Source: a bacterium
Lineage (GTDB): Bacteria; Patescibacteriota; Minisyncoccia; Phycocordibacterales; UBA9973
DNA: 64,000 nt
Reading direction: 5' to 3'
NCBI GenBank assembly: GCA_037127795.1
Contig: JBAXXQ010000001.1
Location: 405,198 to 469,197 of the forward strand
Shown here: positions 1 to 64,000 of the stretch, piece after piece
Numbering within the stretch: the first letter of the stretch is position 1
Layout: the number at the start of each line of letters is the position of its first letter
Notes under the pieces: generated by a model
The model's input: the letters and a program-made list of their open reading frames with translations, nothing else
Told to the model about the DNA's origin: nothing
Databases searched by the model: none
Program-made: the position numbers and the translations under genes

Positions 1-140
1 TGGAAGCTTCCGTATGCTTCTACATTGACCCCATCGAGCAATACTGGTGCTGCGCGCCCAGTGTGTAATTGACTATATTCTTTTGAAAGCCATTCTTCGC
101 ATTGCTTGGCATCTGTTTTAAATTTATCTAAATTATACAT
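1..140 (-). CDS. frr: Ribosome recycling factor, N-terminal part. Truncated by the window edge.
   Basis: Reverse-strand translation from the ATG at 138-140 reads MYNLDKFKTDAKQCEEWLSKEYSQLHTGRAAPVLLDGVNVEAYGS, which matches the RRF N-terminus pattern (..RtGRA.p.lLd.v.VeyYG). It runs off the window start. Confidence 0.6.
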   Translation of the reverse strand, partial: MYNLDKFKTDAKQCEEWLSKEYSQLHTGRAAPVLLDGVNVEAYGSF

Positions 141-228
141 ATGACTGGATTATAGCATGAAAAAAACACCGACCTATATAATAGACCGATGTTTGAAAAT
201 AAGTAATTACCATGCCAGTATTTTGAAT

Positions 229-840
229 TTATTTTTTTAAATGATAGAAAATATTTTGCAATTTAATTCGATCATATAAAAAATGGAATAAAAGTCCTCC
301 TATGGGAAACATGCAGATTGAACATACCTCAAGAAACTCTTTCCCAATTCTCCATTTTATAACAATCCCACAAAGTATTGTTATACCAATAATGTTAAAG
401 TAAATATATAATTCACTTATACCATCACTTCTAAAAGATCTTAAATTTTTAACAAAATAAACAGATAGGACTATTGAACAAATCCAACAGACGATTAGAA
501 AATAACTTATAGACTCTTTTCCTAAAATTACAGGCTCATATATTGTTTGCCAATATGGTACTGTACCTCCTGGTACGAGCCATACAACCATACGGTATCC
601 GCATTCATAATTTATAGGTAGAGGAAATACTTGTTTTGTTATGAAAGTATCTTTATCTGTCATAAAGTAACATTTCTTATTAAGACCAGAACGTATAACT
701 GAAAGTGCGTCTCTATCAGAAATTCCTTGAGGTTTTTCTTGTAGCAAAACAAACTCATCAATATTGCAATTTGTCTGCGCAATTACAGGTACTGTTTTTA
801 GACTTACAAACAATACAAAAAGTAATAGTAATTTTTTCAT
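229..840 (-). CDS. Hypothetical exported/membrane protein: signal peptide plus about three C-terminal TM helices.
   Basis: N-terminal MKKLLLLFVLFVSLKTVPVIAQ looks like a signal peptide. Hydrophobic segments follow later. No recognisable motif. Confidence 0.4.
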   Translation of the reverse strand: MKKLLLLFVLFVSLKTVPVIAQTNCNIDEFVLLQEKPQGISDRDALSVIRSGLNKKCYFMTDKDTFITKQVFPLPINYECGYRMVVWLVPGGTVPYWQTIYEPVILGKESISYFLIVCWICSIVLSVYFVKNLRSFRSDGISELYIYFNIIGITILCGIVIKWRIGKEFLEVCSICMFPIGGLLFHFLYDRIKLQNIFYHLKK

Positions 841-897
841 TGTACAATTTTTTATTTTTTAAAATATTACTTTAAAAATAGAAAATGTCAATGTTTT

Positions 898-1509
898 TTA
901 AAACACCACAGTAGCTATATATTCCAGCACTTGTTTTGAGGGTAAGTTCCCTTTTATAAGCAAATCTTTGGCTTCATATACGAGTTTTGTTTTTGTAGGA
1001 TTTTCTCTGACTGCATATTCGAGTCTATCGAGGAAAAAGAGTGCGCGTTCGCGACGAATAGCCGCTTCTTCTTTTTCATCTCCTAGAGCTGTCGCGAGCT
1101 CAGTCGCAATATTTTCCTTCGTGATTTTTTCTGTTTGTATAAAATCTTTTTGCAATGTCGTATCGACACGTACTCGCGAACGTATCGTCTGTGGGACCAG
1201 ATATGGATGTGGTGTTATAAAAATAATACGAGTCTCAATTGGTGGCTCTTCGAGAATTTTCAAAAGTACTTCTGCTGCTTCTGGAGAAAATGCAGAAAAA
1301 TACACAACACAATATCGCCTATCTCCGGTGTCTTCTATAATAAATGCACGCAATGCGAGCGCATCGTCCATAGTAAATCGTGATGCATTTTGTTCATAAG
1401 TCGCATATTTGTGCTGTGCAAGCTCTGCGAGATATTGTGTATACAAAAGAGTATTCCCCTGTATGAGAAATGTATGTTGTGGCTGATATGACTCTATTGC
1501 TTCAAACAT
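898..1509 (-). CDS. holB: DNA polymerase III delta-prime subunit (clamp-loader AAA+ like)
   Basis: Contains LLKILEEPP and the SRVRV (SRC-like) motif typical of HolB/delta-prime. Size (~200 aa) and position next to mreB fit. Confidence 0.7.
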   Translation of the reverse strand: MFEAIESYQPQHTFLIQGNTLLYTQYLAELAQHKYATYEQNASRFTMDDALALRAFIIEDTGDRRYCVVYFSAFSPEAAEVLLKILEEPPIETRIIFITPHPYLVPQTIRSRVRVDTTLQKDFIQTEKITKENIATELATALGDEKEEAAIRRERALFFLDRLEYAVRENPTKTKLVYEAKDLLIKGNLPSKQVLEYIATVVF

Positions 1510-1512
1510 ATT

Positions 1513-2532
1513 TTATCGCTTGGTCAAAATTGATCGCTGATAATCATCAAGATGTGCGAGAAGTATACCAGTACCTTTTGCGACAGCATACAAAGGCTCA
1601 TCCGCAACACGCACAGACACTCCTGTTTGTTGTTTGATAAGTTCAGAAAGATTTTGTAATTGAGAAGATCCACCAGTCATAACAATACCGTAGTCGATAA
1701 TATCACTTGCAAGCTCTGCTGGTGTATCACTAAGTACGTCTTTGATAGCTTTTACTATTTGTTGATATTGCGGTGCAAGTACTTCTGCAAGTTCATTGGT
1801 TGATATAGTAATAGTCTTGGGAAGTCCTGTGTGCATATCGCGCCCTTTTATGTCATCGCGGACATCGGGTACCACAATAAGTGCAGACGCAATGCGTTTT
1901 TTGATATCTTCTGCGGTACGATCACCAATTACAACACTGTATTTTTTGCGAATATAATCAATAATGGCTTGATCAATCTTGGTCCCCGCACATTTGACTG
2001 ATGTACTAGCGACAACACCACCGAGAGAAATAACTGCAACATCAGTAGTACCACCACCAATATCTACAAGCATGTGCCCCTTGGCCTCATTGATAGGTAC
2101 TCCTGCACCAAGCGCTGCAAGTATTGGTTCTTTTACAAGGACCACACTTCGCGCACCTGCAGAACGAGTCGCCTCTATCACTGCGCGACGTTCAGTAGAG
2201 GTAATACCAGCAGGCACAGAGACAATAGCATCTGGTTTGAAAAAGTAATTTTTACCCACTGCTTTATCGATCACTGATTTCAACACAGCACGAGCAGTAC
2301 GATAATCAGCAATAGCACCATCTTGCAATGGTCGATAAATACGCACACTTTCGGGAGTTTTGCCGATCATAGCTTTGGCATCATGCCCGATAGCTTCAAT
2401 CTTTTTATTCACTTGATCAATTGCCACAATTGTGGGCTCATCTACCACAATACCGCCTTCAAGAGTAAAAACCACTGTATTTGCAGTCCCGAGGTCGATA
2501 CCTATTTTTTTGTTTTGGAGGAATTTCCACAT
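1513..2532 (-). CDS. mreB: Rod-shape determining actin-like protein MreB
   Basis: KIGIDLGTANTVVF.., DIGGGTTDVAVISLGG and MTGGSSQL are actin-fold MreB motifs. The ORF track extends to 2595, but Met22 (MWKFLQNKKIGIDLGT) at 2532 gives the conserved N-terminus. Confidence 0.85.
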   Translation of the reverse strand: MWKFLQNKKIGIDLGTANTVVFTLEGGIVVDEPTIVAIDQVNKKIEAIGHDAKAMIGKTPESVRIYRPLQDGAIADYRTARAVLKSVIDKAVGKNYFFKPDAIVSVPAGITSTERRAVIEATRSAGARSVVLVKEPILAALGAGVPINEAKGHMLVDIGGGTTDVAVISLGGVVASTSVKCAGTKIDQAIIDYIRKKYSVVIGDRTAEDIKKRIASALIVVPDVRDDIKGRDMHTGLPKTITISTNELAEVLAPQYQQIVKAIKDVLSDTPAELASDIIDYGIVMTGGSSQLQNLSELIKQQTGVSVRVADEPLYAVAKGTGILLAHLDDYQRSILTKR

Positions 2533-2575
2533 AGTCGTATCAATAGTATAGTATATAGAGTATAAGCGCAAAAGT

Positions 2576-4447
2576 ATGTATATCATAGAAATCATTCCTA
2601 TACAGCGAGGTATACCATTCGATATGCTCTCGTATTATCACAAAGATCCTGTTCCTGTAGGGTCTATTGTAGAAGCACCATTCAAAAGTGGGACGCTTTT
2701 TGGTATCGTCTTGTCGACAAAATCCCTCATTGAGATGCGTTCTGAAGTACGCGGCTCACGATTTAATTTCAAAAAAATTACTCGTGTAGTAAATAGCTCA
2801 TCACTTTTTACTGATATTGCGAGTATGATCACTACTATCAGCAATACACTCTGTGTCCCCAATGGTGCAATTGCGCGACTTTGTTTACCAGAAATATTAC
2901 TGCAACATATTCACATAAAAGAATTATCGCAACAATTGCGATCGAGTGATGATACCTTTTTCCATATTGATGTGTGCATAGAAAAAAAAGATGAGCGCAT
3001 TGCACTACACAAAAGAACTATTCGTGAATGTCTTTCAAAAAAGAAAAGTGTTATTTTTGTAGTACCCACTATTCGTGAAGCAGAAGATTGGGCCATCACC
3101 CTTGCGACAGGTATAGAAGAGCGTATTGTTGTACTTCATAGCGAAAAGAAGAAAAAAGATATAGCGACTTTTTATAAAAAAATGGAAGACAGTACTTCTG
3201 CAAGTATTTTTATTGTGACACCACAATACTTTGCACTTCCTCGCAATGATATCGGCGCAATTATAGGCGAATCACAAAACAGTCCTTTTTATATTTCTCG
3301 AGATAGATTCAATGTTGATATGCGTCTATGTATAGAGCAATACGCATTGATAAAAAAAGTACATCTTATATGGGGTACTAGTTTGCCGACTTTTGACCTC
3401 CTCGCAACAACCAAAACAACTATACCTCGCCATCTGACCCCAGAAAATATAGAGATTGTAGAGATAGAAAAACAAACAGGGACACTTCCTAAAGAAATAA
3501 TTGAACTTATTGCGTATTCTGTACACAATAAAAAGAAATTATTTATTTATACCAACCAAAAAGGATTTGCGCCGATATCTATGTGTCGAGATTGTCACAG
3601 TATATTGGAATGCGATCACTGCAAGCTCCCCCTTAAACTAAGTTATAAAGATAAAAAAGATCGCGAATCTGGAAGACAATTTATCTGTACCAATTGTGAA
3701 AGAACATATCCTATAGAAACCAATTGTGGTCTTTGCCAAAGCTGGAACATTTCTCCATTTTCAATTGGAAGTGATGCACTCTATACAGAGATACTTGAAT
3801 ACGTAGATCCTGATCATGTGTATATAGTAGACAATACGCACAGTCCTGATGAAAAAACTATACAGTCCTATATTCAAAAATCTGAAAATCAAGAATATGG
3901 TATTTTTATAGGAACAAAAAAACTACTTCCCTATTTACCATCGTTTGATTATTGTGTTATCCCGTTTTTTGATCGGCTTATACAGATACCTTCATATACC
4001 ACCGTCGAAGACATGCTCGATATTGTACTGACCATGAGTGAAAAATCTACCGACAAAATGATTATCTGTACCCGCAACCCAGAGCTTTCTCTCATCGAAC
4101 AATTACAAAATAAAAAATTACAACAACTTATTGCAGACGAGCTTGATATCCGAGAAAAACTCGAATACCCACCATACGCAACACTTCACAAAATAACTAT
4201 CACTGTCCCCAAAATAAAAGAGCTTCTCATATTGCAAGCATTCACAGACTTTTTTGCAAATCTAGAAATAAAAGCATCAGTACAAATAAAGCCAGAAAAG
4301 ACAGATTTTGGGCAAAAAATCACTGCGCAGTGTATTTTGAAGACGACTGATGCACATATACAAGAGCATGCTGAAGAAATAAAAGACTTTCTTCTCGGAC
4401 TCCCCGGGGGGTATTCTATAGAACGAAATCCTCGTCGTCTGTTGTAA
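2576..4447 (+). CDS. priA: Primosomal protein N' (PriA)-like. The Cys-rich zinc-binding region is present, but Walker A and DEEH motifs are degenerate.
   Basis: The N-terminus matches the PriA 3'-DNA-binding pattern (VPVGSIVEAPFKSGTLFGIV). The C-terminus has CRDCHSILECDHC...CTNCERTY...CGLCQS, the PriA Cys cluster. No GKT/GKS P-loop anywhere. The DEEH position reads GESQ. Confidence 0.65.
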   Translation: MYIIEIIPIQRGIPFDMLSYYHKDPVPVGSIVEAPFKSGTLFGIVLSTKSLIEMRSEVRGSRFNFKKITRVVNSSSLFTDIASMITTISNTLCVPNGAIARLCLPEILLQHIHIKELSQQLRSSDDTFFHIDVCIEKKDERIALHKRTIRECLSKKKSVIFVVPTIREAEDWAITLATGIEERIVVLHSEKKKKDIATFYKKMEDSTSASIFIVTPQYFALPRNDIGAIIGESQNSPFYISRDRFNVDMRLCIEQYALIKKVHLIWGTSLPTFDLLATTKTTIPRHLTPENIEIVEIEKQTGTLPKEIIELIAYSVHNKKKLFIYTNQKGFAPISMCRDCHSILECDHCKLPLKLSYKDKKDRESGRQFICTNCERTYPIETNCGLCQSWNISPFSIGSDALYTEILEYVDPDHVYIVDNTHSPDEKTIQSYIQKSENQEYGIFIGTKKLLPYLPSFDYCVIPFFDRLIQIPSYTTVEDMLDIVLTMSEKSTDKMIICTRNPELSLIEQLQNKKLQQLIADELDIREKLEYPPYATLHKITITVPKIKELLILQAFTDFFANLEIKASVQIKPEKTDFGQKITAQCILKTTDAHIQEHAEEIKDFLLGLPGGYSIERNPRRLL

Positions 4448-4471
4448 AAAAAAGTAAGGTATGGTAGTATT

Positions 4472-4702
4472 TTGTCCATGCCAATGACTAATATAGAAAT
4501 CAAAAAGAACCCAACAGAGAACGCACAAAGTGTTCTCCGTCGTTTTACAAGAAAAATCCAAGAAAGTGGAATTATCCCAAAAATCAAGGGTAATCGCTAC
4601 AGTGTTCGTGATATGAGTAAGCTTTCTCAAAAGAAACTAGCTCTCAAAAAACTTACACGCCGTGCTGAAGTTGAAAAACTCAAAAAGCTCGGAAAAATGT
4701 AA
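4472..4702 (+). CDS. rpsU: 30S ribosomal protein S21
   Basis: IEIKKNPTENAQSVLRRFTRKIQESGII...RRAEVEKLKKLGK is a typical basic S21 sequence and length. Confidence 0.8.
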   Translation: MSMPMTNIEIKKNPTENAQSVLRRFTRKIQESGIIPKIKGNRYSVRDMSKLSQKKLALKKLTRRAEVEKLKKLGKM

Positions 4703-4714
4703 TTTTATACAAAT

Positions 4715-5137
4715 ATGATTTTTGAGTCTCCTACACTCACTATTTCCGCAAACGGCACCATCCCAGATGTGCCGTTTTTGGATATTAAAGAAGCAATACT
4801 CGGCAAAAAATACGATCTCTCTATTTCTTTTGTCGGTCCAAAAAATGCACAACGTCTCAATAAAGAATATCGCAACAAAGAATACATTCCCAACACACTC
4901 TCATTTCCACTCACTGAAACATCAGGAGAACTTTTTATTTGTCGTACTGTTGCACATCGCGAATGGCACAAATTTTGTAAAAGTTATGACGACTATATTA
5001 TCTTTTTGACTATTCACAGCATGTTGCATTTGAAAGGATTCGATCATGGTAGTACAATGGAGAGTAAGGAAACATTTTTTATGAATCGTTTCGCACATAC
5101 ACACAATCATGAAGCAACAAACATCCATCGGCATTGA
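4715..5137 (+). CDS. ybeY: Endoribonuclease YbeY (rRNA maturation factor)
   Basis: HSMLHLKGFDH is the H-x3-H-x5-H zinc motif of YbeY. Length ~140 aa. Sits between rpsU and ftsA. Confidence 0.8.
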   Translation: MIFESPTLTISANGTIPDVPFLDIKEAILGKKYDLSISFVGPKNAQRLNKEYRNKEYIPNTLSFPLTETSGELFICRTVAHREWHKFCKSYDDYIIFLTIHSMLHLKGFDHGSTMESKETFFMNRFAHTHNHEATNIHRH

Positions 5138-6251
5138 TATCGGAACAACACTCACTCGAGTTGTTGTTTGTGATGGAACCCAAGTTCTCGGTATCGGTAC
5201 AGCGGACACTCGCGGTATGCGCCAAGGATATATTGTCGACAAAGACATTGCTATAGAAAGTACTCGCAAAGCATTTACTAATGCCCAAATACAAAGCAAT
5301 ACCAAGATAAAAGAAGTAGTCCTCGCTATTGGCGGTATTGGGCTTTCTTCTGAATACGCATTGGGTAACTCAGTAGTTTCTCGTGCTGATGGCATCATCA
5401 GTAGTTTTGATATTGAAAAAGCGATTAGTGAAGCTGAGACACATTTGGATTTGAAAAATAAAACAATATTGCATGCATTCCCTATCAAGTTCAAAATTGA
5501 TGGCAACTATCTCGAAGGTCGCCCTGAAGGAATCACTGGTCTCAAGATTGAAGTAAAAGTTTTTTTTGTACTTTGTTTTACACAACACCTTCAAGATATG
5601 ATCGATGTTGTAGAAGCAACTGGTGTCAAAGTTACCAACTACATTGCAAGCCCACTTGCACCGAGCCATAGTCTTTTGACTGACCTCCAAAGAAATCTCG
5701 GCTGTGCACTTATAGATATCGGCGCAGAGACAGTATCGATCGCACTTTTTGAAAACAATCTCCCTGCCGCATTGCATGTATTTAATATCGGCGCACTTGC
5801 TATCACCAAAGACATCGCACTTGGTCTTCGTATTTCTCCTGAAGAAGCAGAAAGTATGAAGCTTGGTGTGTTGAGCTTTCAAGCAATACCAAAACGCAAA
5901 CTCGATGAGATTATCGATGCGCGTATTACAGACATTTTTGAAATTATAGAAAAATATTTAAAGAAACTTGGTCGCAGTGGACTCCTTCCAGCAGGTGCGG
6001 TAATCATTGGAGGTGGTAGCTATATGCAAACAGTAGACACTATTGCAAAAAACATGCTCAAACTCCCTATTCGTATTGGAAGTATTGACCTCGCAACAAA
6101 AAAGGGTCCAACTAAGGATCAACAAATCCTCATAGCATACGGCGCAGCACAGAGTACACTCCAAAACGCCGCTAATAAAAACAAGAAAAATAAAGACTCT
6201 GACGGTATATTGCAAGCAATCAAAGATTTTTTCAAACAATTGATGCCATAG
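5109..6251 (+). CDS. ftsA: Cell division protein FtsA (actin-like ATPase)
   Basis: N-terminal SIGIDIGTTLTRVVV, with DIGAETVSIALF and IIGGGSYM. Lies immediately upstream of ftsZ. Confidence 0.8.
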   Translation: MKQQTSIGIDIGTTLTRVVVCDGTQVLGIGTADTRGMRQGYIVDKDIAIESTRKAFTNAQIQSNTKIKEVVLAIGGIGLSSEYALGNSVVSRADGIISSFDIEKAISEAETHLDLKNKTILHAFPIKFKIDGNYLEGRPEGITGLKIEVKVFFVLCFTQHLQDMIDVVEATGVKVTNYIASPLAPSHSLLTDLQRNLGCALIDIGAETVSIALFENNLPAALHVFNIGALAITKDIALGLRISPEEAESMKLGVLSFQAIPKRKLDEIIDARITDIFEIIEKYLKKLGRSGLLPAGAVIIGGGSYMQTVDTIAKNMLKLPIRIGSIDLATKKGPTKDQQILIAYGAAQSTLQNAANKNKKNKDSDGILQAIKDFFKQLMP

Positions 6252-6336
6252 CTTTTGTTTTTGTCAAAAGCTTTTCCTATTCCCTTTTTTATGCTTTTGG
6301 GCTAATATACGCCTATAACAATAATACGAGATACCC

Positions 6337-7530
6337 ATGCCAAAACTAAGCCCAGAAATAGAAACAGCAGCACGAATCAAAGTTATAGGAGTCGGAGGAT
6401 CAGGCTGTAACGCAATCAATCACATGATAAACCACAAAGTTCGCAGTGTGGAATTTATCGCTATGAATACTGATGTGCAAGACTTGCACAAATCTCTCGC
6501 AGAAAAGAAAATCCATCTTGGTAAAAACCTCACCAAAGGGCTTGGTGCTGGAATGAATCCAGAAGTTGGTGCTCGTGCTGCAGAAGAAACAAAAGCAGAA
6601 ATTCAAGATGCTATCAAAGGTGCAGATATGGTATTCATCGCATGTGGTGAAGGTGGCGGTACTGGTACTGGTGGTGCTCCTATCGTAGCTCGCGCCGCAA
6701 AAGAACAAGGCATACTCACTGTAGCCGTAGTTACAAAACCATTTTTCTTTGAAGGTAACCAACGTATGAAGCTCGCAGAGCGTGGTATCGAAGAACTCGA
6801 AAATGAAGTAGATGCGATTATCGTTATCCCTAACGACCGTCTTCTTGCACTCGCAGGAAAAGACACTACATTCAAAGATGCATTTGCAAAATGTGATGAA
6901 GTACTTCGCCAAGCCGTAGAAGGTATTTCAGAACTCATTGCTTCTCCTGGTATTATCAACGTCGACTTTGCCGATATGAAAAGTGTTCTTACTGATGCAG
7001 GTACTGCACTTATGGGAGTTGGCTATGCTGCTGGTGATGGCCGTGCAGAAAAAGCTGCTATTCAAGCTATCAACTCTCCTCTCCTTGATATTTCTATCAA
7101 TGGGGCAAAAGGTGTACTCTTTGCCATCTCAAGTAACGACGACCTTACTATGGCTGAATTCCAAGATGCTGCAAAAGTTATTACAGAATCTATCGACAAA
7201 GACGCTCGCGTTATTATTGGTACTATCTTTGATGAACGCATGAAGAAAGGTGAACTCAAGATCACTGTTATTGCAACCGGCTTTCCAAATGAAGTAGGTA
7301 AAAAGACTACTCTCTTTACTGGATCAAATGCACAACAACTTTTCTCACGCCCAGAAGCAAGTACACAACCTGTACAACAAGCTCAACCAGTAGAAAAGCG
7401 TGAAGCTCCAAGTCCTATGATTCAAAAACCTGAACCAAAGATTGAAGAACCTCTCGAAGATATCGAAGAAGGCGAAGAAGATTGGGGCACTATTCCAGCA
7501 TTCCTCCGCAGAAACCAAACTAAGAAATAA
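6337..7530 (+). CDS. ftsZ: Cell division GTPase FtsZ
   Basis: GVGGSGCNAINHMI, the tubulin signature GGGTGTGGAPIVA, and NTDVQDL. C-terminal acidic tail present. Confidence 0.95.
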   Translation: MPKLSPEIETAARIKVIGVGGSGCNAINHMINHKVRSVEFIAMNTDVQDLHKSLAEKKIHLGKNLTKGLGAGMNPEVGARAAEETKAEIQDAIKGADMVFIACGEGGGTGTGGAPIVARAAKEQGILTVAVVTKPFFFEGNQRMKLAERGIEELENEVDAIIVIPNDRLLALAGKDTTFKDAFAKCDEVLRQAVEGISELIASPGIINVDFADMKSVLTDAGTALMGVGYAAGDGRAEKAAIQAINSPLLDISINGAKGVLFAISSNDDLTMAEFQDAAKVITESIDKDARVIIGTIFDERMKKGELKITVIATGFPNEVGKKTTLFTGSNAQQLFSRPEASTQPVQQAQPVEKREAPSPMIQKPEPKIEEPLEDIEEGEEDWGTIPAFLRRNQTKK

Positions 7531-7580
7531 AAATAAGAAAAACCGGAAATGATTATAAAAAATCATTTCCGGTTTTTTGA
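7530..7580. terminator. Bidirectional rho-independent terminator between convergent ftsZ and the 7600..8196 gene
   Basis: Perfect 12-bp stem ccggaaatgatt / aatcatttccgg (7543-7554 / 7561-7572), with an A-run upstream and a T-run downstream. Confidence 0.65.
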
Positions 7581-7599
7581 TTACAAAGAACTACTATTC

Positions 7600-8196
7600 T
7601 TAAGAATTATCATTAGAGCATATACCACAATTAATATCCCAACTAATAGGAGGTTCTTTAGTAAGAAAACTCAATTTAAATTCATGATTGTAGTAATACA
7701 CATGAAAATTAGATAACGAATCTCTTTGAGGACTCGCAAAGCATACAGTAACGCTTTCTGGTATTTCACCAGCAAGTAGTAATACTCGAATAATAGCTAA
7801 CCCTTCAGTATAGCTATATGCTTTTTTAACACCAAATTTTTCAGCTTCTAATAATAAATCCCTATGATTAACTCTTTTTTTGAAACGATATAAGACCGTT
7901 TCAAAAGAGGTACTAAATCCTAATTCTTCTTTAGGAAACAATTCCCAAAATCTTTTATCAAACGATATCTTTTTATTTACACCAACAAAAAAATTTTGAA
8001 GACTTTCTTCTGTAGGAGTAATATTTTCTACAGGATTGATAATAAATTTTTTACTTTTTATTAAAATATCAGAAATTAAATAAACGATGTGTGTAAGATT
8101 GTCGATAAAAATTTGTAACTTCGTTTTTTCTTCTTGAGAAAAAATTGCTTCGTTTTCAGTTTGCATTTTTTGTGCAGCAAGTAATAACTTTTCCAT
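7600..8196 (-). CDS. Hypothetical protein
   Basis: Long ORF convergent with ftsZ and sharing the terminator. No recognisable motifs. Confidence 0.4.
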   Translation of the reverse strand: MEKLLLAAQKMQTENEAIFSQEEKTKLQIFIDNLTHIVYLISDILIKSKKFIINPVENITPTEESLQNFFVGVNKKISFDKRFWELFPKEELGFSTSFETVLYRFKKRVNHRDLLLEAEKFGVKKAYSYTEGLAIIRVLLLAGEIPESVTVCFASPQRDSLSNFHVYYYNHEFKLSFLTKEPPISWDINCGICSNDNS

Positions 8197-8262
8197 ATTT
8201 TTTTATTAATTTATTTAAGCAAACATTATCATACTTATATCTTTTGTCAATGTATATATAGT

Positions 8263-9207
8263 GTGTGCTATACTATGTTCATGCAATACGATCTTATAAT
8301 CATTGGTGGTGGCCCTGCAGGCTGTGCTGCAGCGGTATATGCCGCACGAAAACAACTTCACACAGTACTTATTACTCCAGAATTTGGCGGACAAAGTATT
8401 GTCTCAGATGATATTCAAAACTGGATCGGTACACCTCATATTTCAGGTGCAGACCTTGCCCACTCACTCAAAGCACACGTAGAAGAATACAAAGGAACAT
8501 TTTTGGATATTATCGAAGGTCCAAAAGTAGTTAATCTCACCAAAGACAATTCCCTTTTTACTGCTATCCTTTCTGATGAGCAAACAATTTCTGCAAAAAG
8601 CGTTCTTATCACTGCTGGCTCAAGTCGCCGCAAGCTCACCTGTGCTGGCGCAGACAGGCTCGAACACAAAGGACTTACCTATTGCGCATCATGTGACGGA
8701 CTTTTGTTTTCTGATATGGATGTAGTAGTTATTGGTGGTGGTAATGCAGCATTTGAAAGTGTTGCCCAGCTTGCTGCGTATTGTAAAAGTGTGACCCTCA
8801 TTCACCGTAGTGAGACATTTCGTGCAGATGCAATAACAGTAGAAAAGATTCGCCAAAATCCAAAAGTAACTATCATCACCAACGCAATTCCAAAAGAAAT
8901 ACTTGGCGAGCAATTTGTTTCTGGTATCACTATCACTCACACAGATACACAACAAGACGAGACGCTCGATATCTCTGGTGTCTTTGTAGAAATTGGCCAA
9001 ATCGCAAATGGTGACTTCCTTGCAAAGCTCGTAGACGTAGATGAACACGGCAAAATAATAATCGACCCATGGACACAAAAGACTTCAGTCGAAGGTATCT
9101 GGGCTGCTGGCGATATTACCAATATCCGCTATCACCAAAACAATATTGCTGCAGGTGATGCCGTCAAAGCACTTGAAGATTTGTATCTTTGGGTGCAAAC
9201 AAAATAG
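8263..9207 (+). CDS. trxB: Thioredoxin-disulfide reductase
   Basis: FAD motif DLIIIGGGPAGCAAAVYA, redox-active CASCDG, and NADPH motif VVVIGGGNAA. The likely start is a few codons inside the ORF. Confidence 0.85.
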   Translation: MCYTMFMQYDLIIIGGGPAGCAAAVYAARKQLHTVLITPEFGGQSIVSDDIQNWIGTPHISGADLAHSLKAHVEEYKGTFLDIIEGPKVVNLTKDNSLFTAILSDEQTISAKSVLITAGSSRRKLTCAGADRLEHKGLTYCASCDGLLFSDMDVVVIGGGNAAFESVAQLAAYCKSVTLIHRSETFRADAITVEKIRQNPKVTIITNAIPKEILGEQFVSGITITHTDTQQDETLDISGVFVEIGQIANGDFLAKLVDVDEHGKIIIDPWTQKTSVEGIWAAGDITNIRYHQNNIAAGDAVKALEDLYLWVQTK

Positions 9208-9225
9208 CCCACAGAGGTGAGTACT

Positions 9226-9312
9226 GGAGACGTGGCTGAGTGATTGAAGGCATCGGTTTCGAAAACCGACATCGGGGCAACCTGATCGAGAGTTTGAATC
9301 TCTCCGTCTCCG
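9226..9312 (+). tRNA. tRNA-Ser(CGA), long variable arm
   Basis: Acceptor GGAGACG/CGTCTCC, D-arm GGCTGAGTGATTGAAGGC, anticodon stem-loop TCGGT-TTCGAAA-ACCGA (anticodon CGA), long variable arm, T-arm GAGAG-TTTGAAT-CTCTC, discriminator G. No encoded CCA. Confidence 0.8.
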
Positions 9313-9374
9313 CAAAAAAACTTGACTTTTTAAAATATGAGAGTACTATACTAATTGGAATTTAATGAGTTAGT

Positions 9375-9414
9375 AGGCCTCCTTCGTCATGGATTTGGGT
9401 GGGAGGCTTTTTTA
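9375..9414 (+). terminator. Possible terminator hairpin downstream of trxB/tRNA-Ser
   Basis: gcctcc...ggaggc stem followed by a T6 run. Confidence 0.35.
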
Positions 9415-9569
9415 TTTGACTTATTTTTTTGTGAGCCACAATAATTTGTTCGCCAGTCGCTCACAAATTTTCCAGCCCCGGACTCAGCTGTTTTTCTTGC
9501 TAGAAAAACATGCTTCCGTCTTCACAAAATACTCGCAGATGAAGCAGTTCATCTGCTTTCTGCATTTTG

Positions 9570-9641
9570 TGACCCTACCGGGAGTCGCACCCGGCTTCCA
9601 AGATTGAAAATCTTGTGTCCTAACTGATAGACGATAGGGCC
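9570..9641 (-). tRNA. tRNA-Glu(TTC)
   Basis: Reverse complement reads GGCCCTA-TC-GTC..GAC-CAAGA-TTTTCAA-TCTTG-..-CCGGG-TGCGACT-CCCGG-TAGGGTC-A. The anticodon loop gives TTC. The T-loop is atypical: TGCGACT instead of TTCRANY. Confidence 0.6.
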
Positions 9642-9689
9642 ATATAATATATCCACATAGGATATACAACCTGCCTATTATACAAAAAA

Positions 9690-9712
9690 CCAGAAAAAAA
9701 TCAAACGCCCTA
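9690..9712 (-). terminator. Rho-independent terminator of the 9735..9980 gene
   Basis: On the minus strand, aagcgccc-ttttata-gggcgtt is followed by a T-run. Confidence 0.5.
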
Positions 9713-9734
9713 TAAAAGGGCGCTTAAAATTGTT

Positions 9735-9980
9735 CTACTTAGAAGATACACTAACAAGATCGGTGATCTTTTCAAATGGAACAATCCTTTTTTCAGGAAA
9801 GAAACCTCCAATAAGTGGAATCAAAGTTTTTTGAATTCCTACTTTTTTTAGCCTACCAAGGCTATCCCTTAATTCTATAAGGTAGTTGGTAATTGAACCA
9901 TTGTTTGCAATCTCCAGCAGCTTGTTGGTAGTAAGAACTGCAGAAATTTTTTTTGGAACGGAATTAATGTGTTGTGACAT
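9735..9980 (-). CDS. Hypothetical small protein
   Basis: 81-aa ORF with its own terminator. No motif recognised. Confidence 0.35.
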   Translation of the reverse strand: MSQHINSVPKKISAVLTTNKLLEIANNGSITNYLIELRDSLGRLKKVGIQKTLIPLIGGFFPEKRIVPFEKITDLVSVSSK

Positions 9981-10056
9981 AATAACTTTTTTTAAATAGT
10001 ACGTTTTAAAAAATATTTTGTCAAATAAGCCGTACTCTGCTATGCTCTATATGCAC

Positions 10057-10130
10057 GCGCGGTTAGCTCATTTGGTTAGAGCGCTACATTGACATTGTAG
10101 AGGTGACAGGTTCGAATCCTGTATCGTGCA
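10057..10130 (+). tRNA. tRNA-Val(GAC)
   Basis: Acceptor GCGCGGT/ATCGTGC (two G-U pairs), D-arm GCTC-ATTTGGTTA-GAGC, anticodon arm CTACA-TTGACAT-TGTAG (anticodon GAC), T-arm ACAGG-TTCGAAT-CCTGT, discriminator A. Confidence 0.8.
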
Positions 10131-10273
10131 CAATCAAAAAATCTCAGGCTTTTGCTTTGGGATTTTTTGATATGCCTGAAGCTGGATTCGAACCGGAGGC
10201 AAAATTTCTGATGAAGAAGTTTTGTTTCGAGTGCCAGCAGGCGCGAGAAGCAAGTCCTCTACTGTGCACAATT

Positions 10274-10312
10274 AAAAAATCCCTCAATAGTTATGCTACT
10301 GAGGGATTTTGG
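10274..10312. terminator. Bidirectional terminator hairpin (10-bp stem). Terminates the 10320.. gene on the minus strand.
   Basis: aaatccctca-atagttatgctac-tgagggattt, flanked by an A-run and a T-run. Confidence 0.6.
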
Positions 10313-10319
10313 AAACCAA

Positions 10320-10967
10320 TTAACTATGGTAATACATTAAGCAATCCTTTATGGTCTCATAAACTTTTTCTGGTTCCTTTTCTCCAGAAATTTCATAAAA
10401 ATGAATATGAGATCCGGTATGTGTATCAACCTGTTCTTTTAGCCATCTCAAGGCAGGAAGAACATCTACTCCATAAAAAAATAATTTTTCTCTTATTTTT
10501 TCTGGTGTATCGCTATCGTTTCTCCCTCTAAGAGTAATACGCCTTTTTGCCTCATCTTCAGAAATCTGAAGATGAAACACTATGATTTTTTTACCAAAAT
10601 CGGTAAAAAATCTTACCAAAACTTCAGCCTCCATTTTACTTCTTGGAGACCCGTCAATAATCATAGGACCACCTGAATACTCATACAAAAATTTACGCAT
10701 CCACAAAGTGCTTGCGATGTATGCATTTTGTCTTTTACCGGCAACTTGTTTTTCATGCAACATTGCAGAAACTCTTGGAGACATCTTTGATATCTCATCT
10801 CTAAAAAGTTGTCCTGTTTCAGAGATAAATAAATCTTTACCGGTAATCTTCTTATAGTCTTCTTTTAGGAAGGATATTGTCGTTCCTTTCCCACAACAAG
10901 ATTGTCCAATAAAAACAATCACTGGTTCATGTTCAAATACATGCTTAAATACTAATTCTGTTGTCAT
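10320..10967 (-). CDS. Adenylate kinase family nucleoside-monophosphate kinase
   Basis: P-loop GQSCCGKGT and the IDGSPRS (DGFPR-like) NMP-kinase motif. The ORF track begins at 11027; Met21 places the P-loop nearer the N-terminus. Confidence 0.5.
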   Translation of the reverse strand: MTTELVFKHVFEHEPVIVFIGQSCCGKGTTISFLKEDYKKITGKDLFISETGQLFRDEISKMSPRVSAMLHEKQVAGKRQNAYIASTLWMRKFLYEYSGGPMIIDGSPRSKMEAEVLVRFFTDFGKKIIVFHLQISEDEAKRRITLRGRNDSDTPEKIREKLFFYGVDVLPALRWLKEQVDTHTGSHIHFYEISGEKEPEKVYETIKDCLMYYHS

Positions 10968-11052
10968 TTGTACTACATTTTTTATAAACTCTACACTTTT
11001 TTTATAAAAAGTCAAATAAAAAAGCATCTACCATGTAGATGCTTTTAGTACG

Positions 11053-11733
11053 TTATAACTTTAAAAGACTTTGTGTATAAGACGCATTTTTCAAAATTAG
11101 ATCTACAACATTGGCAGTATTCACAAAATTTGAATAATCAATAATTAAGTCTGGTACAAGAATCTTATCTCGAACCAACTGCTGCTCTTTTTCCGCAGTT
11201 ATAATTCTCGACTTAATCTGCTCCTCAGACTCTCCAGTTTCAAGCATTCGTTTTTGTAAACGTCCTAAAAGCTGATCAATAGGAACACTTAAGAATACCC
11301 AAAGAAGTCTATTTTTATAAATTTCTTTCATTCTTTTCCCCCCATTAATATCAAGATCTAATACCATAGACTTATTTTCTCGTATATTAATACGTTCTGC
11401 TTCCGACAGTAATGTACCGTACAGTTTACTATTTCCTTCATATTCATTTGTTTCCAAATAAATATGAGAATGAAATTTTTCTAGTGTTTTGAAGAAATTA
11501 TAATCTTCCCCATCCACCTCATTCGTTCTTTGATCTCGTGTTGCACCAGAAACAGAAAAACCAAAATAGTCTGGTTTTACATTCAAGATACAATGTTGAT
11601 CCTTTTTAATAAGAGTAGATTTTCCAGAACCAGAAGGCCCTGTAACTGCAATATCCCTATAAGGAAGATCTAATGGTAATCTCCTTAAGAAATCTCGTAA
11701 TTCTTGATTTTGAATTGTCATAATAAAAAACAT
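11053..11733 (-). CDS. gmk: Guanylate kinase
   Basis: GPSGSGKSTL P-loop, then SVSATRD..EVDGEDYNF, the guanylate-kinase GMP-binding signature. Confidence 0.75.
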   Translation of the reverse strand: MFFIMTIQNQELRDFLRRLPLDLPYRDIAVTGPSGSGKSTLIKKDQHCILNVKPDYFGFSVSGATRDQRTNEVDGEDYNFFKTLEKFHSHIYLETNEYEGNSKLYGTLLSEAERINIRENKSMVLDLDINGGKRMKEIYKNRLLWVFLSVPIDQLLGRLQKRMLETGESEEQIKSRIITAEKEQQLVRDKILVPDLIIDYSNFVNTANVVDLILKNASYTQSLLKL

Positions 11734-11782
11734 TTTTTATAACACTACCACAATTTCACAAAAATACAATATCTGGTATAGT

Positions 11783-12970
11783 ATGGGCATGAAAATTCTT
11801 AGTATTGAAACAAGTTGCGACGAAACAGGTATTTGTATACTCACATCACACACCCCAGACTCAGTAGAAATATCTGGTAATGCACTCGCTTCTCAAATAG
11901 ATCTTCATGCGCAATATGGGGGCGTTTTCCCTGCTATGGCAAAACGTGAGCACACAGAAAAAATACTCCCACTCACTATAGAAGCACTCTCACAAGCAAA
12001 CCTTTTGGTACAAGAAAAAAGTGAGCTTTCTGAAATACAAAAACAACATATCAGAGATATTTGCACTCGCGACACAGTACTCGCAGACTACCTTATAGAC
12101 TTTTTTTCATCATACAAAAAACCCGATATAGACTATATCGCCTGTACTGTCGGCCCTGGACTTGAACCAGCACTCTGGGTAGGAGTAAATACCGCAAAGT
12201 CTTTTGCAACAATATGGAATATACCACTCATACCTATCAATCACATGGAAGGGCATATCGTGACAGCAGTAATACAAAAAACAACAGGAGAAAATTTTAT
12301 TTTCACAAATCTCGCACTTCCCGCTCTTGCATTACTTGTTTCTGGTGGGCACACAGAGCTCGTACTTGTAGAAAATATTGGGCACTATACAAAAATCGGC
12401 CAAACACGAGATGATGCTGTCGGCGAAGCATTCGACAAAATAGCGCGCATGCTCGGCCTTGCATATCCTGGAGGTCCCAAGGTTTCAAAGCTTGCAAAAG
12501 AATTTCGCGCAAGTGGCACAACACAACCTTTTATACTTCCTCGCCCTATGATGCATACACAAGATTATGATTTTTCATTTTCTGGTATAAAAACCGCCAT
12601 GCTCTATACTATCCGAGATCTTACCGAGCAAAACACTCGCGAGCTTACTGATGAAGAAAAATCTGCACTTGCATGCGCATTTGAAGATGCTGCGATAGAA
12701 GTGTTGATCAAAAAAACTATGCGTGCTGTAGCAGAGCACCACATACAGACACTTATTATTGGTGGTGGTGTTGCTGGTAATACCTACCTCAAAGAGCAAC
12801 TCACCCTCGCAACAAATAAGGCAGGTATTACACTCCTTACACCAGAACAATGGCTTGCGACAGACAATGCCGTCATGATCGGCCTCGCCGCGACCCTCCA
12901 AGTACTCTCTGGTAATATACATACCCCCGAGCTTTCTACTATACGCGCTGATGGAAATATGACTTTATAG
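11783..12970 (+). CDS. tsaD: tRNA N6-adenosine threonylcarbamoyltransferase TsaD (Kae1/Gcp family)
   Basis: ILSIETSCDETGICI and the later VSGGHTELV / GIIGGGVAGN motifs of the Kae1/TsaD family. Confidence 0.85.
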   Translation: MGMKILSIETSCDETGICILTSHTPDSVEISGNALASQIDLHAQYGGVFPAMAKREHTEKILPLTIEALSQANLLVQEKSELSEIQKQHIRDICTRDTVLADYLIDFFSSYKKPDIDYIACTVGPGLEPALWVGVNTAKSFATIWNIPLIPINHMEGHIVTAVIQKTTGENFIFTNLALPALALLVSGGHTELVLVENIGHYTKIGQTRDDAVGEAFDKIARMLGLAYPGGPKVSKLAKEFRASGTTQPFILPRPMMHTQDYDFSFSGIKTAMLYTIRDLTEQNTRELTDEEKSALACAFEDAAIEVLIKKTMRAVAEHHIQTLIIGGGVAGNTYLKEQLTLATNKAGITLLTPEQWLATDNAVMIGLAATLQVLSGNIHTPELSTIRADGNMTL

Positions 12971-13010
12971 CCTTTTTGAAAAAAGCTTCAAATAATGCTA
13001 TATTTTACCT

Positions 13011-15182
13011 ATGAATACCGGCACAAACTACACTGTTCCTGAAAAGCTTTTACAAGCATACGCACCAGACAAAGAAGAATCGCGCATATATGACATATGG
13101 GAAAAATCAGGGTATTTTACCCCTGAAAATATGATTGCTGCAGGATACACAAAACCTGACGCAAAGCCATACACTATCATCCTCCCTCCTCCCAATGTGA
13201 CAGGTACCCTCCACATGGGCCATGCATTGATGGTGACCGTCCAAGATATTCTCATCCGCTACAAACGTATGTCTGGCTATCGTACTCTCTGGCTCCCCGG
13301 GACAGACCATGCTGCCATTGCAACACAATCAAAAGTAGAAAAAGAAATCCAAAAGAAAGAAGGTAAAAGTCGCTATGATCTCGGTCGCGAAGAATTACTT
13401 ACTCGTATCAATACTTTTGCTACACAAAGTCACGATACTATTGTGAGCCAAATGAAAGCAGTCGGCGCAAGTCTCGACTGGTCTCGTGAAGCATTTACTC
13501 TCGATGCAAAACGCAACCTCGCAGTAAATACTATTTTCAAAAAAATGTATGACGAAGGGCTTATCTATCGTGGGCACCGTATCGTAAACTGGGACCCTAA
13601 AGGACAAACCACTATTTCAGATGATGAGATAGTATATGAGGAAGAAAAAACTACATTCTATTATTTTAAATATGGACCATTTACTATTGGTACTGCTCGC
13701 CCAGAAACAAAATTCGGAGATAAGTATGTAGTAATGCATCCAGCAGATAAGAGATATACAGAATATACCCATGGTCAACAAATTGAGCTTGAATGGATTA
13801 ATGGACCACTCACCGCAACAATAATAAAAGACGAAGCTATTGATATGGAATTTGGTACAGGTGTTATGACTATTACCCCGTGGCACTCTTTGGTTGACTT
13901 TGAAATTGCTGAACGGCACGGACTTGATAAGGAACAAATCATTGACCAATACAGCAAACTACTCCCTATAGCTGGAGAATTTGCAGGAATGAAAATAAAA
14001 GACGCTCGAGAAAAAATTGTTGAAAAGCTTCGCGCAAAAGGACTTGTAGAAAAAGAGGAAGCTTATGTTCATAATATTGCAACAGCAGAACGTACTGGTG
14101 GTATTATCGAACCTCAAATAAAATTGCAATGGTTCATCAATGTAAACTTGCCCATTGTAGAGCGTGGTAACAAAACTCTCAAAGAGCTCATGCGTAAACC
14201 AGTCGCAGATGGTGCTATACGTATCGTGCCAGATTATTTTGGTAAAACGTATTTTCACTGGATTGATAACCTCAAAGACTGGTGCATCTCTCGCCAAATT
14301 TGGTACGGACACCGTGTCCCTGTATGGTACAAAGATCAAGAAATATATTGTGGTATCAATGCACCCGAGGGGGCAGATTGGAAACAAGATGAAGATACAC
14401 TTGATACATGGTTTTCTTCTGCATTGTGGACATTCTCTACACTCGGCTGGCCAGATATGACAGAGGATCTCAAAATATACCATCCTACCGATGTACTCGA
14501 GACAGGGTATGAAATTCTTTTCTTCTGGGTAGCTCGTATGATACTCATGACACAATACGCGCTTGGCGATATTCCCTTCAAAACTATATACCTCCATGGT
14601 ACTGTTCGCGATGGTCAAGGCCGCAAGATGAGTAAGTCTCTCGGTAATGGTATCGACCCTATAGAAATTGCACAAAAATACGGCTCAGATGCCGGACGTA
14701 TGGCACTTATTATTGGTACTGCTGCAGGGACAGATAGTAAGATTTCAGAAGACAAAATCAAAGGACAAAAACACTTTGCGAATAAGCTTTGGAATATCAC
14801 TCGTTTCGTTTTGACCAATTACAATGAAGCACAATCTAGTACTCCATTTACAGATGCAGATCAAAAACTTCTCGATGAATGGACTACTGTCGCAAAAGAA
14901 ATCGGCACAGCAATAGATGAATACAAGCTTCACATTGCCGCAGAATCTGTATACCAATATATCTGGAGTGTATTTGCAGACAAGATTCTCGAAGAAAGTA
15001 AGCCGCTTCTACAAAGTGAAGATATAGCTATCAAACATTCTCGTAGTCGTCTCTTATATACACTCCTTGTTGGTAATCTCAAACTCCTCCATCCGTTTAT
15101 GCCTTTTGTGACTGAAGCGATCTGGGAAGTATTACCAGAAAAAGAATCACCACTCATCATGGTTGCGACATGGCCGCAATAA
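13011..15182 (+). CDS. valS: Valyl-tRNA synthetase, short form without a long C-terminal coiled coil
   Basis: PPPNVTGTLHMGHAL (HIGH region), RTLWLPGTDHAAIATQ, and KMSKSLGN (KMSKS). The ValRS anticodon-binding region follows. Confidence 0.85.
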   Translation: MNTGTNYTVPEKLLQAYAPDKEESRIYDIWEKSGYFTPENMIAAGYTKPDAKPYTIILPPPNVTGTLHMGHALMVTVQDILIRYKRMSGYRTLWLPGTDHAAIATQSKVEKEIQKKEGKSRYDLGREELLTRINTFATQSHDTIVSQMKAVGASLDWSREAFTLDAKRNLAVNTIFKKMYDEGLIYRGHRIVNWDPKGQTTISDDEIVYEEEKTTFYYFKYGPFTIGTARPETKFGDKYVVMHPADKRYTEYTHGQQIELEWINGPLTATIIKDEAIDMEFGTGVMTITPWHSLVDFEIAERHGLDKEQIIDQYSKLLPIAGEFAGMKIKDAREKIVEKLRAKGLVEKEEAYVHNIATAERTGGIIEPQIKLQWFINVNLPIVERGNKTLKELMRKPVADGAIRIVPDYFGKTYFHWIDNLKDWCISRQIWYGHRVPVWYKDQEIYCGINAPEGADWKQDEDTLDTWFSSALWTFSTLGWPDMTEDLKIYHPTDVLETGYEILFFWVARMILMTQYALGDIPFKTIYLHGTVRDGQGRKMSKSLGNGIDPIEIAQKYGSDAGRMALIIGTAAGTDSKISEDKIKGQKHFANKLWNITRFVLTNYNEAQSSTPFTDADQKLLDEWTTVAKEIGTAIDEYKLHIAAESVYQYIWSVFADKILEESKPLLQSEDIAIKHSRSRLLYTLLVGNLKLLHPFMPFVTEAIWEVLPEKESPLIMVATWPQ

Positions 15183-15856
15183 ACAATCCACAACTTTGGT
15201 TTGCGATACTCTCCGGACTTCTTCCGAGTGTTATTTGGTTGTACTTTTGGATGCGCCACGGCAGAGGTGAGCACGAACCACTCGGGCTTATTATATTTTG
15301 TTTTATTTGTGGGGCACTTGCAGTACTTATTGCGAGTCCGCTTGAAGCCGCAACAAAAGGAATTCTCGACCACAACATCACTCGTATCGCGACATGGGCA
15401 AGTATCGAAGAAGTACTCAAACTAGTCGCCTGCTCGCTCATAGCGCTCCACAGCGACTATAGCGACCGCCCTATAGATCCTGCAATGTACCTTATTGCTA
15501 CCGCACTTGGTTTTGCTGCATTGGAAAATATTTTCTACATCATAAATCCAACATACGGACTTAATATCACCGCAGGACTACTCACTGGAGGACTTCGATT
15601 CTTTGGCTCAACACTCCTCCATGCAATATCGAGCTGCTTCATCGGTATATCTATAGGACTTGCACCAAAAGAAATGCGTTGGTTCTTTATGATATTCGGT
15701 CTCGGCGGTGCAATTTTCTTGCATACTACGTTTAATTTTTTTATACTTAAAAATACAGCAGCGAGCTTCTTGCAAATTTATGGATATTTGTGGATTGCTG
15801 CAATTATTAGCCTCCTTATATTAGAAAAACTTCGTCGTCTTTCGCGCGATAATTAA
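15170..15856 (+). CDS. PrsW-family intramembrane metalloprotease-like protein
   Basis: Polytopic membrane protein with the EEVLK (EExxK) motif, FxxxH (FLHTT) and HAISSC, as in PrsW/CAAX-like proteases. Confidence 0.45.
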   Translation: MAAINNPQLWFAILSGLLPSVIWLYFWMRHGRGEHEPLGLIIFCFICGALAVLIASPLEAATKGILDHNITRIATWASIEEVLKLVACSLIALHSDYSDRPIDPAMYLIATALGFAALENIFYIINPTYGLNITAGLLTGGLRFFGSTLLHAISSCFIGISIGLAPKEMRWFFMIFGLGGAIFLHTTFNFFILKNTAASFLQIYGYLWIAAIISLLILEKLRRLSRDN

Positions 15857-15867
15857 ATTATATTTAT

Positions 15868-16368
15868 ATGACAAAAAAAAGATCTTTTTTCGAACGACTT
15901 ACTGGGAATCTCAAACTCGATGAACTAGATGAAGATATTGTAGAAGAAAAAGAAATACATCTCGAAGTACCAGATACTGGCCGTCGTATCCCTGTATACC
16001 AAGAAGACGATGAAGAAGAAAATCACGAAGAGGAAGAAATCGGCGAGCTCGCTATCGATATGCACGAAACACCAAAAGAGGTTATTGTGCAAGCGTTTAT
16101 TGCAGGAGTCCCTCATGAGCACCTCACTATAAATATCACTCGCGATACACTCACTATCTCTGGCAAACGCGAAGAGCATCGTATTACCAACAAAGACTCT
16201 GTACACATCAGAGAGCTTTATTGGGGCTCATTTGAGCGTACTGTAGATCTCCCTGCAGAAGTAGACGTAGATCAATCTGAAGCACTCGAAAAGCACGGCA
16301 TGCTCATTGTCCGCCTACCAAAAATCGACAAAGGCCGCAAAACCACTCTCAAAGTAAAGCCTTTATAG
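15868..16368 (+). CDS. Hsp20/alpha-crystallin family small heat-shock protein
   Basis: Alpha-crystallin domain pattern: MHETPKEVIVQAFIAGV...LTISGKRE...FERTVDLP...GMLIVRLPK. Confidence 0.8.
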   Translation: MTKKRSFFERLTGNLKLDELDEDIVEEKEIHLEVPDTGRRIPVYQEDDEEENHEEEEIGELAIDMHETPKEVIVQAFIAGVPHEHLTINITRDTLTISGKREEHRITNKDSVHIRELYWGSFERTVDLPAEVDVDQSEALEKHGMLIVRLPKIDKGRKTTLKVKPL

Positions 16369-16387
16369 AATATAAATTCCGCATAAG

Positions 16388-16417
16388 AAAATCCCGACAC
16401 GTATGCCGGGATTTTTT
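16388..16417. terminator. Bidirectional terminator shared by hsp20 (+) and the 16447..17226 gene (-)
   Basis: aaaatcccg-acacgtatgc-cgggatttt, with flanking A and T runs. Confidence 0.6.
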
Positions 16418-16446
16418 GTAAATAAGTTTTGCAAGATTGTAAAAAA

Positions 16447-17226
16447 TTAAAGAACAACTTCGCAAGGACCGTAATAAGAATCTTGTCTATCACGAAAGTT
16501 TCGGTAGATACGGAACCTGCCATCAACATTCCTGCACATCCCCATAGCATCATCCCAAATATTGAGAGCATGAAACCCAATAAAAGATCGTATTACTTCA
16601 CCTGTTTCTACGCGATAGCGAAGTGCTGAGATAATACCTTCAATAGGTGTCATAAAATGTAAAGGTTCTTTTGAAAAAACATTATATGATTTTCCTAAAT
16701 GCTCAGCATCAGGACCTTGTCCACCCCTGTGTAATATAAGACGATTGTCTGTAATTCTGGTTTGCTGGGTTTTAATACAATCATGAATAATATGGTAATA
16801 TTCGCTCACACTGTCTTTTCCAAAAATTTCTACATATTTATTATATATATCATCTTCGGTAAAGCAGTTTGGTATGTATTCCAAAATATTAAAACCTTCT
16901 TTTTCTTCCGGAAGTGTGAGCTTGCTCCAATCAATATCATGATTGAAATACTTTTTCCAAAAAATTGAAAGTTTTTCTTGTTGCCTGTCCCAAACAGTAA
17001 TTAATATATGAGTTGTCTCATCAACTACCGCAGATGCAATTTCTTTAGCGCGACCCTTTCCAGGACCTGTCAAAAGTTGCTGCATTTGTTTTTTAGAAAA
17101 ACCACGTTGTCCCATTTTTTCAACTACTGATTGGGCAATCAGGAGGCCAAATTGTGCATATTGTGCACCTGTAGCCACTTCTTTTTCTAGACTCATTCTT
17201 GAGAATAATTTTGTTTTAAAGAGCAA
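16447..17226 (-). CDS. Hypothetical protein, immediately outside the integrative element
   Basis: 259-aa ORF with an upstream sigma70-like promoter. No motif recognised. Confidence 0.4.
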   Translation of the reverse strand: MLFKTKLFSRMSLEKEVATGAQYAQFGLLIAQSVVEKMGQRGFSKKQMQQLLTGPGKGRAKEIASAVVDETTHILITVWDRQQEKLSIFWKKYFNHDIDWSKLTLPEEKEGFNILEYIPNCFTEDDIYNKYVEIFGKDSVSEYYHIIHDCIKTQQTRITDNRLILHRGGQGPDAEHLGKSYNVFSKEPLHFMTPIEGIISALRYRVETGEVIRSFIGFHALNIWDDAMGMCRNVDGRFRIYRNFRDRQDSYYGPCEVVL

Positions 17227-17241
17227 TATTACTCTTTATTA

Positions 17242-17270
17242 TATAATAGCATATTTATATATAAAAGTCA
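17242..17270 (-). promoter_or_regulatory. Sigma70-like promoter (TTGACT-17 nt-TATTAT) for the 16447..17226 gene
   Basis: Minus strand reads acTTGACTtttatatataaatatgcTATTAT about 15 nt upstream of the ATG. A 30-nt block is nearly identical to the promoter at 48028..48056. Confidence 0.45.
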
Positions 17271-17322
17271 AGTATATATAGTCTATATAAGAAAAACACC
17301 TTCATTTCGAAGGCGTTTTTCT

Positions 17323-17392
17323 TTTGTGCTTGAGACCAGACTTGAACTGGTGACATCTCCCTCTTCAGGGGAGCGCTCTACCAACTGAGCTA
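17323..17392 (-). repeat. 70-nt direct repeat: partial copy of the tRNA-Phe 3' portion (attR-like end of the integrated element)
   Basis: Identical to 25320..25389. Here the 5' acceptor arm is replaced by non-complementary sequence (GCTCAGA vs the required GCTTGAG), so this copy is not a functional tRNA. Confidence 0.8.
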
Positions 17393-17576
17393 TCTGAGCG
17401 TTGGTATTTCCTTTATTATGCAATGTATTTTAATGATTTAGAGCCTATAATCCCCTTTTTGCCCTAAGCCTGTTTACATCCTGAAAAACCTTTATCTATT
17501 ACAATAATGTTTTCTAATAAACGACTTTGTAATAATATCAAATTTATATAAAATAATCAATTTACCGTATGTTTTT

Positions 17577-19061
17577 TTAAATTTCAGTATTAGCTGGTAT
17601 AAATTCCTTAACTTGAATGCTAATTTTAGGATAAACAAGTGACATTATAAATAAGGTTTTATTAACAATATCCAACATATCTTCTGTTACAGAATTCATT
17701 AAAGGAAATTGATATAAAGGTAGCCTGTGGAACCTATGCAACGGATTATAACATTTTTGATATACAGACTCTCTTATAGCCAACCAATTGGCATGAACAA
17801 AAGATGATGTATACGCATAATACTTATCATACATATTTTTTTCTCCAATATATTCGCATATTTTTCTTAGATCAAGAGAATCCCAATGTCCTAAATTAAT
17901 AGGAATAAATTCAACCCATACATCTTCATTTGCAATTTGTTCTATTTTTTCCTTATTAATACTAAAGCTTTTTAAATTACCCTCTTCAAATTTACGATAA
18001 ATTAAATTAGCTTGACCTGAACCATAAGAACGATACTCACTCCATATTTCTGGATTCTCAAATTCTTTTTTTATTAAATATGCTAATGTTGCGTAAGTTT
18101 CAAACAATATTCGGAGCATTACCCTGCCATTAATTGATAATCCTGTTTTATACATATTATTTTCAATAAATATTGTAAGAGCATACATAGTAAGACCAAA
18201 AACTGCTTCATGTTTTGGGTCAACAGCCGAAGTTGTAGATGTTTCTATAGAATGGTCAATGAGTTCATTCCACACTTTTTGGGTTTCTTTATAATAATGA
18301 TCATGACTTTTTGTAATTTCATTCTCTAAACCTTTATATTTAACATTTTTTTCACCTTCTATACTGTCCTCAGAAATACAACCTGTAAAATTATATGAAT
18401 AGTTCCAAAAATCCATAGCCCAAGTATTCATACTAATACCTGGTATTTGCATAATCTCTGCAGCTCTAATCATAGGCCTAACCTTTCTTTGATCCCCTTT
18501 GTTCGGATAATTTAAAATTTCAGACAACATATCTGGTGGAACATGCATTTTACCACTATTAATTGCAGCTGTTAGCTTAAGCCATCTACAATCTGTAGCT
18601 TTTTGAGATTGATGCCATAAACAATCTTGTACAGCATTACCTAGTGTAGACCAATCCTTAATCGGAACGGGTTTTTTATTTATTACATCTTCCCATTCCT
18701 TAATAAAAGGAAGATTTGGAAAAAGTAAAATTGGACGCAAAAGAGTACATATATCTTCTTTGGCATAAGAACAAATATGTGTTATAAATGCGATACGATC
18801 TAATTCAGAAAATTTTGAAATACCAGAAATTGTTATATCGAATAAATCTTTTTTATTAAGAGTAAATTCTAAACAATACCTAAAAAAGGCCAAAGCATCC
18901 TCTCTTTCTAATTGAGATATAATTAATACAGCCCACAATATTTCTGGAAGCCTATCATCTATCCATGAAGCTTTAGTCATTCCTATTTGAGCTAGTGGTG
19001 GGGTCAGCTTTTTACCTTCTTTTTTATATTTACTTAGCTCAGTTTCGTTTTTACCTTTCAT
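17577..19061 (-). CDS. Hypothetical 494-aa protein (element cargo)
   Basis: Long AT-rich ORF inside the element. Predicted helical, no catalytic motif recognised by eye. Co-oriented with, and 10 nt downstream of, the small basic protein gene. Confidence 0.45.
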   Translation of the reverse strand: MKGKNETELSKYKKEGKKLTPPLAQIGMTKASWIDDRLPEILWAVLIISQLEREDALAFFRYCLEFTLNKKDLFDITISGISKFSELDRIAFITHICSYAKEDICTLLRPILLFPNLPFIKEWEDVINKKPVPIKDWSTLGNAVQDCLWHQSQKATDCRWLKLTAAINSGKMHVPPDMLSEILNYPNKGDQRKVRPMIRAAEIMQIPGISMNTWAMDFWNYSYNFTGCISEDSIEGEKNVKYKGLENEITKSHDHYYKETQKVWNELIDHSIETSTTSAVDPKHEAVFGLTMYALTIFIENNMYKTGLSINGRVMLRILFETYATLAYLIKKEFENPEIWSEYRSYGSGQANLIYRKFEEGNLKSFSINKEKIEQIANEDVWVEFIPINLGHWDSLDLRKICEYIGEKNMYDKYYAYTSSFVHANWLAIRESVYQKCYNPLHRFHRLPLYQFPLMNSVTEDMLDIVNKTLFIMSLVYPKISIQVKEFIPANTEI

Positions 19062-19071
19062 ATTAATATTT

Positions 19072-19389
19072 TCATCTTACCTTCTCTCTTTCTTGAGCAA
19101 GTGCTTTTAATGAAAATACTGGTTTAATAGTCATATCCATAGTATCTTTTGGTCTTCCCCAAGCACGATCTGACAACCATTTACGGGCCTCAGGATCGCC
19201 ATTTTTAGCCTGCTCAATAGCTTTATCTACAATTGGTCCAAACTCAGTAAAAAGCTTTAATGCGAGCAATTCACGTGCTTTTTCATGCTCAAGTGCAGCA
19301 ACACCTTTTTTTCTTCCAGCACCTATTCGTTTGCCACCTCGTTGTATTTCCATGTTAATATTATACCATAAAAAGTGCTTGTTTACCAA
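19072..19389 (-). CDS. Small basic putative DNA-binding protein (possible excisionase/regulator of the element)
   Basis: Lys/Arg-rich N-terminus (GGKRIGAGRKKG), ~100 aa, first gene of a minus-strand pair in the element. The function is inferred from context only. Confidence 0.3.
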   Translation of the reverse strand: MVNKHFLWYNINMEIQRGGKRIGAGRKKGVAALEHEKARELLALKLFTEFGPIVDKAIEQAKNGDPEARKWLSDRAWGRPKDTMDMTIKPVFSLKALAQEREKVR

Positions 19390-19441
19390 TTTGAATTATT
19401 GATTGATATCAAAAATATTAGTGTATTAATTAGTATTAAAT

Positions 19442-20740
19442 ATGGTATTATCAAATAATATGGAACATATAAACTATGTAGAGATTTTAAAGAAAAAACT
19501 TCAGTCTCTCTTTGAAAAAGAAGACTGGAGTGAGAAAGATTTTTCTGAGGTTTTTTATGCTACTGACTCAAAAATTCAGGTCATTTGGATTTTAAATGAT
19601 TGGGTAAAAGACGGAAAATATATTGAAGAGTCTATGAGGGTCGCTGAGATATTAAAAAATGATCGGGACCCTATTATAAATAGTGAAGAAGATAAAAATG
19701 CCAAAGATGGTAAAGATATAAATTTTATTCATACAGTAAGAGGATCTCTTCCTTATTTACTAGAAAAGATCACTGCAAGTTTAAAAACTGAATACTATAC
19801 ACGCATATTAGATGTTACAGAAGATTTATTAAATGACAAAAATATTTACGTAAGAGCTCACGCTGTAACAGCGTTACTAAGTCTTTCTTATAATGTTTAT
19901 GCAACTAATCGTAACGATGGAACACCTTTTAATTTTGAAGATAGAGAGCGTGTTAGAGTGCTTGCCTTGAGGGTATTAAATGAAAATCATGTATACCCTA
20001 GAGTTTTAGAATTCGTAACAAGAGTTTTTGATAGATTACGCAGACTTAACGAGAACGATGCTAAAGTTTTTTTTGATTACTTACTTTATAAAAATATCGA
20101 AGAAAAAACATATAACCCTGATTATGTTTTAGAAAATGTAGCTCCTTTGTTGATATATTACGCTGAATTTCGTATAAAAATAAAAGACAATTTCAATGAT
20201 ACTTTCTTTAAAGAACTACTTATTTCTGTAATTAAAACAGCTCCTCCTAGATTAAAATCAACACTTGTCTGGCATATTTGGAAAGTTATAGAGGAAGATG
20301 CTTCTTGTTTAGGGGCTTTTGAAAAATATATAGATATTATTTTTGAAGGTGATTTTCAAAAAGAAACAGTTGGACAGTTGGAAATCTTAATGGAAAAAGT
20401 GTTTTCTATAGATCAAAACTTAGGAATTATAATATTTAAAAAATACATAAATTATATTGAAAAAAGGCAAACAAACGAAATGTTATGGCTTTTAAGTGTT
20501 CAAGATTTTTTACCTAAGATCGCAGATTTTGATGCTGATATTTTTTTAGAATCTTTAAAATCTCTTGTAGGTATATGGAGAAAAGGAAATGCTTATATTG
20601 GTGATTATAAAAATCTATTTAATTCGTTTACTTATATAAAAGAAAAAACTAAAAGAGAGCTAGTAAGGTATGAGGTTTTAAAAATCTTTTCTGAGATGCA
20701 TAAAATTAAGTCTGAGGTACTTGAAAGTTATGAAGATTGA
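19442..20740 (+). CDS. Hypothetical 432-aa alpha-helical (HEAT/ARM-like) protein (element cargo)
   Basis: Repeated helical segments with HEAT-like strings (YVRAHAVTALLSLS). Its last 20 nt overlap the next ORF, which suggests translational coupling. Confidence 0.4.
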   Translation: MVLSNNMEHINYVEILKKKLQSLFEKEDWSEKDFSEVFYATDSKIQVIWILNDWVKDGKYIEESMRVAEILKNDRDPIINSEEDKNAKDGKDINFIHTVRGSLPYLLEKITASLKTEYYTRILDVTEDLLNDKNIYVRAHAVTALLSLSYNVYATNRNDGTPFNFEDRERVRVLALRVLNENHVYPRVLEFVTRVFDRLRRLNENDAKVFFDYLLYKNIEEKTYNPDYVLENVAPLLIYYAEFRIKIKDNFNDTFFKELLISVIKTAPPRLKSTLVWHIWKVIEEDASCLGAFEKYIDIIFEGDFQKETVGQLEILMEKVFSIDQNLGIIIFKKYINYIEKRQTNEMLWLLSVQDFLPKIADFDADIFLESLKSLVGIWRKGNAYIGDYKNLFNSFTYIKEKTKRELVRYEVLKIFSEMHKIKSEVLESYED

Positions 20741-21305
20741 TGAATATAGAGATCTTATCGTGGAGTGTAAGAGAAGCTTAGAATCTTCGGAGCGTCTTTT
20801 TAAAGATGTCTTTGTTTCCTCTGTTATTACGAGTAACGGGATTGTTGCCTTGAGTCAGGATAATTTAGAAAGAAATAAAAAGATGCGATATATGGCGGTT
20901 GCATTGATATGTATCGAATGGGAATCTTTGAGATCTCAAATACATCATTCTGATCAAAGTAAGCATCATAAATTTTGTATTAAAGTATATAAAGGGGATA
21001 ATGCATGGGGCACAACAAAGAGTTTGAGGGAGTTGGGTATTTTAAGAGATTGTATTATGCACCATGGTGGAGAAATATTTAGATATACAGAGTGGATGAA
21101 GCGTAAAAGAGGTGTAATTGTAGTAATAGACAAAAAATATGAAGATCCTAAAACAAAGAAACTATCTTTTACAGATGAGCATCTTTTTTATTTTTTTAAA
21201 TTAATTAAAGAAGATAGTTTGGATCATATCTTTACTAGAATAGAAAACCATATTGAGAAAAATAACCCACCAGTTTCAATCCTTAAAAGACTTAGATTAT
21301 TTTAA
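20721..21305 (+). CDS. Hypothetical 194-aa protein (element cargo), overlapping the upstream ORF
   Basis: ORF in operon arrangement with 19442..20740. No motif recognised. Confidence 0.4.
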   Translation: MKVMKIDEYRDLIVECKRSLESSERLFKDVFVSSVITSNGIVALSQDNLERNKKMRYMAVALICIEWESLRSQIHHSDQSKHHKFCIKVYKGDNAWGTTKSLRELGILRDCIMHHGGEIFRYTEWMKRKRGVIVVIDKKYEDPKTKKLSFTDEHLFYFFKLIKEDSLDHIFTRIENHIEKNNPPVSILKRLRLF

Positions 21306-21661
21306 TATTTAGTTCCGATAAAATAGGCTACTAATAAGGTTCCGTATATAGCTATATACGGGTATATGTTTTTAATAAAACTAGATCCAAAAATAAGAAA
21401 AAGAAAGGAGTATAAGAATAGTTCTATTATGATTTCTTTATTCCATTTACTGTGTTGTCCAACTGTAAATGCAATATAAAAATACAGTGCCAAACCAATT
21501 ATAAAACTAATCCAAATAATATTAGGAGAAAAAATATTTGATATGGTCTGAATTAAGATTGAGCTTAGGATTATAATCGAGCTCCACATTATCCATCTCA
21601 AATTAGTTATTTGAATTTCTTTTTGTTCTAATTGGTGATGTAAAAAATCTTCTTTGTCCAT
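21302..21661 (-). CDS. Small membrane protein (three predicted TM helices)
   Basis: Hydrophobic stretches IIILSSILIQTISNIF, ISFIIGLALYFYIAF and LFLYSFLFLIFGSSFI. Confidence 0.35.
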   Translation of the reverse strand: MDKEDFLHHQLEQKEIQITNLRWIMWSSIIILSSILIQTISNIFSPNIIWISFIIGLALYFYIAFTVGQHSKWNKEIIIELFLYSFLFLIFGSSFIKNIYPYIAIYGTLLVAYFIGTKY

Positions 21662-21667
21662 ACCTAT

Positions 21668-21904
21668 TTACTGTTGTTTTCGTATTACTTTATAGATCCA
21701 AATAGCCCCAGATATAATTCCAGCATAAAATACTGGCGGCATAATAAGTCCAATAAGAAGGCATGCACCAGCTGTATTCCTATATTCTTCACGAGTCATT
21801 TTTTTAAATTTCCACCAATCTTTTTTAGATATATCACCAAATCCAGTTTTTTCTAGTATAGGCGAAGGTGATATTTTAAATGATTTAATTTTGTCTTTTT
21901 CCAT
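21668..21904 (-). CDS. Small membrane protein
   Basis: C-terminal TM helix (ACLLIGLIMPPVFYAGIISGAIWIY). Start taken at MEKDKIK. The longer ORF-track start overlaps an AT-rich leader. Confidence 0.3.
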   Translation of the reverse strand: MEKDKIKSFKISPSPILEKTGFGDISKKDWWKFKKMTREEYRNTAGACLLIGLIMPPVFYAGIISGAIWIYKVIRKQQ

Positions 21905-22255
21905 AGGTTTTTTTTGCAAAAATGATAATTCCATAGAGTGGAACACAAAAAGCCCACCACATGGAGTGAGGGTTTTAAGGCCCTCCATACTCGTTTCCAA
22001 GTATGGCCTGCAAAGACAAATCCCCATCTGATGGGTTCTTTATGTCTTTGCAGGACGATTTTTTCACCATGCCGCTGATTGCTCAAGGGTTTAGGCTACT
22101 TATTACTATTTAGTTGTACATCTAGAATATCACATGTGCTAAAAGATATCCACAGGTATAGATGCTTGCCCAAAAATGGCAGTGCGTTATGATTGGATCA
22201 CACGATTATATCGCCCAATAAAAGTATGGTTTCTGATTGAAATATATTCGAACGT

Positions 22256-22335
22256 AAAGATAAAATTAGAAGATAAAACTAAAAGATAAAAATGCAGACA
22301 AAAATAGATAATATTACAAACCTAAATAAGATAAA
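22256..22335 (+). repeat. Iteron-like direct repeats (AAGATAAAA x5), part of the putative origin of replication of the element
   Basis: aaagataaaat / gaagataaaac / aaagataaaaa at a 13-bp pitch (22256, 22269, 22282), then atagataat (22303) and aagataaac (22327). Confidence 0.5.
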
Positions 22336-22349
22336 CATCTACATACAGA

Positions 22350-22431
22350 ATTCCTGAACGTTCTAAAGTAAGCCTACTGCTTACTTGGTGGGTCGTCTTT
22401 TGACGTTCAGGAACCTACTAAGTAAATAGTA
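22350..22431 (+). repeat. Nested inverted repeats immediately upstream of the Prim-Pol gene (putative ori/operator)
   Basis: Outer stem ttcctgaacgt/acgttcaggaa (11 bp). It encloses an inner hairpin aagtaagc-ctact-gcttactt. A third hairpin ctacta-agtaaa-tagtag follows. Confidence 0.5.
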
Positions 22432-22451
22432 GACTTTGTCTTCATTCAAAT

Positions 22452-24251
22452 ATGAATAAAACAAATCTTGATGAAGCTATTAAATTAAGCGAACTGAACT
22501 GGAGTATTATACCAATAGGAAACAATAAAAAACCTCTCGTAAAATGGAAAGAATTTCAAGAAAGACTAGCAACTAAAGAAGAAATAACATCTTGGTTTAA
22601 AAGATGGCCAAATGCAAATATTGCTGTTGTTACAGGTAAAATATCAAACGTTATTGTTTTTGATATAGACGCAAAACACGGTAGAGAAATAAGAGAATTC
22701 CAAATACCGCCTACAATTATCTCAAAAACTGGAGGTGGTGGTAATCATATATTCTTTAAATACCCCGATCGACATGTCCCGAATTCAAATGGTACTCTTT
22801 TTGGAGAAGGAATAGATATTAAAGGGGATGATGGGTATGCAATAGTACCTTATTCATCTCATAAATCTGGTAATTTTTATGAATGGGTTGAAATGTGTTC
22901 TCCGTTTGATATAGAACCAATAGATGTCCCAAACTGGCTGTACAATAAATTATTTGAAAATAATAATTCTGACAGTAAAACAAAATTATGGGAAAAAGAA
23001 ACATCTGATGTATTAGAAGGTACAAGAAACCAAACAGCAGCATCTGTAGCTGGTAAGATAATAAATACAATTCGAGAAGAAAATATACCTATCATTGGAT
23101 GGAACATGTTTAAGGATTGGAATAAAAATATTCCATCCCCTCTTCCCGAAAAGGAATTAAGAAGTACCTGGGAGAGTATCGGAAAATACCATACAACTAA
23201 TGGAGAGGAATCTAAGCCTCTTCTTGAAAAAATTAATATTACATCATGGAAACAATTCTCAAAAAAAGATTTTTCTGAAGTAAGCTGGCGTATACAGAAC
23301 CTTATACCTATGGAGGGTTTTGTTATATTATCTGCAATTTCAGGAGAAAAGAAGACATGGGTTTCTCTTGAGATGGCAAAATGTATTGCTGAAGGTATAA
23401 ACTTTTTAGGGACCGAGCTCTTTAAAACTGAACAAGGAAAAATACTCTATATTGATCAAGAAAACCCTGAACGAGACATTGTTCGAAGAGGTAAACAGCT
23501 TGGATTCAAAGAGAATGAAAATTTCTATATTTATAGACCAAACTCTTTAAACTTAAACGATGAAAAAATTGTTAAAGAATTATTAAGTAAAATTAAAGAA
23601 AACAATATTAATGTTGTCTTCATAGATACATTCCGAGCAGTTGCAGGAGGACTCAAAGAAGATAAGGCTGAAGATGTTCGCATGTTTTTTAACCGTTTTA
23701 AAATACTAAAAGATAGTGGTGTTGTAATCGTATGGCTCGATCATCGAAGAAAACCTGCCAACTTTGAAGGAAAAGTGCCTAAAAAAGAACAATTACTGGG
23801 TAGCCAAGACAAGACAGCTAGTGTTGAAATACTACTCCAACTATCAAGTGAATCTGGAAGTAACGAAATACGTGTATTTCAAGCAAAGAATCGCCTAGAT
23901 AGAGAGATAAATGCTTTTAAAATAGCTATGGTTGATAAAGATAACGAAGATGGGACAAGAACTACAGATTTAATTTATGATGGTGAGATTGATGAAGATG
24001 AGACAAAAAAGAATGAAGCAAAAGAGTATATATTGGAATTATTAGGATCGGGAGGTAAAACAACAAAAGAAATAAAAAATACTGTTTCAACACAGAGAAA
24101 AATTGGCGAGAAGAACATAAGACTTGCACTAGGTGAACTTGTTGATAGCGAGCAAATCGATTATTCTAAAAAAGGGCGCAGTCATTTCTATTTTATTAAA
24201 GAAACATCATCTTTAGAAGAATCAGAAATAATGAGTTTGGACGATCTCTAA
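22452..24251 (+). CDS. Replication initiation protein: N-terminal bifunctional primase-polymerase (Prim-Pol) domain fused to a RepA/AAA_25-like helicase-loader domain
   Basis: Prim-Pol motifs: WSIIPIGNNKKPLVKWKEF, the DxD motif IVFDIDAKHG, and GGGNHIFFKYP. The C-terminal half has a RecA-like ATPase pattern (ILSAISGEKKTWVSLEMAKCIAEG ... VVFIDTFRAV ... WLDHRRK), typical of plasmid/phage RepA or AAA_25. Confidence 0.7.
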   Translation: MNKTNLDEAIKLSELNWSIIPIGNNKKPLVKWKEFQERLATKEEITSWFKRWPNANIAVVTGKISNVIVFDIDAKHGREIREFQIPPTIISKTGGGGNHIFFKYPDRHVPNSNGTLFGEGIDIKGDDGYAIVPYSSHKSGNFYEWVEMCSPFDIEPIDVPNWLYNKLFENNNSDSKTKLWEKETSDVLEGTRNQTAASVAGKIINTIREENIPIIGWNMFKDWNKNIPSPLPEKELRSTWESIGKYHTTNGEESKPLLEKINITSWKQFSKKDFSEVSWRIQNLIPMEGFVILSAISGEKKTWVSLEMAKCIAEGINFLGTELFKTEQGKILYIDQENPERDIVRRGKQLGFKENENFYIYRPNSLNLNDEKIVKELLSKIKENNINVVFIDTFRAVAGGLKEDKAEDVRMFFNRFKILKDSGVVIVWLDHRRKPANFEGKVPKKEQLLGSQDKTASVEILLQLSSESGSNEIRVFQAKNRLDREINAFKIAMVDKDNEDGTRTTDLIYDGEIDEDETKKNEAKEYILELLGSGGKTTKEIKNTVSTQRKIGEKNIRLALGELVDSEQIDYSKKGRSHFYFIKETSSLEESEIMSLDDL

Positions 24252-24321
24252 AAGCTAACTATTAATGTATTACCAAATTACCACGATAGTGTTCTATATC
24301 ATGGCAATTTGGTAATTATTA

Positions 24322-25278
24322 TTAAGTATTCAATGGATGTTTAGCCATTTGCCCACGTAAGTGCTCTGCGCTCGCATATAAATATATAGTCGTGGTCTTG
24401 ATATCTGCGTGGCCGAGCATTTTCCCTAAAGAATAGATATCTACTCCCCCTTCAAGCATTAACGTTGCAAACGTATGTCTAAGCTTGTGGGCTGTAAAGA
24501 ATATCCCAGAGGATGTCCGTATTTTCTCAATAAGGTTTTTAAGCCCTGTTTGCGTAAAACCAAGATTATGATTAAGTGACGTAAAGAACTCCGGGCATGT
24601 CTTATGGAGCCTGTGACGCTCTTCTAGATACCGTATAAGGCTCTGTGCGAGCGTTTGCGACATAGGAACTACACGATCCTTATTCCCCTTCCCTTGCCTA
24701 ATAAATATGGAAAAATTCTCTATATCTACGTCCATTAATTTAAGCTTCAAAAGCTCTTGTTTTCGCAACCCTGCATGAATGAACATAGAAAATATCGCAT
24801 GGTTCCTATACCGTAAAAATCTATACTTATATGGATAATTATAGACAACCTCAAGTAGTCGCTGTGTATCATACTGTGTTAATTTTGGCGGTAGCTTTTT
24901 ATGAAGCTTTGGTACTTCAATATCCTGTACCGGATTCTTTTGTATATATCCTTCCTTAATACACCAGCGGAAAAATACCAAGAGTGACTTATGGTAATGT
25001 AAAAAAGTATTCGGACTCCAATTGCGCTCAGTCCTACCGTTATAAAAGAAGTTTCGTATAGAATCCTCAGTTACTTGAGTGATATCTCTCGTATGTGTTG
25101 AATTTGAATAAAAGGTAACAACTTGCCTATATCTCTTGATGGTAACCTTCGAGAAACCTTTTATAGATAAAGAATGATCACAAAACTTCTCACATAAAAA
25201 TAATATATCCATGTTTTTTGTGTAAAGAGAAAGATCTTTTAGGATAGCCCGTAAGCTGTTTACACAAGGGAGAGACAA
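24322..25278 (-). CDS. Tyrosine recombinase/integrase
   Basis: C-terminal catalytic region HKLRHTFATLMLEGGVDIYSLGKMLGHADIKTTTIYLY shows the R..H-x-x-R...Y signature. Lies adjacent to the tRNA-Phe att site. Confidence 0.85.
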   Translation of the reverse strand: MSLPCVNSLRAILKDLSLYTKNMDILFLCEKFCDHSLSIKGFSKVTIKRYRQVVTFYSNSTHTRDITQVTEDSIRNFFYNGRTERNWSPNTFLHYHKSLLVFFRWCIKEGYIQKNPVQDIEVPKLHKKLPPKLTQYDTQRLLEVVYNYPYKYRFLRYRNHAIFSMFIHAGLRKQELLKLKLMDVDIENFSIFIRQGKGNKDRVVPMSQTLAQSLIRYLEERHRLHKTCPEFFTSLNHNLGFTQTGLKNLIEKIRTSSGIFFTAHKLRHTFATLMLEGGVDIYSLGKMLGHADIKTTTIYLYASAEHLRGQMAKHPLNT

Positions 25279-25323
25279 AAAAAATACCTCATTATCAAAA
25301 ATAGATTGATAATAAAGGATGTT

Positions 25324-25396
25324 GTGCTTGAGACCAGACTTGAACTGGTGACATCTCCCTCTTCAGGGGAGCGCTCTACCAACTGAGCTACTCAAG
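25324..25396 (-). tRNA. tRNA-Phe(GAA), intact copy reconstituted at the attL-like end
   Basis: Acceptor GCTTGAG/CTCAAGC (perfect), D-arm GCTC-AGTTGGTA-GAGC, anticodon arm CTCCC-CTGAAGA-GGGAG (anticodon GAA), T-arm ACCAG-TTCAAGT-CTGGT, discriminator A. Confidence 0.85.
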
Positions 25397-25454
25397 CAAT
25401 ACCATTTGGTACATATTTTATACACGAAAAAAGACTTTTTTGCAAATAGGAAAT

Positions 25455-25724
25455 CTATTTACTATCCCCTTTCAGCTGACTTAATATCCCTGTAAGGTTG
25501 CGGACATCAGTACCGCCACCAGTATTAAAGACTGCGCCAAGCTGACCCAAATATGGCTTCACAAAATACAATGCACCAAAACCAAGCAAGAATATCATTA
25601 CCCAATAAAACATACGAAATGCAGTCGCAATACGCTGTGCGCTTCGCATACGCTTCAAAATAATAGTATTTTCTTCAATAGCAGCTTCAAGTGCACTAAG
25701 TCTTTTGTCTAAAATTGGATCCAT
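25455..25724 (-). CDS. Hypothetical small membrane protein
   Basis: One or two TM segments (FYWVMIFLLGFGALYFV). No motif recognised. Confidence 0.35.
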   Translation of the reverse strand: MDPILDKRLSALEAAIEENTIILKRMRSAQRIATAFRMFYWVMIFLLGFGALYFVKPYLGQLGAVFNTGGGTDVRNLTGILSQLKGDSK

Positions 25725-25816
25725 ATACAGATATTATATCATATCGATATGTATTTTATCTACACAGGAGTATACTTATACAGAACAGTAATTATTACTA
25801 ATTCTTATTATTATTT

Positions 25817-26182
25817 ATGAATACAATTATATTGGCACACATACTCAGTATTGTTTTTATCACACTCGGTTTATCAATGATTTTTAATAAAAAATGGACT
25901 GCGCAAGTTATCCAAGAACTCGTCGCAAGTAGTAGTGTATTGTGGCTTGCAGGACTTCTCACTATACTTCTCGGCGCAATGATTGTCGTAATCAATATAC
26001 CGATCAATACCAACTTAGCTCTCTATATAGAAATTCTCGGCTGGATGACACTCATCAAAGGTATGATGATTATGATCTTCCCACAACAAACAATTCTCTA
26101 TTATAAAAAGATGAATATCACTAGTGCATTTACTTGGGGAGGAATTTTTGTAGTGATACTTGGTATACTTTTGGTATTGTAG
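25817..26182 (+). CDS. Hypothetical membrane protein (four TM helices)
   Basis: Hydrophobic helices throughout. No conserved motif. Confidence 0.4.
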   Translation: MNTIILAHILSIVFITLGLSMIFNKKWTAQVIQELVASSSVLWLAGLLTILLGAMIVVINIPINTNLALYIEILGWMTLIKGMMIMIFPQQTILYYKKMNITSAFTWGGIFVVILGILLVL

Positions 26183-26230
26183 AGTATCCACAATTGACTT
26201 GATGATACATTACTCTATATACTAGTAGTA

Positions 26231-26800
26231 ATGAAAAGAATATACATGGGGCTAAGTGTTATAGCTGCACTCGTAATAGGCTTTTTTGCTGGACAAGAAA
26301 TCTTGTCGCTCACTCATTTTGATGCATCAAACTTAGGCGCTTCTGTATTAAAAGAAAAAGATCCTACACTCATCGCAGTAATCACTGGTATACCTTCTGC
26401 TGATGCAATCAAAAAACAGCTCACCCCTCCTGCAGGACAAAAAATACGTTGGATAGATAGCGAGCCAACAAAAACTGGTGGTTGTAGAACTACAGAGCTC
26501 GATCAAAATACCGGCAAAACTACTCCTATAGGAAAAGATGCGACAACAGCGTGTAGAATTACTGGACTTCATTATGATTTTGTCCCAGTTACAACTGACA
26601 ATGCTCAAAGTAAAATGATCCCTACTAAACCAATTAAAACAACATCAGCAAAATTGCATGTAGTATATTCAGCAAGTACTTCAGCTGGATGTTCATCAAT
26701 AGAAATAGATCTCTATGGCTCAGGCGGTCCAATACCAGGAACATCTACAACAACAAAAGGTCCTTGTACTATTACCGGACTTCACTACTATTTTGATTAA
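26231..26800 (+). CDS. Secreted protein with an internal repeated Cys-containing motif
   Basis: N-terminal signal/TM segment, then repeated C(R/T)ITGLHY(D/Y)F units and Thr-rich linkers. Confidence 0.4.
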   Translation: MKRIYMGLSVIAALVIGFFAGQEILSLTHFDASNLGASVLKEKDPTLIAVITGIPSADAIKKQLTPPAGQKIRWIDSEPTKTGGCRTTELDQNTGKTTPIGKDATTACRITGLHYDFVPVTTDNAQSKMIPTKPIKTTSAKLHVVYSASTSAGCSSIEIDLYGSGGPIPGTSTTTKGPCTITGLHYYFD

Positions 26801-26802
26801 AT

Positions 26803-26832
26803 AAAAAAACACCCTCATTAGGGTGTTTTTTT
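26803..26832 (+). terminator. Rho-independent terminator
   Basis: aacaccc-tcatta-gggtgtt followed by a T7 run. Confidence 0.55.
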
Positions 26833-26835
26833 ATT

Positions 26836-26907
26836 GTGCCTCCAGTACGAATCGAACGTGCAATTACTCCTTAGGACGGAGTCGTTATATCCATTTAACT
26901 ATGGGGG
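26836..26907 (-). tRNA. tRNA-Arg(CCT)
   Basis: Reverse complement reads GCCCCCA-TA-GTTA-AATGGATA-TAAC-G-ACTCC-GTCCTAA-GGAGT-..-TTCGATT-..-TGGAGGC-A, giving anticodon CCT. There is one C-A mismatch in the acceptor stem and one in the T stem, so confidence is reduced. Confidence 0.6.
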
Positions 26908-26929
26908 CTATAGCCCCGTAAGGCATATA

Positions 26930-27160
26930 TTATGCGAGCATTTCCTTGATAACACTTTCTTGGAAACCAACAGTGACAGCGTCTCCAATCTTGATTACTG
27001 GTACGCCAAGCTGGCCAGTAAGCGCAACCATTTCTTTACGTTTTTCTATATCAGTACCAACATTATATTCAGTAAAGGCGAGATTATTTTTCTTAAAAAA
27101 ATCTTTTGCTAAATTACAATAATGGCAAGTTGTGGTGCTGTAAATGGTTATTTCTTTCAT
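26930..27160 (-). CDS. Glutaredoxin-like protein (NrdH/Grx family)
   Basis: CHYC redox motif near the N-terminus (MKEITIYSTTTCHYCNLAKDF), ~77 aa, with GVPVI.. as in glutaredoxins. Confidence 0.6.
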   Translation of the reverse strand: MKEITIYSTTTCHYCNLAKDFFKKNNLAFTEYNVGTDIEKRKEMVALTGQLGVPVIKIGDAVTVGFQESVIKEMLA

Positions 27161-27188
27161 ATGTGTATAGTATATCACACCCACAAAA

Positions 27189-27563
27189 CTAGAACCAAGA
27201 GCACACCATATCCCAAAAACGCTGTATTTTTGATCGAGGTGCAGGTGCAGGCTCGGGTGCTGGAGTACCGATAATTACCATACCTTCATCGGGTTTTACC
27301 AAGTGATATTTCTCTCGAAGCTCCATTTCTTGCCCCAAAGGAGTCTGCAAAAAACGAGTTTCTTCTTCTAGTTTCCCCTTTTTACTATCAAGGAGGGCTT
27401 GTTGTTGTTTTGCGGTATTTATACTTTTACGCAAACCGAGATATTTTTTACCCAAAGAAAATACAGAATTGGACAATACGAAAAATAATACCAATAGTAC
27501 AAATATTTTTATAAAGCTTTTCCATGAAAGATAGCTCTCTTTTTGTGTACTTTCTAGATTCAT
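27189..27563 (-). CDS. Septum formation initiator (FtsB/DivIC-like) protein
   Basis: Single N-terminal TM helix followed by a coiled-coil (LGLRKSINTAKQQQALLDSKKGKLEEETRFLQ), then a short Pro-rich tail. This matches the FtsB/DivIC architecture. Confidence 0.45.
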   Translation of the reverse strand: MNLESTQKESYLSWKSFIKIFVLLVLFFVLSNSVFSLGKKYLGLRKSINTAKQQQALLDSKKGKLEEETRFLQTPLGQEMELREKYHLVKPDEGMVIIGTPAPEPAPAPRSKIQRFWDMVCSWF

Positions 27564-27702
27564 ACGAATATGATACCATATCTATATGTTATTCAATCAA
27601 AATCCCAAAAAAGTAGGTATCGCCTGGAAGATTTTTTCTGCAATCATTATCGTAGGAATGATTTTGGTATACCTCCCAAATATCTTTTTTAAATAGTTTT
27701 TC

Positions 27703-29484
27703 CTATTCTCCAGATTTCATTACTTTGATGAATACATCATGCGGTATATTTATCCGTGCGTATTCAGCCATTTTCTTCTTTCCCTTCTTTTGTTTATCGA
27801 GCAATTTGTTTTTTCGACTTACATCTCCTCCGTATAGGTGCCCAGTCACATCTTTACGAAACGCTTTGAGTGTGCGAGATGCAACAATACGGCCATATGC
27901 ACGAGCTTGGATTTTCATCACGACTTGCTGACGAGGAAGTAGTTTTTCAAGCTTGTCGACAAAATCATCTGCTTCTTCTTGCATGCGTTTACGAGAAATA
28001 ATCCGAGTAAATGCTGGCTGTTCTTCGTCTCCAATAATAATATCCATACGGATAACATCTGCAATACGAGACTCTATTTGTTCATATGCAATAGATGCAT
28101 ACCCAGAACTAATACTTTTTATACCATCAAAAAATCCTCGCATAAGCTCACGAAGCGGCATAAGTACTACCAACTTCATTCTTCCATCTCCAAATTGCTC
28201 AAGCTCTTCTACGGTCGCCTCGTGATCATAGAGAAACGGCATAAGCACTCCTGAGTATGACTCTGGACTCAAAATAGAAACTCGTACCCAAGGCTCCATT
28301 ACTTGCTGGATTTGCCCATCATCTGGAAAAAGGTGCGGTGAGTACACTGAGATAGTTTTTCCTCCGCGAACTATTACTTCATAAGTAATAGACGGCAATG
28401 TAACAATAAGATCAAGATTGAATTCTCGACGAAGACGCTCGGTAATAATTTCCAAGTGCAACATACCAAGAAAACCACATCTATATCCGCGACCAAGCGC
28501 ACCAGACACTTCTTCTTCAAAAGAAAATGCTGAATCAGAAAGTCTCAAACGGCCAAGCGCCATACGCAAATCATCAAAATTGTCCTGACTTTCTGGGTAT
28601 ATAGACGCCCAAACCACAGGGCGCGGCTGTGTGTACCCTGGAAGTGCTTCAGTCTTCCCTTTTTGACTCACAATAGTATCTCCAACAGAGGCAATACCAG
28701 GCTGTTTTATACCCGTCACAATGTAGCCTATAGTGCCCGAAGAGAGGTTTTCTTGGGCTGTAGGCTCTGGAGTAAAGACTCCCACTTCAAGGGCCTGAAA
28801 CGCTTGATTTGAGGCTGCAAAGCGCAATGTATCCCCTTTTTTGATACTTCCATCAAATACACGCACAAATACAATAACCCCTTTGTGATTTGAATAACTA
28901 AAATCAAAAACCAGTGCTTGTGGGTTGGGGGTGGTCAATACATGTGGTGGCGGAATACGGTCAATAATAGTATCGAGAAGCTCTGCAACACCGAGACCAG
29001 TTTTTCCAGACACTTGGACAATATCTGACTCTGATACATCGAGCAATGTACAAATTTCAAAAATAACTTCATCTATTTTTGCAAATGGCGCATCTACTTT
29101 TGTAATAACAGGAATAATAACGAGCCCACTTTCTTTTGCCATAGCGAGAGTTGTCAATGTTTGTGCTTGCACTCCTTGTGTACCATCGACAAGCAATAGC
29201 GACCCTTCAACAGCTTTCAATGCGCGAGAAACTTCATAAGAAAAATCTATATGTCCAGGAGTATCGATAAGGTTCAATACATGATCCTTATACCGCATTC
29301 GTACCGGCTGCATTTTGATAGTAATACCGCGTTCACGTTCAAGCTCCATAGAGTCGAGTACTTGGTCACGCATTTTACGCGCCTCAACAGTACCAGTAAC
29401 CTCAAGCATTCTATCTGCAAGAGTACTTTTACCGTGGTCAATGTGTGCAATAATACTAAAATTGCGTATTTTTGGTGATTCCAT
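27703..29484 (-). CDS. lepA: Elongation factor 4 (LepA)
   Basis: IRNFSIIAHIDHGKSTLADR G1 motif, DTPGHIDF, NKVD-like VITKVD, and the LepA-specific C-terminal region. The ORF track extends 16 codons further upstream. Confidence 0.9.
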   Translation of the reverse strand: MESPKIRNFSIIAHIDHGKSTLADRMLEVTGTVEARKMRDQVLDSMELERERGITIKMQPVRMRYKDHVLNLIDTPGHIDFSYEVSRALKAVEGSLLLVDGTQGVQAQTLTTLAMAKESGLVIIPVITKVDAPFAKIDEVIFEICTLLDVSESDIVQVSGKTGLGVAELLDTIIDRIPPPHVLTTPNPQALVFDFSYSNHKGVIVFVRVFDGSIKKGDTLRFAASNQAFQALEVGVFTPEPTAQENLSSGTIGYIVTGIKQPGIASVGDTIVSQKGKTEALPGYTQPRPVVWASIYPESQDNFDDLRMALGRLRLSDSAFSFEEEVSGALGRGYRCGFLGMLHLEIITERLRREFNLDLIVTLPSITYEVIVRGGKTISVYSPHLFPDDGQIQQVMEPWVRVSILSPESYSGVLMPFLYDHEATVEELEQFGDGRMKLVVLMPLRELMRGFFDGIKSISSGYASIAYEQIESRIADVIRMDIIIGDEEQPAFTRIISRKRMQEEADDFVDKLEKLLPRQQVVMKIQARAYGRIVASRTLKAFRKDVTGHLYGGDVSRKNKLLDKQKKGKKKMAEYARINIPHDVFIKVMKSGE

Positions 29485-29607
29485 ATTAGTATTGCATTTT
29501 AACACAAAAAACAAAAAATGTATATAAATCAAACTATAAATATAAAAAGCCCTGTGATATACACAAGGCTTTTAGTAAAAAAAATGAACGTAATTATTAT
29601 TTTACAT

Positions 29608-31980
29608 CTACAGTGATGAATCTTTTTTTAGATGGTATTTTTCAAAACCAGAAACTAAAATAGTATCGTATCTCGTAAGATTAAAACTTTTTTGATCTTT
29701 GATACCAGATAACATACTGTTGTTCAACATAAGAGCTGATTTAAAACCATCTTTCTCACTAACCACTGAGTTAGATATTGCTTCTTTTTGAAAAAGCACA
29801 CTATCTTTCGAGATTTCTTTTCGAGCCTCATCTGATATTGGAGCAATCAGTTTTATTTTTTCACCAACTTTTTTAACTTTTGCTTTTGCTAAAAAATCTG
29901 GATGAACACCAACAACTTCATTATCCCAAATTTTAACCTTAAAACTTGCCAATTCTTCACCTAACATACCAACAATAACTAAACCGTCATCTTGATTTAT
30001 TAGTGAATTTAAAGAAATAAGAGCATCTGTGTCTACATTAGCAATCTTTTGTTTAGCTTCTTTTCTAGTTTTAGCTAAGCTTTCTAATATAGGCTGTTTT
30101 TGATCAAGATAATCTTCGTATTCACCTACCTTTCGTTCGCGCAACAATTCAGTACTAATAGGTAATTCAAAAATTTTCAATGCAATACGGGCAGGTAAGA
30201 ATATTTCGTATGGATACAAATCCACAGAAGGTACTACTACACTTACACCTGTATATGCACATTTTTTTGTAAATAAGCACTTTACCGTCTCTTGATACAT
30301 CTTATCGAGAGATTTACAAAAAATCTTTCCATCTACAACAATCGCTTTGTCATATTGGGTTTTTGTATTAGAAAAAAGTGACCGTACAGCTGACACTAAC
30401 ATACAATACTCATTAACAAGTATTACTATTGGAGCTTTAATTTCCAAAAGTCTTTTAAATCGGTTGTTACGAATAATAATCCTACGATATAAGACATCAA
30501 TTGTCGACATACTATAAGTACCATCTTTTTCTTTTCCCAACATCCTAAAACCAGCAGGTATTACAAGTACATTTTCTAAAAAAACAGTTCCCTCAAAAGG
30601 TGCACATTGCTTTAATACACCTATTACAGATATATTATTTTTCGGATAAAACACCTCTCTAAACAATGAATCCAATTCCACACTACATTCAAGATTTTTA
30701 GCGCTAAAAAACTCTTTAAATAATTTTTGAAAATTAACACTTGTTTCATCTTGAAAAATAGGATTTGGTACAGGTACTGCCAAAGCAATATGACCAAAAC
30801 TACGGCGAAATATATCCTGTTTTTTTTCAGTGCCAAAAATCTTTTCACAAAATAATCCATTTTCTGAAAATTTTGTACAAGCTTTGTCACTAAAATAATC
30901 TGGAGTAGTAACCTCACCTTTTGATAAAGCTAATATTTCAGCTGTAGTTATTTTTGATACACGTAAATACGGTTTTTCTCCCTTAATAATCTCTGGTAGA
31001 AACCCCATACCCTGTAATAAACAAAAGCTATCCTCTAAAGAAACCCCTTCATCTGAACCAATAGTAATCCATTCAGAAACACTTTTTTCCAAACCTTTTT
31101 CTACTGCCTTTTGAATAAAAGTCTCCTTTAAAAGAACACCCTCATCTAATTGCATATTGTTTTTGAAAAATAACCCAGACATACCTACAGATTGACTTTT
31201 TGCTTCTACTAGGCCGGGCTGAATGTTGAATTTGAAAAAATCTACATACGCCTTTTCTTTAGTATCAACCCAATATGATCTGCCATTTTTATGCTCTCTA
31301 ACAGAAAGAAGAATCCTATCGTCTTTTTTGTTTTTAATAATATTTCTAAAATTCTCTTTTTCGGTTTTTTCCTCAGAAAGAATAGAAGATGTTACTACTA
31401 TTGAACAATAAATTTGTGGATCTTCTTCAAGCACAGGCATTTCTTTTTCACGAAGAATACCAGCCACAAGAAATTTTTGTTCTTCACAAAAAATAGTATC
31501 ACCAATAGAAAGATTACGTTTAATCAATAAGTAAATAGAAATTTTATTATCTACTCGCTCTGTCGATACTACGGTTGCCTTATCATAAAACCCCATAGAA
31601 ACTCCGGTATTTTCGATTATCTGACCGAAAACATTTTCCACCAGTCTTTCCTTAGAATTTTTTGGTTCAATTTTTTTAACTTTTGCAACCAGTAAATCAC
31701 CACAAGAAACCTCTGTACCAACATTAATAATACTGTCAGTACTACGTGCTTTGAAAAAATTTAAATCTTTTTCACTAATACGAGGCAGATTATTATCTAG
31801 CCATTCATCAGTTTCAAGTAAGATATCAACCTTTTCAACAATTGCTGTTTCAAAATATTTTTTATCAACAACTTTTTGGCTTACAAAAGCCATGTTTGGA
31901 GTATTGATGCCACCCCAAGAAGGCATAACAGTGGTAAGTAATCCTTTACTTACGGTGTCAGAAATTTTTCTTACGTTCAT
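29608..31980 (-). CDS. Degenerate RNA polymerase beta(C-terminal)/beta'(N-terminal)-like fusion protein lacking catalytic motifs
   Basis: Residues ~90-180 align with the RpoB C-terminal region (GDLLVAKVKKIEP..ERLVENVFGQ ~ GDILVGKVTPKGE..LLRAIFGEKA; ISIYLLIKRNLSIGD..EKEMP ~ VKVYLAVKRRIQPGD..IEDMP). GRHGNKG is replaced by CEEQKFLVAG. Residues ~360-640 align with the RpoC N-terminus (ENGLFCEKIFG ~ RDGLFCARIFG; RRSFGHIALAVPVPNPIF ~ RRERMGHIELASPTAHIWF; STIDVLYRRIIIRNNRFKRLLEIKAPIVILVNEYCML ~ [38 protein letters not shown]). No zinc-finger cysteines. No NADFDGD. Confidence 0.6.
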   Translation of the reverse strand: MNVRKISDTVSKGLLTTVMPSWGGINTPNMAFVSQKVVDKKYFETAIVEKVDILLETDEWLDNNLPRISEKDLNFFKARSTDSIINVGTEVSCGDLLVAKVKKIEPKNSKERLVENVFGQIIENTGVSMGFYDKATVVSTERVDNKISIYLLIKRNLSIGDTIFCEEQKFLVAGILREKEMPVLEEDPQIYCSIVVTSSILSEEKTEKENFRNIIKNKKDDRILLSVREHKNGRSYWVDTKEKAYVDFFKFNIQPGLVEAKSQSVGMSGLFFKNNMQLDEGVLLKETFIQKAVEKGLEKSVSEWITIGSDEGVSLEDSFCLLQGMGFLPEIIKGEKPYLRVSKITTAEILALSKGEVTTPDYFSDKACTKFSENGLFCEKIFGTEKKQDIFRRSFGHIALAVPVPNPIFQDETSVNFQKLFKEFFSAKNLECSVELDSLFREVFYPKNNISVIGVLKQCAPFEGTVFLENVLVIPAGFRMLGKEKDGTYSMSTIDVLYRRIIIRNNRFKRLLEIKAPIVILVNEYCMLVSAVRSLFSNTKTQYDKAIVVDGKIFCKSLDKMYQETVKCLFTKKCAYTGVSVVVPSVDLYPYEIFLPARIALKIFELPISTELLRERKVGEYEDYLDQKQPILESLAKTRKEAKQKIANVDTDALISLNSLINQDDGLVIVGMLGEELASFKVKIWDNEVVGVHPDFLAKAKVKKVGEKIKLIAPISDEARKEISKDSVLFQKEAISNSVVSEKDGFKSALMLNNSMLSGIKDQKSFNLTRYDTILVSGFEKYHLKKDSSL

Positions 31981-32077
31981 TTTATTATAGTTTTAAAGAA
32001 CGTGGTCCTACGTCTATTTTTATACTCCCATTTCGGTTTTGGAGTTATGAACAATATAGCAACTTATTATATTTTTG

Positions 32078-33715
32078 TCAATATATATTTATTTTCAATT
32101 TATTTTGTAATATACCAATAGTTTGGATTGCTGTCTCGTTTTTTATTGATACAAGAAATGCGATATACAAAATACTAAAGCAAATAGACAGTACAGCACA
32201 GTATATAAGTAGCGGGAGCAAATGAAGTGTTATAAGGTAGCTATGTAGTCGAATAAGAACAACACTTGCCATACCAAAAACGATCACACAACCCAACACA
32301 CTCTGCCATACTGTTTGCAAAATATTTGAATCAGCGATAATACCGTCTTGCTGCTCACTTTGTATTTTTTTATGTAATGCAACCCACAAAAGAATTGCAT
32401 TTATTATCTGCACGAGAGAATACGCTCCCACCAAAGCAAATACTTCTTGTCCTTTTACTATAGGAAATACATACAAAAAGATCCCTATAAAAATTGGTGT
32501 CAAAAATAATGCAAAGAAATTTATTTTCAAAGGAATCTTTGTCTCCCCCATTGCATAAAATCCTCGCACCAATACAAGTATCATACTTTGTACTGCAAAT
32601 GATATAGAGAATATCGCAAGACACCATGCAGCGATAGTTATATAGTGTGGACCAAAGTGTCCTGATCCGAGCAAAATGCGCACTGCGTATTCGCGGAACA
32701 ATATAGAAAGCGCACACAATGGAATCGAGATAAATACTATCATTGCAATAGTTCTATGTATAAGCCCAGAAAATCCTGATAGGTTTTTTTCTGTATACAA
32801 TTCAGATAATGCCGGGAAACTTGCTACCGCATATGATATACCAATAATCATCAACGGTGTTGTCTGGATATTATATGAGAGCTGGAAGAGAGACAGTGTC
32901 CCTACAGAAAGTACTGACGCAAATGCGCTGATAATGAGAAAAGATACTGAGTTGAGAGATAGTCCAATAGTTCTCGGAATAGAAAGCCTTATTACCTCTT
33001 TTACTAAAGGCATATCGATATGGTGAGTTATTCCTGTACGGATCCCCATTCGCTTCAATGGTACGTAGTGCGTCAAAAAGTGTAATATTGCGCCAATCAC
33101 AACACCGTAGACAATACCAATAATACCGAAATGCGGTAAGAAGAAAATAATACCTGCGAGGATACCGATATTGTACAAAACTGGTGATAATGCAAAAGCA
33201 AAGAACTTTTTTTCTATTTGAGAAAATGTACCGAGCAAGTTTGAAAGCCCCAAGAAAAATGGCGACAAGAGTAATACTCGAGAAACTTCTACAAACAACA
33301 CCTTATCAGCAAGAGTGAACCCTGGTACCAAGAAATGCGCAAGATACGGCATCGCAATAAAACACACAGTACACAATATACTCATTCCTATAAGGTAGAT
33401 AGACAAAATACTATCGAGAAATGTAGTAAGCTTTTCCCCTTTTTCTGTCGCATCTTTTGCAAGTATTCGTGTGATAAATGGAATAAGTACGGTCATTGAA
33501 AACAATGACGCAAATGATGCATACAGAAAATCTGGTAACTTGAATGCCGCATAGTATACATCAAGCGAAGATGACGGGCCCAATATACCTGCAAGCATGT
33601 GATCTCGCAACAATCCAATCAATTGTGAAAGCAAAGAAAAAGCACCAAGAAGCAGGGCTGCATGGTGCACATTCTTTGTATCTTTATGAAATAAATCTAC
33701 GATTTTTGAGAACAC
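32078..33715 (-). CDS. murJ: Lipid II flippase MurJ (MviN)
   Basis: 14-TM polytopic protein. The N-terminal LLGAFSLLSQLIGLLRDHMLAGILG...YYAAFKLPDFLY pattern is typical of MurJ. Confidence 0.8.
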   Translation of the reverse strand: MFSKIVDLFHKDTKNVHHAALLLGAFSLLSQLIGLLRDHMLAGILGPSSSLDVYYAAFKLPDFLYASFASLFSMTVLIPFITRILAKDATEKGEKLTTFLDSILSIYLIGMSILCTVCFIAMPYLAHFLVPGFTLADKVLFVEVSRVLLLSPFFLGLSNLLGTFSQIEKKFFAFALSPVLYNIGILAGIIFFLPHFGIIGIVYGVVIGAILHFLTHYVPLKRMGIRTGITHHIDMPLVKEVIRLSIPRTIGLSLNSVSFLIISAFASVLSVGTLSLFQLSYNIQTTPLMIIGISYAVASFPALSELYTEKNLSGFSGLIHRTIAMIVFISIPLCALSILFREYAVRILLGSGHFGPHYITIAAWCLAIFSISFAVQSMILVLVRGFYAMGETKIPLKINFFALFLTPIFIGIFLYVFPIVKGQEVFALVGAYSLVQIINAILLWVALHKKIQSEQQDGIIADSNILQTVWQSVLGCVIVFGMASVVLIRLHSYLITLHLLPLLIYCAVLSICFSILYIAFLVSIKNETAIQTIGILQNKLKINIY

Positions 33716-33723
33716 AATAAGTA

Positions 33724-35985
33724 CTATTTTTTCTTAGTAGTAGACTTTTTTACAACTTTTGTAGTTGTTGGAGCAGGAGTTGTTACTGGTTGCTGTACTG
33801 TTGCACTACCTCCTTGTTTAAGCTTTGCCAATACTTCGTCGATTCCTTGAGTATTTGGACTAAGACTTTTTACCTGAGTAAATGCATCAAGTGCGTCTGC
33901 ATTATCCTTGATACCTACATAGTAATTTCCAAGTACTACATATCCTGAAGGATCAAATGGTTCTACTTTTGTATATGAGAGCAATGCATCACGAGCACCA
34001 CTTGAGTCTCCTGCAGATTGCTTCAATTGCGCTTTCAATACATATGCATCGAGGTAGTTTGGTTTGAGACTTATAGCATCTGCAATATAGCCATATGCTT
34101 TGTCTGTATCTCCTGTAGCGATAGAAATTTGTGCGAGAGAAAGAAGTGGTAATGGATTCTTTGGTGCATGTGCCTTTGCTTGCAATGCTGCTTGTTCTGC
34201 ATTTTGCGCAGTTTCTGGTTTATCTTTGTTTATAACAAGTTGATATACCTGTGAGAGAGAAAGCCAGTTTGATGCATCAGTATTGTCCCATGCAACAGCT
34301 GCTTGTGCTGATTGTTCTGCACTTGAGAAATATCCTTGCAATGCTGTCTTATCTGGATTTTCTTTTTTTGCTTCTGTATTAAATTGGTTAATAAAGAGAT
34401 TTGTACGAGCTTGCAAATATACATCATTTGCTGAAAGTTGTACTGCTTCATTAATATCATCGATTGCTGTTGGAGCATCTTTTGCAAAGAATGCTTTGTT
34501 GTAATACACAGTACCGGCAAATTTATTTAATGAGAAATATACTGCTGAGAAACTAGTCATAATAGCAACAACCAAAACCAAGATAGCGAAGAAACTAGTA
34601 CGAGGATCTTTCAAATAGTGGAATGTAAGAACTTTTTTCTTATCAGCAAGACTTGGAATACCTATCAAGATACCGAGGTACAAGAAACTCATTACAATAA
34701 GGATAAATCCTGGTGTTGAGATGAGAGTAAGAATAAAGAATACTGTTACTACTACCAAACTAGTTACAGAAATAAATCGTGAGAATTTATCAGGCAATGC
34801 AACAGCAAAAGATTTGAATCCTTGAATAATTACCAATACAAATATTACGAGCAATGCGAGCACTGGAAGAATACCGTTTGTAGCAAAGAGTGATTCAAAG
34901 AAAGAGTACCCTGTTTCAAATGGAGTATTCCAAACTGTTGTTTGATTGATTCCAGCTGGGTGGTACAAATTCCATGCACTTGAGAATCGTCCTGCGCCTA
35001 CACCAAAGGCTGGATTTGCATGAAGAGATGAGCGAACGACTTCTGCTGTTGCACCAAATGAAGGACGAATATCATTGAATACTACTCCAGCATACCGAGC
35101 AAGACCATATCCAACTGACGCACTACTGAGGAAGAAGAATAGTCCGATAAGTAATGATCCAAACGCAAAGAATGGGAATACTTGTACCTTACTATCATCT
35201 TCTTGTAAATCACTATTAAGCTTTTTCAAGAATTGTGCACCTGAGCGTTCAATAGAAGATTTGTATACGAATACGATAAGTGCAGCAATAGTAGAAATAA
35301 TCCACACAATACCGATATTGAGGAACGCCATTACAATAAGAGTCACACCAAGTGCTATGTATGAGAATGTCTTCAAAAGCTTTTTAGGGCGAAGCACTTC
35401 ACACATAAGAAGAGAGAGGAGGAATGTAAATGATACAAAGTATCCAAAATCAATCCATGATCCTACCAATGTTCCTTGGTTTGATACTGCAGCAAAATGC
35501 TTTGCAACAAATCCTGTATTTTGAGATACATACAAGATTACTTGCAATACTATTGTTATTACTGATCCGAGGAATCCAGCAACAAACAATTTTGCGAGAC
35601 GTTTTTCTTCCATTGCAATAGTTGCAACAATGAATGCAAACAATCCCAATGTGAGTGTTGTTGCAAATGAATCAAGTGCGAAGCCTCGACCCCAGAGAGA
35701 AACACTTACATTTTTTGAAAATAGCGCTCCTATAAAAGAAAGTACTACCCAACCAGCAACAAATAACAATGTCTTACTTTTTGGTACAGTAATACTACCA
35801 GCAATAAATTGCCCTACGAACCATACAGAAACTGCTAAAAATGTTCCTGTGTAAAAGAGAACCCCTTTTAATGCTAATACGCCACCTACATTTACCGGAA
35901 GAAATAGGAATGGCAACAAACCGATCATTACACTAATAATTGAGAACGCGACTTTATTACATTTATCTACTATATTTTGGTGCAT
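33724..35985 (-). CDS. Polytopic membrane protein with C-terminal TPR repeats (O-antigen ligase/Wzy-like architecture)
   Basis: More than 10 TM helices in the N-terminal 450 aa. The C-terminal soluble region has TPR-like repeats (AYGYIADAISLKPNYLDAYVLKAQ..) and a Thr/Lys-rich tail. Confidence 0.4.
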   Translation of the reverse strand: MHQNIVDKCNKVAFSIISVMIGLLPFLFLPVNVGGVLALKGVLFYTGTFLAVSVWFVGQFIAGSITVPKSKTLLFVAGWVVLSFIGALFSKNVSVSLWGRGFALDSFATTLTLGLFAFIVATIAMEEKRLAKLFVAGFLGSVITIVLQVILYVSQNTGFVAKHFAAVSNQGTLVGSWIDFGYFVSFTFLLSLLMCEVLRPKKLLKTFSYIALGVTLIVMAFLNIGIVWIISTIAALIVFVYKSSIERSGAQFLKKLNSDLQEDDSKVQVFPFFAFGSLLIGLFFFLSSASVGYGLARYAGVVFNDIRPSFGATAEVVRSSLHANPAFGVGAGRFSSAWNLYHPAGINQTTVWNTPFETGYSFFESLFATNGILPVLALLVIFVLVIIQGFKSFAVALPDKFSRFISVTSLVVVTVFFILTLISTPGFILIVMSFLYLGILIGIPSLADKKKVLTFHYLKDPRTSFFAILVLVVAIMTSFSAVYFSLNKFAGTVYYNKAFFAKDAPTAIDDINEAVQLSANDVYLQARTNLFINQFNTEAKKENPDKTALQGYFSSAEQSAQAAVAWDNTDASNWLSLSQVYQLVINKDKPETAQNAEQAALQAKAHAPKNPLPLLSLAQISIATGDTDKAYGYIADAISLKPNYLDAYVLKAQLKQSAGDSSGARDALLSYTKVEPFDPSGYVVLGNYYVGIKDNADALDAFTQVKSLSPNTQGIDEVLAKLKQGGSATVQQPVTTPAPTTTKVVKKSTTKKK

Positions 35986-36003
35986 ATGGGTATAAGTATA
36001 CTA

Positions 36004-38844
36004 CTAGAGTACAATATTTACCACACGACTTTCCACAACAATTATCTTTTTGACTTGTTGTCCAGATATGTACTGCTGAATCTTTTCATTTTCTAGTGCA
36101 AGTTTTTCAATTTCTTCTTTTGCGGTACCAATAGCGACTTCGATAGTGCCACGAAGTTTGCCATTTATTTGAATAGGAAGTGTCATCGTTGAGTCGATAA
36201 TTTTTGTAGGGTCATACTTAGGCCAAGACTCTAAATGAATACTTGAGGTGTTACCGAGCATATACCAAAGCTCCTCTGCTATATGTGGCGCAAATGGTGC
36301 AAGAAGTTGCAACAATGTTTTATATTCAGTATTTGAGATATTTTCTATACTATCCCACTCATTAGTCAAAATCATCATTTGAGAAATAGCAGTATTGAAT
36401 TTAAATTCTTCAATATCTTCAGTCATTTTTTTGATAGTTTTGTGTAATTGTTTTGTCTCTGTAGTTACGGTATCAGAAATTTTTTCTTGTAATTTCCACA
36501 CACGCTCAAGAAAACGTCGTACGCCAACTACCCCGTTTGGATCCCACGGATAATTTGTTGTTACTCCATATGGCCCCATAAATGCCAAATACATACGAAC
36601 AGTATCTGCACCGAGCAATTTCACAATATTATCTGGATCAATAACATTCCCTTTTGATTTACTCATTTTATTTCCATCAGGGCCTAATATGAGCCCGCGA
36701 TTGCGACGGACAGTATACGCTTCGGTATCTTGTACAAGCCCAATATCATAGAGCGCTTTTGTCCAAAAACGAGAGTATAGCAAGTGCATGGTAGTATGCT
36801 CTGCACCTCCCATATACAGATCAAGAGGCATCCATGCAGCCATTTTTTCTGGACTTGCAAAAGCCTCATTATTTTTATTATCTACATAGCGATAAAAGTA
36901 CCATGAAGAATCCACAAAAGTATCCATAGTTTCTACTTCCGGCTTCCAGCCTTTACCAAATATTTTTTCAGTGCGCTCAAAAAGCTCCTTACTACGAGCA
37001 AGTGGAGCTGTACCATCTGGGGTGTGATCTACATCTGTCGGCAAAAGCCATGGCAAATGTTCATCTGGGACCGGGTGCGCAATACCTTCTGGATCATACA
37101 CTATTGGTATAGGAGTACCCCAATATCTTTGACGGCTAATACCCCAATCACGAAGTCTATAAGTACTTACCAATCTCCCACCAACCTTATTAGTAATTTC
37201 TACCTTATCTACAAGTGGTCTATCTAATACTGGTAAATTGTACACACTAGCAAATTCAGCATCTCTTTCATCATGCATAGGTACTGCCATCACAGCTCCT
37301 GTACCATACCCAGCAAGCACATAATCTGCGATCCATACAGGAACAACTTCATTATTTGCGGGATTTATAACAAAAACACCTTTGAGCTGTACGCCAGTTT
37401 TCTCTTTTGATTGTTGACGATCAAGCTCAGACTTCTTTTTTGTATCTGCTATATATGCGAGTACTTCATCTTTGTTTTCTATTTGTGAAAGTAATTGCTG
37501 TACGAGTGCATGCTCTGGTGCAAGTACTACATATGTCACTCCAAAAAGTGTATCCGCACGAGTGGTAAATACAGTAATTTTTGTATCAAGCGCTTTCAGT
37601 AGTTCAGGTTCTTTTTCTGCATCAAAATGAGGAAGTTCTGCTTTTACAAAACGAGTAGGAACATTAAGCAATGTCTCAATTTCAGACATTTGTTTTTTTG
37701 TAATAGCATCATCAGCAGTATCTTGTATTATTTTTATAAAACCAGTATTTGATTTTATTTTTTTTACATCAAAATCCCAAGTAAATGTATCTTTAAAAAT
37801 TTTATCTTCTTCAAAATCAGGAGAACAAAAAGCACCAGATAATATAAGTCCTGCAATTGGTTTTGTTATTTTTTCCAAAACTTTCATTGCAACAACAGAG
37901 CCCAAACTATGCCCCCATACAATAGTATTTTCATCATAAGCAACAGCATCAAGCGCAGTGGCAACTTGTTCTATTTCTTTTGGAGAATTTGTATTTGGTA
38001 ATACTGGACAGACAACAGTGTGACCTCTTTTTTCCAACTCTTCTTTTAGCCATGCATACTTTCCTTCATTAGGAGACCCTTGGAAGCCATGAAGTAATAC
38101 ATATGTATATTTTTTTGTAAAACTAAAATCTATTTCACTACCCTCACTTCTTCCAATCCAATTTTTTTGAGATTCTTTTATAGCGTGTGGCCAGTCGCGA
38201 GTATCGAGATCATCGATAAGTCTATCTGCGTATTTTGTAATACGGAGCATCCACTGTTCTTGGTCACGCTGTATTACCTCGCTCCCACAACGCTCACACT
38301 TATTATCTACAACCTGCTCATTCGCAAGAATAGTCTGATCTTTAGGGCACCAGTTCACCTTGGTCACTGCACGATACACCAAATCTTTTTTAAGAAATTG
38401 TGTAAACATCCACTGTGTCCATTTGTAGTACTCAGGCGCACAAGAAACTATCTCTTTATCCCAATCAAACATTGCCCCCATACTCTTGAGCTGCTCACGC
38501 ATCACATCCATTTGCTTATATGTCCAACTCATTGGATCACCACCGAATTTGATAGCAGCATTTTCTGCAGGAAGACCAAATGCATCGAAGCCCATAGGGT
38601 ACAACACATTGAAGCCTTGCATACGTTTGTATCGCGCAAAAATATCTGGTACAGAAAATGCATACCAGTGTCCTACATGGAGATTGCCCGATGGATAACT
38701 AAACTCCACTAGTTGATAAAAATTCTCTTTTTCTGAGACACTATCTTGCACCTTATACAGACCCTGCTCTTGCCATTTCTCTTGCCATTTCTTCTCTATT
38801 TCTACATGGTTGTATAGGTTTTTCATATATACCCATTTTTTCAT
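36004..38844 (-). CDS. leuS: Leucyl-tRNA synthetase with an inserted alpha/beta serine-hydrolase domain
   Basis: HIGH region (YPSGNLHVGHWYAF), CP1 editing domain (TVFTTRADTLFGVTYVVLAPEH, GTGAVMAVPMHDERDAEFA) and KMSKS (GNKMSKSKGN) are all present. About 180 extra residues between WIGRSEGSEIDF and the CP1 start carry HG (LLHGFQGS), GHSLG and PHFD motifs. Confidence 0.85.
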   Translation of the reverse strand: MKKWVYMKNLYNHVEIEKKWQEKWQEQGLYKVQDSVSEKENFYQLVEFSYPSGNLHVGHWYAFSVPDIFARYKRMQGFNVLYPMGFDAFGLPAENAAIKFGGDPMSWTYKQMDVMREQLKSMGAMFDWDKEIVSCAPEYYKWTQWMFTQFLKKDLVYRAVTKVNWCPKDQTILANEQVVDNKCERCGSEVIQRDQEQWMLRITKYADRLIDDLDTRDWPHAIKESQKNWIGRSEGSEIDFSFTKKYTYVLLHGFQGSPNEGKYAWLKEELEKRGHTVVCPVLPNTNSPKEIEQVATALDAVAYDENTIVWGHSLGSVVAMKVLEKITKPIAGLILSGAFCSPDFEEDKIFKDTFTWDFDVKKIKSNTGFIKIIQDTADDAITKKQMSEIETLLNVPTRFVKAELPHFDAEKEPELLKALDTKITVFTTRADTLFGVTYVVLAPEHALVQQLLSQIENKDEVLAYIADTKKKSELDRQQSKEKTGVQLKGVFVINPANNEVVPVWIADYVLAGYGTGAVMAVPMHDERDAEFASVYNLPVLDRPLVDKVEITNKVGGRLVSTYRLRDWGISRQRYWGTPIPIVYDPEGIAHPVPDEHLPWLLPTDVDHTPDGTAPLARSKELFERTEKIFGKGWKPEVETMDTFVDSSWYFYRYVDNKNNEAFASPEKMAAWMPLDLYMGGAEHTTMHLLYSRFWTKALYDIGLVQDTEAYTVRRNRGLILGPDGNKMSKSKGNVIDPDNIVKLLGADTVRMYLAFMGPYGVTTNYPWDPNGVVGVRRFLERVWKLQEKISDTVTTETKQLHKTIKKMTEDIEEFKFNTAISQMMILTNEWDSIENISNTEYKTLLQLLAPFAPHIAEELWYMLGNTSSIHLESWPKYDPTKIIDSTMTLPIQINGKLRGTIEVAIGTAKEEIEKLALENEKIQQYISGQQVKKIIVVESRVVNIVL

Positions 38845-38889
38845 AAAAACCCTATAAAAGCAATAAAACCCTCATTTCGAGGGTTTTAT

Positions 38890-40017
38890 TTATTTCTCAT
38901 GACTGAGTGCGATAGTGAGTGCTTCGATAGCGATTTTGCGAGCGGCGTCTGGTTTGAAAAAGTCTTTTGCATGATGCGCCATAGTATCATAGCGATCCTT
39001 ATTTTCTAAAATAGTTTCTATTTCATGGAGGATCACTGAGGGGTTCATATTTGATTCTTCAACTACGACACACCCACCTGCACGTGCATAATGATACGCA
39101 TTTTTTCTTTGATGATCATCATGGGCTATTGGATACGGTATCAAAATAGAAGGCTTGCCCCATGCTGCAATATCAAACAATCCGCTTCCTGAACGAGATA
39201 TTACAATAGTACTTGCCCCACCAAACATCTTCATCTGCAGTTCATTCAAAAATGGGTACACTTTGTATCGAGTACGGTGAATATTATTTTCGAGTACAAT
39301 ACGACTATCTTCAAGTACGGTCTCATAGAGCGCAGGACCTGTTTGATGAATGATTTGATATTTTTGTAAAAGCTCTGGGAGTAATGCAACAATTGCATCA
39401 TTGATAGCTTTTGCACCTTGTGAGCCACCAATCACACCAATCACCGGCATACTAGGATCGAGCTCAAAAAACTTTACCGGGTCTTCTGTTGCAGCCATTG
39501 CAGTAGAGCGACGCATAGGATACCCCACAAGAGAAACCTTACTTTCATCAAAATACGCAGCCGCTTCTGGGAATGCAATTGCGACACGCACAGCAAATTT
39601 TCCAGACCATTTATTCACTCGTCCTGGCGCAGTGTCTGATTCATGAATAATAACAGGGATGCGGAGCAATCGAGCCGCAAACAATACAGGAAATGCTGGA
39701 TAGCCCCCCTTACTGACAATAACATCAGGATACAAGACAAATACTTTTCTCAAAGCACCAAATATACCAAAAAATGTTTTTATTGCATCAATAAGATTTT
39801 GTACTGACGGATATACTCGCAACTTCCCTGCTGATACGCGAATAAATGTTATATATTGAGACTTCAATGCATCTGTATCGTATGGGCGATCTGCCATATA
39901 ATACATTTTCAAATTGACGATTTTTTCTTCATCAACAAGTTTATTCATTGCTTCAGCAATGGCAATAAGTGGATAAAAGTGTCCTCCTGTTCCGCCTCCT
40001 GTAAAAAGTATTTTCAT
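38890..40017 (-). CDS. murG: UDP-GlcNAc:undecaprenyl-PP-MurNAc-pentapeptide GlcNAc transferase MurG
   Basis: MKILFTGGGTGGHFYPLIAIAEA is the GT28 N-terminal G-rich loop. C-terminal GGSQGA motif present. Confidence 0.85.
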   Translation of the reverse strand: MKILFTGGGTGGHFYPLIAIAEAMNKLVDEEKIVNLKMYYMADRPYDTDALKSQYITFIRVSAGKLRVYPSVQNLIDAIKTFFGIFGALRKVFVLYPDVIVSKGGYPAFPVLFAARLLRIPVIIHESDTAPGRVNKWSGKFAVRVAIAFPEAAAYFDESKVSLVGYPMRRSTAMAATEDPVKFFELDPSMPVIGVIGGSQGAKAINDAIVALLPELLQKYQIIHQTGPALYETVLEDSRIVLENNIHRTRYKVYPFLNELQMKMFGGASTIVISRSGSGLFDIAAWGKPSILIPYPIAHDDHQRKNAYHYARAGGCVVVEESNMNPSVILHEIETILENKDRYDTMAHHAKDFFKPDAARKIAIEALTIALSHEK

Positions 40018-40039
40018 AAGATATTTCTAGTATACACTA

Positions 40040-41155
40040 TTACGCGGCTCGTTTGTAGCGAGATACTTGTAAAATAATCCCGACTGACGCAAGCGCAAAA
40101 AGTAATGCTGTCCCCCCTTGAGACACAAAAACCAACGGAACTCCGGTCAATGGAAACAGTCCTACAATAGATACGATATTGAGGAACGACTGCGCGACAA
40201 GCATAGTCACAAGTCCTACCACCATAAATCGACTAAATGCATCCGGCGCACGAAGTGCAATACTGTACCCTCGTATAGAAAAGAACACATATAGACATAC
40301 CAATATGACAGTACCAAAAAATCCAAACTCTTCTCCATACACGGCAAATATCGAGTCTCCTTGTGGTTCTGGAAGATAATTAAATTTTTGAATACTCTGA
40401 CCCAACCCTCGCCCAAATACTCCACCAGATCCTATTGCGATGAGAGATTGCTGTACTTGGTACGATGCGCCACGAGGATCAGCACTTGGATTAAGAAATG
40501 TTTTTACGCGATTCATTGTATATGGTCTAAAGAAAAGCAATGTCACAAAACCAAATACAGCAATACCACAAATCCACAAAATCTTTTTCATCTGTATTCC
40601 AGATACAAAAAGCATTACCGATGAAGCCCCCGCAATAAGAATCAAACTTTTTGTATCAGGTTGCAAAAGCAGCAATCCTCCAGTCACTGCAATCATGACT
40701 ACAAAAGGAACAATCTGGCTTGAATCTCCTTCTTTTTTCTTTTTTTCAAACCATGCAAGCCATGAAGAAAAATAAATAACGAACGCGATTTTCAAAAACT
40801 CTGCCGGCTGAAACGATACTGGGCCAATAGCAATCCAACGCCGTGCTCCTCCATGACTAAAACCAATATGGGGAATAAAAACTAATGCAGTAAATACTAG
40901 TCCGAACAAAAATATATAGAGTGAATGTTTTCTCCAAAAGGTATAAGGGATTTTTAAACAAATAACGAGCGCAATAAACCCTGCAGTATACCCAAGTGCA
41001 AGCTGACTAAATAATACACTATAAAACTTGCTCTCACTGTGCGCCAAGATTCCCAACGATGCAGAAATAAAAATAAATAATCCAGCAATACAAATCGTCA
41101 AAACTACTCCAAAAAATGATCTATCAAATGGTTGTAGCTTTTGTTGTACTGCCAT
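40040..41155 (-). CDS. ftsW: SEDS-family peptidoglycan glycosyltransferase (FtsW/RodA), probably FtsW by synteny
   Basis: 10-TM protein carrying the SEDS signature region. Located between murG and mraY. Confidence 0.7.
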   Translation of the reverse strand: MAVQQKLQPFDRSFFGVVLTICIAGLFIFISASLGILAHSESKFYSVLFSQLALGYTAGFIALVICLKIPYTFWRKHSLYIFLFGLVFTALVFIPHIGFSHGGARRWIAIGPVSFQPAEFLKIAFVIYFSSWLAWFEKKKKEGDSSQIVPFVVMIAVTGGLLLLQPDTKSLILIAGASSVMLFVSGIQMKKILWICGIAVFGFVTLLFFRPYTMNRVKTFLNPSADPRGASYQVQQSLIAIGSGGVFGRGLGQSIQKFNYLPEPQGDSIFAVYGEEFGFFGTVILVCLYVFFSIRGYSIALRAPDAFSRFMVVGLVTMLVAQSFLNIVSIVGLFPLTGVPLVFVSQGGTALLFALASVGIILQVSRYKRAA

Positions 41156-41158
41156 ATA

Positions 41159-42223
41159 TTAACCAACCAATGCAAGTACAAGTCCTGCTATTGCTGCAAT
41201 CATACCAATAATCCAATATCGCATAACAATCTTTTCTCGTGACCATCCCAATGCATGAAAATGATGATGTAGCGGCGCTATTTTGAACACGCGTCTTTTA
41301 TTGAAATATTTATAACTAGTTATTTGAATAATATTTGAAGCACTGGTTGCCGCAAGTGGTAATGCAATAAGTGGTAAAAGCAATACGGTATCTGTAAGAA
41401 ATGCAATAACAGTGAGCACTACAGTAAGCCCCAATATTCCTGTTTCTCCCATATAAAACTTTGCGGGTGGTACATTGAACCAAAGGAATGCCAATATAGA
41501 TCCAGAAAGCACACCACAAAAGGCTGCAATATCTACCATATGCTTACCAAATGCAATACCTGCATATGCACCAAAAATAATAGCGAGTACTCCTCCTGCG
41601 AGTCCATCCATACCATCGATCACACTAGTAGAAAATGTTGCAACAAGCACCATAATAAAAAATGGAATGAACAAAAATCCTAGGTGAAGAAAATGCCCGG
41701 TGAGTGGTATTGCGACAGCATTCATACCAAGCTTAAAATAAAACCAAGAACCAATAAGTGCCCCCACCAACGATACAATAGCAATCTTCACGCGACGGTA
41801 TTTGATATCATCATTTATAAAGCGACCATTACCGCCATTGATTTGCAAAAAGTCGTCAAAAAGCCCAACCATAGAACCAAAAAGTAATGACGCGAGTGGG
41901 ACCAATGTTTGATTTCTACTATAAAAATCTAAGCTTTTACTAAGATCAGAAGGAAAAACTTTTGAAATGAGCCACATTATAGAAATCACTGCAAGTGTAG
42001 AAAACCAAATAACTACCCCGCCTACTCGCGGTGTAGAAATTTCTTCTTTGGTATTGTGTAATGCTTCAAAAGAATTGTTGGTGATATCTGTCGCATCAGT
42101 ACGAGCAATCTTTTTCCAAAGCTTATGCAATTGCATATATTTCAAAAAACGAGGGGCAGCAACAATCCCTACTGCGAATGCAAGTGTAGTTGGTAAGAAA
42201 ATTTTTACAACGTGAATAATCAT
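41159..42223 (-). CDS. mraY: Phospho-N-acetylmuramoyl-pentapeptide transferase MraY
   Basis: Polytopic protein with PRVGGVVIW (PTMGG-like), DDFL and MGETGILGL (MGDTGSL-like) motifs. Confidence 0.75.
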   Translation of the reverse strand: MIIHVVKIFLPTTLAFAVGIVAAPRFLKYMQLHKLWKKIARTDATDITNNSFEALHNTKEEISTPRVGGVVIWFSTLAVISIMWLISKVFPSDLSKSLDFYSRNQTLVPLASLLFGSMVGLFDDFLQINGGNGRFINDDIKYRRVKIAIVSLVGALIGSWFYFKLGMNAVAIPLTGHFLHLGFLFIPFFIMVLVATFSTSVIDGMDGLAGGVLAIIFGAYAGIAFGKHMVDIAAFCGVLSGSILAFLWFNVPPAKFYMGETGILGLTVVLTVIAFLTDTVLLLPLIALPLAATSASNIIQITSYKYFNKRRVFKIAPLHHHFHALGWSREKIVMRYWIIGMIAAIAGLVLALVG

Positions 42224-42228
42224 AGGAA

Positions 42229-42759
42229 TTATTGTATATCTTTTTGTGTTAATAATTGTTTTATTTTTGCTGATTGTGCTGCAAATTCTGGAAGCTCAGC
42301 AGTACTAGTAATACCAAACTCTCGCAACAAATCAATACTTGGTACATACGAAACACTTCTACCATTCCCTTTTGCTTCTATAAGTCCTCGAGCCACGAGC
42401 GCTCGTATACTGTAGACACTATTTACTCCGCGGATAAATTCGATATCAGTCTTTGTTGCACCTTCCATATAAGCCACAATCGCGAGTGTTTCGCCTTGTG
42501 CTTTTGAAAGCTCTTTTGCAAAGCTTTCTTTTTGCATAGCCGCAATAAACTCACTCATTGATTCATCAATAGCAAGCCCAACAGTATTGTTTTGTACCAA
42601 AACGACAACACCACTATTTTGTAAACTTTGTACAAGTTCTTGGACTGCAGGTGCAATATCTGCGACAGGTACCCCACAAAGTTTTGCAAGTGCATCAAAA
42701 GACTGCGGTTCTGCAGTAAAAAAAAGTATTGCGTGTATCTGGCAAGTAAGTTTATTCAT
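42229..42759 (-). CDS. scpB: Segregation and condensation protein B
   Basis: Winged-helix pattern FFTAEPQSFDALAKLCGVP..RGLIE. ~175 aa. Overlaps scpA. Confidence 0.75.
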   Translation of the reverse strand: MNKLTCQIHAILFFTAEPQSFDALAKLCGVPVADIAPAVQELVQSLQNSGVVVLVQNNTVGLAIDESMSEFIAAMQKESFAKELSKAQGETLAIVAYMEGATKTDIEFIRGVNSVYSIRALVARGLIEAKGNGRSVSYVPSIDLLREFGITSTAELPEFAAQSAKIKQLLTQKDIQ

Positions 42760-43483
42760 GATTTTTGGTTAACATTATATCGGTAAATACTCCAGACTCT
42801 TGCTCTGCAGAAACCATACCTCTACGTACTAATTCTAGCATACCCAAGAAAGAAACGATTGTGTATACCTTTTGTGTCTTGGTATCTCCATCTGGATCAC
42901 GGACCACAATATCATTGAAGCTTGTTTTCAATGCTTTGGTAATACGGTCCTCAAGCGTCGCAAGTACTTCTGTAATAGAAATAGTTTTGTACACTCGCGC
43001 TACAGGAGCTTTTGATACTACTGGGACATTACTGAACAAACTAGTAAGTATTGGAAGCAATGTATCTTTGGTAATATGTGGATCAGGAGAAAATACGATA
43101 GGGCGCGACATAGGACGACCTTCAAATAAAATCTTTTTCCCATATTGTTTTGAAAGATCTATTTGTATATGAGAAATTATTTCAAACAATGCAAGGCGTC
43201 GCTCGAGATCGGTGATAGACTCTACTTCTTCTGGTGCGAGCTCAAGATTTGGCAAAAGCGAACGAGCCTTTATCAAAATAAGTGTCGCGGCGACAGCAAG
43301 GAATTGCCCCACCATATCTGGCGTCATACCCTTTTGTTGTATATACAAAATAAAATCATCAGTAACAGCCGCAAGTGAAATATCATTCACAAAAAACTTA
43401 CGCTTTTCTACCATTTCCAACAAGACTTCAATAGGTCCCTGGAAGGTTTCGTGTTGAATATGAAATTGCTCTGAAGTGGTCAT
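42752..43483 (-). CDS. scpA: Segregation and condensation protein A (kleisin)
   Basis: FQGPIEVLLEMVEKRKFFVNDISLAAVTDDF is the typical ScpA N-terminus. Co-transcribed with scpB. Confidence 0.75.
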   Translation of the reverse strand: MTTSEQFHIQHETFQGPIEVLLEMVEKRKFFVNDISLAAVTDDFILYIQQKGMTPDMVGQFLAVAATLILIKARSLLPNLELAPEEVESITDLERRLALFEIISHIQIDLSKQYGKKILFEGRPMSRPIVFSPDPHITKDTLLPILTSLFSNVPVVSKAPVARVYKTISITEVLATLEDRITKALKTSFNDIVVRDPDGDTKTQKVYTIVSFLGMLELVRRGMVSAEQESGVFTDIMLTKNHE

Positions 43484-43572
43484 ACTATAGACAATAGTAT
43501 AAATGATTTTGCAACTATATAAAACATTTACAGGTATGGCATTTTCGCGTACAGTACAAAAAAATATATATT

Positions 43573-44094
43573 ATGCTATTTACAATCAAATTTTTAACAG
43601 ACTATGATTCTGGTTTGTATGGTTCTATCGAAGGTAAATATCGCCAATACCAAAGAATAACTTTTGAGGTAGAAAAAGAGCTTATGGAAAAAAATATGAT
43701 CCAAGAGCTTTCTTCAGAACTCAACATTTTTATTAATAAAAAGTTTGCTGAAAAAAAATCTTCCAGAACCTGTGCACTTGCATGGAAACGATGGAGTAAA
43801 ATTATTTTTGAAAGTTACTTTATTAATGAAAATGGTGGCTTTGAAAGTCCCACCAAGGCACTATGTACAGATGTGTGGACAGATATTTTTGAAAAAAAAG
43901 AGCTTCTTCCTACACCGTTACGACTAATTGAAATCGATACCGAGACAGTAATCCCTAATATGCCTTTTGAAGCATGGATTACAGAAACAAATGAGATTTT
44001 AAAGCCTTATTTGGTTTTACAAGGATCATACGATGAACAAACTCGATATATCGGGTTGGGATTTGAACTTATTGCAAACAAAAAAGCTTGTTGA
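43573..44094 (+). CDS. Hypothetical protein
   Basis: 173-aa ORF. No motif recognised. Confidence 0.35.
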   Translation: MLFTIKFLTDYDSGLYGSIEGKYRQYQRITFEVEKELMEKNMIQELSSELNIFINKKFAEKKSSRTCALAWKRWSKIIFESYFINENGGFESPTKALCTDVWTDIFEKKELLPTPLRLIEIDTETVIPNMPFEAWITETNEILKPYLVLQGSYDEQTRYIGLGFELIANKKAC

Positions 44095-44145
44095 TTACTC
44101 AGCAAGCTTTTTCTTTTATCTATTTCATGATTATTATTCTTATCC

Positions 44146-45489
44146 CTAATCCTCCTCTTTATCAAATCTTTCATCGATTCTGACCATATCTCTAGGAAAA
44201 AGAGTTGCCTCACGTATGTTCGCTAGATTCAAAAACTGCATAGTTATACGTTCTGCACCAAATGCAAATCCTCCTTCAGGTGGTACACCATATTTGAACG
44301 CATCAAGAAACATTTTGATTTTTTTTGGATCCATTCCCCATATCTTTACGTGCTCCATTAATTGATTGTAGTTATTTATTCGGCGTCCACCTGAAAGTAA
44401 TTCTCTTCCACGACAAACAAGATCAACTCCTTCATTAAATTCAGGGTTTTCTTCACTAGGAAATACATAAAAAGGTTTCTTCATTGTAGGGTAGCCGTAC
44501 ACGAATACGAAGTCTGACCCTGTCTCTTTTTTGATTATCTCAGAAATTTCAACTTCATCTTGAGAGCTCAAATCCTTATCACCTCTATTATCTCTCCCGT
44601 ATACTTCAAATATTTTCTGATGCGCTTCTGTAAGAGATAGTGTTGGTGTGTATTCTATTATATTAGGAAGCTCTACATTAAGAATTTTCAAATGTTCACT
44701 GTTTCTTATCTTTATCTGCTCCAAAATATATCGGATAGTACCCTCTGCCATATCACGGACATCTTTCCAACTTTCGATAAATGCCATTTCTGCATCGAGA
44801 GATACTATCTCTGTAAGATGACGGGTAGTAGTACTTGGTTCTGCTCGAAATACTTTATTAACAGAGAAACAACGCTCAAAACCTGTCATAACAATTTGTT
44901 TGTATAATTGTGGAGATTGTGAAAGAAATGCCTTTTTATCAAAGTAGCTAATTTCAAAAACTTCTGCTCCTCCCTCTGCTGTCGCAGGAACAATACTTGG
45001 TGCCTGAAATTCAAAAAACATATTCTTTTTCATATACTCTCTAAAAGCATCTATTATTGTTTCTTGAATTTTAAAAATTGCTTGAATTTTTGGATGCCGA
45101 ATAACAAGCGCTCTATTATCGAGCTCTGTTGTAAGATCAAGATTATACCCACTAAGTGACATATCAAATGGTAGTGGCTCTGCTTCTGCAAGAACTTTTA
45201 TTTTTAAAATCTCAAGCTCGATATCTCCATTTAATACACCCTCTTTTTTATTTCTATCGGGTCGCTCATTTACTTTACCAACAACTTCAACAACCCACTC
45301 TTGGCGGATCTCTTTACCTACCTGCATTGCCTCACTATTGGGCAAAATAACCCCCTGAACAATACCGGTCATATCACGAAAATCAAAAAAGACCATTTTT
45401 CCTTGATCACGACGAACATCAATCCATCCTTTAATAGTAACCTCCAAACCTTTATGAGCCCCCAATTCGTTTATGTAGATTCTTTGCAT
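44146..45489 (-). CDS. Class IIb aminoacyl-tRNA synthetase: archaeal-type AspRS or AsnRS
   Basis: N-terminal OB-fold, motif 2 FRAEPSTTTRHLTEIVSLDAEMAF, QSPQLYKQ, and motif 3 GGFAFGAERITM. Confidence 0.75.
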   Translation of the reverse strand: MQRIYINELGAHKGLEVTIKGWIDVRRDQGKMVFFDFRDMTGIVQGVILPNSEAMQVGKEIRQEWVVEVVGKVNERPDRNKKEGVLNGDIELEILKIKVLAEAEPLPFDMSLSGYNLDLTTELDNRALVIRHPKIQAIFKIQETIIDAFREYMKKNMFFEFQAPSIVPATAEGGAEVFEISYFDKKAFLSQSPQLYKQIVMTGFERCFSVNKVFRAEPSTTTRHLTEIVSLDAEMAFIESWKDVRDMAEGTIRYILEQIKIRNSEHLKILNVELPNIIEYTPTLSLTEAHQKIFEVYGRDNRGDKDLSSQDEVEISEIIKKETGSDFVFVYGYPTMKKPFYVFPSEENPEFNEGVDLVCRGRELLSGGRRINNYNQLMEHVKIWGMDPKKIKMFLDAFKYGVPPEGGFAFGAERITMQFLNLANIREATLFPRDMVRIDERFDKEED

Positions 45490-45564
45490 ATGTGCATATT
45501 CTACAACAAAAATGAATAAAAAAAAAGCTCTACAGGAATATATCCTTATAGAGCTTTTTAATAA

Positions 45565-45846
45565 TTAACTAAAACAATCCATATGTATCTGTGTTGCCAC
45601 TTCTGCTATCTTACGACCGTATTCACCCATTTCAATAAGATAGAAATCAACAACATCTTGATTACTACCAAGGGTTTTAAAAAGTGGACGAAATCGTTCA
45701 TCTCTTTTAAGCTCTTGAACAAACCTAGAAAAATATTCAGAGTCACCAGGAGATTTTCGAGGTATCTTAATACCAGGTATATCGTTTGACTCAAAAACTT
45801 TGCTGTTTAATAAAGCGATAAGCGTATCTTTTTCTTTGTTAGTCAT
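45565..45846 (-). CDS. Hypothetical small protein
   Basis: ORF preceded by a strong promoter whose inferred start site lies downstream of the longer ORF-track start. Start taken at MTNKEK. Confidence 0.35.
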   Translation of the reverse strand: MTNKEKDTLIALLNSKVFESNDIPGIKIPRKSPGDSEYFSRFVQELKRDERFRPLFKTLGSNQDVVDFYLIEMGEYGRKIAEVATQIHMDCFS

Positions 45847-45864
45847 ACATTTTATTTTTTTATT

Positions 45865-45892
45865 ATTATAGCATAATTTATAAAAAATGCAA
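45865..45892 (-). promoter_or_regulatory. Sigma70-like promoter TTGCAT-16 nt-TATAAT
   Basis: Minus strand reads attGCATtttttataaattatgcTATAAT. The inferred TSS is about 12 nt before the ATG at 45846. Confidence 0.5.
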
Positions 45893-45936
45893 TAATTAAA
45901 GCCACGCATTATATCGTGACTTTATACTGTAAATAA

Positions 45937-46071
45937 TTATCTTGGTTTTGAGACCGTTGTTGTGGTCGTAATGACTGTCGTTGTAACCTCAACGGTAACA
46001 CCCTTACCTTCTCCACCTCCGCCTCCGCCCCAAAATACTGAACTTTGCGAAAAAGAAAATCTTTTTTTCAT
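45937..46071 (-). CDS. Candidate 44-aa Gly/Thr-rich small peptide (MKKRFSFSQSSVFWGGGGGGEGKGVTVEVTTTVITTTTTVSKPR)
   Basis: Not in the supplied ORF track. Hand-translated from ATG (46071) to TAA (45939-45937). Has its own TTGCAT-16-TATAAT promoter and follows the ABC exporter terminator. Confidence 0.35.
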   Translation of the reverse strand: MKKRFSFSQSSVFWGGGGGGEGKGVTVEVTTTVITTTTTVSKPR

Positions 46072-46090
46072 GTTAATTTATTTTGTATGC

Positions 46091-46118
46091 ATTATATCAT
46101 GATTTATAAAAAATGCAA
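46091..46118 (-). promoter_or_regulatory. Sigma70-like promoter TTGCAT-16 nt-TATAAT for the small peptide gene
   Basis: Minus strand reads attGCATtttttataaatcatgaTATAAT. A short leader precedes the ATG at 46071. Confidence 0.5.
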
Positions 46119-46122
46119 TAAT

Positions 46123-46156
46123 AAAACCCTTACCGAAATACATCGATAAGGGTTTT
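46123..46156 (-). terminator. Rho-independent terminator after the ABC exporter gene
   Basis: aaaaccctta-ccgaaatacatcga-taagggtttt (10-bp stem), with a T-run on the minus strand. Confidence 0.6.
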
Positions 46157-46173
46157 AAAGAACATGTAATACA

Positions 46174-47988
46174 TTATTTTCCAAAAGCATCAGCTTGTAA
46201 TTTATATAACTCGGCATATCTGCCGTTTTTATTATATAAATATTCATGATTTCCATGTTCAATAATTGCTCCATTTTCAAGAACTATTATTTTTGAGGCC
46301 TGCTTAACAGTTGAAAAATTATGAGAAATAAGTATAACAATCTTATCTGCTGTTTTTTCTTCCAAATTTTGGAATATGGACTGAGTAGTTAATGCATCAA
46401 CAGAAGATGTCGGTTCGTCTAATACACAAACTAAAGCATCTCTATAAAAAATACGAGAAATAGCAATACGTTGGTGTTCCCCAACGGAAAGATCTGTTCC
46501 ATCACGAAACCCTTTCCAAATTAGCTGCTTGGTACCATTTTTTAATTTATCAACAAATGATTTTGCTCCAGCCATTTCGAGAGACCAATCCACTCTTTCA
46601 GTATTAATACTATATTCTCCTTTTCCTAATGCTACAGATTCTTCAGCAGAAACATTATATCTTCCATATGTCTGAAACATTACAGCCAAATATTTATGCC
46701 ATGTTTTGACATCAATATCTTTTAGATTTACTCCATCAACCAATATCATACCTTCAGTTGGGTCATAGACCCGGCAAAGTAATTTTATCAATGTTGTTTT
46801 TCCTGCACCACTAAGACCTACAATTGCCAACTTTTCAGCTGATCTAATAGTAAGATTTATATTCTGCAAAACTTTTACAGAAGAACCATCATAACTAAAA
46901 GAAACATTAACAAATTCTATGGTTGGAGGTTTTTTATACTCAGGGAAAATAGCATCTACATTTGAAACTATTATTGGTTTTGTTTCAAAAACATCAAACC
47001 AAATAGTTGCATATTGGTTCGCATCTTGCAAAACAACAAGACTCCCAAAAAAATTACTCATTGAACCATAAAAATTATTATATGCTGAAAAACAAAAAAC
47101 CATAGAACCAATAGGTAGTAATCCAGCAAGACCTTTTTGTAAAATAATAATACCTGCAAGTAAACTGAAAATAACAGTATATATTCTCAATAATGTTTGC
47201 GATAAATTCTTTCTACTCTGAAGACTTATTATTTTTACATCCTCTGCGTCCATATGATCAGCGACCTCATGAACAAATTTCGAAGAAGAATTAAACATAT
47301 TTAACTCAATAAGATAATATTGAGACATAAATAAGCCCATTCTATTTTGAATAATTCTCTTTGAGTCAGTATTCAACCTTCTAATTCTAAAAAGTTTCCT
47401 ACTATATTTTCGCTCAACATAATACAAAGGAGCTGCAGACAAAAGTGCTAAAATAGCCAAATGAAAATCAATAGATATAAGTATACATAACGTAACACTT
47501 ATAGCAATAAGTGCAGAAATTATATTACAATTTTGATTTATCATTGAGAATATAGCACCCTTTCCCCACTCATTCCCTTGTTGAATTTTTGATTGATACT
47601 CACTAGATTCAAGTGTCGCAGCATCTAAACTAGATTGTTTTTGAGAAAATATTTTTTGAATACCTGTCATAAACCTTTCAGAAAATACAATTTCAAAATA
47701 TTTTTCCCATACACCCAGCACTGCTGGAATAAAAAAGGAAGCAAGTAATAGTAATATGTATGGTAATAATAAATGTACTATAGATAAAATACTAAGATCT
47801 TGAAACCCTTGTACTTTTATAATATATACAACCTTATTAACCAACAAACTAAACGAACCAATAGAGATAAGAGGTGTTAGACCTGTCAGAATAGACAAGA
47901 TAACAAATCCCCAAAAAGGCTTAGGTGCAATTTTCGCACCTAACACAAAAGATTTAACTGATATATGCATCAGACTTTTTTTCTTCAT
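46174..47988 (-). CDS. ABC transporter permease/ATP-binding fusion protein (exporter type)
   Basis: N-terminal 6-TM domain. C-terminal NBD with Walker A GLSGAGKTT, signature LSVGEHQRIAISR, and Walker B LVCVLDEPTS. Confidence 0.8.
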   Translation of the reverse strand: MKKKSLMHISVKSFVLGAKIAPKPFWGFVILSILTGLTPLISIGSFSLLVNKVVYIIKVQGFQDLSILSIVHLLLPYILLLLASFFIPAVLGVWEKYFEIVFSERFMTGIQKIFSQKQSSLDAATLESSEYQSKIQQGNEWGKGAIFSMINQNCNIISALIAISVTLCILISIDFHLAILALLSAAPLYYVERKYSRKLFRIRRLNTDSKRIIQNRMGLFMSQYYLIELNMFNSSSKFVHEVADHMDAEDVKIISLQSRKNLSQTLLRIYTVIFSLLAGIIILQKGLAGLLPIGSMVFCFSAYNNFYGSMSNFFGSLVVLQDANQYATIWFDVFETKPIIVSNVDAIFPEYKKPPTIEFVNVSFSYDGSSVKVLQNINLTIRSAEKLAIVGLSGAGKTTLIKLLCRVYDPTEGMILVDGVNLKDIDVKTWHKYLAVMFQTYGRYNVSAEESVALGKGEYSINTERVDWSLEMAGAKSFVDKLKNGTKQLIWKGFRDGTDLSVGEHQRIAISRIFYRDALVCVLDEPTSSVDALTTQSIFQNLEEKTADKIVILISHNFSTVKQASKIIVLENGAIIEHGNHEYLYNKNGRYAELYKLQADAFGK

Positions 47989-48027
47989 AATATATTTTTT
48001 ATTTTTTTGTAAATGTTGTTTATATAA

Positions 48028-48056
48028 ATAATAGCATATTTATATACAAAAGTCAA
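48028..48056 (-). promoter_or_regulatory. Sigma70-like promoter TTGACT-17 nt-TATTAT upstream of the second ABC gene
   Basis: Minus strand reads acTTGACTtttgtatataaatatgcTATTAT. A 30-nt block is nearly identical to 17242..17270. Confidence 0.45.
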
Positions 48057-48063
48057 GTACTTT

Positions 48064-49863
48064 TTATTGCATCAATATTTGATTTTTAATAAGTTTTTGA
48101 TATTCGTCGCAACGTTTTTCAAGCTCTACATGAGTACCACTATCTACTATCTCCCCTTTTGCTACAACAAAAATAATATCAGCATCCATAACAGTTGAAA
48201 GTCGGTGTGCAATTATTACTGTAGTGCGTCCTTTTGCACTTTTATTGATTGATTCATGAATAAGTTTTTCATTTATTGAATCGAGTGCGGATGTCGCTTC
48301 ATCAAAAATCAAAACCTTAGGCTCTTTAATAAGCGCTCGTGCAATACCTATTCTTTGACGCTCGCCACCAGAAACTTTTATACCACCCTCACCTATCATA
48401 GTATCAAGACCATGATCTTTGAGCTTTGCAACAAAATCATCAAGTGATGCATCGGATACAGCTTTTACAAGACGCTCTTCATCTACCTCTACCCCCATAG
48501 GAAGTCCAAATAAAATATTATCTCTAATACTTCTATCGAACAAATCAATCTTTTGCTCAACATTACCTATCTGTGATCGCAACCAGTGCAAATCAAGATC
48601 TTTTATACTTACATCATCTATAAGAATCTCTCCTTTTATTACTTCATAATAACGGCGCATTAGATTAACAATTGTTGATTTACCAGATCCAGAAACACCG
48701 ACAAAACCAATTTTTGCACCAGCAGGTATAACAAAGTTTATATTTTCTAAAGTACTTTCTTCTTCTTTATCTACCTCGACTTCTTCTTCCTCTTCTTTTG
48801 CACTCTTACGATACGGGTACGCAAAATTAACATTTTTAAATTCAATTTTTCCAGCAAAATTTTCTATTTTTTTACCACCAATATTTGGATTGATATCAGG
48901 CGCAATATCCAACAAATCAAAATACTTTTTTATTTCTACTATCTGGAAAAGCATTCGGCGTTGATAATTCATTATCATAACAAGGTTTGCAAAAATTGAA
49001 CTTGTCCAAGAAAAGAATGTTACAAACATTCCCGTAGAATGATCCCCAATCAATATTAAATATACGCCAATAGAGAGTGTGGCATATTGCCCTATAGTGA
49101 TTATATATTTATGACCATAAAAAAATTTCAAATAATCAAGCCAGGTCTTTTTTGTAAAATTAGTTACCTGTGTATAGGCAGTATCAAAATCGTTAAACGT
49201 TTTTTCTTCTTGTCCTTCTGCAATTACAAGAGTTGCATTTCTATACAACTCAGACTGCAATTTTGATTGCCCTTGATTTTTCTTACGAATTTCTCCTACA
49301 ACAGGGAATATCTTTTTATTTCTACGTAGTGATACAAGTACATACATAAGTACGAATGCAAGAGCGGTACCAGCAATACGCCAATCAAAACACGCAAGTA
49401 TTACCAAAGTTACCAATATCTGCAAAACAGCTTGCAACATATTATAAAATATGTCATTAAACATATTTATTAATGAATTTTGTCCTTTATTTACAATAGT
49501 TTGTTTTACACCAGAATGCTCATTGGTGTGTTGTCCAATAGAAAATTCAAGCATCTTTTTAAGAGATATAGACGAAAGTGCTTGATCTATATTATCGTCG
49601 AGATATTTAATATCAACATACTCTTTTAGGTGCCACAAAATCTGCGACTGAATAACAGTAAGTAAAAAAGAAATACCTAGAAAAATAAAAGTTAAACGAA
49701 CATTATGATGAATAACAGCATCAACACCCTTACCAAATAAATACGGTGAAAACGCAGAAAAAATCTGAACAATAATCAATATTACTGTTGTTATAATAAA
49801 ATATTTCCAAAAAGGTTTAAAGAAATAAATTACTCTTTTAAAAAAAGATTTTTCTACTTTCAT
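48064..49863 (-). CDS. ABC transporter permease/ATP-binding fusion protein (exporter type), likely the heterodimer partner
   Basis: TM domain plus NBD with GVSGSGKSTIVNLM, LSGGERQRIGIARAL and VLIFDEATSALD. An acidic insert (EEEEEVEVDKEEE) precedes Walker A. Confidence 0.8.
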   Translation of the reverse strand: MKVEKSFFKRVIYFFKPFWKYFIITTVILIIVQIFSAFSPYLFGKGVDAVIHHNVRLTFIFLGISFLLTVIQSQILWHLKEYVDIKYLDDNIDQALSSISLKKMLEFSIGQHTNEHSGVKQTIVNKGQNSLINMFNDIFYNMLQAVLQILVTLVILACFDWRIAGTALAFVLMYVLVSLRRNKKIFPVVGEIRKKNQGQSKLQSELYRNATLVIAEGQEEKTFNDFDTAYTQVTNFTKKTWLDYLKFFYGHKYIITIGQYATLSIGVYLILIGDHSTGMFVTFFSWTSSIFANLVMIMNYQRRMLFQIVEIKKYFDLLDIAPDINPNIGGKKIENFAGKIEFKNVNFAYPYRKSAKEEEEEVEVDKEEESTLENINFVIPAGAKIGFVGVSGSGKSTIVNLMRRYYEVIKGEILIDDVSIKDLDLHWLRSQIGNVEQKIDLFDRSIRDNILFGLPMGVEVDEERLVKAVSDASLDDFVAKLKDHGLDTMIGEGGIKVSGGERQRIGIARALIKEPKVLIFDEATSALDSINEKLIHESINKSAKGRTTVIIAHRLSTVMDADIIFVVAKGEIVDSGTHVELEKRCDEYQKLIKNQILMQ

Positions 49864-49865
49864 TT

Positions 49866-50864
49866 TTATATACTCAACCCTACTGCGCTATACACCTCTC
49901 CTATTTTCTTTTGAGCGATTTCGTTTGCACGGGCTGCGCCTTTAGCGAGAATTTCTTGGACAAGCTCTGGGTGTGATTCGTAGTATGCACGTTTTTCGCG
50001 CATAGGTTGTACAAAGTCTATAATATCTTTACTAAGCATCTTTTTTGCATCCCCATAACCAAGTCCTTTGGTATATTGCGCCCGGAGCTCATCTGAAGTA
50101 TTGAACAGTTTATGTATTTGATACAAAACCAAATCATCAGGATTTTTTTCATCATCGCGACCTTGTGAATCTGTGACAATACTCATTACCGCTTTGGTAA
50201 TTTCTTCGTCAGTACCAAAAAGAGGAATGGTGTTGTTGTAGCTTTTTGACATCTTTTGCCCATCTACACCAGGGACCACAGCCACACTTTCCAATACGAG
50301 TTCATTGGGTAATACAAAAGATTCTCCGTATTGATGGTTGTATTTGCCTGCTATGTCACGAGTATATTCGATATGCTGCTTTTGATCTTTTCCTACAGGG
50401 ACCACATCTGCATCGTAGAGTAATATATCTGCTGCCATAAGTACTGGGTAATTGAAAAGTCCCATACCAGGCTCTATATCACGAGCGACAGCATCTTTGT
50501 ACGCATGTGCACGCATCATAAATGGTACTGTCACCAAGGTATCAAAAATCCAACAGAGCTGTGTGTGTGCAGGGACAGCAGATTGTTTAAAAAGTACTAC
50601 AGACTCTGGATCAAGCCCGATAGCGAGATAGTCGAGCACGAGATCATAGGTGTGCTTTTGCATAGTGTCTTTGTCTTGTACAGAATTGAGCGCATGGAGA
50701 TCTGCGACAAATACAAAACTCTCGTATTCGTGTTGTAAATCAACAAATTGCTTCATTGCGCCAAAATAATTACCAATATGAGGACGACCTGTTGGTTTTA
50801 CTCCTGAAATAAGACGTTTTTTGGCACCTGATGAGTTTTGTATAGATGTGGATTGCATGTGCAT
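49866..50864 (-). CDS. trpS: Tryptophanyl-tRNA synthetase
   Basis: ISGVKPTGRPHIGNYFGA (HIGH-like) and GQKMSKSYNN (KMSKS). ~330 aa. Confidence 0.85.
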   Translation of the reverse strand: MHMQSTSIQNSSGAKKRLISGVKPTGRPHIGNYFGAMKQFVDLQHEYESFVFVADLHALNSVQDKDTMQKHTYDLVLDYLAIGLDPESVVLFKQSAVPAHTQLCWIFDTLVTVPFMMRAHAYKDAVARDIEPGMGLFNYPVLMAADILLYDADVVPVGKDQKQHIEYTRDIAGKYNHQYGESFVLPNELVLESVAVVPGVDGQKMSKSYNNTIPLFGTDEEITKAVMSIVTDSQGRDDEKNPDDLVLYQIHKLFNTSDELRAQYTKGLGYGDAKKMLSKDIIDFVQPMREKRAYYESHPELVQEILAKGAARANEIAQKKIGEVYSAVGLSI

Positions 50865-50916
50865 ATAGTACCAAAAATGGTGGATTTTTGAAAGTACAGA
50901 AAGGTGCTACAATCCT

Positions 50917-52314
50917 ATGTACATGGCAAACCAGAACCAACAACACATAAAGAACGCAACACTTCGTGTCCCTCCACACGACCTCCAAAGTGAACAAGCG
51001 GTACTTGGTGCCCTTATGCTCCGTGCAAATGCAATGCACGATATTGCAGACATGATCACCAAAGAAATGTTTTATGCCAAAAAGCACAACATGATCTTTC
51101 AAGCGATTCTTGATCTTTCTATAAAAAATGAACCTGTCGATATTCTCTCTCTTGCAACAAAACTAAAAGAAAAGAAACAACTCGAAGATGTCGGCGGGAA
51201 TTCATATCTGAACGAACTCCTCAATACTGTCCCTTCTACGGTAAACATCCGCCACTACGGAGAAACAGTGTACAAAAAATTCATCATGCGTTCTCTCATC
51301 GAAGCAGCTGATCAAATTGCGCAAGTATCATACGAAGAAAATGAAATGGATGTATCTGACTTGCTCGACATTGCAGAAAAAAATATTTTCAAAGTATCAC
51401 AGAGCTTTAGTAAAAAAGGTGCATTCACTTCTATCAAACAATCCCTCCTCGAAACATGGGAACAGCTCGAATACCTTCGCGAACACAAAGACGAAGTACG
51501 CGGTGTCTCTACAGGTTTTGCGGATTTTGATAATCTCACTGCAGGGCTACAAAAATCAGACCTTATTATCCTTGCTGCTCGTCCAAGTATGGGTAAGACA
51601 ACATTTGCGCTTGATATAGCTCGTAATGTTGCCCTCTCTGGCAAAAGTGTAGGTATTTTCTCACTGGAAATGAGTGCACAACAACTTGTACAACGTATGC
51701 TCTCTGCTGAGAGTCGTATCGATGCGTGGAGTATCCGTACTGGACACGGCCTCTCACCACAACACTTTGGAGTCCTTCAAGAAGCAGCATCACGCCTACA
51801 AAAAGCACCTATCTATATAGATGACCAAGCTGGAAACAGTATTGTCAAAATGCGCTCTGTTGCACGACGTTTAAAAAGTGAGCACGGTCTTGATCTGATT
51901 GTTGTCGATTACTTGCAGCTTATGACAACCAGCAAAAACTACGACAGTATGGTGAACCAAGTGACCGAGATTTCTCGCTCTCTCAAAGGGCTTGCTCGTG
52001 AACTCGATGTTCCAGTACTTGCCCTCTCACAGCTTTCTCGTGAAGTTGAAAAACGTGGAGGCCGCCCTCGCCTTTCAGACCTTCGAGACTCTGGATCTAT
52101 CGAGCAGGACGCGGACTTGGTAATGTTTATTCACCGTGAAGACCGTTACAAAGAAGCAGCAGAAAAAGACAACATCACTGAGATCCTTATCGAAAAGCAC
52201 CGTAATGGACCTGTCGGCATGGTACAGCTCCTCTTCGACGGCAAAACAACATCATTCCTCAATATTGATAAAAGCAAGCTTCCTGTACAAGCCCGCTCTC
52301 TAAACGATTTCTAA
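50917..52314 (+). CDS. dnaB: Replicative DNA helicase DnaB
   Basis: N-terminal PPHDLQSEQAVLGALML, Walker A AARPSMGKTTFALD, then LSQLSREVE.. and the RecA-like core. Confidence 0.9.
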   Translation: MYMANQNQQHIKNATLRVPPHDLQSEQAVLGALMLRANAMHDIADMITKEMFYAKKHNMIFQAILDLSIKNEPVDILSLATKLKEKKQLEDVGGNSYLNELLNTVPSTVNIRHYGETVYKKFIMRSLIEAADQIAQVSYEENEMDVSDLLDIAEKNIFKVSQSFSKKGAFTSIKQSLLETWEQLEYLREHKDEVRGVSTGFADFDNLTAGLQKSDLIILAARPSMGKTTFALDIARNVALSGKSVGIFSLEMSAQQLVQRMLSAESRIDAWSIRTGHGLSPQHFGVLQEAASRLQKAPIYIDDQAGNSIVKMRSVARRLKSEHGLDLIVVDYLQLMTTSKNYDSMVNQVTEISRSLKGLARELDVPVLALSQLSREVEKRGGRPRLSDLRDSGSIEQDADLVMFIHREDRYKEAAEKDNITEILIEKHRNGPVGMVQLLFDGKTTSFLNIDKSKLPVQARSLNDF

Positions 52315-52315
52315 T

Positions 52316-52915
52316 ATGGAAAATACTATTGAACAACTCGCGCAACTTTTTTTGAAATTCCCCGGTATTGGTAATCGTCAAGCAAAACGTTTTGCGCATT
52401 TTATTGCAAGCCAACCAGAAGGCTATGTATACACCCTCGCAGATACACTCACCAAAGCTCGCGCCAATGCGCACACCTGTACCCTTTGTAAAAGAATTTT
52501 TGAAGGAAATCCTGGTATATGCCAAATCTGTACCGATATCAAAAAAGATCCAAGCTGTATTGTTGTTGTAGAAAAATCCCCCGACATTGATGCATTCAGA
52601 AAAACAGATTATAACGGTATATTTTTTGTACTTGGTGGACTTATCCCTATAGTACAAAAAGACATTCTCCAAGGGACCAATATCACCCTTTTGACCAATC
52701 GTATAAAAACAGATACCAAAGTGCACGAAGTTATTCTTGCGTTCCCACTAACCCCCAATGGTGACCATACAGACAGTGTGGTACGCGAAATCATCGCAAA
52801 GCTTGAGCTCCCTCATATCAAAATATCTTCTCTTGGTCGCGGACTCGCCTCAGGGACCGAGCTCGAATACGCAGATCCGTACTCACTGAACGCCTCACTC
52901 AAAAAACGAGAATAA
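52316..52915 (+). CDS. recR: Recombination protein RecR
   Basis: HhH LAQLFLKFPGIGNRQAKRFA, C4 zinc finger CTLCKRI..CQIC, and the Toprim domain. Confidence 0.85.
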   Translation: MENTIEQLAQLFLKFPGIGNRQAKRFAHFIASQPEGYVYTLADTLTKARANAHTCTLCKRIFEGNPGICQICTDIKKDPSCIVVVEKSPDIDAFRKTDYNGIFFVLGGLIPIVQKDILQGTNITLLTNRIKTDTKVHEVILAFPLTPNGDHTDSVVREIIAKLELPHIKISSLGRGLASGTELEYADPYSLNASLKKRE

Positions 52916-52952
52916 AAAAATCTTCACTATAGTGAAGATTTTTTTATAAGAA

Positions 52953-53336
52953 TTATTTTATAGAATTGATTACTACTTTGAGGTGTGGTTGTTTGTGACC
53001 ATTCTTTTTGAAGTAACGACTCTTTTGGAGGTATTTGATAACAATCAATTTTGGATTGCGGCCTACAACAGCAACAGTTCCTTTTACTTGCATACCAGAG
53101 ATGTGTGGTGTACCGATAAGAGTATCTTTTCCATCATCAAAAAGAAGTACATCCGGGAAAACAATTTCGTCACCTTTTTTGTATTCTCCTCCTTCTGGAG
53201 TAAGAACTTTTTCGATAGTGATAGTGTCACCTACAGCAACTTTGTATTGCTTGCCGCCGGCTTTAATAACAGCAAAATCTGCTTGTTCTGCTACCTCCTT
53301 TTTTGATACTTTTGTTGTTGTTTTTGCTGTTGCCAT
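52953..53336 (-). CDS. rplU: 50S ribosomal protein L21
   Basis: AVIKAGGKQYKVAVGDTITIEK and the KVLLF... pattern of bL21, with an N-terminal basic extension. Confidence 0.8.
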   Translation of the reverse strand: MATAKTTTKVSKKEVAEQADFAVIKAGGKQYKVAVGDTITIEKVLTPEGGEYKKGDEIVFPDVLLFDDGKDTLIGTPHISGMQVKGTVAVVGRNPKLIVIKYLQKSRYFKKNGHKQPHLKVVINSIK

Positions 53337-53375
53337 AAATTCTTATATAAATTTGGGTAAATTAAATGTCAGAGT

Positions 53376-53403
53376 AGTATACTCTTTTTTTTAAAAAATG
53401 CAA
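53376..53403 (-). promoter_or_regulatory. Sigma70-like promoter TTGCAT-16 nt-TATACT for rplU
   Basis: Minus strand reads attGCATtttttaaaaaaaagagTATACT, about 35 nt upstream of the rplU ATG. Confidence 0.45.
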
Positions 53404-53430
53404 TATCTATCCAATAGGTTCAATAAAATA

Positions 53431-53454
53431 GCCCTGTTTTAAATAAAACAGGGC
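53431..53454. terminator. Perfect 10-bp hairpin (gccctgtttt-aaat-aaaacagggc). Possibly a terminator for the minus-strand helicase transcript.
   Basis: Lies between the helicase stop and the rplU promoter. Flanked by A/T tracts. Confidence 0.4.
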
Positions 53455-53523
53455 CCCAGAGATCAGAATAGGATACGCGACGTTAGAGTAGTACAACAAA
53501 CGGCACATAACAACACATCATAT

Positions 53524-53697
53524 ATAAAGAACTATTTTTTTAAAAAATGGCACGAGATATTTCGCTCGTGCCCCATAGTCTACAGCACGCCAGAAAACTA
53601 AACAATACTGTACTGAACAGAATTACAATCTACCAACTTCCAAATTTCTTTAGAAGCTGGATAAATTGGCGAAGGATAAAAATCCTTCGCCCCTTAG
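53524..53697 (+). repeat. Composite repeat unit 1: hairpin A (53548-53571, ggcacgag-atatttcg-ctcgtgcc) plus hairpin B (53669-53692, ggcgaagga-taaaaa-tccttcgcc), with conserved flanks
   Basis: Shares the 28-nt core tggcacgagatatttcgctcgtgcccca and the ...atctaccaa..ttccaaa...ctggataaattggcgaagg.aaaaat.ccttcgcccc module with the unit at 55745..55932. Confidence 0.6.
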
Positions 53698-53762
53698 TGA
53701 GGACTAATGAGCAAAACAGAAGATTACTGGACCACTGGACACCATAGCATACAACTATTATA

Positions 53763-55565
53763 TTATTTCTTAAATAATTTTATACCCTCTTGTACAGCTT
53801 GGTCAAAAGTTATTTCACTTTTGTATGCAGACTGCAACCATTTTGGAAGACCACCAAAAGTAAATCTTCTAAACTGCTGAGACATAAGGAATATACACCC
53901 CTTATCATTTACAGAACGTATAGTTCTTCCACGTGCTTGCAGCATTTTTGTTATAACACGCCAAGTCCATAACGCCCACCTCATATTTCCAAAACGCTTT
54001 TCTTCAAATTGCGCTTGTGGATCAGCAGGCCCAGGATATCCAGGACGTAAATAAAATGTAAAACCTGCAGCGCCATCAGGCAAATCGATACCCTCACCAT
54101 ATTGAGCTTCTGTACCGATAAGCACATCGCCATGTCCTTCACGAAATTTTCGTACGGCCTCGCGAGCAGAAAAATTTTCATTATAGCTTGTAACTACAAC
54201 TCCTTCTTCTGCGGCAAACTTAATACATTGATTACGCTCTTCATCAGATACCACAATAATCAAAGACCTGATTCCGTTTTGCTTCCCAATACTAACACCT
54301 CGCAACATTTTACGAATAGTACGATTTTTATCATTTCGACTCATTCCCTTTATTGATAAATCAGGAACGTCTTTAGGCATAAAAATCTTTGTATGAGAAA
54401 GTGGAAAATCAGACTCTAGGTCAACGAAATCTCCATCAATCCCCGTGTCTCGTGACAAGATACTAGGATCTCTACCAATAGTTGCAGACATAGCCATATA
54501 CTTTTCTGGTAATAGTTTGGTTCTAGTAAGTCCTGCAATTGCATAACTTTTAATAGTGAGGATATATTGAGATTTACGATCATCAACTTTTTCACTATTC
54601 CAAAAACCAAACACATACGAAAGAGGTTTTTTTTCTTTACCCTCAAGAGCAAACTCTAAACTTTTTACATACCTGTATAATGCACCAGTAAATTCATCTA
54701 ATGCTTTTAAAAGCTCTCTATCAGAAACAGGATTTACCCTCTTTTCTTTAATAGCTTTTTTGATTTTTTCATCAATGCGCTCTCTTTTAATTTTTAATAA
54801 AATCTTTAAAAGTTCGCGCAAATCATCATCTTGCAATAGTTGTGTACGAGATCCAGATTCATAATTACGTAATATGCGAATCATAGTATCAGAGAAATCT
54901 CTAATATGTTTCGCTTCAGTTCGACATTCAATACTACAAAGTAATTCCCAAAATTGCTCAAGGGAGGTATCTGTAATATTGTAGTGCAGCATACTACGTA
55001 TAGAATTTGCCCATTTATGAACCTCATCTATAACAATAGCTTCAGGCATTTCTTTTCTTCCAAGCGCTTCGTAAAAATAATAATGTGTAGTACACGCTAC
55101 TATTTCACTTTTACGAGAAAGATACTTTGCTTGAAAATACGGACACGGTTTTACACCTTGCTCGTATGTTTCGCCTGTTTCCAAATTGACACGGTGTGGG
55201 CATTCTTTTAAAAGACCACAAGGTACCTGATCTGCTTTGTATGAATCTACATAATATAGACAATCATACTCATTTCTCCCATACACTGCCGATACTTGTG
55301 GATACAACGTAACCACATTATCTACCAATGTTTTATTTGGGCAAACAAAAAATCCATTTTTACCAGCTGCATTTGTTTTCAAAAATGCATACCCGAGACT
55401 TGTTTTACCAGTCCCTGTTGGTGCTTGTACTAACATTTTATTACTGTCTGGCATTTTTTGTAATACCAAAAGTTGATTTGGGCGAGGTTCATCATGAGCC
55501 TGCTTAAAATTTGCCAAGAAAAGATCTAACGTCTTTTTCTCAGACTGATGTTTCTGATGTTGCAT
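53763..55565 (-). CDS. DinG/XPD (Rad3)-family ATP-dependent DNA helicase with an Fe-S cluster domain
   Basis: Walker A QAPTGTGKTSLGY. Four-Cys cluster YDCLYYVD..PCGLLKECP..PCPYF between motifs I and II. DEAH box IVIDEVHKW. C-terminal helicase motifs (GTEAQYGEGID, RGRTIRS). Confidence 0.7.
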   Translation of the reverse strand: MQHQKHQSEKKTLDLFLANFKQAHDEPRPNQLLVLQKMPDSNKMLVQAPTGTGKTSLGYAFLKTNAAGKNGFFVCPNKTLVDNVVTLYPQVSAVYGRNEYDCLYYVDSYKADQVPCGLLKECPHRVNLETGETYEQGVKPCPYFQAKYLSRKSEIVACTTHYYFYEALGRKEMPEAIVIDEVHKWANSIRSMLHYNITDTSLEQFWELLCSIECRTEAKHIRDFSDTMIRILRNYESGSRTQLLQDDDLRELLKILLKIKRERIDEKIKKAIKEKRVNPVSDRELLKALDEFTGALYRYVKSLEFALEGKEKKPLSYVFGFWNSEKVDDRKSQYILTIKSYAIAGLTRTKLLPEKYMAMSATIGRDPSILSRDTGIDGDFVDLESDFPLSHTKIFMPKDVPDLSIKGMSRNDKNRTIRKMLRGVSIGKQNGIRSLIIVVSDEERNQCIKFAAEEGVVVTSYNENFSAREAVRKFREGHGDVLIGTEAQYGEGIDLPDGAAGFTFYLRPGYPGPADPQAQFEEKRFGNMRWALWTWRVITKMLQARGRTIRSVNDKGCIFLMSQQFRRFTFGGLPKWLQSAYKSEITFDQAVQEGIKLFKK

Positions 55566-55639
55566 GTTTTACATTTTTAATTGTGAAAAGAACTAAAATC
55601 TAAAGGTATACAATAAAAGTATTCTATACCTTATAAATT

Positions 55640-55662
55640 GGCGAAGAAAAAAAATCTTCGCC
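55640..55662 (+). repeat. Partial extra copy of the hairpin-B module (ggcgaaga-aaaaaaa-tcttcgcc), with the conserved ataaattggcgaag left flank
   Basis: Third occurrence of the B palindrome, 100 nt upstream of the helicase start. Confidence 0.5.
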
Positions 55663-55744
55663 CCAAGGGTAACTGGACATGGCTATGAGATGCGTCAGAT
55701 GACAGTAGCTGAGCATGCGCTAGGTTGCCAATTTTTAAATATAT

Positions 55745-55932
55745 AATAAAAGAACTTATTTTAAATTTTGGCACGAGATATTTCGCTCGTGCCCCAGAGA
55801 TGAGCTTAACCAAGAGAACAAAACCGTGCTGGGGAACGCTGGGCTCTACAACATAGTTTAATCTACCAATCTTCCAAACATAATTTGAAAAACTGGATAA
55901 ATTGGCGAAGGAAAAAATTCCTTCGCCCCACA
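55745..55932 (+). repeat. Composite repeat unit 2: hairpin A (55770-55793) plus hairpin B (55904-55927)
   Basis: Same modules and the same orientation as 53524..53697. Hairpin A is identical. Confidence 0.6.
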
Positions 55933-55988
55933 GATAGGTAAAGAATAACTAACAATTCAATACCTCACAAGACTTAACCGGATAAATT

Positions 55989-56015
55989 ACAGGAGAGTTT
56001 TTAAGGCTCTCCTGT
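55989..56015. terminator. Hairpin (acaggagag-tttttaagg-ctctcctgt) downstream of the 56036..56656 gene
   Basis: 9-bp perfect stem immediately after the stop codon of the minus-strand gene. Confidence 0.4.
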
Positions 56016-56035
56016 GTTTAATCTTTAATGTACAG

Positions 56036-56656
56036 CTATTCTTCAAAAATTTCCCACTTGGCAACTTTGAACATACCAAATGGTCCCTTTTTTGCTGGGC
56101 GATAATCTCCAAGACCAACCTTGGTTCCGGCAGCATCAAACAATTGTTTAACAATATCAGCCTGGCAGCCAAATTCTGCGGTGGTATTAATCTCTATCTC
56201 AAGATCAATTTCCCACGATTTAAACAAAGGTCTTACAATTCCTACCGCAACAGCTTTACCGCCATTTTTTAGTACACCCCTTCTTTTATCAACCACATAA
56301 TCTTCAGTACCTTCTTTAAAAGGAAGAAATGTAGCACCTAAAAAATCAAGGAATCCAAAAATACTAGTGGATTCAGCAGTAGAAATCTGCTTTTTACCAA
56401 TTTTTACACTGCGTCCTGCTTCTGCAAGACAGGCTGTTAGGTATTCAATCTTGATACCCGGTTTACCTTCTTCACTTTTAAGTACCTTACGAGCTGCAAT
56501 TTCTGAAAGAGGAATATCTTTCTGTGTTGCAGATTTTGCACTTACTCCAATAAGCTGATCAAGTAACTCATCAGTCATTGGGTTTTGTAACATTCCGTTA
56601 CCTTTTGCAGCAAGAGTTATTTTAACTCGTACGCTGTCCTTAGATTTTGTAGCCAT
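56036..56656 (-). CDS. Hypothetical 206-aa soluble protein
   Basis: Clean ORF with its own promoter region and terminator hairpin. No motif recognised. Confidence 0.4.
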   Translation of the reverse strand: MATKSKDSVRVKITLAAKGNGMLQNPMTDELLDQLIGVSAKSATQKDIPLSEIAARKVLKSEEGKPGIKIEYLTACLAEAGRSVKIGKKQISTAESTSIFGFLDFLGATFLPFKEGTEDYVVDKRRGVLKNGGKAVAVGIVRPLFKSWEIDLEIEINTTAEFGCQADIVKQLFDAAGTKVGLGDYRPAKKGPFGMFKVAKWEIFEE

Positions 56657-56804
56657 AGCTATTTAATTTTTAGTGAAACAATATATTTCTTTAATAGTAT
56701 ATACATATATAGATATTTTGTCAAGAACTATGCAAGTCCTTTTTTATATTTTCTAATTTTAGCTTATTTTATATGGTTTTTATATACTATGCTATACTAA
56801 TATC

Positions 56805-57722
56805 ATGATTTCTCGATACAATTACCGTGATTTTACTTGGATAGATATAGAATCACCTACTCAAGAAGAGCTTTTACATATTGCAGAAGAATGGGCAATT
56901 CCACCCCATATTTCTGAAGAACTTGCGAACCACACCATCAGACCAAAGGTAGAAAATACCAAGGATTTGCTTTATTTAGTACTTCACTTCCCTTCTACAA
57001 CTACCACCAACACCAAACACAAAGCATACGAGCTTGATTTTATTATAGGCAAAAACTTCCTCATCACCGTCCACTATGAGCCGATTGATGCATTATATGT
57101 ATTCTCAAAAACATTCGAGGTAAGCTCTATTTTAGACCGAGATAATCGCGCAAGCACTCCAGGGTTTGTATTTTCTGCACTTATTCGCGCATTGTACAAA
57201 AACTGTCTTGAAGAGCTCGATGCAATCACCCACACACTCAACGCACTCGAGCGAGAAATTTTTTCAAGTAAAGAAGATCTCACTATCAAACGTATTTCTT
57301 CTATTAGTAAAAAGATTCTTGATTTTAGACAAGCAACTCGCTCACATGCAGATATTTTAAAATCTTTTGAATCTACCAGCGTTGCTATTTTTGGACAAGA
57401 ATATAAACAAACAGCAGACATACTCATTTCTGAATACAACAAGGTCCACAATGCTGTCGAACAAAACAGAGATACACTCATGGAGCTCAAAGATACCCAT
57501 GCAGCCCTCGTATCAAGTCGTTCACAAGATATCATGAAGACGTTTACTGTGATGACTGTAATTATGCTCCCTATGAGTCTTTTGGTAGGGATATTCACTA
57601 TCCGTCTTCCTGAAGGAGTCTATCTCGCAAAAACCATACGCGACTTTTATTTTATACTAGGCGCAATGACACTCACCGCATTAGTAATGGTATTATTTTT
57701 CAAAATTAAAAAATGGATATAA
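56805..57722 (+). CDS. CorA-family divalent-cation transporter homologue with a divergent selectivity motif (TIR in place of GMN)
   Basis: CorA-like N-terminal cytoplasmic domain (WIDIESPTQEEL...IRPKVEN...LVLHF). Two C-terminal TM helices (MTVIMLPMSLLVGIFTIRLPEG ... FILGAMTLTALVMVLFF). The motif position reads G-I-F-T-I-R. Confidence 0.55.
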   Translation: MISRYNYRDFTWIDIESPTQEELLHIAEEWAIPPHISEELANHTIRPKVENTKDLLYLVLHFPSTTTTNTKHKAYELDFIIGKNFLITVHYEPIDALYVFSKTFEVSSILDRDNRASTPGFVFSALIRALYKNCLEELDAITHTLNALEREIFSSKEDLTIKRISSISKKILDFRQATRSHADILKSFESTSVAIFGQEYKQTADILISEYNKVHNAVEQNRDTLMELKDTHAALVSSRSQDIMKTFTVMTVIMLPMSLLVGIFTIRLPEGVYLAKTIRDFYFILGAMTLTALVMVLFFKIKKWI

Positions 57723-59098
57723 AGCTCTACAACACAAAATCTCGTTCAGTCGAAACATTCACCCCCATTACTCCAGGCGTGGTGACCATGTACGCATGTG
57801 GTCCGACCGTATACGACAAAACCCATATTGGGCATATGAAAAAATATATCGGTGACGACATTATTCGCCGTACTTTTAGCCTCCTTGGGTACAACGTAAA
57901 TCACGTGATGAATATCACCGACGTTGGCCACCTCACAGACGATGGCGATGCAGGCGATGACAAATTTGAAAAAGGTGCAAAAAAAGAAGGCAAATCTGTG
58001 TGGGATATTGCGCAATATTATACAGATTATTTTCATACTACTATGCGCGCAGTTGGTGTACTTACTCCGACACATGAGACCAAAGCAACAGACCATATTC
58101 CAGAAATGATTGCTCTCGTAGAAACACTTCTCAAAAAAGGCTTTGCATATGAGACTTCACAAGCAGTGTATTTTGATACTACTAAATATCCAGACTATGG
58201 CGCACTCTCTCGTCAAAAACTTTCAGACAAAGAGACAGCAGTACGCGACGAAGTGGTAGATGATATTGAAAAGAAACATGCTACAGACTTTTCTATTTGG
58301 TTCAAACGTATTGGCCGTTTTGCAGATCATAGTATGTATTGGCAAAACCCTGCAGGTATACCAGGTGACGGCTTCCCTGGGTGGCATATAGAGTGCTCAG
58401 CGATGAGTATGGCGTATTTGGGCGAGACTATAGATATACATACCGGCGGTATAGATCATATCCCTGTACACCACGAAAACGAGATAGCGCAGAGCTGCGC
58501 CGCAACAGGCAAAGATTTTGTACATTACTGGATACACCACGACTTTCTTCTTGTAGATGGAGAAAAGATGTCAAAGAGTAAACAAAACTTTTATACGCTC
58601 GAAGATATCATCGCGCGCAAATTGAATCCACTCGCTGTACGTATTCTTTTTATGCAAACAAGTTATCGCAAAACACTCAACTTCACCTGGGAAATGTTTG
58701 AGACCGCAGACCTCCAATTACAAAAACTTATTCGTTTTGCATCACACCAAAAAGACATAGGTACTCCTATCGATACATACATACAATCATTTAATGAAGC
58801 ACTTGCAGATGATTTCAATACAGCAAAAGCACTTGCTACTGTATGGGAAACACTCGGAGATAGTACACACGCTCAGGCTGATATTTGGGCAAGCTTGCTC
58901 TATATGGATCAAGTACTAGGACTCAACCTCAAAGAGACTCCTGTTTTTACCATCACCCCCGAAGCACAAACTATCATAGATGCTCGCAATACTGCACGCG
59001 CACAAAAAGATTTTGCAACAAGTGATACACTCCGTAACGAGCTTATAACACTAGGATACGAAGTACTCGACACTCCTGAAGGAACAAAAGTGCAATAA
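57713..59098 (+). CDS. cysS: Cysteinyl-tRNA synthetase
   Basis: MYACGPTVYDKTHIGHMKKY (HIGH), the zinc-binding Cys/His residues, and KMSKSKQN (KMSKS). Confidence 0.9.
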   Translation: MDIKLYNTKSRSVETFTPITPGVVTMYACGPTVYDKTHIGHMKKYIGDDIIRRTFSLLGYNVNHVMNITDVGHLTDDGDAGDDKFEKGAKKEGKSVWDIAQYYTDYFHTTMRAVGVLTPTHETKATDHIPEMIALVETLLKKGFAYETSQAVYFDTTKYPDYGALSRQKLSDKETAVRDEVVDDIEKKHATDFSIWFKRIGRFADHSMYWQNPAGIPGDGFPGWHIECSAMSMAYLGETIDIHTGGIDHIPVHHENEIAQSCAATGKDFVHYWIHHDFLLVDGEKMSKSKQNFYTLEDIIARKLNPLAVRILFMQTSYRKTLNFTWEMFETADLQLQKLIRFASHQKDIGTPIDTYIQSFNEALADDFNTAKALATVWETLGDSTHAQADIWASLLYMDQVLGLNLKETPVFTITPEAQTIIDARNTARAQKDFATSDTLRNELITLGYEVLDTPEGTKVQ

Positions 59099-59117
59099 TA
59101 TTTTTTATATATAAAAC

Positions 59118-60836
59118 CTAACTTGGGACGTTGAAGTCTGTTGTTTGTGATCCAGCCATTGGGAGCACGAGAGAGAATGTAGAACCTTTTCCGAGACCTT
59201 CTGATTCAATCACTACATCACCTTTGTGTGCTGCAGCAATTTGTTTTGCAAGATACAAGCCGAGACCGCTACCACCCGTATTGAGCTTACCGCCTTCACC
59301 ACGACTAAATTTTTGGAACAATTTATCCTTTGTTTCAGGACTAATACCAACACCTGAATCACTCACCGCAAAGACTACTTTGTCTGCTTTTTTGGTAAGA
59401 TGTACTGCCACAAATCCTTTTGGTGTGTACTTGATAGCGTTGTCTATAAGGTTGAGCACGATTTGGCGAATTTTTGTCGCATCTGCCACCACCATGAATT
59501 TATCTGTCTTGGACATATCGAGACGAAGCTCAAGAGATTTGTTTTGCGCAGGGATCTGCATTTCATTAAATACTGCTGTCACTATAGTACCGAGCTCTAT
59601 TGGAGAAAATGAGTACACCATTCCCCCTTGTTCGATTTTTGAAATATTGAGCAAGTCTTCTACGATATTGATAAGTCCTTGTGCTGATGCATAAATACGT
59701 CGTACAGCCTCATCCTGCCCCTCTGCAAGCTTGCCATATGAACCTTCATCAAGCATAGAAGAATACCCCTTGATAGCAGTAAGCGGACTACGGAGCTGGT
59801 GAGCAGCGAGCGAAAGGAACTCTGATTTGAGCTTATCAAGACTCTTCAATTTTTCATTTGCATTCGCAAGTCCCAAATTCGACTCTTCCAACTTCAAACG
59901 CAACTGTTCAAGCTTATCTTTCTGCTCGATTTCTTGCTTAACAGATTTAATCAATAATCTACCCAATAAAATAGCAATTAAAAATCCAATACCATTAAGA
60001 ATAAAATTTGTTCGCACTTTAATAAAGAAGAATTGTGACCCAATTATAGCAACAAGTCCCCAAATAAATGCCTGTGCTGCAAAAAGTTTTACATTAAAAA
60101 ACTGATAACGAACTATCAATACAGCCATATAGATTAAAAACACCATCATACCAAACTGTCCATATATTTCTAGTCCTGAATCACTCAAAAGACCTAATTT
60201 TGTTAAATACTGGACTACAAATACTATGCCAAAAAAAGATATCATGAATAATTCAATACCAACCCCCATATAGAGTATTTGTTTTTTAAATACAGAATCA
60301 GCTTTTCTGTATTTACGAATAAGGAGAATTAAGATCCAAAAAAATGAAATAACACTAAGTAGTATGTAGTAAAATTTAAATGGTAAATATTCAAACTGAA
60401 ACGCATCACAACTGGTAATATTAAAACCACTCACATTTAAAGCGGTTGGTGTCAAAATAAACACAGGAGCAAGTAGTATTAAAAATATTTTTTTAATTTT
60501 ATTTGAAACATCTTTTTTTTCTATGAACACATAAATAAAATAAATACAAAGAATAGCGATTGTACTAAGTATTATTCCTGAAAATGACCATACAAATAAC
60601 ATAAAACTACTATGTATATTAGTCCATTCGATAAGACTAATTACAGTCCACAACGAGAAAAATACACAAATCGCAAAAAACAATCTGTTAAGTATATAAA
60701 ATTGTCCTTTCAAGAAAATATAGAAACTAAAGACTAATGCTAAAATTGTAATTGGAATATATGCATAATACAAAAGCGCAGGAACACTTGAAGAAAAAAT
60801 TAAATATAGTGGTTCTGGAAAAAGATAACAAAGCAT
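59118..60836 (-). CDS. Sensor histidine kinase (multi-TM sensor, HisKA + HATPase_c). No adjacent response regulator.
   Basis: N-terminal ~10 TM helices. H-box LSLAAHQLRSPLTAIKGY. N/G boxes (LNLIDNAIKYT, SGVGIS, GGSGLGLYLAK). Confidence 0.7.
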   Translation of the reverse strand: MLCYLFPEPLYLIFSSSVPALLYYAYIPITILALVFSFYIFLKGQFYILNRLFFAICVFFSLWTVISLIEWTNIHSSFMLFVWSFSGIILSTIAILCIYFIYVFIEKKDVSNKIKKIFLILLAPVFILTPTALNVSGFNITSCDAFQFEYLPFKFYYILLSVISFFWILILLIRKYRKADSVFKKQILYMGVGIELFMISFFGIVFVVQYLTKLGLLSDSGLEIYGQFGMMVFLIYMAVLIVRYQFFNVKLFAAQAFIWGLVAIIGSQFFFIKVRTNFILNGIGFLIAILLGRLLIKSVKQEIEQKDKLEQLRLKLEESNLGLANANEKLKSLDKLKSEFLSLAAHQLRSPLTAIKGYSSMLDEGSYGKLAEGQDEAVRRIYASAQGLINIVEDLLNISKIEQGGMVYSFSPIELGTIVTAVFNEMQIPAQNKSLELRLDMSKTDKFMVVADATKIRQIVLNLIDNAIKYTPKGFVAVHLTKKADKVVFAVSDSGVGISPETKDKLFQKFSRGEGGKLNTGGSGLGLYLAKQIAAAHKGDVVIESEGLGKGSTFSLVLPMAGSQTTDFNVPS

Positions 60837-60839
60837 ATA

Positions 60840-61229
60840 TTAACTATCTGATTTTATTAAACTGGTAAAATCAGAACAAGTCTCGTTATTTGCTATATCT
60901 ATAGCACTATCAGAGCAATACGTAATAGAACATTTCCTATCACCTGTAATACAACTATTTGCGGCATCACAATTTGTTATATCATTACCACACTCCTTAT
61001 ATAGATCTGGTTTATATTTTTGAATTTTTGAAAAATAAGTCTTTGTTGTGCATTGATCATCACTACAAACAGTAAAACACTTGTTATATTGTGGGTCGCA
61101 AGTACCATTATAGGCGACAACATAGTCTCCCTTAATAAAAAATTTATAAAAAGAAATAATACTAATTATAAAGATTAAACAAATAAGGATAGTTGAAAGA
61201 GTATGATTTCGTATATATTGGATATTCAT
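60840..61229 (-). CDS. Small membrane-anchored Cys-rich extracellular protein
   Basis: N-terminal TM helix (LSTILICLIFIISIISFY), then a domain with about 14 Cys in about 95 residues. Confidence 0.4.
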   Translation of the reverse strand: MNIQYIRNHTLSTILICLIFIISIISFYKFFIKGDYVVAYNGTCDPQYNKCFTVCSDDQCTTKTYFSKIQKYKPDLYKECGNDITNCDAANSCITGDRKCSITYCSDSAIDIANNETCSDFTSLIKSDS

Positions 61230-61258
61230 ATTTTTTAACTTATTTTATTATATCACAA

Positions 61259-62215
61259 TCAAAGTTCTAAAGTAAATTTATATAAGAACGATTCTGGTTT
61301 AAAACTCTCTTTAAAATACCTAAGACCTGGAATACCTAAATCTTGCTCAAAGTTATAATAAGTAACACCAAGTTTTTGTAATTCTACAGCTTCTTGCCAT
61401 ATCAAAAAATCAATTACACCAAAATGAGTAATATCCGTTTTTGAAAAGTGTGCAGTTGCATACAAATTAGAAACTATCTCATACATGGTAAAACCAACCA
61501 AAGCATCATTTACATATAACGAAACTATTTTTAGAGAATCATTTTTAAACTCAAAAACCCTATCTAACGCTTTAAATTCATTAAGTTCAAAAGTATTATC
61601 TAAAGACTTATTATCTGACCATTTTTTAAAGAAATCAAGATATATCTCCTTTTTAACATTACTAACTAGTGAGTGTTCTACTCGATAATTTGGATATTTT
61701 GATATAAATTTTTTAATATTTTTCTTATGAGTATTTCCTAATCTCCACTGATCCATAGACGCCAAATTTGCAATAGAATATATATAATCAGCAGAGTCCT
61801 TATCTAAGGTTTTTTTATACTCGGATAACTTAGATAACGAAACGACCTCTTCAGGAATTAATTGTAGTATCTTTTTTCCATAATTTCTTTGAGAAAAATC
61901 AAACAGTTTTTGTATAGTATCATCAACTTCATTTTTACCGATAAAAGAAAGGAATCTATCATTGGTAATATAATCGTTAAAAATAACAACAAGATTTCCA
62001 TTTAATACAGAAATAAGTTTAGTTTTTTCTACATCCCAAGACCACATACTTATAAAATTAAAATCTGAGTATGGAAAAAAAGCGCTTGTATATGTATTAA
62101 TATCTTCCTGATCAGATAATTCTAATTTTTTAAAATTGGGAAAATGTGGAATCATAAAATAGAAAGTAAATAAGCCCCTATAAATGTTATACAGATAGCT
62201 ATAATTTTTTGCCAA
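61259..62215 (-). CDS. DUF2156/LPG-synthase-C-like protein (aminoacyl-phosphatidylglycerol synthase C-terminal-domain homologue)
   Basis: ~300-aa soluble protein. The C-terminal NFEQDLGIPGLRYFKESFKP segment resembles the conserved end of MprF-type aa-tRNA-dependent transferase domains. Overlaps the downstream DMT transporter by 64 nt. Confidence 0.35.
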   Translation of the reverse strand: MAKNYSYLYNIYRGLFTFYFMIPHFPNFKKLELSDQEDINTYTSAFFPYSDFNFISMWSWDVEKTKLISVLNGNLVVIFNDYITNDRFLSFIGKNEVDDTIQKLFDFSQRNYGKKILQLIPEEVVSLSKLSEYKKTLDKDSADYIYSIANLASMDQWRLGNTHKKNIKKFISKYPNYRVEHSLVSNVKKEIYLDFFKKWSDNKSLDNTFELNEFKALDRVFEFKNDSLKIVSLYVNDALVGFTMYEIVSNLYATAHFSKTDITHFGVIDFLIWQEAVELQKLGVTYYNFEQDLGIPGLRYFKESFKPESFLYKFTLEL

Positions 62216-63069
62216 AGATGTTTAGCTTGTATCTTTTCAACAGCCACCCTAGGAAAGAATATAGTTAAAATAATACCTATAATAAACACAAAGATTGGCT
62301 GGAATGCTTCAGCAAGAAAAACAAGCGCAATAGGAGCAAGCATGTACGCAAAAGAGAATGCCATATTACCTAAAAGATAAAATGCCTCATTTAATGCATA
62401 TAGTGAGATTATTTTTTTTGAGTTATCTTTGAGTGCTCTTATAAAATTACGTCGATATGTTCCTATAAAAACAAAGATCAAACTACCTATAATTGCGAGT
62501 GCAAAATTTTCCCAAAAAAACGAAACCCAAACATTTTCTTCTAGTGCTACAGCCTTGAACAAAACACCTCCTATTGCCCAAAAAAAGGCTGCTGCTAGCA
62601 TAGGAATAATAACTTTTTTACGTAATTTAAAATGATTTTCTGTATCTATTTCAAAAGAAATAATAGCGGCACCCAAAATAGTTATAAACATTGCCGCTAT
62701 CTGTAATCCAGTTAAAACTTCGCCGAGAATAAAGTAGCCTAATATGTAAGCGAAGACTGGCACTAATTGATAAAAAACAACAGCAACAGAGGCCTCCTCA
62801 TACTGAAGAGCTATTAAATAACACCATAAAACAGCAACATTACATAATCCAGAAACAACCAAAACGAGTAAGTGGATACCTCCAACATGTAAAACTTTTG
62901 GATCTATTATATAAAGAATAGGTAATGTAACAATAGAGAAAACAGATGAAAAAATAAGAATAGAACCAATACCACTACTTTTAAAGTATTTTTCTAAAAG
63001 AAACTTGTCTATATGGTTTGTTAACGCATACATCAGTGGACCAACAAGTGCAATAAAAAGCCAAGTCAT
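62152..63069 (-). CDS. DMT-superfamily (EamA-like) transporter
   Basis: 10 TM helices as two EamA-like repeats. Typical length of ~300 aa. Confidence 0.6.
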   Translation of the reverse strand: MTWLFIALVGPLMYALTNHIDKFLLEKYFKSSGIGSILIFSSVFSIVTLPILYIIDPKVLHVGGIHLLVLVVSGLCNVAVLWCYLIALQYEEASVAVVFYQLVPVFAYILGYFILGEVLTGLQIAAMFITILGAAIISFEIDTENHFKLRKKVIIPMLAAAFFWAIGGVLFKAVALEENVWVSFFWENFALAIIGSLIFVFIGTYRRNFIRALKDNSKKIISLYALNEAFYLLGNMAFSFAYMLAPIALVFLAEAFQPIFVFIIGIILTIFFPRVAVEKIQAKHLWQKIIAICITFIGAYLLSIL

Positions 63070-63124
63070 AGTACTTATTATAATACGCTAATTAAAATAA
63101 AAGTCAATTTTTAAAAAAACCTCT

Positions 63125-63520
63125 CTATTCTAAGTTAAAAGATGGATATCTTGTACCTCTTTTTACAAAATTCGTTTCAGTATTTTTGAGTTTAAAAAGA
63201 TCTACAAAATATTTTTCTATAAAAGTACAATCCATACCATTTTTACAAGTATATGCATCAATACTCACAAAACCTCGAGCTGCGAAAGTATGAATACTAA
63301 TATGACTTTCTGCGATAACAACAAAACCACTCCACCCCCCAGGATCTTTTTGACTTAAATCTTCTGCAAAATATACTACCGGTTGTGCAAGTTTTTTCAT
63401 ACCAAGTTTTTCTGGTAAATCATTAAGCGCACCGAGAACAAGAGCTTTTGAATTCAAAAGTGTAATATCTCCCCCATATCCATCAAGCATAAAATGCTCT
63501 CCAAAATTTTCTGTTTGCAT
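63125..63520 (-). CDS. speH: S-adenosylmethionine decarboxylase proenzyme (SpeH type)
   Basis: GEHFMLDGYGGD and the self-processing/active-site region AESHISIHTFAARGFVSIDAYTC (ESHxxxHTxPE..DxxTCG). Confidence 0.7.
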   Translation of the reverse strand: MQTENFGEHFMLDGYGGDITLLNSKALVLGALNDLPEKLGMKKLAQPVVYFAEDLSQKDPGGWSGFVVIAESHISIHTFAARGFVSIDAYTCKNGMDCTFIEKYFVDLFKLKNTETNFVKRGTRYPSFNLE

Positions 63521-63578
63521 AATTTTTAAATTATAACACAAATAAAGCCTATATAATACATATGATATACTATATATT

Positions 63579-64000
63579 ATGAGTGAAAAATTTCCATCTG
63601 AACAAAATATAGAAAATGAGAATGTATTAGAACAAAAAGAACAGAATAGGTTTACTATCGAACCCTTTACTTTTAACCCTCAAAAACTTGAAGAATTAGA
63701 AGATATAGCAAAACAATTATATTCTATTGATCAGAAACGTTTTTCAGGGGATCAATTTTTTAATTTAGAATTATTTAAGAGTGTTTTAATTAACACTATT
63801 CCAAACGAAACCAATAACGGAAAAATAAACACTGTTATTTTAATAAAAAATCCAAAATCTAATTCTATATTTGGTTTTATTTATGCGGAACCAGCAGAAA
63901 ATATTTATACAGATAGCGAAGACGAACTCCTAAATTTTTTCCCAGAAAGACTCTCTAATCCAGATATTGAATCTACTGCATATATCACAGATTTAGCTTT
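63579..64000 (+). CDS. Hypothetical protein, 5' part. Runs off the window end.
   Basis: ATG at 63579, open to the window end (MSEKFPSEQNIENE...). Not in the ORF track because no stop lies within the window. Confidence 0.3.
   Translation, partial: MSEKFPSEQNIENENVLEQKEQNRFTIEPFTFNPQKLEELEDIAKQLYSIDQKRFSGDQFFNLELFKSVLINTIPNETNNGKINTVILIKNPKSNSIFGFIYAEPAENIYTDSEDELLNFFPERLSNPDIESTAYITDLA

What the first reader, a model, noticed from the sequence alone, without database searches (positions are those of the whole stretch)
53524..55932. DinG/XPD-like Fe-S helicase gene bracketed by repeated palindromic hairpin modules (two hairpin families, 2-3 copies each)
Two unusually long non-coding regions (~430 and ~470 nt) flank the helicase gene. 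Each contains the same composite module in the same orientation. Hairpin A is an 8-bp stem, ggcacgag-atatttcg-ctcgtgcc, identical at 53548 and 55770 with an identical 28-nt core. Hairpin B is a 9-bp stem, ggcgaagga-taaaaa-tccttcgcc, at 53669, 55904 and a variant at 55640. Conserved spacer segments (aatctaccaa..ttccaaa..ctggataaattggcgaagg) link them. This is not CRISPR-like: the spacing is irregular and the elements are palindromic. The pattern could reflect terminal repeats of a small cassette that mobilised the helicase. It could be a family of structured small RNAs or REP/MITE-like elements. Or it could be operator sites for a palindrome-binding regulator. The adjacent 206-aa ORF (56036..56656) is also uncharacterised.
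Basis: seen in the sequence. Interest (0 to 1): 0.55.

Follow-up and report, generated by a model that had tools for sequence, protein, structure and literature searches.

The report
VIPR guide-RNA arrays flanking a helicase
The repeated hairpins are the conserved 3' tails of six small guide-RNA genes of a VIPR system, a CRISPR-related RNA-guided DNA-binding system first described in 2026. The "uncharacterised" 206-aa ORF is its RNA-binding Vipr protein, and the helicase is its accessory gene.

Summary
They occur nowhere else in the 64 kb.

They are not REP elements, cassette ends or operators. On the minus strand, which all three flanking genes share, six of the seven hairpins are preceded in register by 10-13 pentanucleotide repeats of the form YNNNG. 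A position-weight scan finds exactly these six tracts in 128 kb of sequence (both strands).

The adjacent 206-aa ORF is a Cas7-like RAMP protein. It is homologous to the Vipr protein of phage SUSP1 and keeps the thumb arginine and the G-loop D-aromatic-R.

The same order (vipr, tract array, Fe-S DinG/XPD-like helicase, tract array) recurs in 20 of 27 Patescibacteria loci found with the Vipr protein. It also recurs in 4 of 4 loci found with the helicase that had enough flank.

The same scan on phage SUSP1 recovers the four published vrRNAs.

The locus is therefore a chromosomal, helicase-associated VIPR system (bioRxiv 10.64898/2026.04.26.720920) in a Patescibacteria (candidate phyla radiation, CPR) genome.

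No targets were found. Matches in viral contigs were at the level of shuffled controls.

It is a new member of a very recently described kind.

The parts
56696..56724 (-). promoter-like site upstream of vipr (TTGACA-17-TATACT, 11 of 12 matches)
   Evidence: Consensus scan. This is a consensus match only; function is inferred.
56036..56656 (-). vipr: 206-aa RAMP (Cas7-like) protein, NCBI MEI6022711.1, annotated 'hypothetical'
   Evidence: The family profile hits PDB 36pp_D 'SUSP1 Vipr protein' at E 6.5e-9. hhalign against the SUSP1 Vipr ORF gives 97.2% probability and E 3.8e-11. It matches phrog_4652 at E 1.5e-11. The AF2 model has pLDDT 87.8, and its top Foldseek PDB hits are Csm and Cmr complex subunits and type VII Cas7, at E about 1e-6.
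55989..56015 (-). hairpin D after the vipr stop codon, followed on the RNA strand by AAUUUAUCC (a B-type flank)
   Evidence: In the relative L003 both vipr paralogs are likewise followed by a hairpin plus UUCUUUAUAAGG.
55928..55982 (-). vrRNA 1 repeat tract, 11 YNNNG pentamers
   Evidence: PSSM scan; register shown.
55860..55927 (-). vrRNA 1 tail, B type: hairpin 1 (55904-55927) plus hairpin 2 closed by AAUUUA/UAGAUU
   Evidence: RNAfold -34.4 kcal/mol, z -7.8. The + strand gives only -18.1.
55794..55853 (-). vrRNA 2 repeat tract, 12 pentamers
55770..55793 (-). vrRNA 2 tail, A type: 8-bp stem, 8-nt loop CGAAAUAU, then AAAAUUUAAAA
   Evidence: The loop consensus yGAAAyAy is shared with A-type tails in L003 and L008.
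55738..55765 (-). promoter-like site after the A tail (TTTAAA-16-TATATT). It lies in the conserved motif TTTAAAA..AAGTTCTTTAT..TATAT.
   Evidence: The motif recurs after A-type tails in L003, L008 and L010. Function is inferred.
55663..55722 (-). vrRNA 3 repeat tract, 12 pentamers
55597..55662 (-). vrRNA 3 tail, B' type: hairpin 1 (55640-55662) plus hairpin 2 (AAGGUAUA...UAUACCUU) closed by AAUUUA/UAGAUU. The helicase 5' UTR follows directly.
   Evidence: RNAfold -26.7 kcal/mol, z -6.7.
53763..55565 (-). vap candidate: 600-aa DinG/XPD-like helicase with four conserved Cys (an Fe-S-type motif)
   Evidence: Pfam Helicase_C_2, DEAD_2 and ResIII. PADLOC typeIV_DinG at E 2.6e-45 over the full length. 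phrog_2488. Cys conservation. It is syntenic with vipr in 20 Vipr-anchored and 4 helicase-anchored loci.
53692..53756 (-). vrRNA 4 repeat tract, about 12-13 pentamers, starting 6 nt after the helicase stop codon
53627..53691 (-). vrRNA 4 tail, B type: hairpin 1 (53668-53691) plus hairpin 2 closed by AAUUUA/UAGAUU. Its last base is the first base of the next tract.
   Evidence: RNAfold -36.3 kcal/mol, z -8.2, against -23.0 on the + strand. By my count 69 of the 70 bases shown from hairpin 1 to UAGAUU are identical to the orthologous tail in L005, while the tract differs.
53573..53627 (-). vrRNA 5 repeat tract, 11 pentamers (the best-scoring tract, 24.1)
53549..53572 (-). vrRNA 5 tail, A type, followed by AUUUUUU (terminator-like)
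53517..53544 (-). promoter-like site after the A tail (TTTAAA-16-TATGAT)
   Evidence: Function is inferred.
53456..53520 (-). vrRNA 6 repeat tract, 10-13 pentamers. The first few overlap the promoter-like -10 hexamer.
53430..53455 (-). vrRNA 6 tail, hairpin C, terminator-like (followed by AUUUUAUU). The rplU (L21) leader follows.
   Evidence: L21 identified.

Best explanation
Window 53430-56724, minus strand, is a chromosomal VIPR (Viral Interference Programmable Repeat) locus of a Patescibacteria (CPR) bacterium.

Contents.
- vipr, a small Cas7-like RAMP protein.
- Six vrRNA genes.
- A DinG/XPD-like Fe-S helicase as the accessory (vap) gene, sitting inside the vrRNA array.

Each vrRNA has 10-13 pentanucleotide repeats (Y-N-N-N-G/C) followed by a structured 3' tail.

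Two tail types alternate.
- The B type has two stacked hairpins and runs straight into the next repeat tract.
- The A type has one hairpin with a yGAAAyAy loop. It is followed by a U-rich stretch and a promoter-like motif.
- The array therefore looks like a series of two-guide transcription units. One of these units carries the helicase mRNA in the second position.

Mechanism, by homology with the SUSP1 system; not shown here.
- One Vipr protomer binds each repeat.
- The conserved G/C-Y bases are flipped out.
- The variable bases are presented for gapped pairing with double-stranded DNA, giving sequence-specific binding and silencing.
- The helicase probably acts on the bound target, as CasDinG does in type IV-A CRISPR. 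This last step is inference.
For: Vipr protein.
- The profile of 29 homologs hits only PDB 36pp 'SUSP1 Vipr protein' below E 0.001 (E 6.5e-9).
- hhalign against the SUSP1 Vipr ORF gives 97.2% probability and E 3.8e-11 over 138 columns.
- The RNA-contact residues named in 10.64898/2026.04.26.720927 align as follows: thumb R138 with R142 (invariant); G-loop D177-W178-R179 with D184-Y/F185-R186.
- The AF2 model (pLDDT 87.8) matches Csm and Cmr complex subunits and type VII Cas7. It also matches about 200-aa phage RAMP-like proteins.

Repeats.
- Position 1 is Y in 58 of 60 repeats (0 of 100,000 shuffles) and position 5 is G or C in 55 of 60.
- The PSSM scan finds exactly six tracts on both strands of the 64 kb, all on the minus strand inside the two intergenic regions.
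- The paper lists YNNNG as one of the alternative repeat forms.

Positive control. The same scan on 50 kb of phage SUSP1 finds four tracts, one upstream of vipr and three downstream of vap. This matches the published small-RNA sequencing.

Tails.
- 81 of 96 tract ends have a hairpin, against 10% of random positions.
- 8 of 10 stem pairs show compensatory changes.
- Minus-strand folds are 6-16 kcal/mol more stable than plus-strand folds.

Synteny.
- vipr, tracts, helicase and tracts lie in that order, mostly on one strand (divergent in L023 and L029), in 20 of 27 Patescibacteria loci. Six of the other seven contigs end too early to tell.
- All 4 helicase-anchored loci with enough flank have Vipr homologs and tracts.

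Turnover. Compared with a genome whose helicase is 83% identical, the bases from hairpin 1 to UAGAUU are 69 of 70 identical by my count, but the N positions of the tract are unrelated.
Against: - No expression data exist. Transcript ends, processing and promoters are inferred.
- No target was found. There was no self-match in the window above shuffled controls under six pairing rules. Exact 9-10-repeat gapped cores gave 0-6 viral-contig hits against 0 and 3 for shuffled controls. There was no hit in the metagenome contigs.
- Sequence similarity to the one characterised Vipr is confined to about 140 columns at 22% identity.
- The repeat consensus is weaker than GGY/NN. The position equivalent to G1 is not conserved, so the SUSP1 pairing rule may not transfer.
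- I could not assign the VIPR type, or confirm that the helicase is one of the named vap genes, because the paper's figures and data tables were not readable.
Confidence: 0.88

Rival explanations
1. The units are ordinary trans-acting regulatory small-RNA paralogs, or stacked intrinsic terminators and attenuators for vipr, the helicase and rplU. On this view they have no functional link to the 206-aa protein.
For: Hairpins A (53549-53572) and C meet a terminator consensus on the minus strand. All flanking genes are on that strand. No Rfam family matches.
Against: Terminators do not explain a 5-nt register that is kept over 282 distinct tracts in 26 genomes while the intervening bases are near-random. 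They do not explain the strict co-occurrence with a RAMP protein. Most tails lack a proper U-run (one search lists only 2 of the 7 hairpins as minus-strand terminators).
Confidence: 0.05
2. The locus is a degenerate or divergent type IV-like CRISPR-Cas locus. On this view the hairpins are diverged repeats, the stretches between them are long spacers, the ORF is a Csf2/Cas7, and the helicase is CasDinG.
For: The helicase's best defence-HMM match is typeIV_DinG (E 2.6e-45, full length). The ORF has a Cas7-like fold.
Against: - There are no identical direct repeats, and the stems differ from unit to unit with compensatory changes.
- The 'spacers' are themselves pentanucleotide repeats.
- No Cas5, Cas6, Cas8 or Cas1 lies among the neighbours, and there is no CRISPR-DR hit.
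- The protein's only significant solved relative by sequence is Vipr, not a Cas7.
Confidence: 0.04
3. The hairpins are REP/BIME or MITE-like selfish palindromes, or the terminal repeats of a cassette that moved the helicase.
For: Repeated palindromes flank one gene. The vipr-helicase block sits in different housekeeping contexts in different genomes. One assembly breaks near the repeats.
Against: - There are no copies elsewhere in 64 kb.
- Hairpin A is absent from the JGI metagenome contigs.
- All copies have one orientation.
- Copy number ranges from about 1 to more than 40 per locus, always next to vipr.
- No transposase or RAYT gene is adjacent here.
Confidence: 0.02
4. The palindromes are operator sites for a DNA-binding regulator of the helicase.
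For: They are palindromic and lie near promoter-like sites.
Against: The stem sequences are not conserved; only the pairing is. The G-U pairs work only at the RNA level and only on one strand. The units sit both downstream and upstream of genes.
Confidence: 0.01

Closest known systems
VIPR system of Escherichia phage SUSP1 (type II VIPR; bioRxiv 10.64898/2026.04.26.720920 and 10.64898/2026.04.26.720927)
   Same: - A small RAMP protein with homologous thumb and G-loop residues.
- A minimal vipr-plus-accessory locus.
- vrRNA genes of about 100 nt in the flanking intergenic regions, on the gene strand. Each has 9-16 pentanucleotide repeats plus a conserved structured 3' tail.
- An A/T-rich TTTTAAAA..TCTTT motif between units, seen by eye in both systems.
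   Different: - The repeat is Y-N-N-N-G/C rather than Y-N-N-G-G.
- The tails are plain hairpins of two alternating types rather than a pseudoknot.
- The accessory gene is a 600-aa Fe-S helicase rather than a small predicted DNA-binding protein.
- The locus is in a bacterial chromosome among housekeeping genes, not in a phage.
- Protein identity is only about 22%.
VIPR types III-V (accessory genes predicted to be nucleases or helicases; same preprint)
   Same: An enzymatic accessory gene and a cellular location. The preprint records alternative repeat forms, including YNNNG, and 'staggered' arrays in which one vrRNA ends where the next starts. The B-tail-to-tract junctions here look like that.
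   Different: I could not read the type definitions. It is therefore unknown whether this Patescibacteria clade, its alternating tail types, or the placement of the helicase inside the array are already described.
Type IV-A CRISPR-Cas with CasDinG (Csf4)
   Same: A Cas7-like RNA-binding backbone protein plus a DinG-family helicase and no nuclease. The helicase matches the PADLOC typeIV_DinG profile end to end. The likely outcome is interference without cleavage; this is my own knowledge of type IV-A, not tested here.
   Different: - There is no CRISPR array and there are no Csf1, Csf3 or Cas6 genes.
- The guides are repeat-coded rather than contiguous spacers.
- The helicase keeps four conserved Cys.
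- No solved CasDinG chain is among its PDB sequence hits at E < 0.001; those hits are FANCJ and XPD.
Cas7 backbone subunits of class 1 CRISPR effectors (Csm3, Cmr4, type VII Cas7)
   Same: The best structural matches of the Vipr model have TM about 0.5-0.56 and E about 1e-6. [quoted passage not shown]
   Different: Sequence identity is 9-15%. There is no CRISPR context. The periodicity on the RNA is 5 nt rather than 6 nt.

Membership tests
VIPR system | A Vipr protein: a small (about 20 kDa) RAMP homolog with an RRM core, a glycine-rich loop and a thumb, related to characterised Vipr proteins | tested here: met
   HMM hit to PDB 36pp_D at E 6.5e-9. hhalign against SUSP1 Vipr at 97.2% probability. 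Thumb R and G-loop D-aromatic-R are conserved. The fold is Cas7-like.
VIPR system | vrRNA genes in the flanking intergenic DNA with 9-16 tandem pentanucleotide repeats (YNNGG or the related forms NNNGG, YNNNG, NNNNG) | tested here: met
   Six tracts of 10-13 YNNNG repeats. Position 1 is Y in 58 of 60 repeats, with 0 of 100,000 shuffles reaching this. These are the only six tracts in 128 kb scanned. The same scan recovers the 4 SUSP1 vrRNAs.
VIPR system | A conserved structured 3' tail after the variable repeat tract | tested here: met
   81 of 96 tract ends have hairpins against 10% of random positions. Compensatory changes occur in 8 of 10 pairs. Fold z-scores range from -3.9 to -8.2. The orthologous tail is 69 of 70 identical by my count, with an unrelated tract.
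VIPR system | A minimal locus: vipr plus one accessory (vap) gene, with no CRISPR array and no other cas genes | tested here: met
   The neighbours are CorA, CysRS, a histidine kinase, L21, RecR and DnaB. There is no CRISPR-DR hit. The helicase is syntenic with vipr in 24 loci.
VIPR system | vrRNAs are expressed as transcripts of about 100 nt and co-purify with Vipr | not testable with these tools
   No transcriptome data were available. Strand and ends are inferred from gene strand, G-U pairs and consensus scans.
VIPR system | The variable bases specify a DNA target by gapped pairing (the 1-nt skip rule) | tested here: inconclusive
   There is no self-target above shuffled controls. Viral-contig hits are at control level. 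There is no metagenome hit. There is no codon-like signal in the p2p3p4 triplets.
VIPR type with a helicase accessory gene (one of types III-V) | Placement in the Vipr phylogeny and the named vap gene, as defined in Fig. 5 and data S4 of the preprint | not testable with these tools
   The text says only that types III-V encode nucleases or helicases. The figures and data tables are not held.
Type IV-A CRISPR-Cas | A CRISPR array of near-identical direct repeats with unique spacers of about 32 nt | tested here: not met
   The repeat search finds only the A and B hairpin families, with irregular spacing. The inter-hairpin DNA is pentanucleotide repeats.
Type IV-A CRISPR-Cas | Csf1 (large subunit), Csf3 (Cas5) and Cas6/Csf5 genes next to Csf2 and DinG | tested here: not met
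   Only vipr and the helicase lie in the block.
REP/BIME or MITE elements | Many dispersed copies at unrelated intergenic sites | tested here: not met
   None lies outside the two regions in 64 kb, and there is no exact copy in the metagenome contigs. The rest of the 580-kb genome was not available.
XPD/DinG Fe-S helicases | SF2 helicase motifs plus four cluster-binding Cys between motifs I and II | tested here: met
   Pfam DEAD_2 and Helicase_C_2. C102, C122 and C141 are invariant and C116 is at least 90% conserved in 32 homologs. Cluster binding itself is not shown.

The most novel reading that the evidence does not exclude
The Patescibacteria helicase-type VIPR may be a distinct functional variant rather than a copy of the phage system.
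- Its guides use a relaxed Y-NNN-G/C code with three unconstrained bases per repeat, which may imply a different pairing rule.
- They appear to be made as two-guide transcripts with alternating tail types.
- The helicase mRNA is embedded in the array in place of a guide.
- The block sits in core chromosomal sites. In two relatives it lies just downstream of rplB; in one of them rpsS follows, so it is inside the S10 ribosomal operon.

This would fit a domesticated RNA-guided system that recruits an Fe-S DinG helicase. It could be a functional counterpart, or even a relative, of type IV-A CRISPR, and it might regulate host or episymbiont-partner DNA rather than only phages.
Probability: 0.2. Interest if true: 0.75.

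Novelty: new member of a known kind. Interest (0 to 1): 0.55.

Why it matters
VIPR is a newly reported class of RNA-guided DNA recognition and has been proposed as ancestral to CRISPR. Only phage type II systems have been studied mechanistically.

This locus and its roughly 25 relatives show four things.
- A helicase-associated form is widespread in the tiny genomes of Patescibacteria.
- These loci carry from a few to more than 40 guides per genome.
- The repeat code is relaxed.
- The guides turn over quickly while the tails stay fixed.

The locus is a compact, well-delimited candidate (about 3.3 kb) for testing two questions: what a DinG-like helicase adds to a Vipr filament, and whether the one-base-skip rule holds for YNNNG guides.

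It also shows that genome annotation currently labels the key protein 'hypothetical' and misses the RNA genes entirely.

Tried and rejected
- Rfam at gathering and at permissive thresholds found nothing in the region. tRNA and tmRNA searches found nothing there.
- Pfam, NCBIfam and PADLOC gave nothing for the 206-aa ORF. tblastn of it against 50,697 phage genomes found no match.
- A small-ORF reading of the units was rejected. The 66-aa ORF that starts in hairpin A has no ATG in the second copy, and a 5-nt period is incompatible with coding.
- Target searches:
  - Six pairing rules against the masked window gave nothing above shuffled-order controls.
  - Five viral-contig scans with real guide cores gave 2, 0, 0, 6 and 3 hits, against 3 and 0 for two shuffled controls.
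  - The v3 hits fall in a large ORF (baseplate-like by eye; not scanned) in low-GC viral contigs. The v5 hit falls in an 86-aa ORF with the skipped base at the wobble position. Neither is above chance, and no other guide converges on those contigs.
  - One metagenome scan with a 22-base core found nothing.
- I tested whether the third variable base pairs contiguously, using stop-codon depletion in p2p3p4 triplets over 282 tracts. There was no signal.
- The AFDB fold library was unavailable, so I could not check whether the preprint's seed proteins are the nearest structural neighbours.
- The preprint's supplement, as held, has no type tables.
Full report
**Observation**

The two non-coding regions are 53337-53762 (426 nt) and 55566-56035 (470 nt).
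- A at 53549-53572 and 55770-55793, with an identical 28-nt core;
- B at 53668-53691 and 55904-55927;
- B' at 55640-55662.

A scan of the whole window for perfect hairpins adds C (53430-53455) and D (55989-56015). It also shows that hairpins of the form GGC...GCC followed by CC occur only in these two regions. Other hairpins in the window are ordinary A-tract/stem/T-tract terminators.

The three flanking genes are all on the minus strand:
- a 206-aa ORF with no Pfam hit;
- the 600-aa helicase (Helicase_C_2, DEAD_2, ResIII);
- rplU, encoding ribosomal protein L21.

Rfam finds nothing in the region at either threshold.

**Relatives**

The helicase protein has about 100 homologs, all from Patescibacteria-type metagenome bins. 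Many sit on contigs of only 2-4 kb. One deposited assembly carries this very gene on a 2,626-bp contig that ends in the hairpin regions.

In a 179-kb contig whose helicase is 70% identical (L003), the helicase lies between rplB and rpsS inside the S10 ribosomal operon. There it is preceded by two paralogs of the 206-aa ORF (51% and 44% identity). It is flanked by about 1.8 kb and 1.0 kb of non-coding DNA holding about 20 hairpins of the same kind at roughly 115-nt spacing.

The stems differ from unit to unit but always pair. Two kinds of 3' flank alternate. This ruled out cassette ends and pointed to an array of RNA genes tied to the two proteins.

**The 206-aa protein**

- A profile of 29 homologs has one significant hit among all PDB chains: 36pp_D, 'SUSP1 Vipr protein', at E 6.5e-9.
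- The protein also matches phrog_4652, of unknown function, at E 1.5e-11.
- An AlphaFold model from the alignment (pLDDT 87.8) has Csm and Cmr complex subunits and type VII Cas7 as its best solved matches, at E about 1e-6. In the viral library it matches three phage proteins of about 200-250 aa; two are unnamed or uncharacterised and one is annotated as a RAMP protein.
- The name led to two 2026 preprints describing VIPR systems. A VIPR system has a small ancestral RAMP protein (Vipr), an accessory gene (vap), and vrRNAs of about 100 nt encoded in the flanking intergenic DNA. Each vrRNA has 9-16 YNNGG repeats and a conserved structured 3' tail. One Vipr protomer binds each repeat, flips out GGY, and presents NN for pairing with DNA. 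One target base is skipped per repeat.
- The residues the structural preprint names as RNA contacts align with conserved residues here. Thumb R138 aligns with R142. G-loop D177-W178-R179 aligns with D184-Y/F185-R186.
- I located the SUSP1 gene in the phage record (28474-29061, minus strand of KT454805). A profile-profile comparison gives 97.2% probability and E 3.8e-11 over 138 columns.

**The repeats**

I aligned the 50-70 nt that precede each hairpin on the minus strand, anchored at the hairpin. Every unit in the window and in L003 shows a 5-nt register.

In the six window units:
- position 1 is a pyrimidine in 58 of 60 repeats (T in 47);
- position 5 is G in 34 and C in 21;
- positions 2-4 carry almost no information;
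- no shuffle out of 100,000 reaches the pyrimidine count.

A two-position weight matrix summed over nine repeats, at threshold 14, finds exactly six tracts on both strands of the 64 kb. They are 55928-55982, 55794-55853, 55663-55722, 53692-53756, 53573-53632 and 53456-53520. All are on the minus strand and each ends at one of the hairpins.

The preprint's methods state that some VIPR types use NNNGG, YNNNG or NNNNG repeats instead of YNNGG. This locus fits YNNNG.

As a positive control, the same scan on 50 kb of phage SUSP1 returns four tracts and nothing else. One lies upstream of vipr and three lie downstream of vap. That is the arrangement the preprint found by small-RNA sequencing. The SUSP1 sequence shows GGYNN runs followed by a structured tail.

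- In ten loci, 81 of 96 tract ends have a stem of at least 6 bp starting within a few bases. Only 10% of 3,000 random positions do.
- Fourteen B-type first hairpins from five genomes align without gaps. Eight of ten pairs show compensatory changes, with 46 double changes, and 0 of 500 shuffles reach this.
- One caveat applies. I chose those 14 because they were perfect hairpins, so the 100% pairing is by construction. The informative result is the diversity of stems at a fixed position.
- All three B-type tails in the window fold into the same shape. Hairpin 1 abuts a long hairpin 2 closed by AAUUUA/UAGAUU. Energies are -26.7 to -36.3 kcal/mol, with z from -6.7 to -8.2.
It needs G-U pairs, so the plus-strand transcripts fold 6-16 kcal/mol worse. 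This supports the minus strand as the RNA strand.
- A-type tails have a 7-8-bp stem and an 8-nt loop with consensus yGAAAyAy. They are followed by AAyUUUUAAAA and the motif AAGTTCTTTAT..TATAT.
- In both window copies a consensus scan calls that stretch promoter-like: TTTAAA-16-TATATT at 55765..55738 and TTTAAA-16-TATGAT at 53544..53517. It also finds a strong site upstream of vipr at 56724..56696.

**Inferred layout on the minus strand**

1. Promoter.
2. vipr.
3. Hairpin D.
4. Guide 1 with a B tail.
5. Guide 2 with an A tail.
6. Promoter.
7. Guide 3 with a B' tail.
8. Helicase.
9. Guide 4 with a B tail.
10. Guide 5 with an A tail.
11. Promoter.
12. Guide 6 with tail C.
13. rplU.

B tails run straight into the next tract. 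In one case tail and tract share a base. This resembles the 'staggered' arrays mentioned in the preprint.

Promoters, terminators and processing sites are inferences from sequence only.

**Conservation of the system**

A scan of one genome per species with the Vipr alignment returned 41 loci.

- Of the 27 labelled as Patescibacteria lineages, 20 have the helicase (37-69% identity) downstream of vipr, with tracts between and after.
- It is on the same strand in 18 of them. In L023 and L029 the helicase and most tracts are divergent from vipr.
- In six of the other seven, the contig ends within about 2.6 kb of vipr.
- The number of tracts per locus ranges from about 1 to more than 40.
- More distant Vipr homologs, in Proteobacteria, Myxococcota and others, lack the helicase within 8 kb.
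- In the reverse direction, three loci fetched through distant helicase homologs (36-46% identity) all have Vipr homologs just upstream (E 1e-17 to 2e-69) and tracts on both sides. L003 does too.
- The genes next to these loci are housekeeping genes. They include L2 again in L008, aminoacyl-tRNA synthetases, PolA, TsaE, a Mur ligase and Dus. The block is therefore chromosomal and sits at different sites in different lineages.
- In a genome whose helicase is 83% identical, the bases from hairpin 1 to UAGAUU downstream of the helicase are 69 of 70 identical by my count. The repeat tract keeps its frame but shares no N positions. This matches what the preprint describes: hypervariable guide positions next to a conserved tail.

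**The helicase**

- It has four Cys between motifs I and II. Three are invariant and one is at least 90% conserved in 32 homologs. This is the pattern of XPD/DinG Fe-S helicases, from my own knowledge of that family.
- Its best match in a defence-system library is the type IV-A CRISPR DinG profile (E 2.6e-45, end to end).
- Its solved relatives by sequence are FANCJ and XPD.
- The preprint says that VIPR types III-V have nuclease or helicase accessory genes. I could not read the type tables, so I do not assign a type.

**Targets**

None was found.
- Six pairing rules applied to the masked window gave nothing above shuffled-order controls. This agrees with the preprint's report of no self-targeting.
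- Gapped cores of 18-20 specified bases from five guides gave 2, 0, 0, 6 and 3 viral-contig hits. Two shuffled controls gave 3 and 0.
- Extending the hits showed no excess matching, and no other guide converged on those contigs.
- A 22-base core found nothing in the metagenome contigs.
- Hairpin A itself is absent from the metagenome contigs.
- I tested for codon-like behaviour of the three variable bases over 282 tracts and found none.

**Verdict**

The finding is real and is explained. It is a VIPR locus, in a form with a helicase accessory gene, YNNNG guides and two alternating tail types, in a Patescibacteria chromosome.

- Shown here: protein homology, the repeats, tail structure with covariation, synteny, and guide turnover.
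- Inferred: expression, processing, DNA binding and the role of the helicase.

Because the class, the helicase-type accessory genes and the YNNNG repeats are already reported, I rate it a new member of a known kind. The alternating tails and the position of the helicase inside the array may or may not be new.

Noticed in passing
window 21968-22097 (-): A full-length match to the Rfam LOOT RNA (RF03000; 76 bits against a gathering score of 46.4). It lies in an intergenic region of about 1.1 kb (21305-22452).
   Followed up: no
L003 2602-8803; L008 7042-13193: In two relatives the whole vipr-array-helicase-array block starts directly downstream of rplB (L2). In L003 rpsS (S19) follows the block, so it is inserted inside the otherwise conserved S10 ribosomal-protein operon. 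In L008 the downstream ORF has no Pfam hit. In the window the block sits just upstream of rplU (L21).
   Followed up: partly
L029 1530-9849; L023 4498-9060: In these loci the helicase and most tracts are on the strand opposite to vipr (a divergent layout). L029 carries more than 40 tracts, by far the largest array seen.
   Followed up: no
window 53763-55565 (-): The helicase's strongest defence-library match is the type IV-A CRISPR 'typeIV_DinG' profile (153 bits, full length). This is much stronger than its matches to canonical DinG, YoaA or Rad3 models (at most 69 bits). It may point to a link between VIPR helicases and CasDinG, or it may only reflect how that profile was built.
   Followed up: partly
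L002 (= window 53310-55935); helicase homologs: One deposited assembly has this helicase on a 2,626-bp contig that ends in the arrays. About a third of the helicase homologs are on contigs of 2-2.6 kb. The repeated tails probably break short-read assemblies, so these loci will often be fragmented.
   Followed up: partly
protein P0024: A 904-aa homolog carries sigma-70 regions 1.2-4 fused to the helicase domains. It may be a gene-call fusion of neighbouring genes or a real fusion.
   Followed up: no
L061 27614-27974 (-) compared with window 53517-53548 and 55738-55769 (-): Between successive vrRNAs, phage SUSP1 has TTTTTAAAAGGTCTTT..., and the Patescibacteria arrays have TTTAAAA..AAGTTCTTTAT. 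This A/T-rich inter-unit motif looks similar in very distant VIPR systems. It was seen by eye only.
   Followed up: no
window 45489-46174; 53377-53404: The motif TTGCAT-N17-TATAAT/TATACT (on the + strand seen as ...AAAAAATGCAAT) recurs upstream of minus-strand genes, including rplU. The 45.5-46.2 kb region also holds two short unannotated ORFs. This is probably the local promoter consensus.
   Followed up: no
L047 643-668; L048 490-515: The nine-repeat gapped core of guide 5 matches a conserved 86-87-aa ORF in two IMG/VR contigs. 18 of 22 guide bases match, and the skipped base falls on the codon wobble position. The number of such hits equals that of shuffled controls, so I treat it as chance.
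   Followed up: yes
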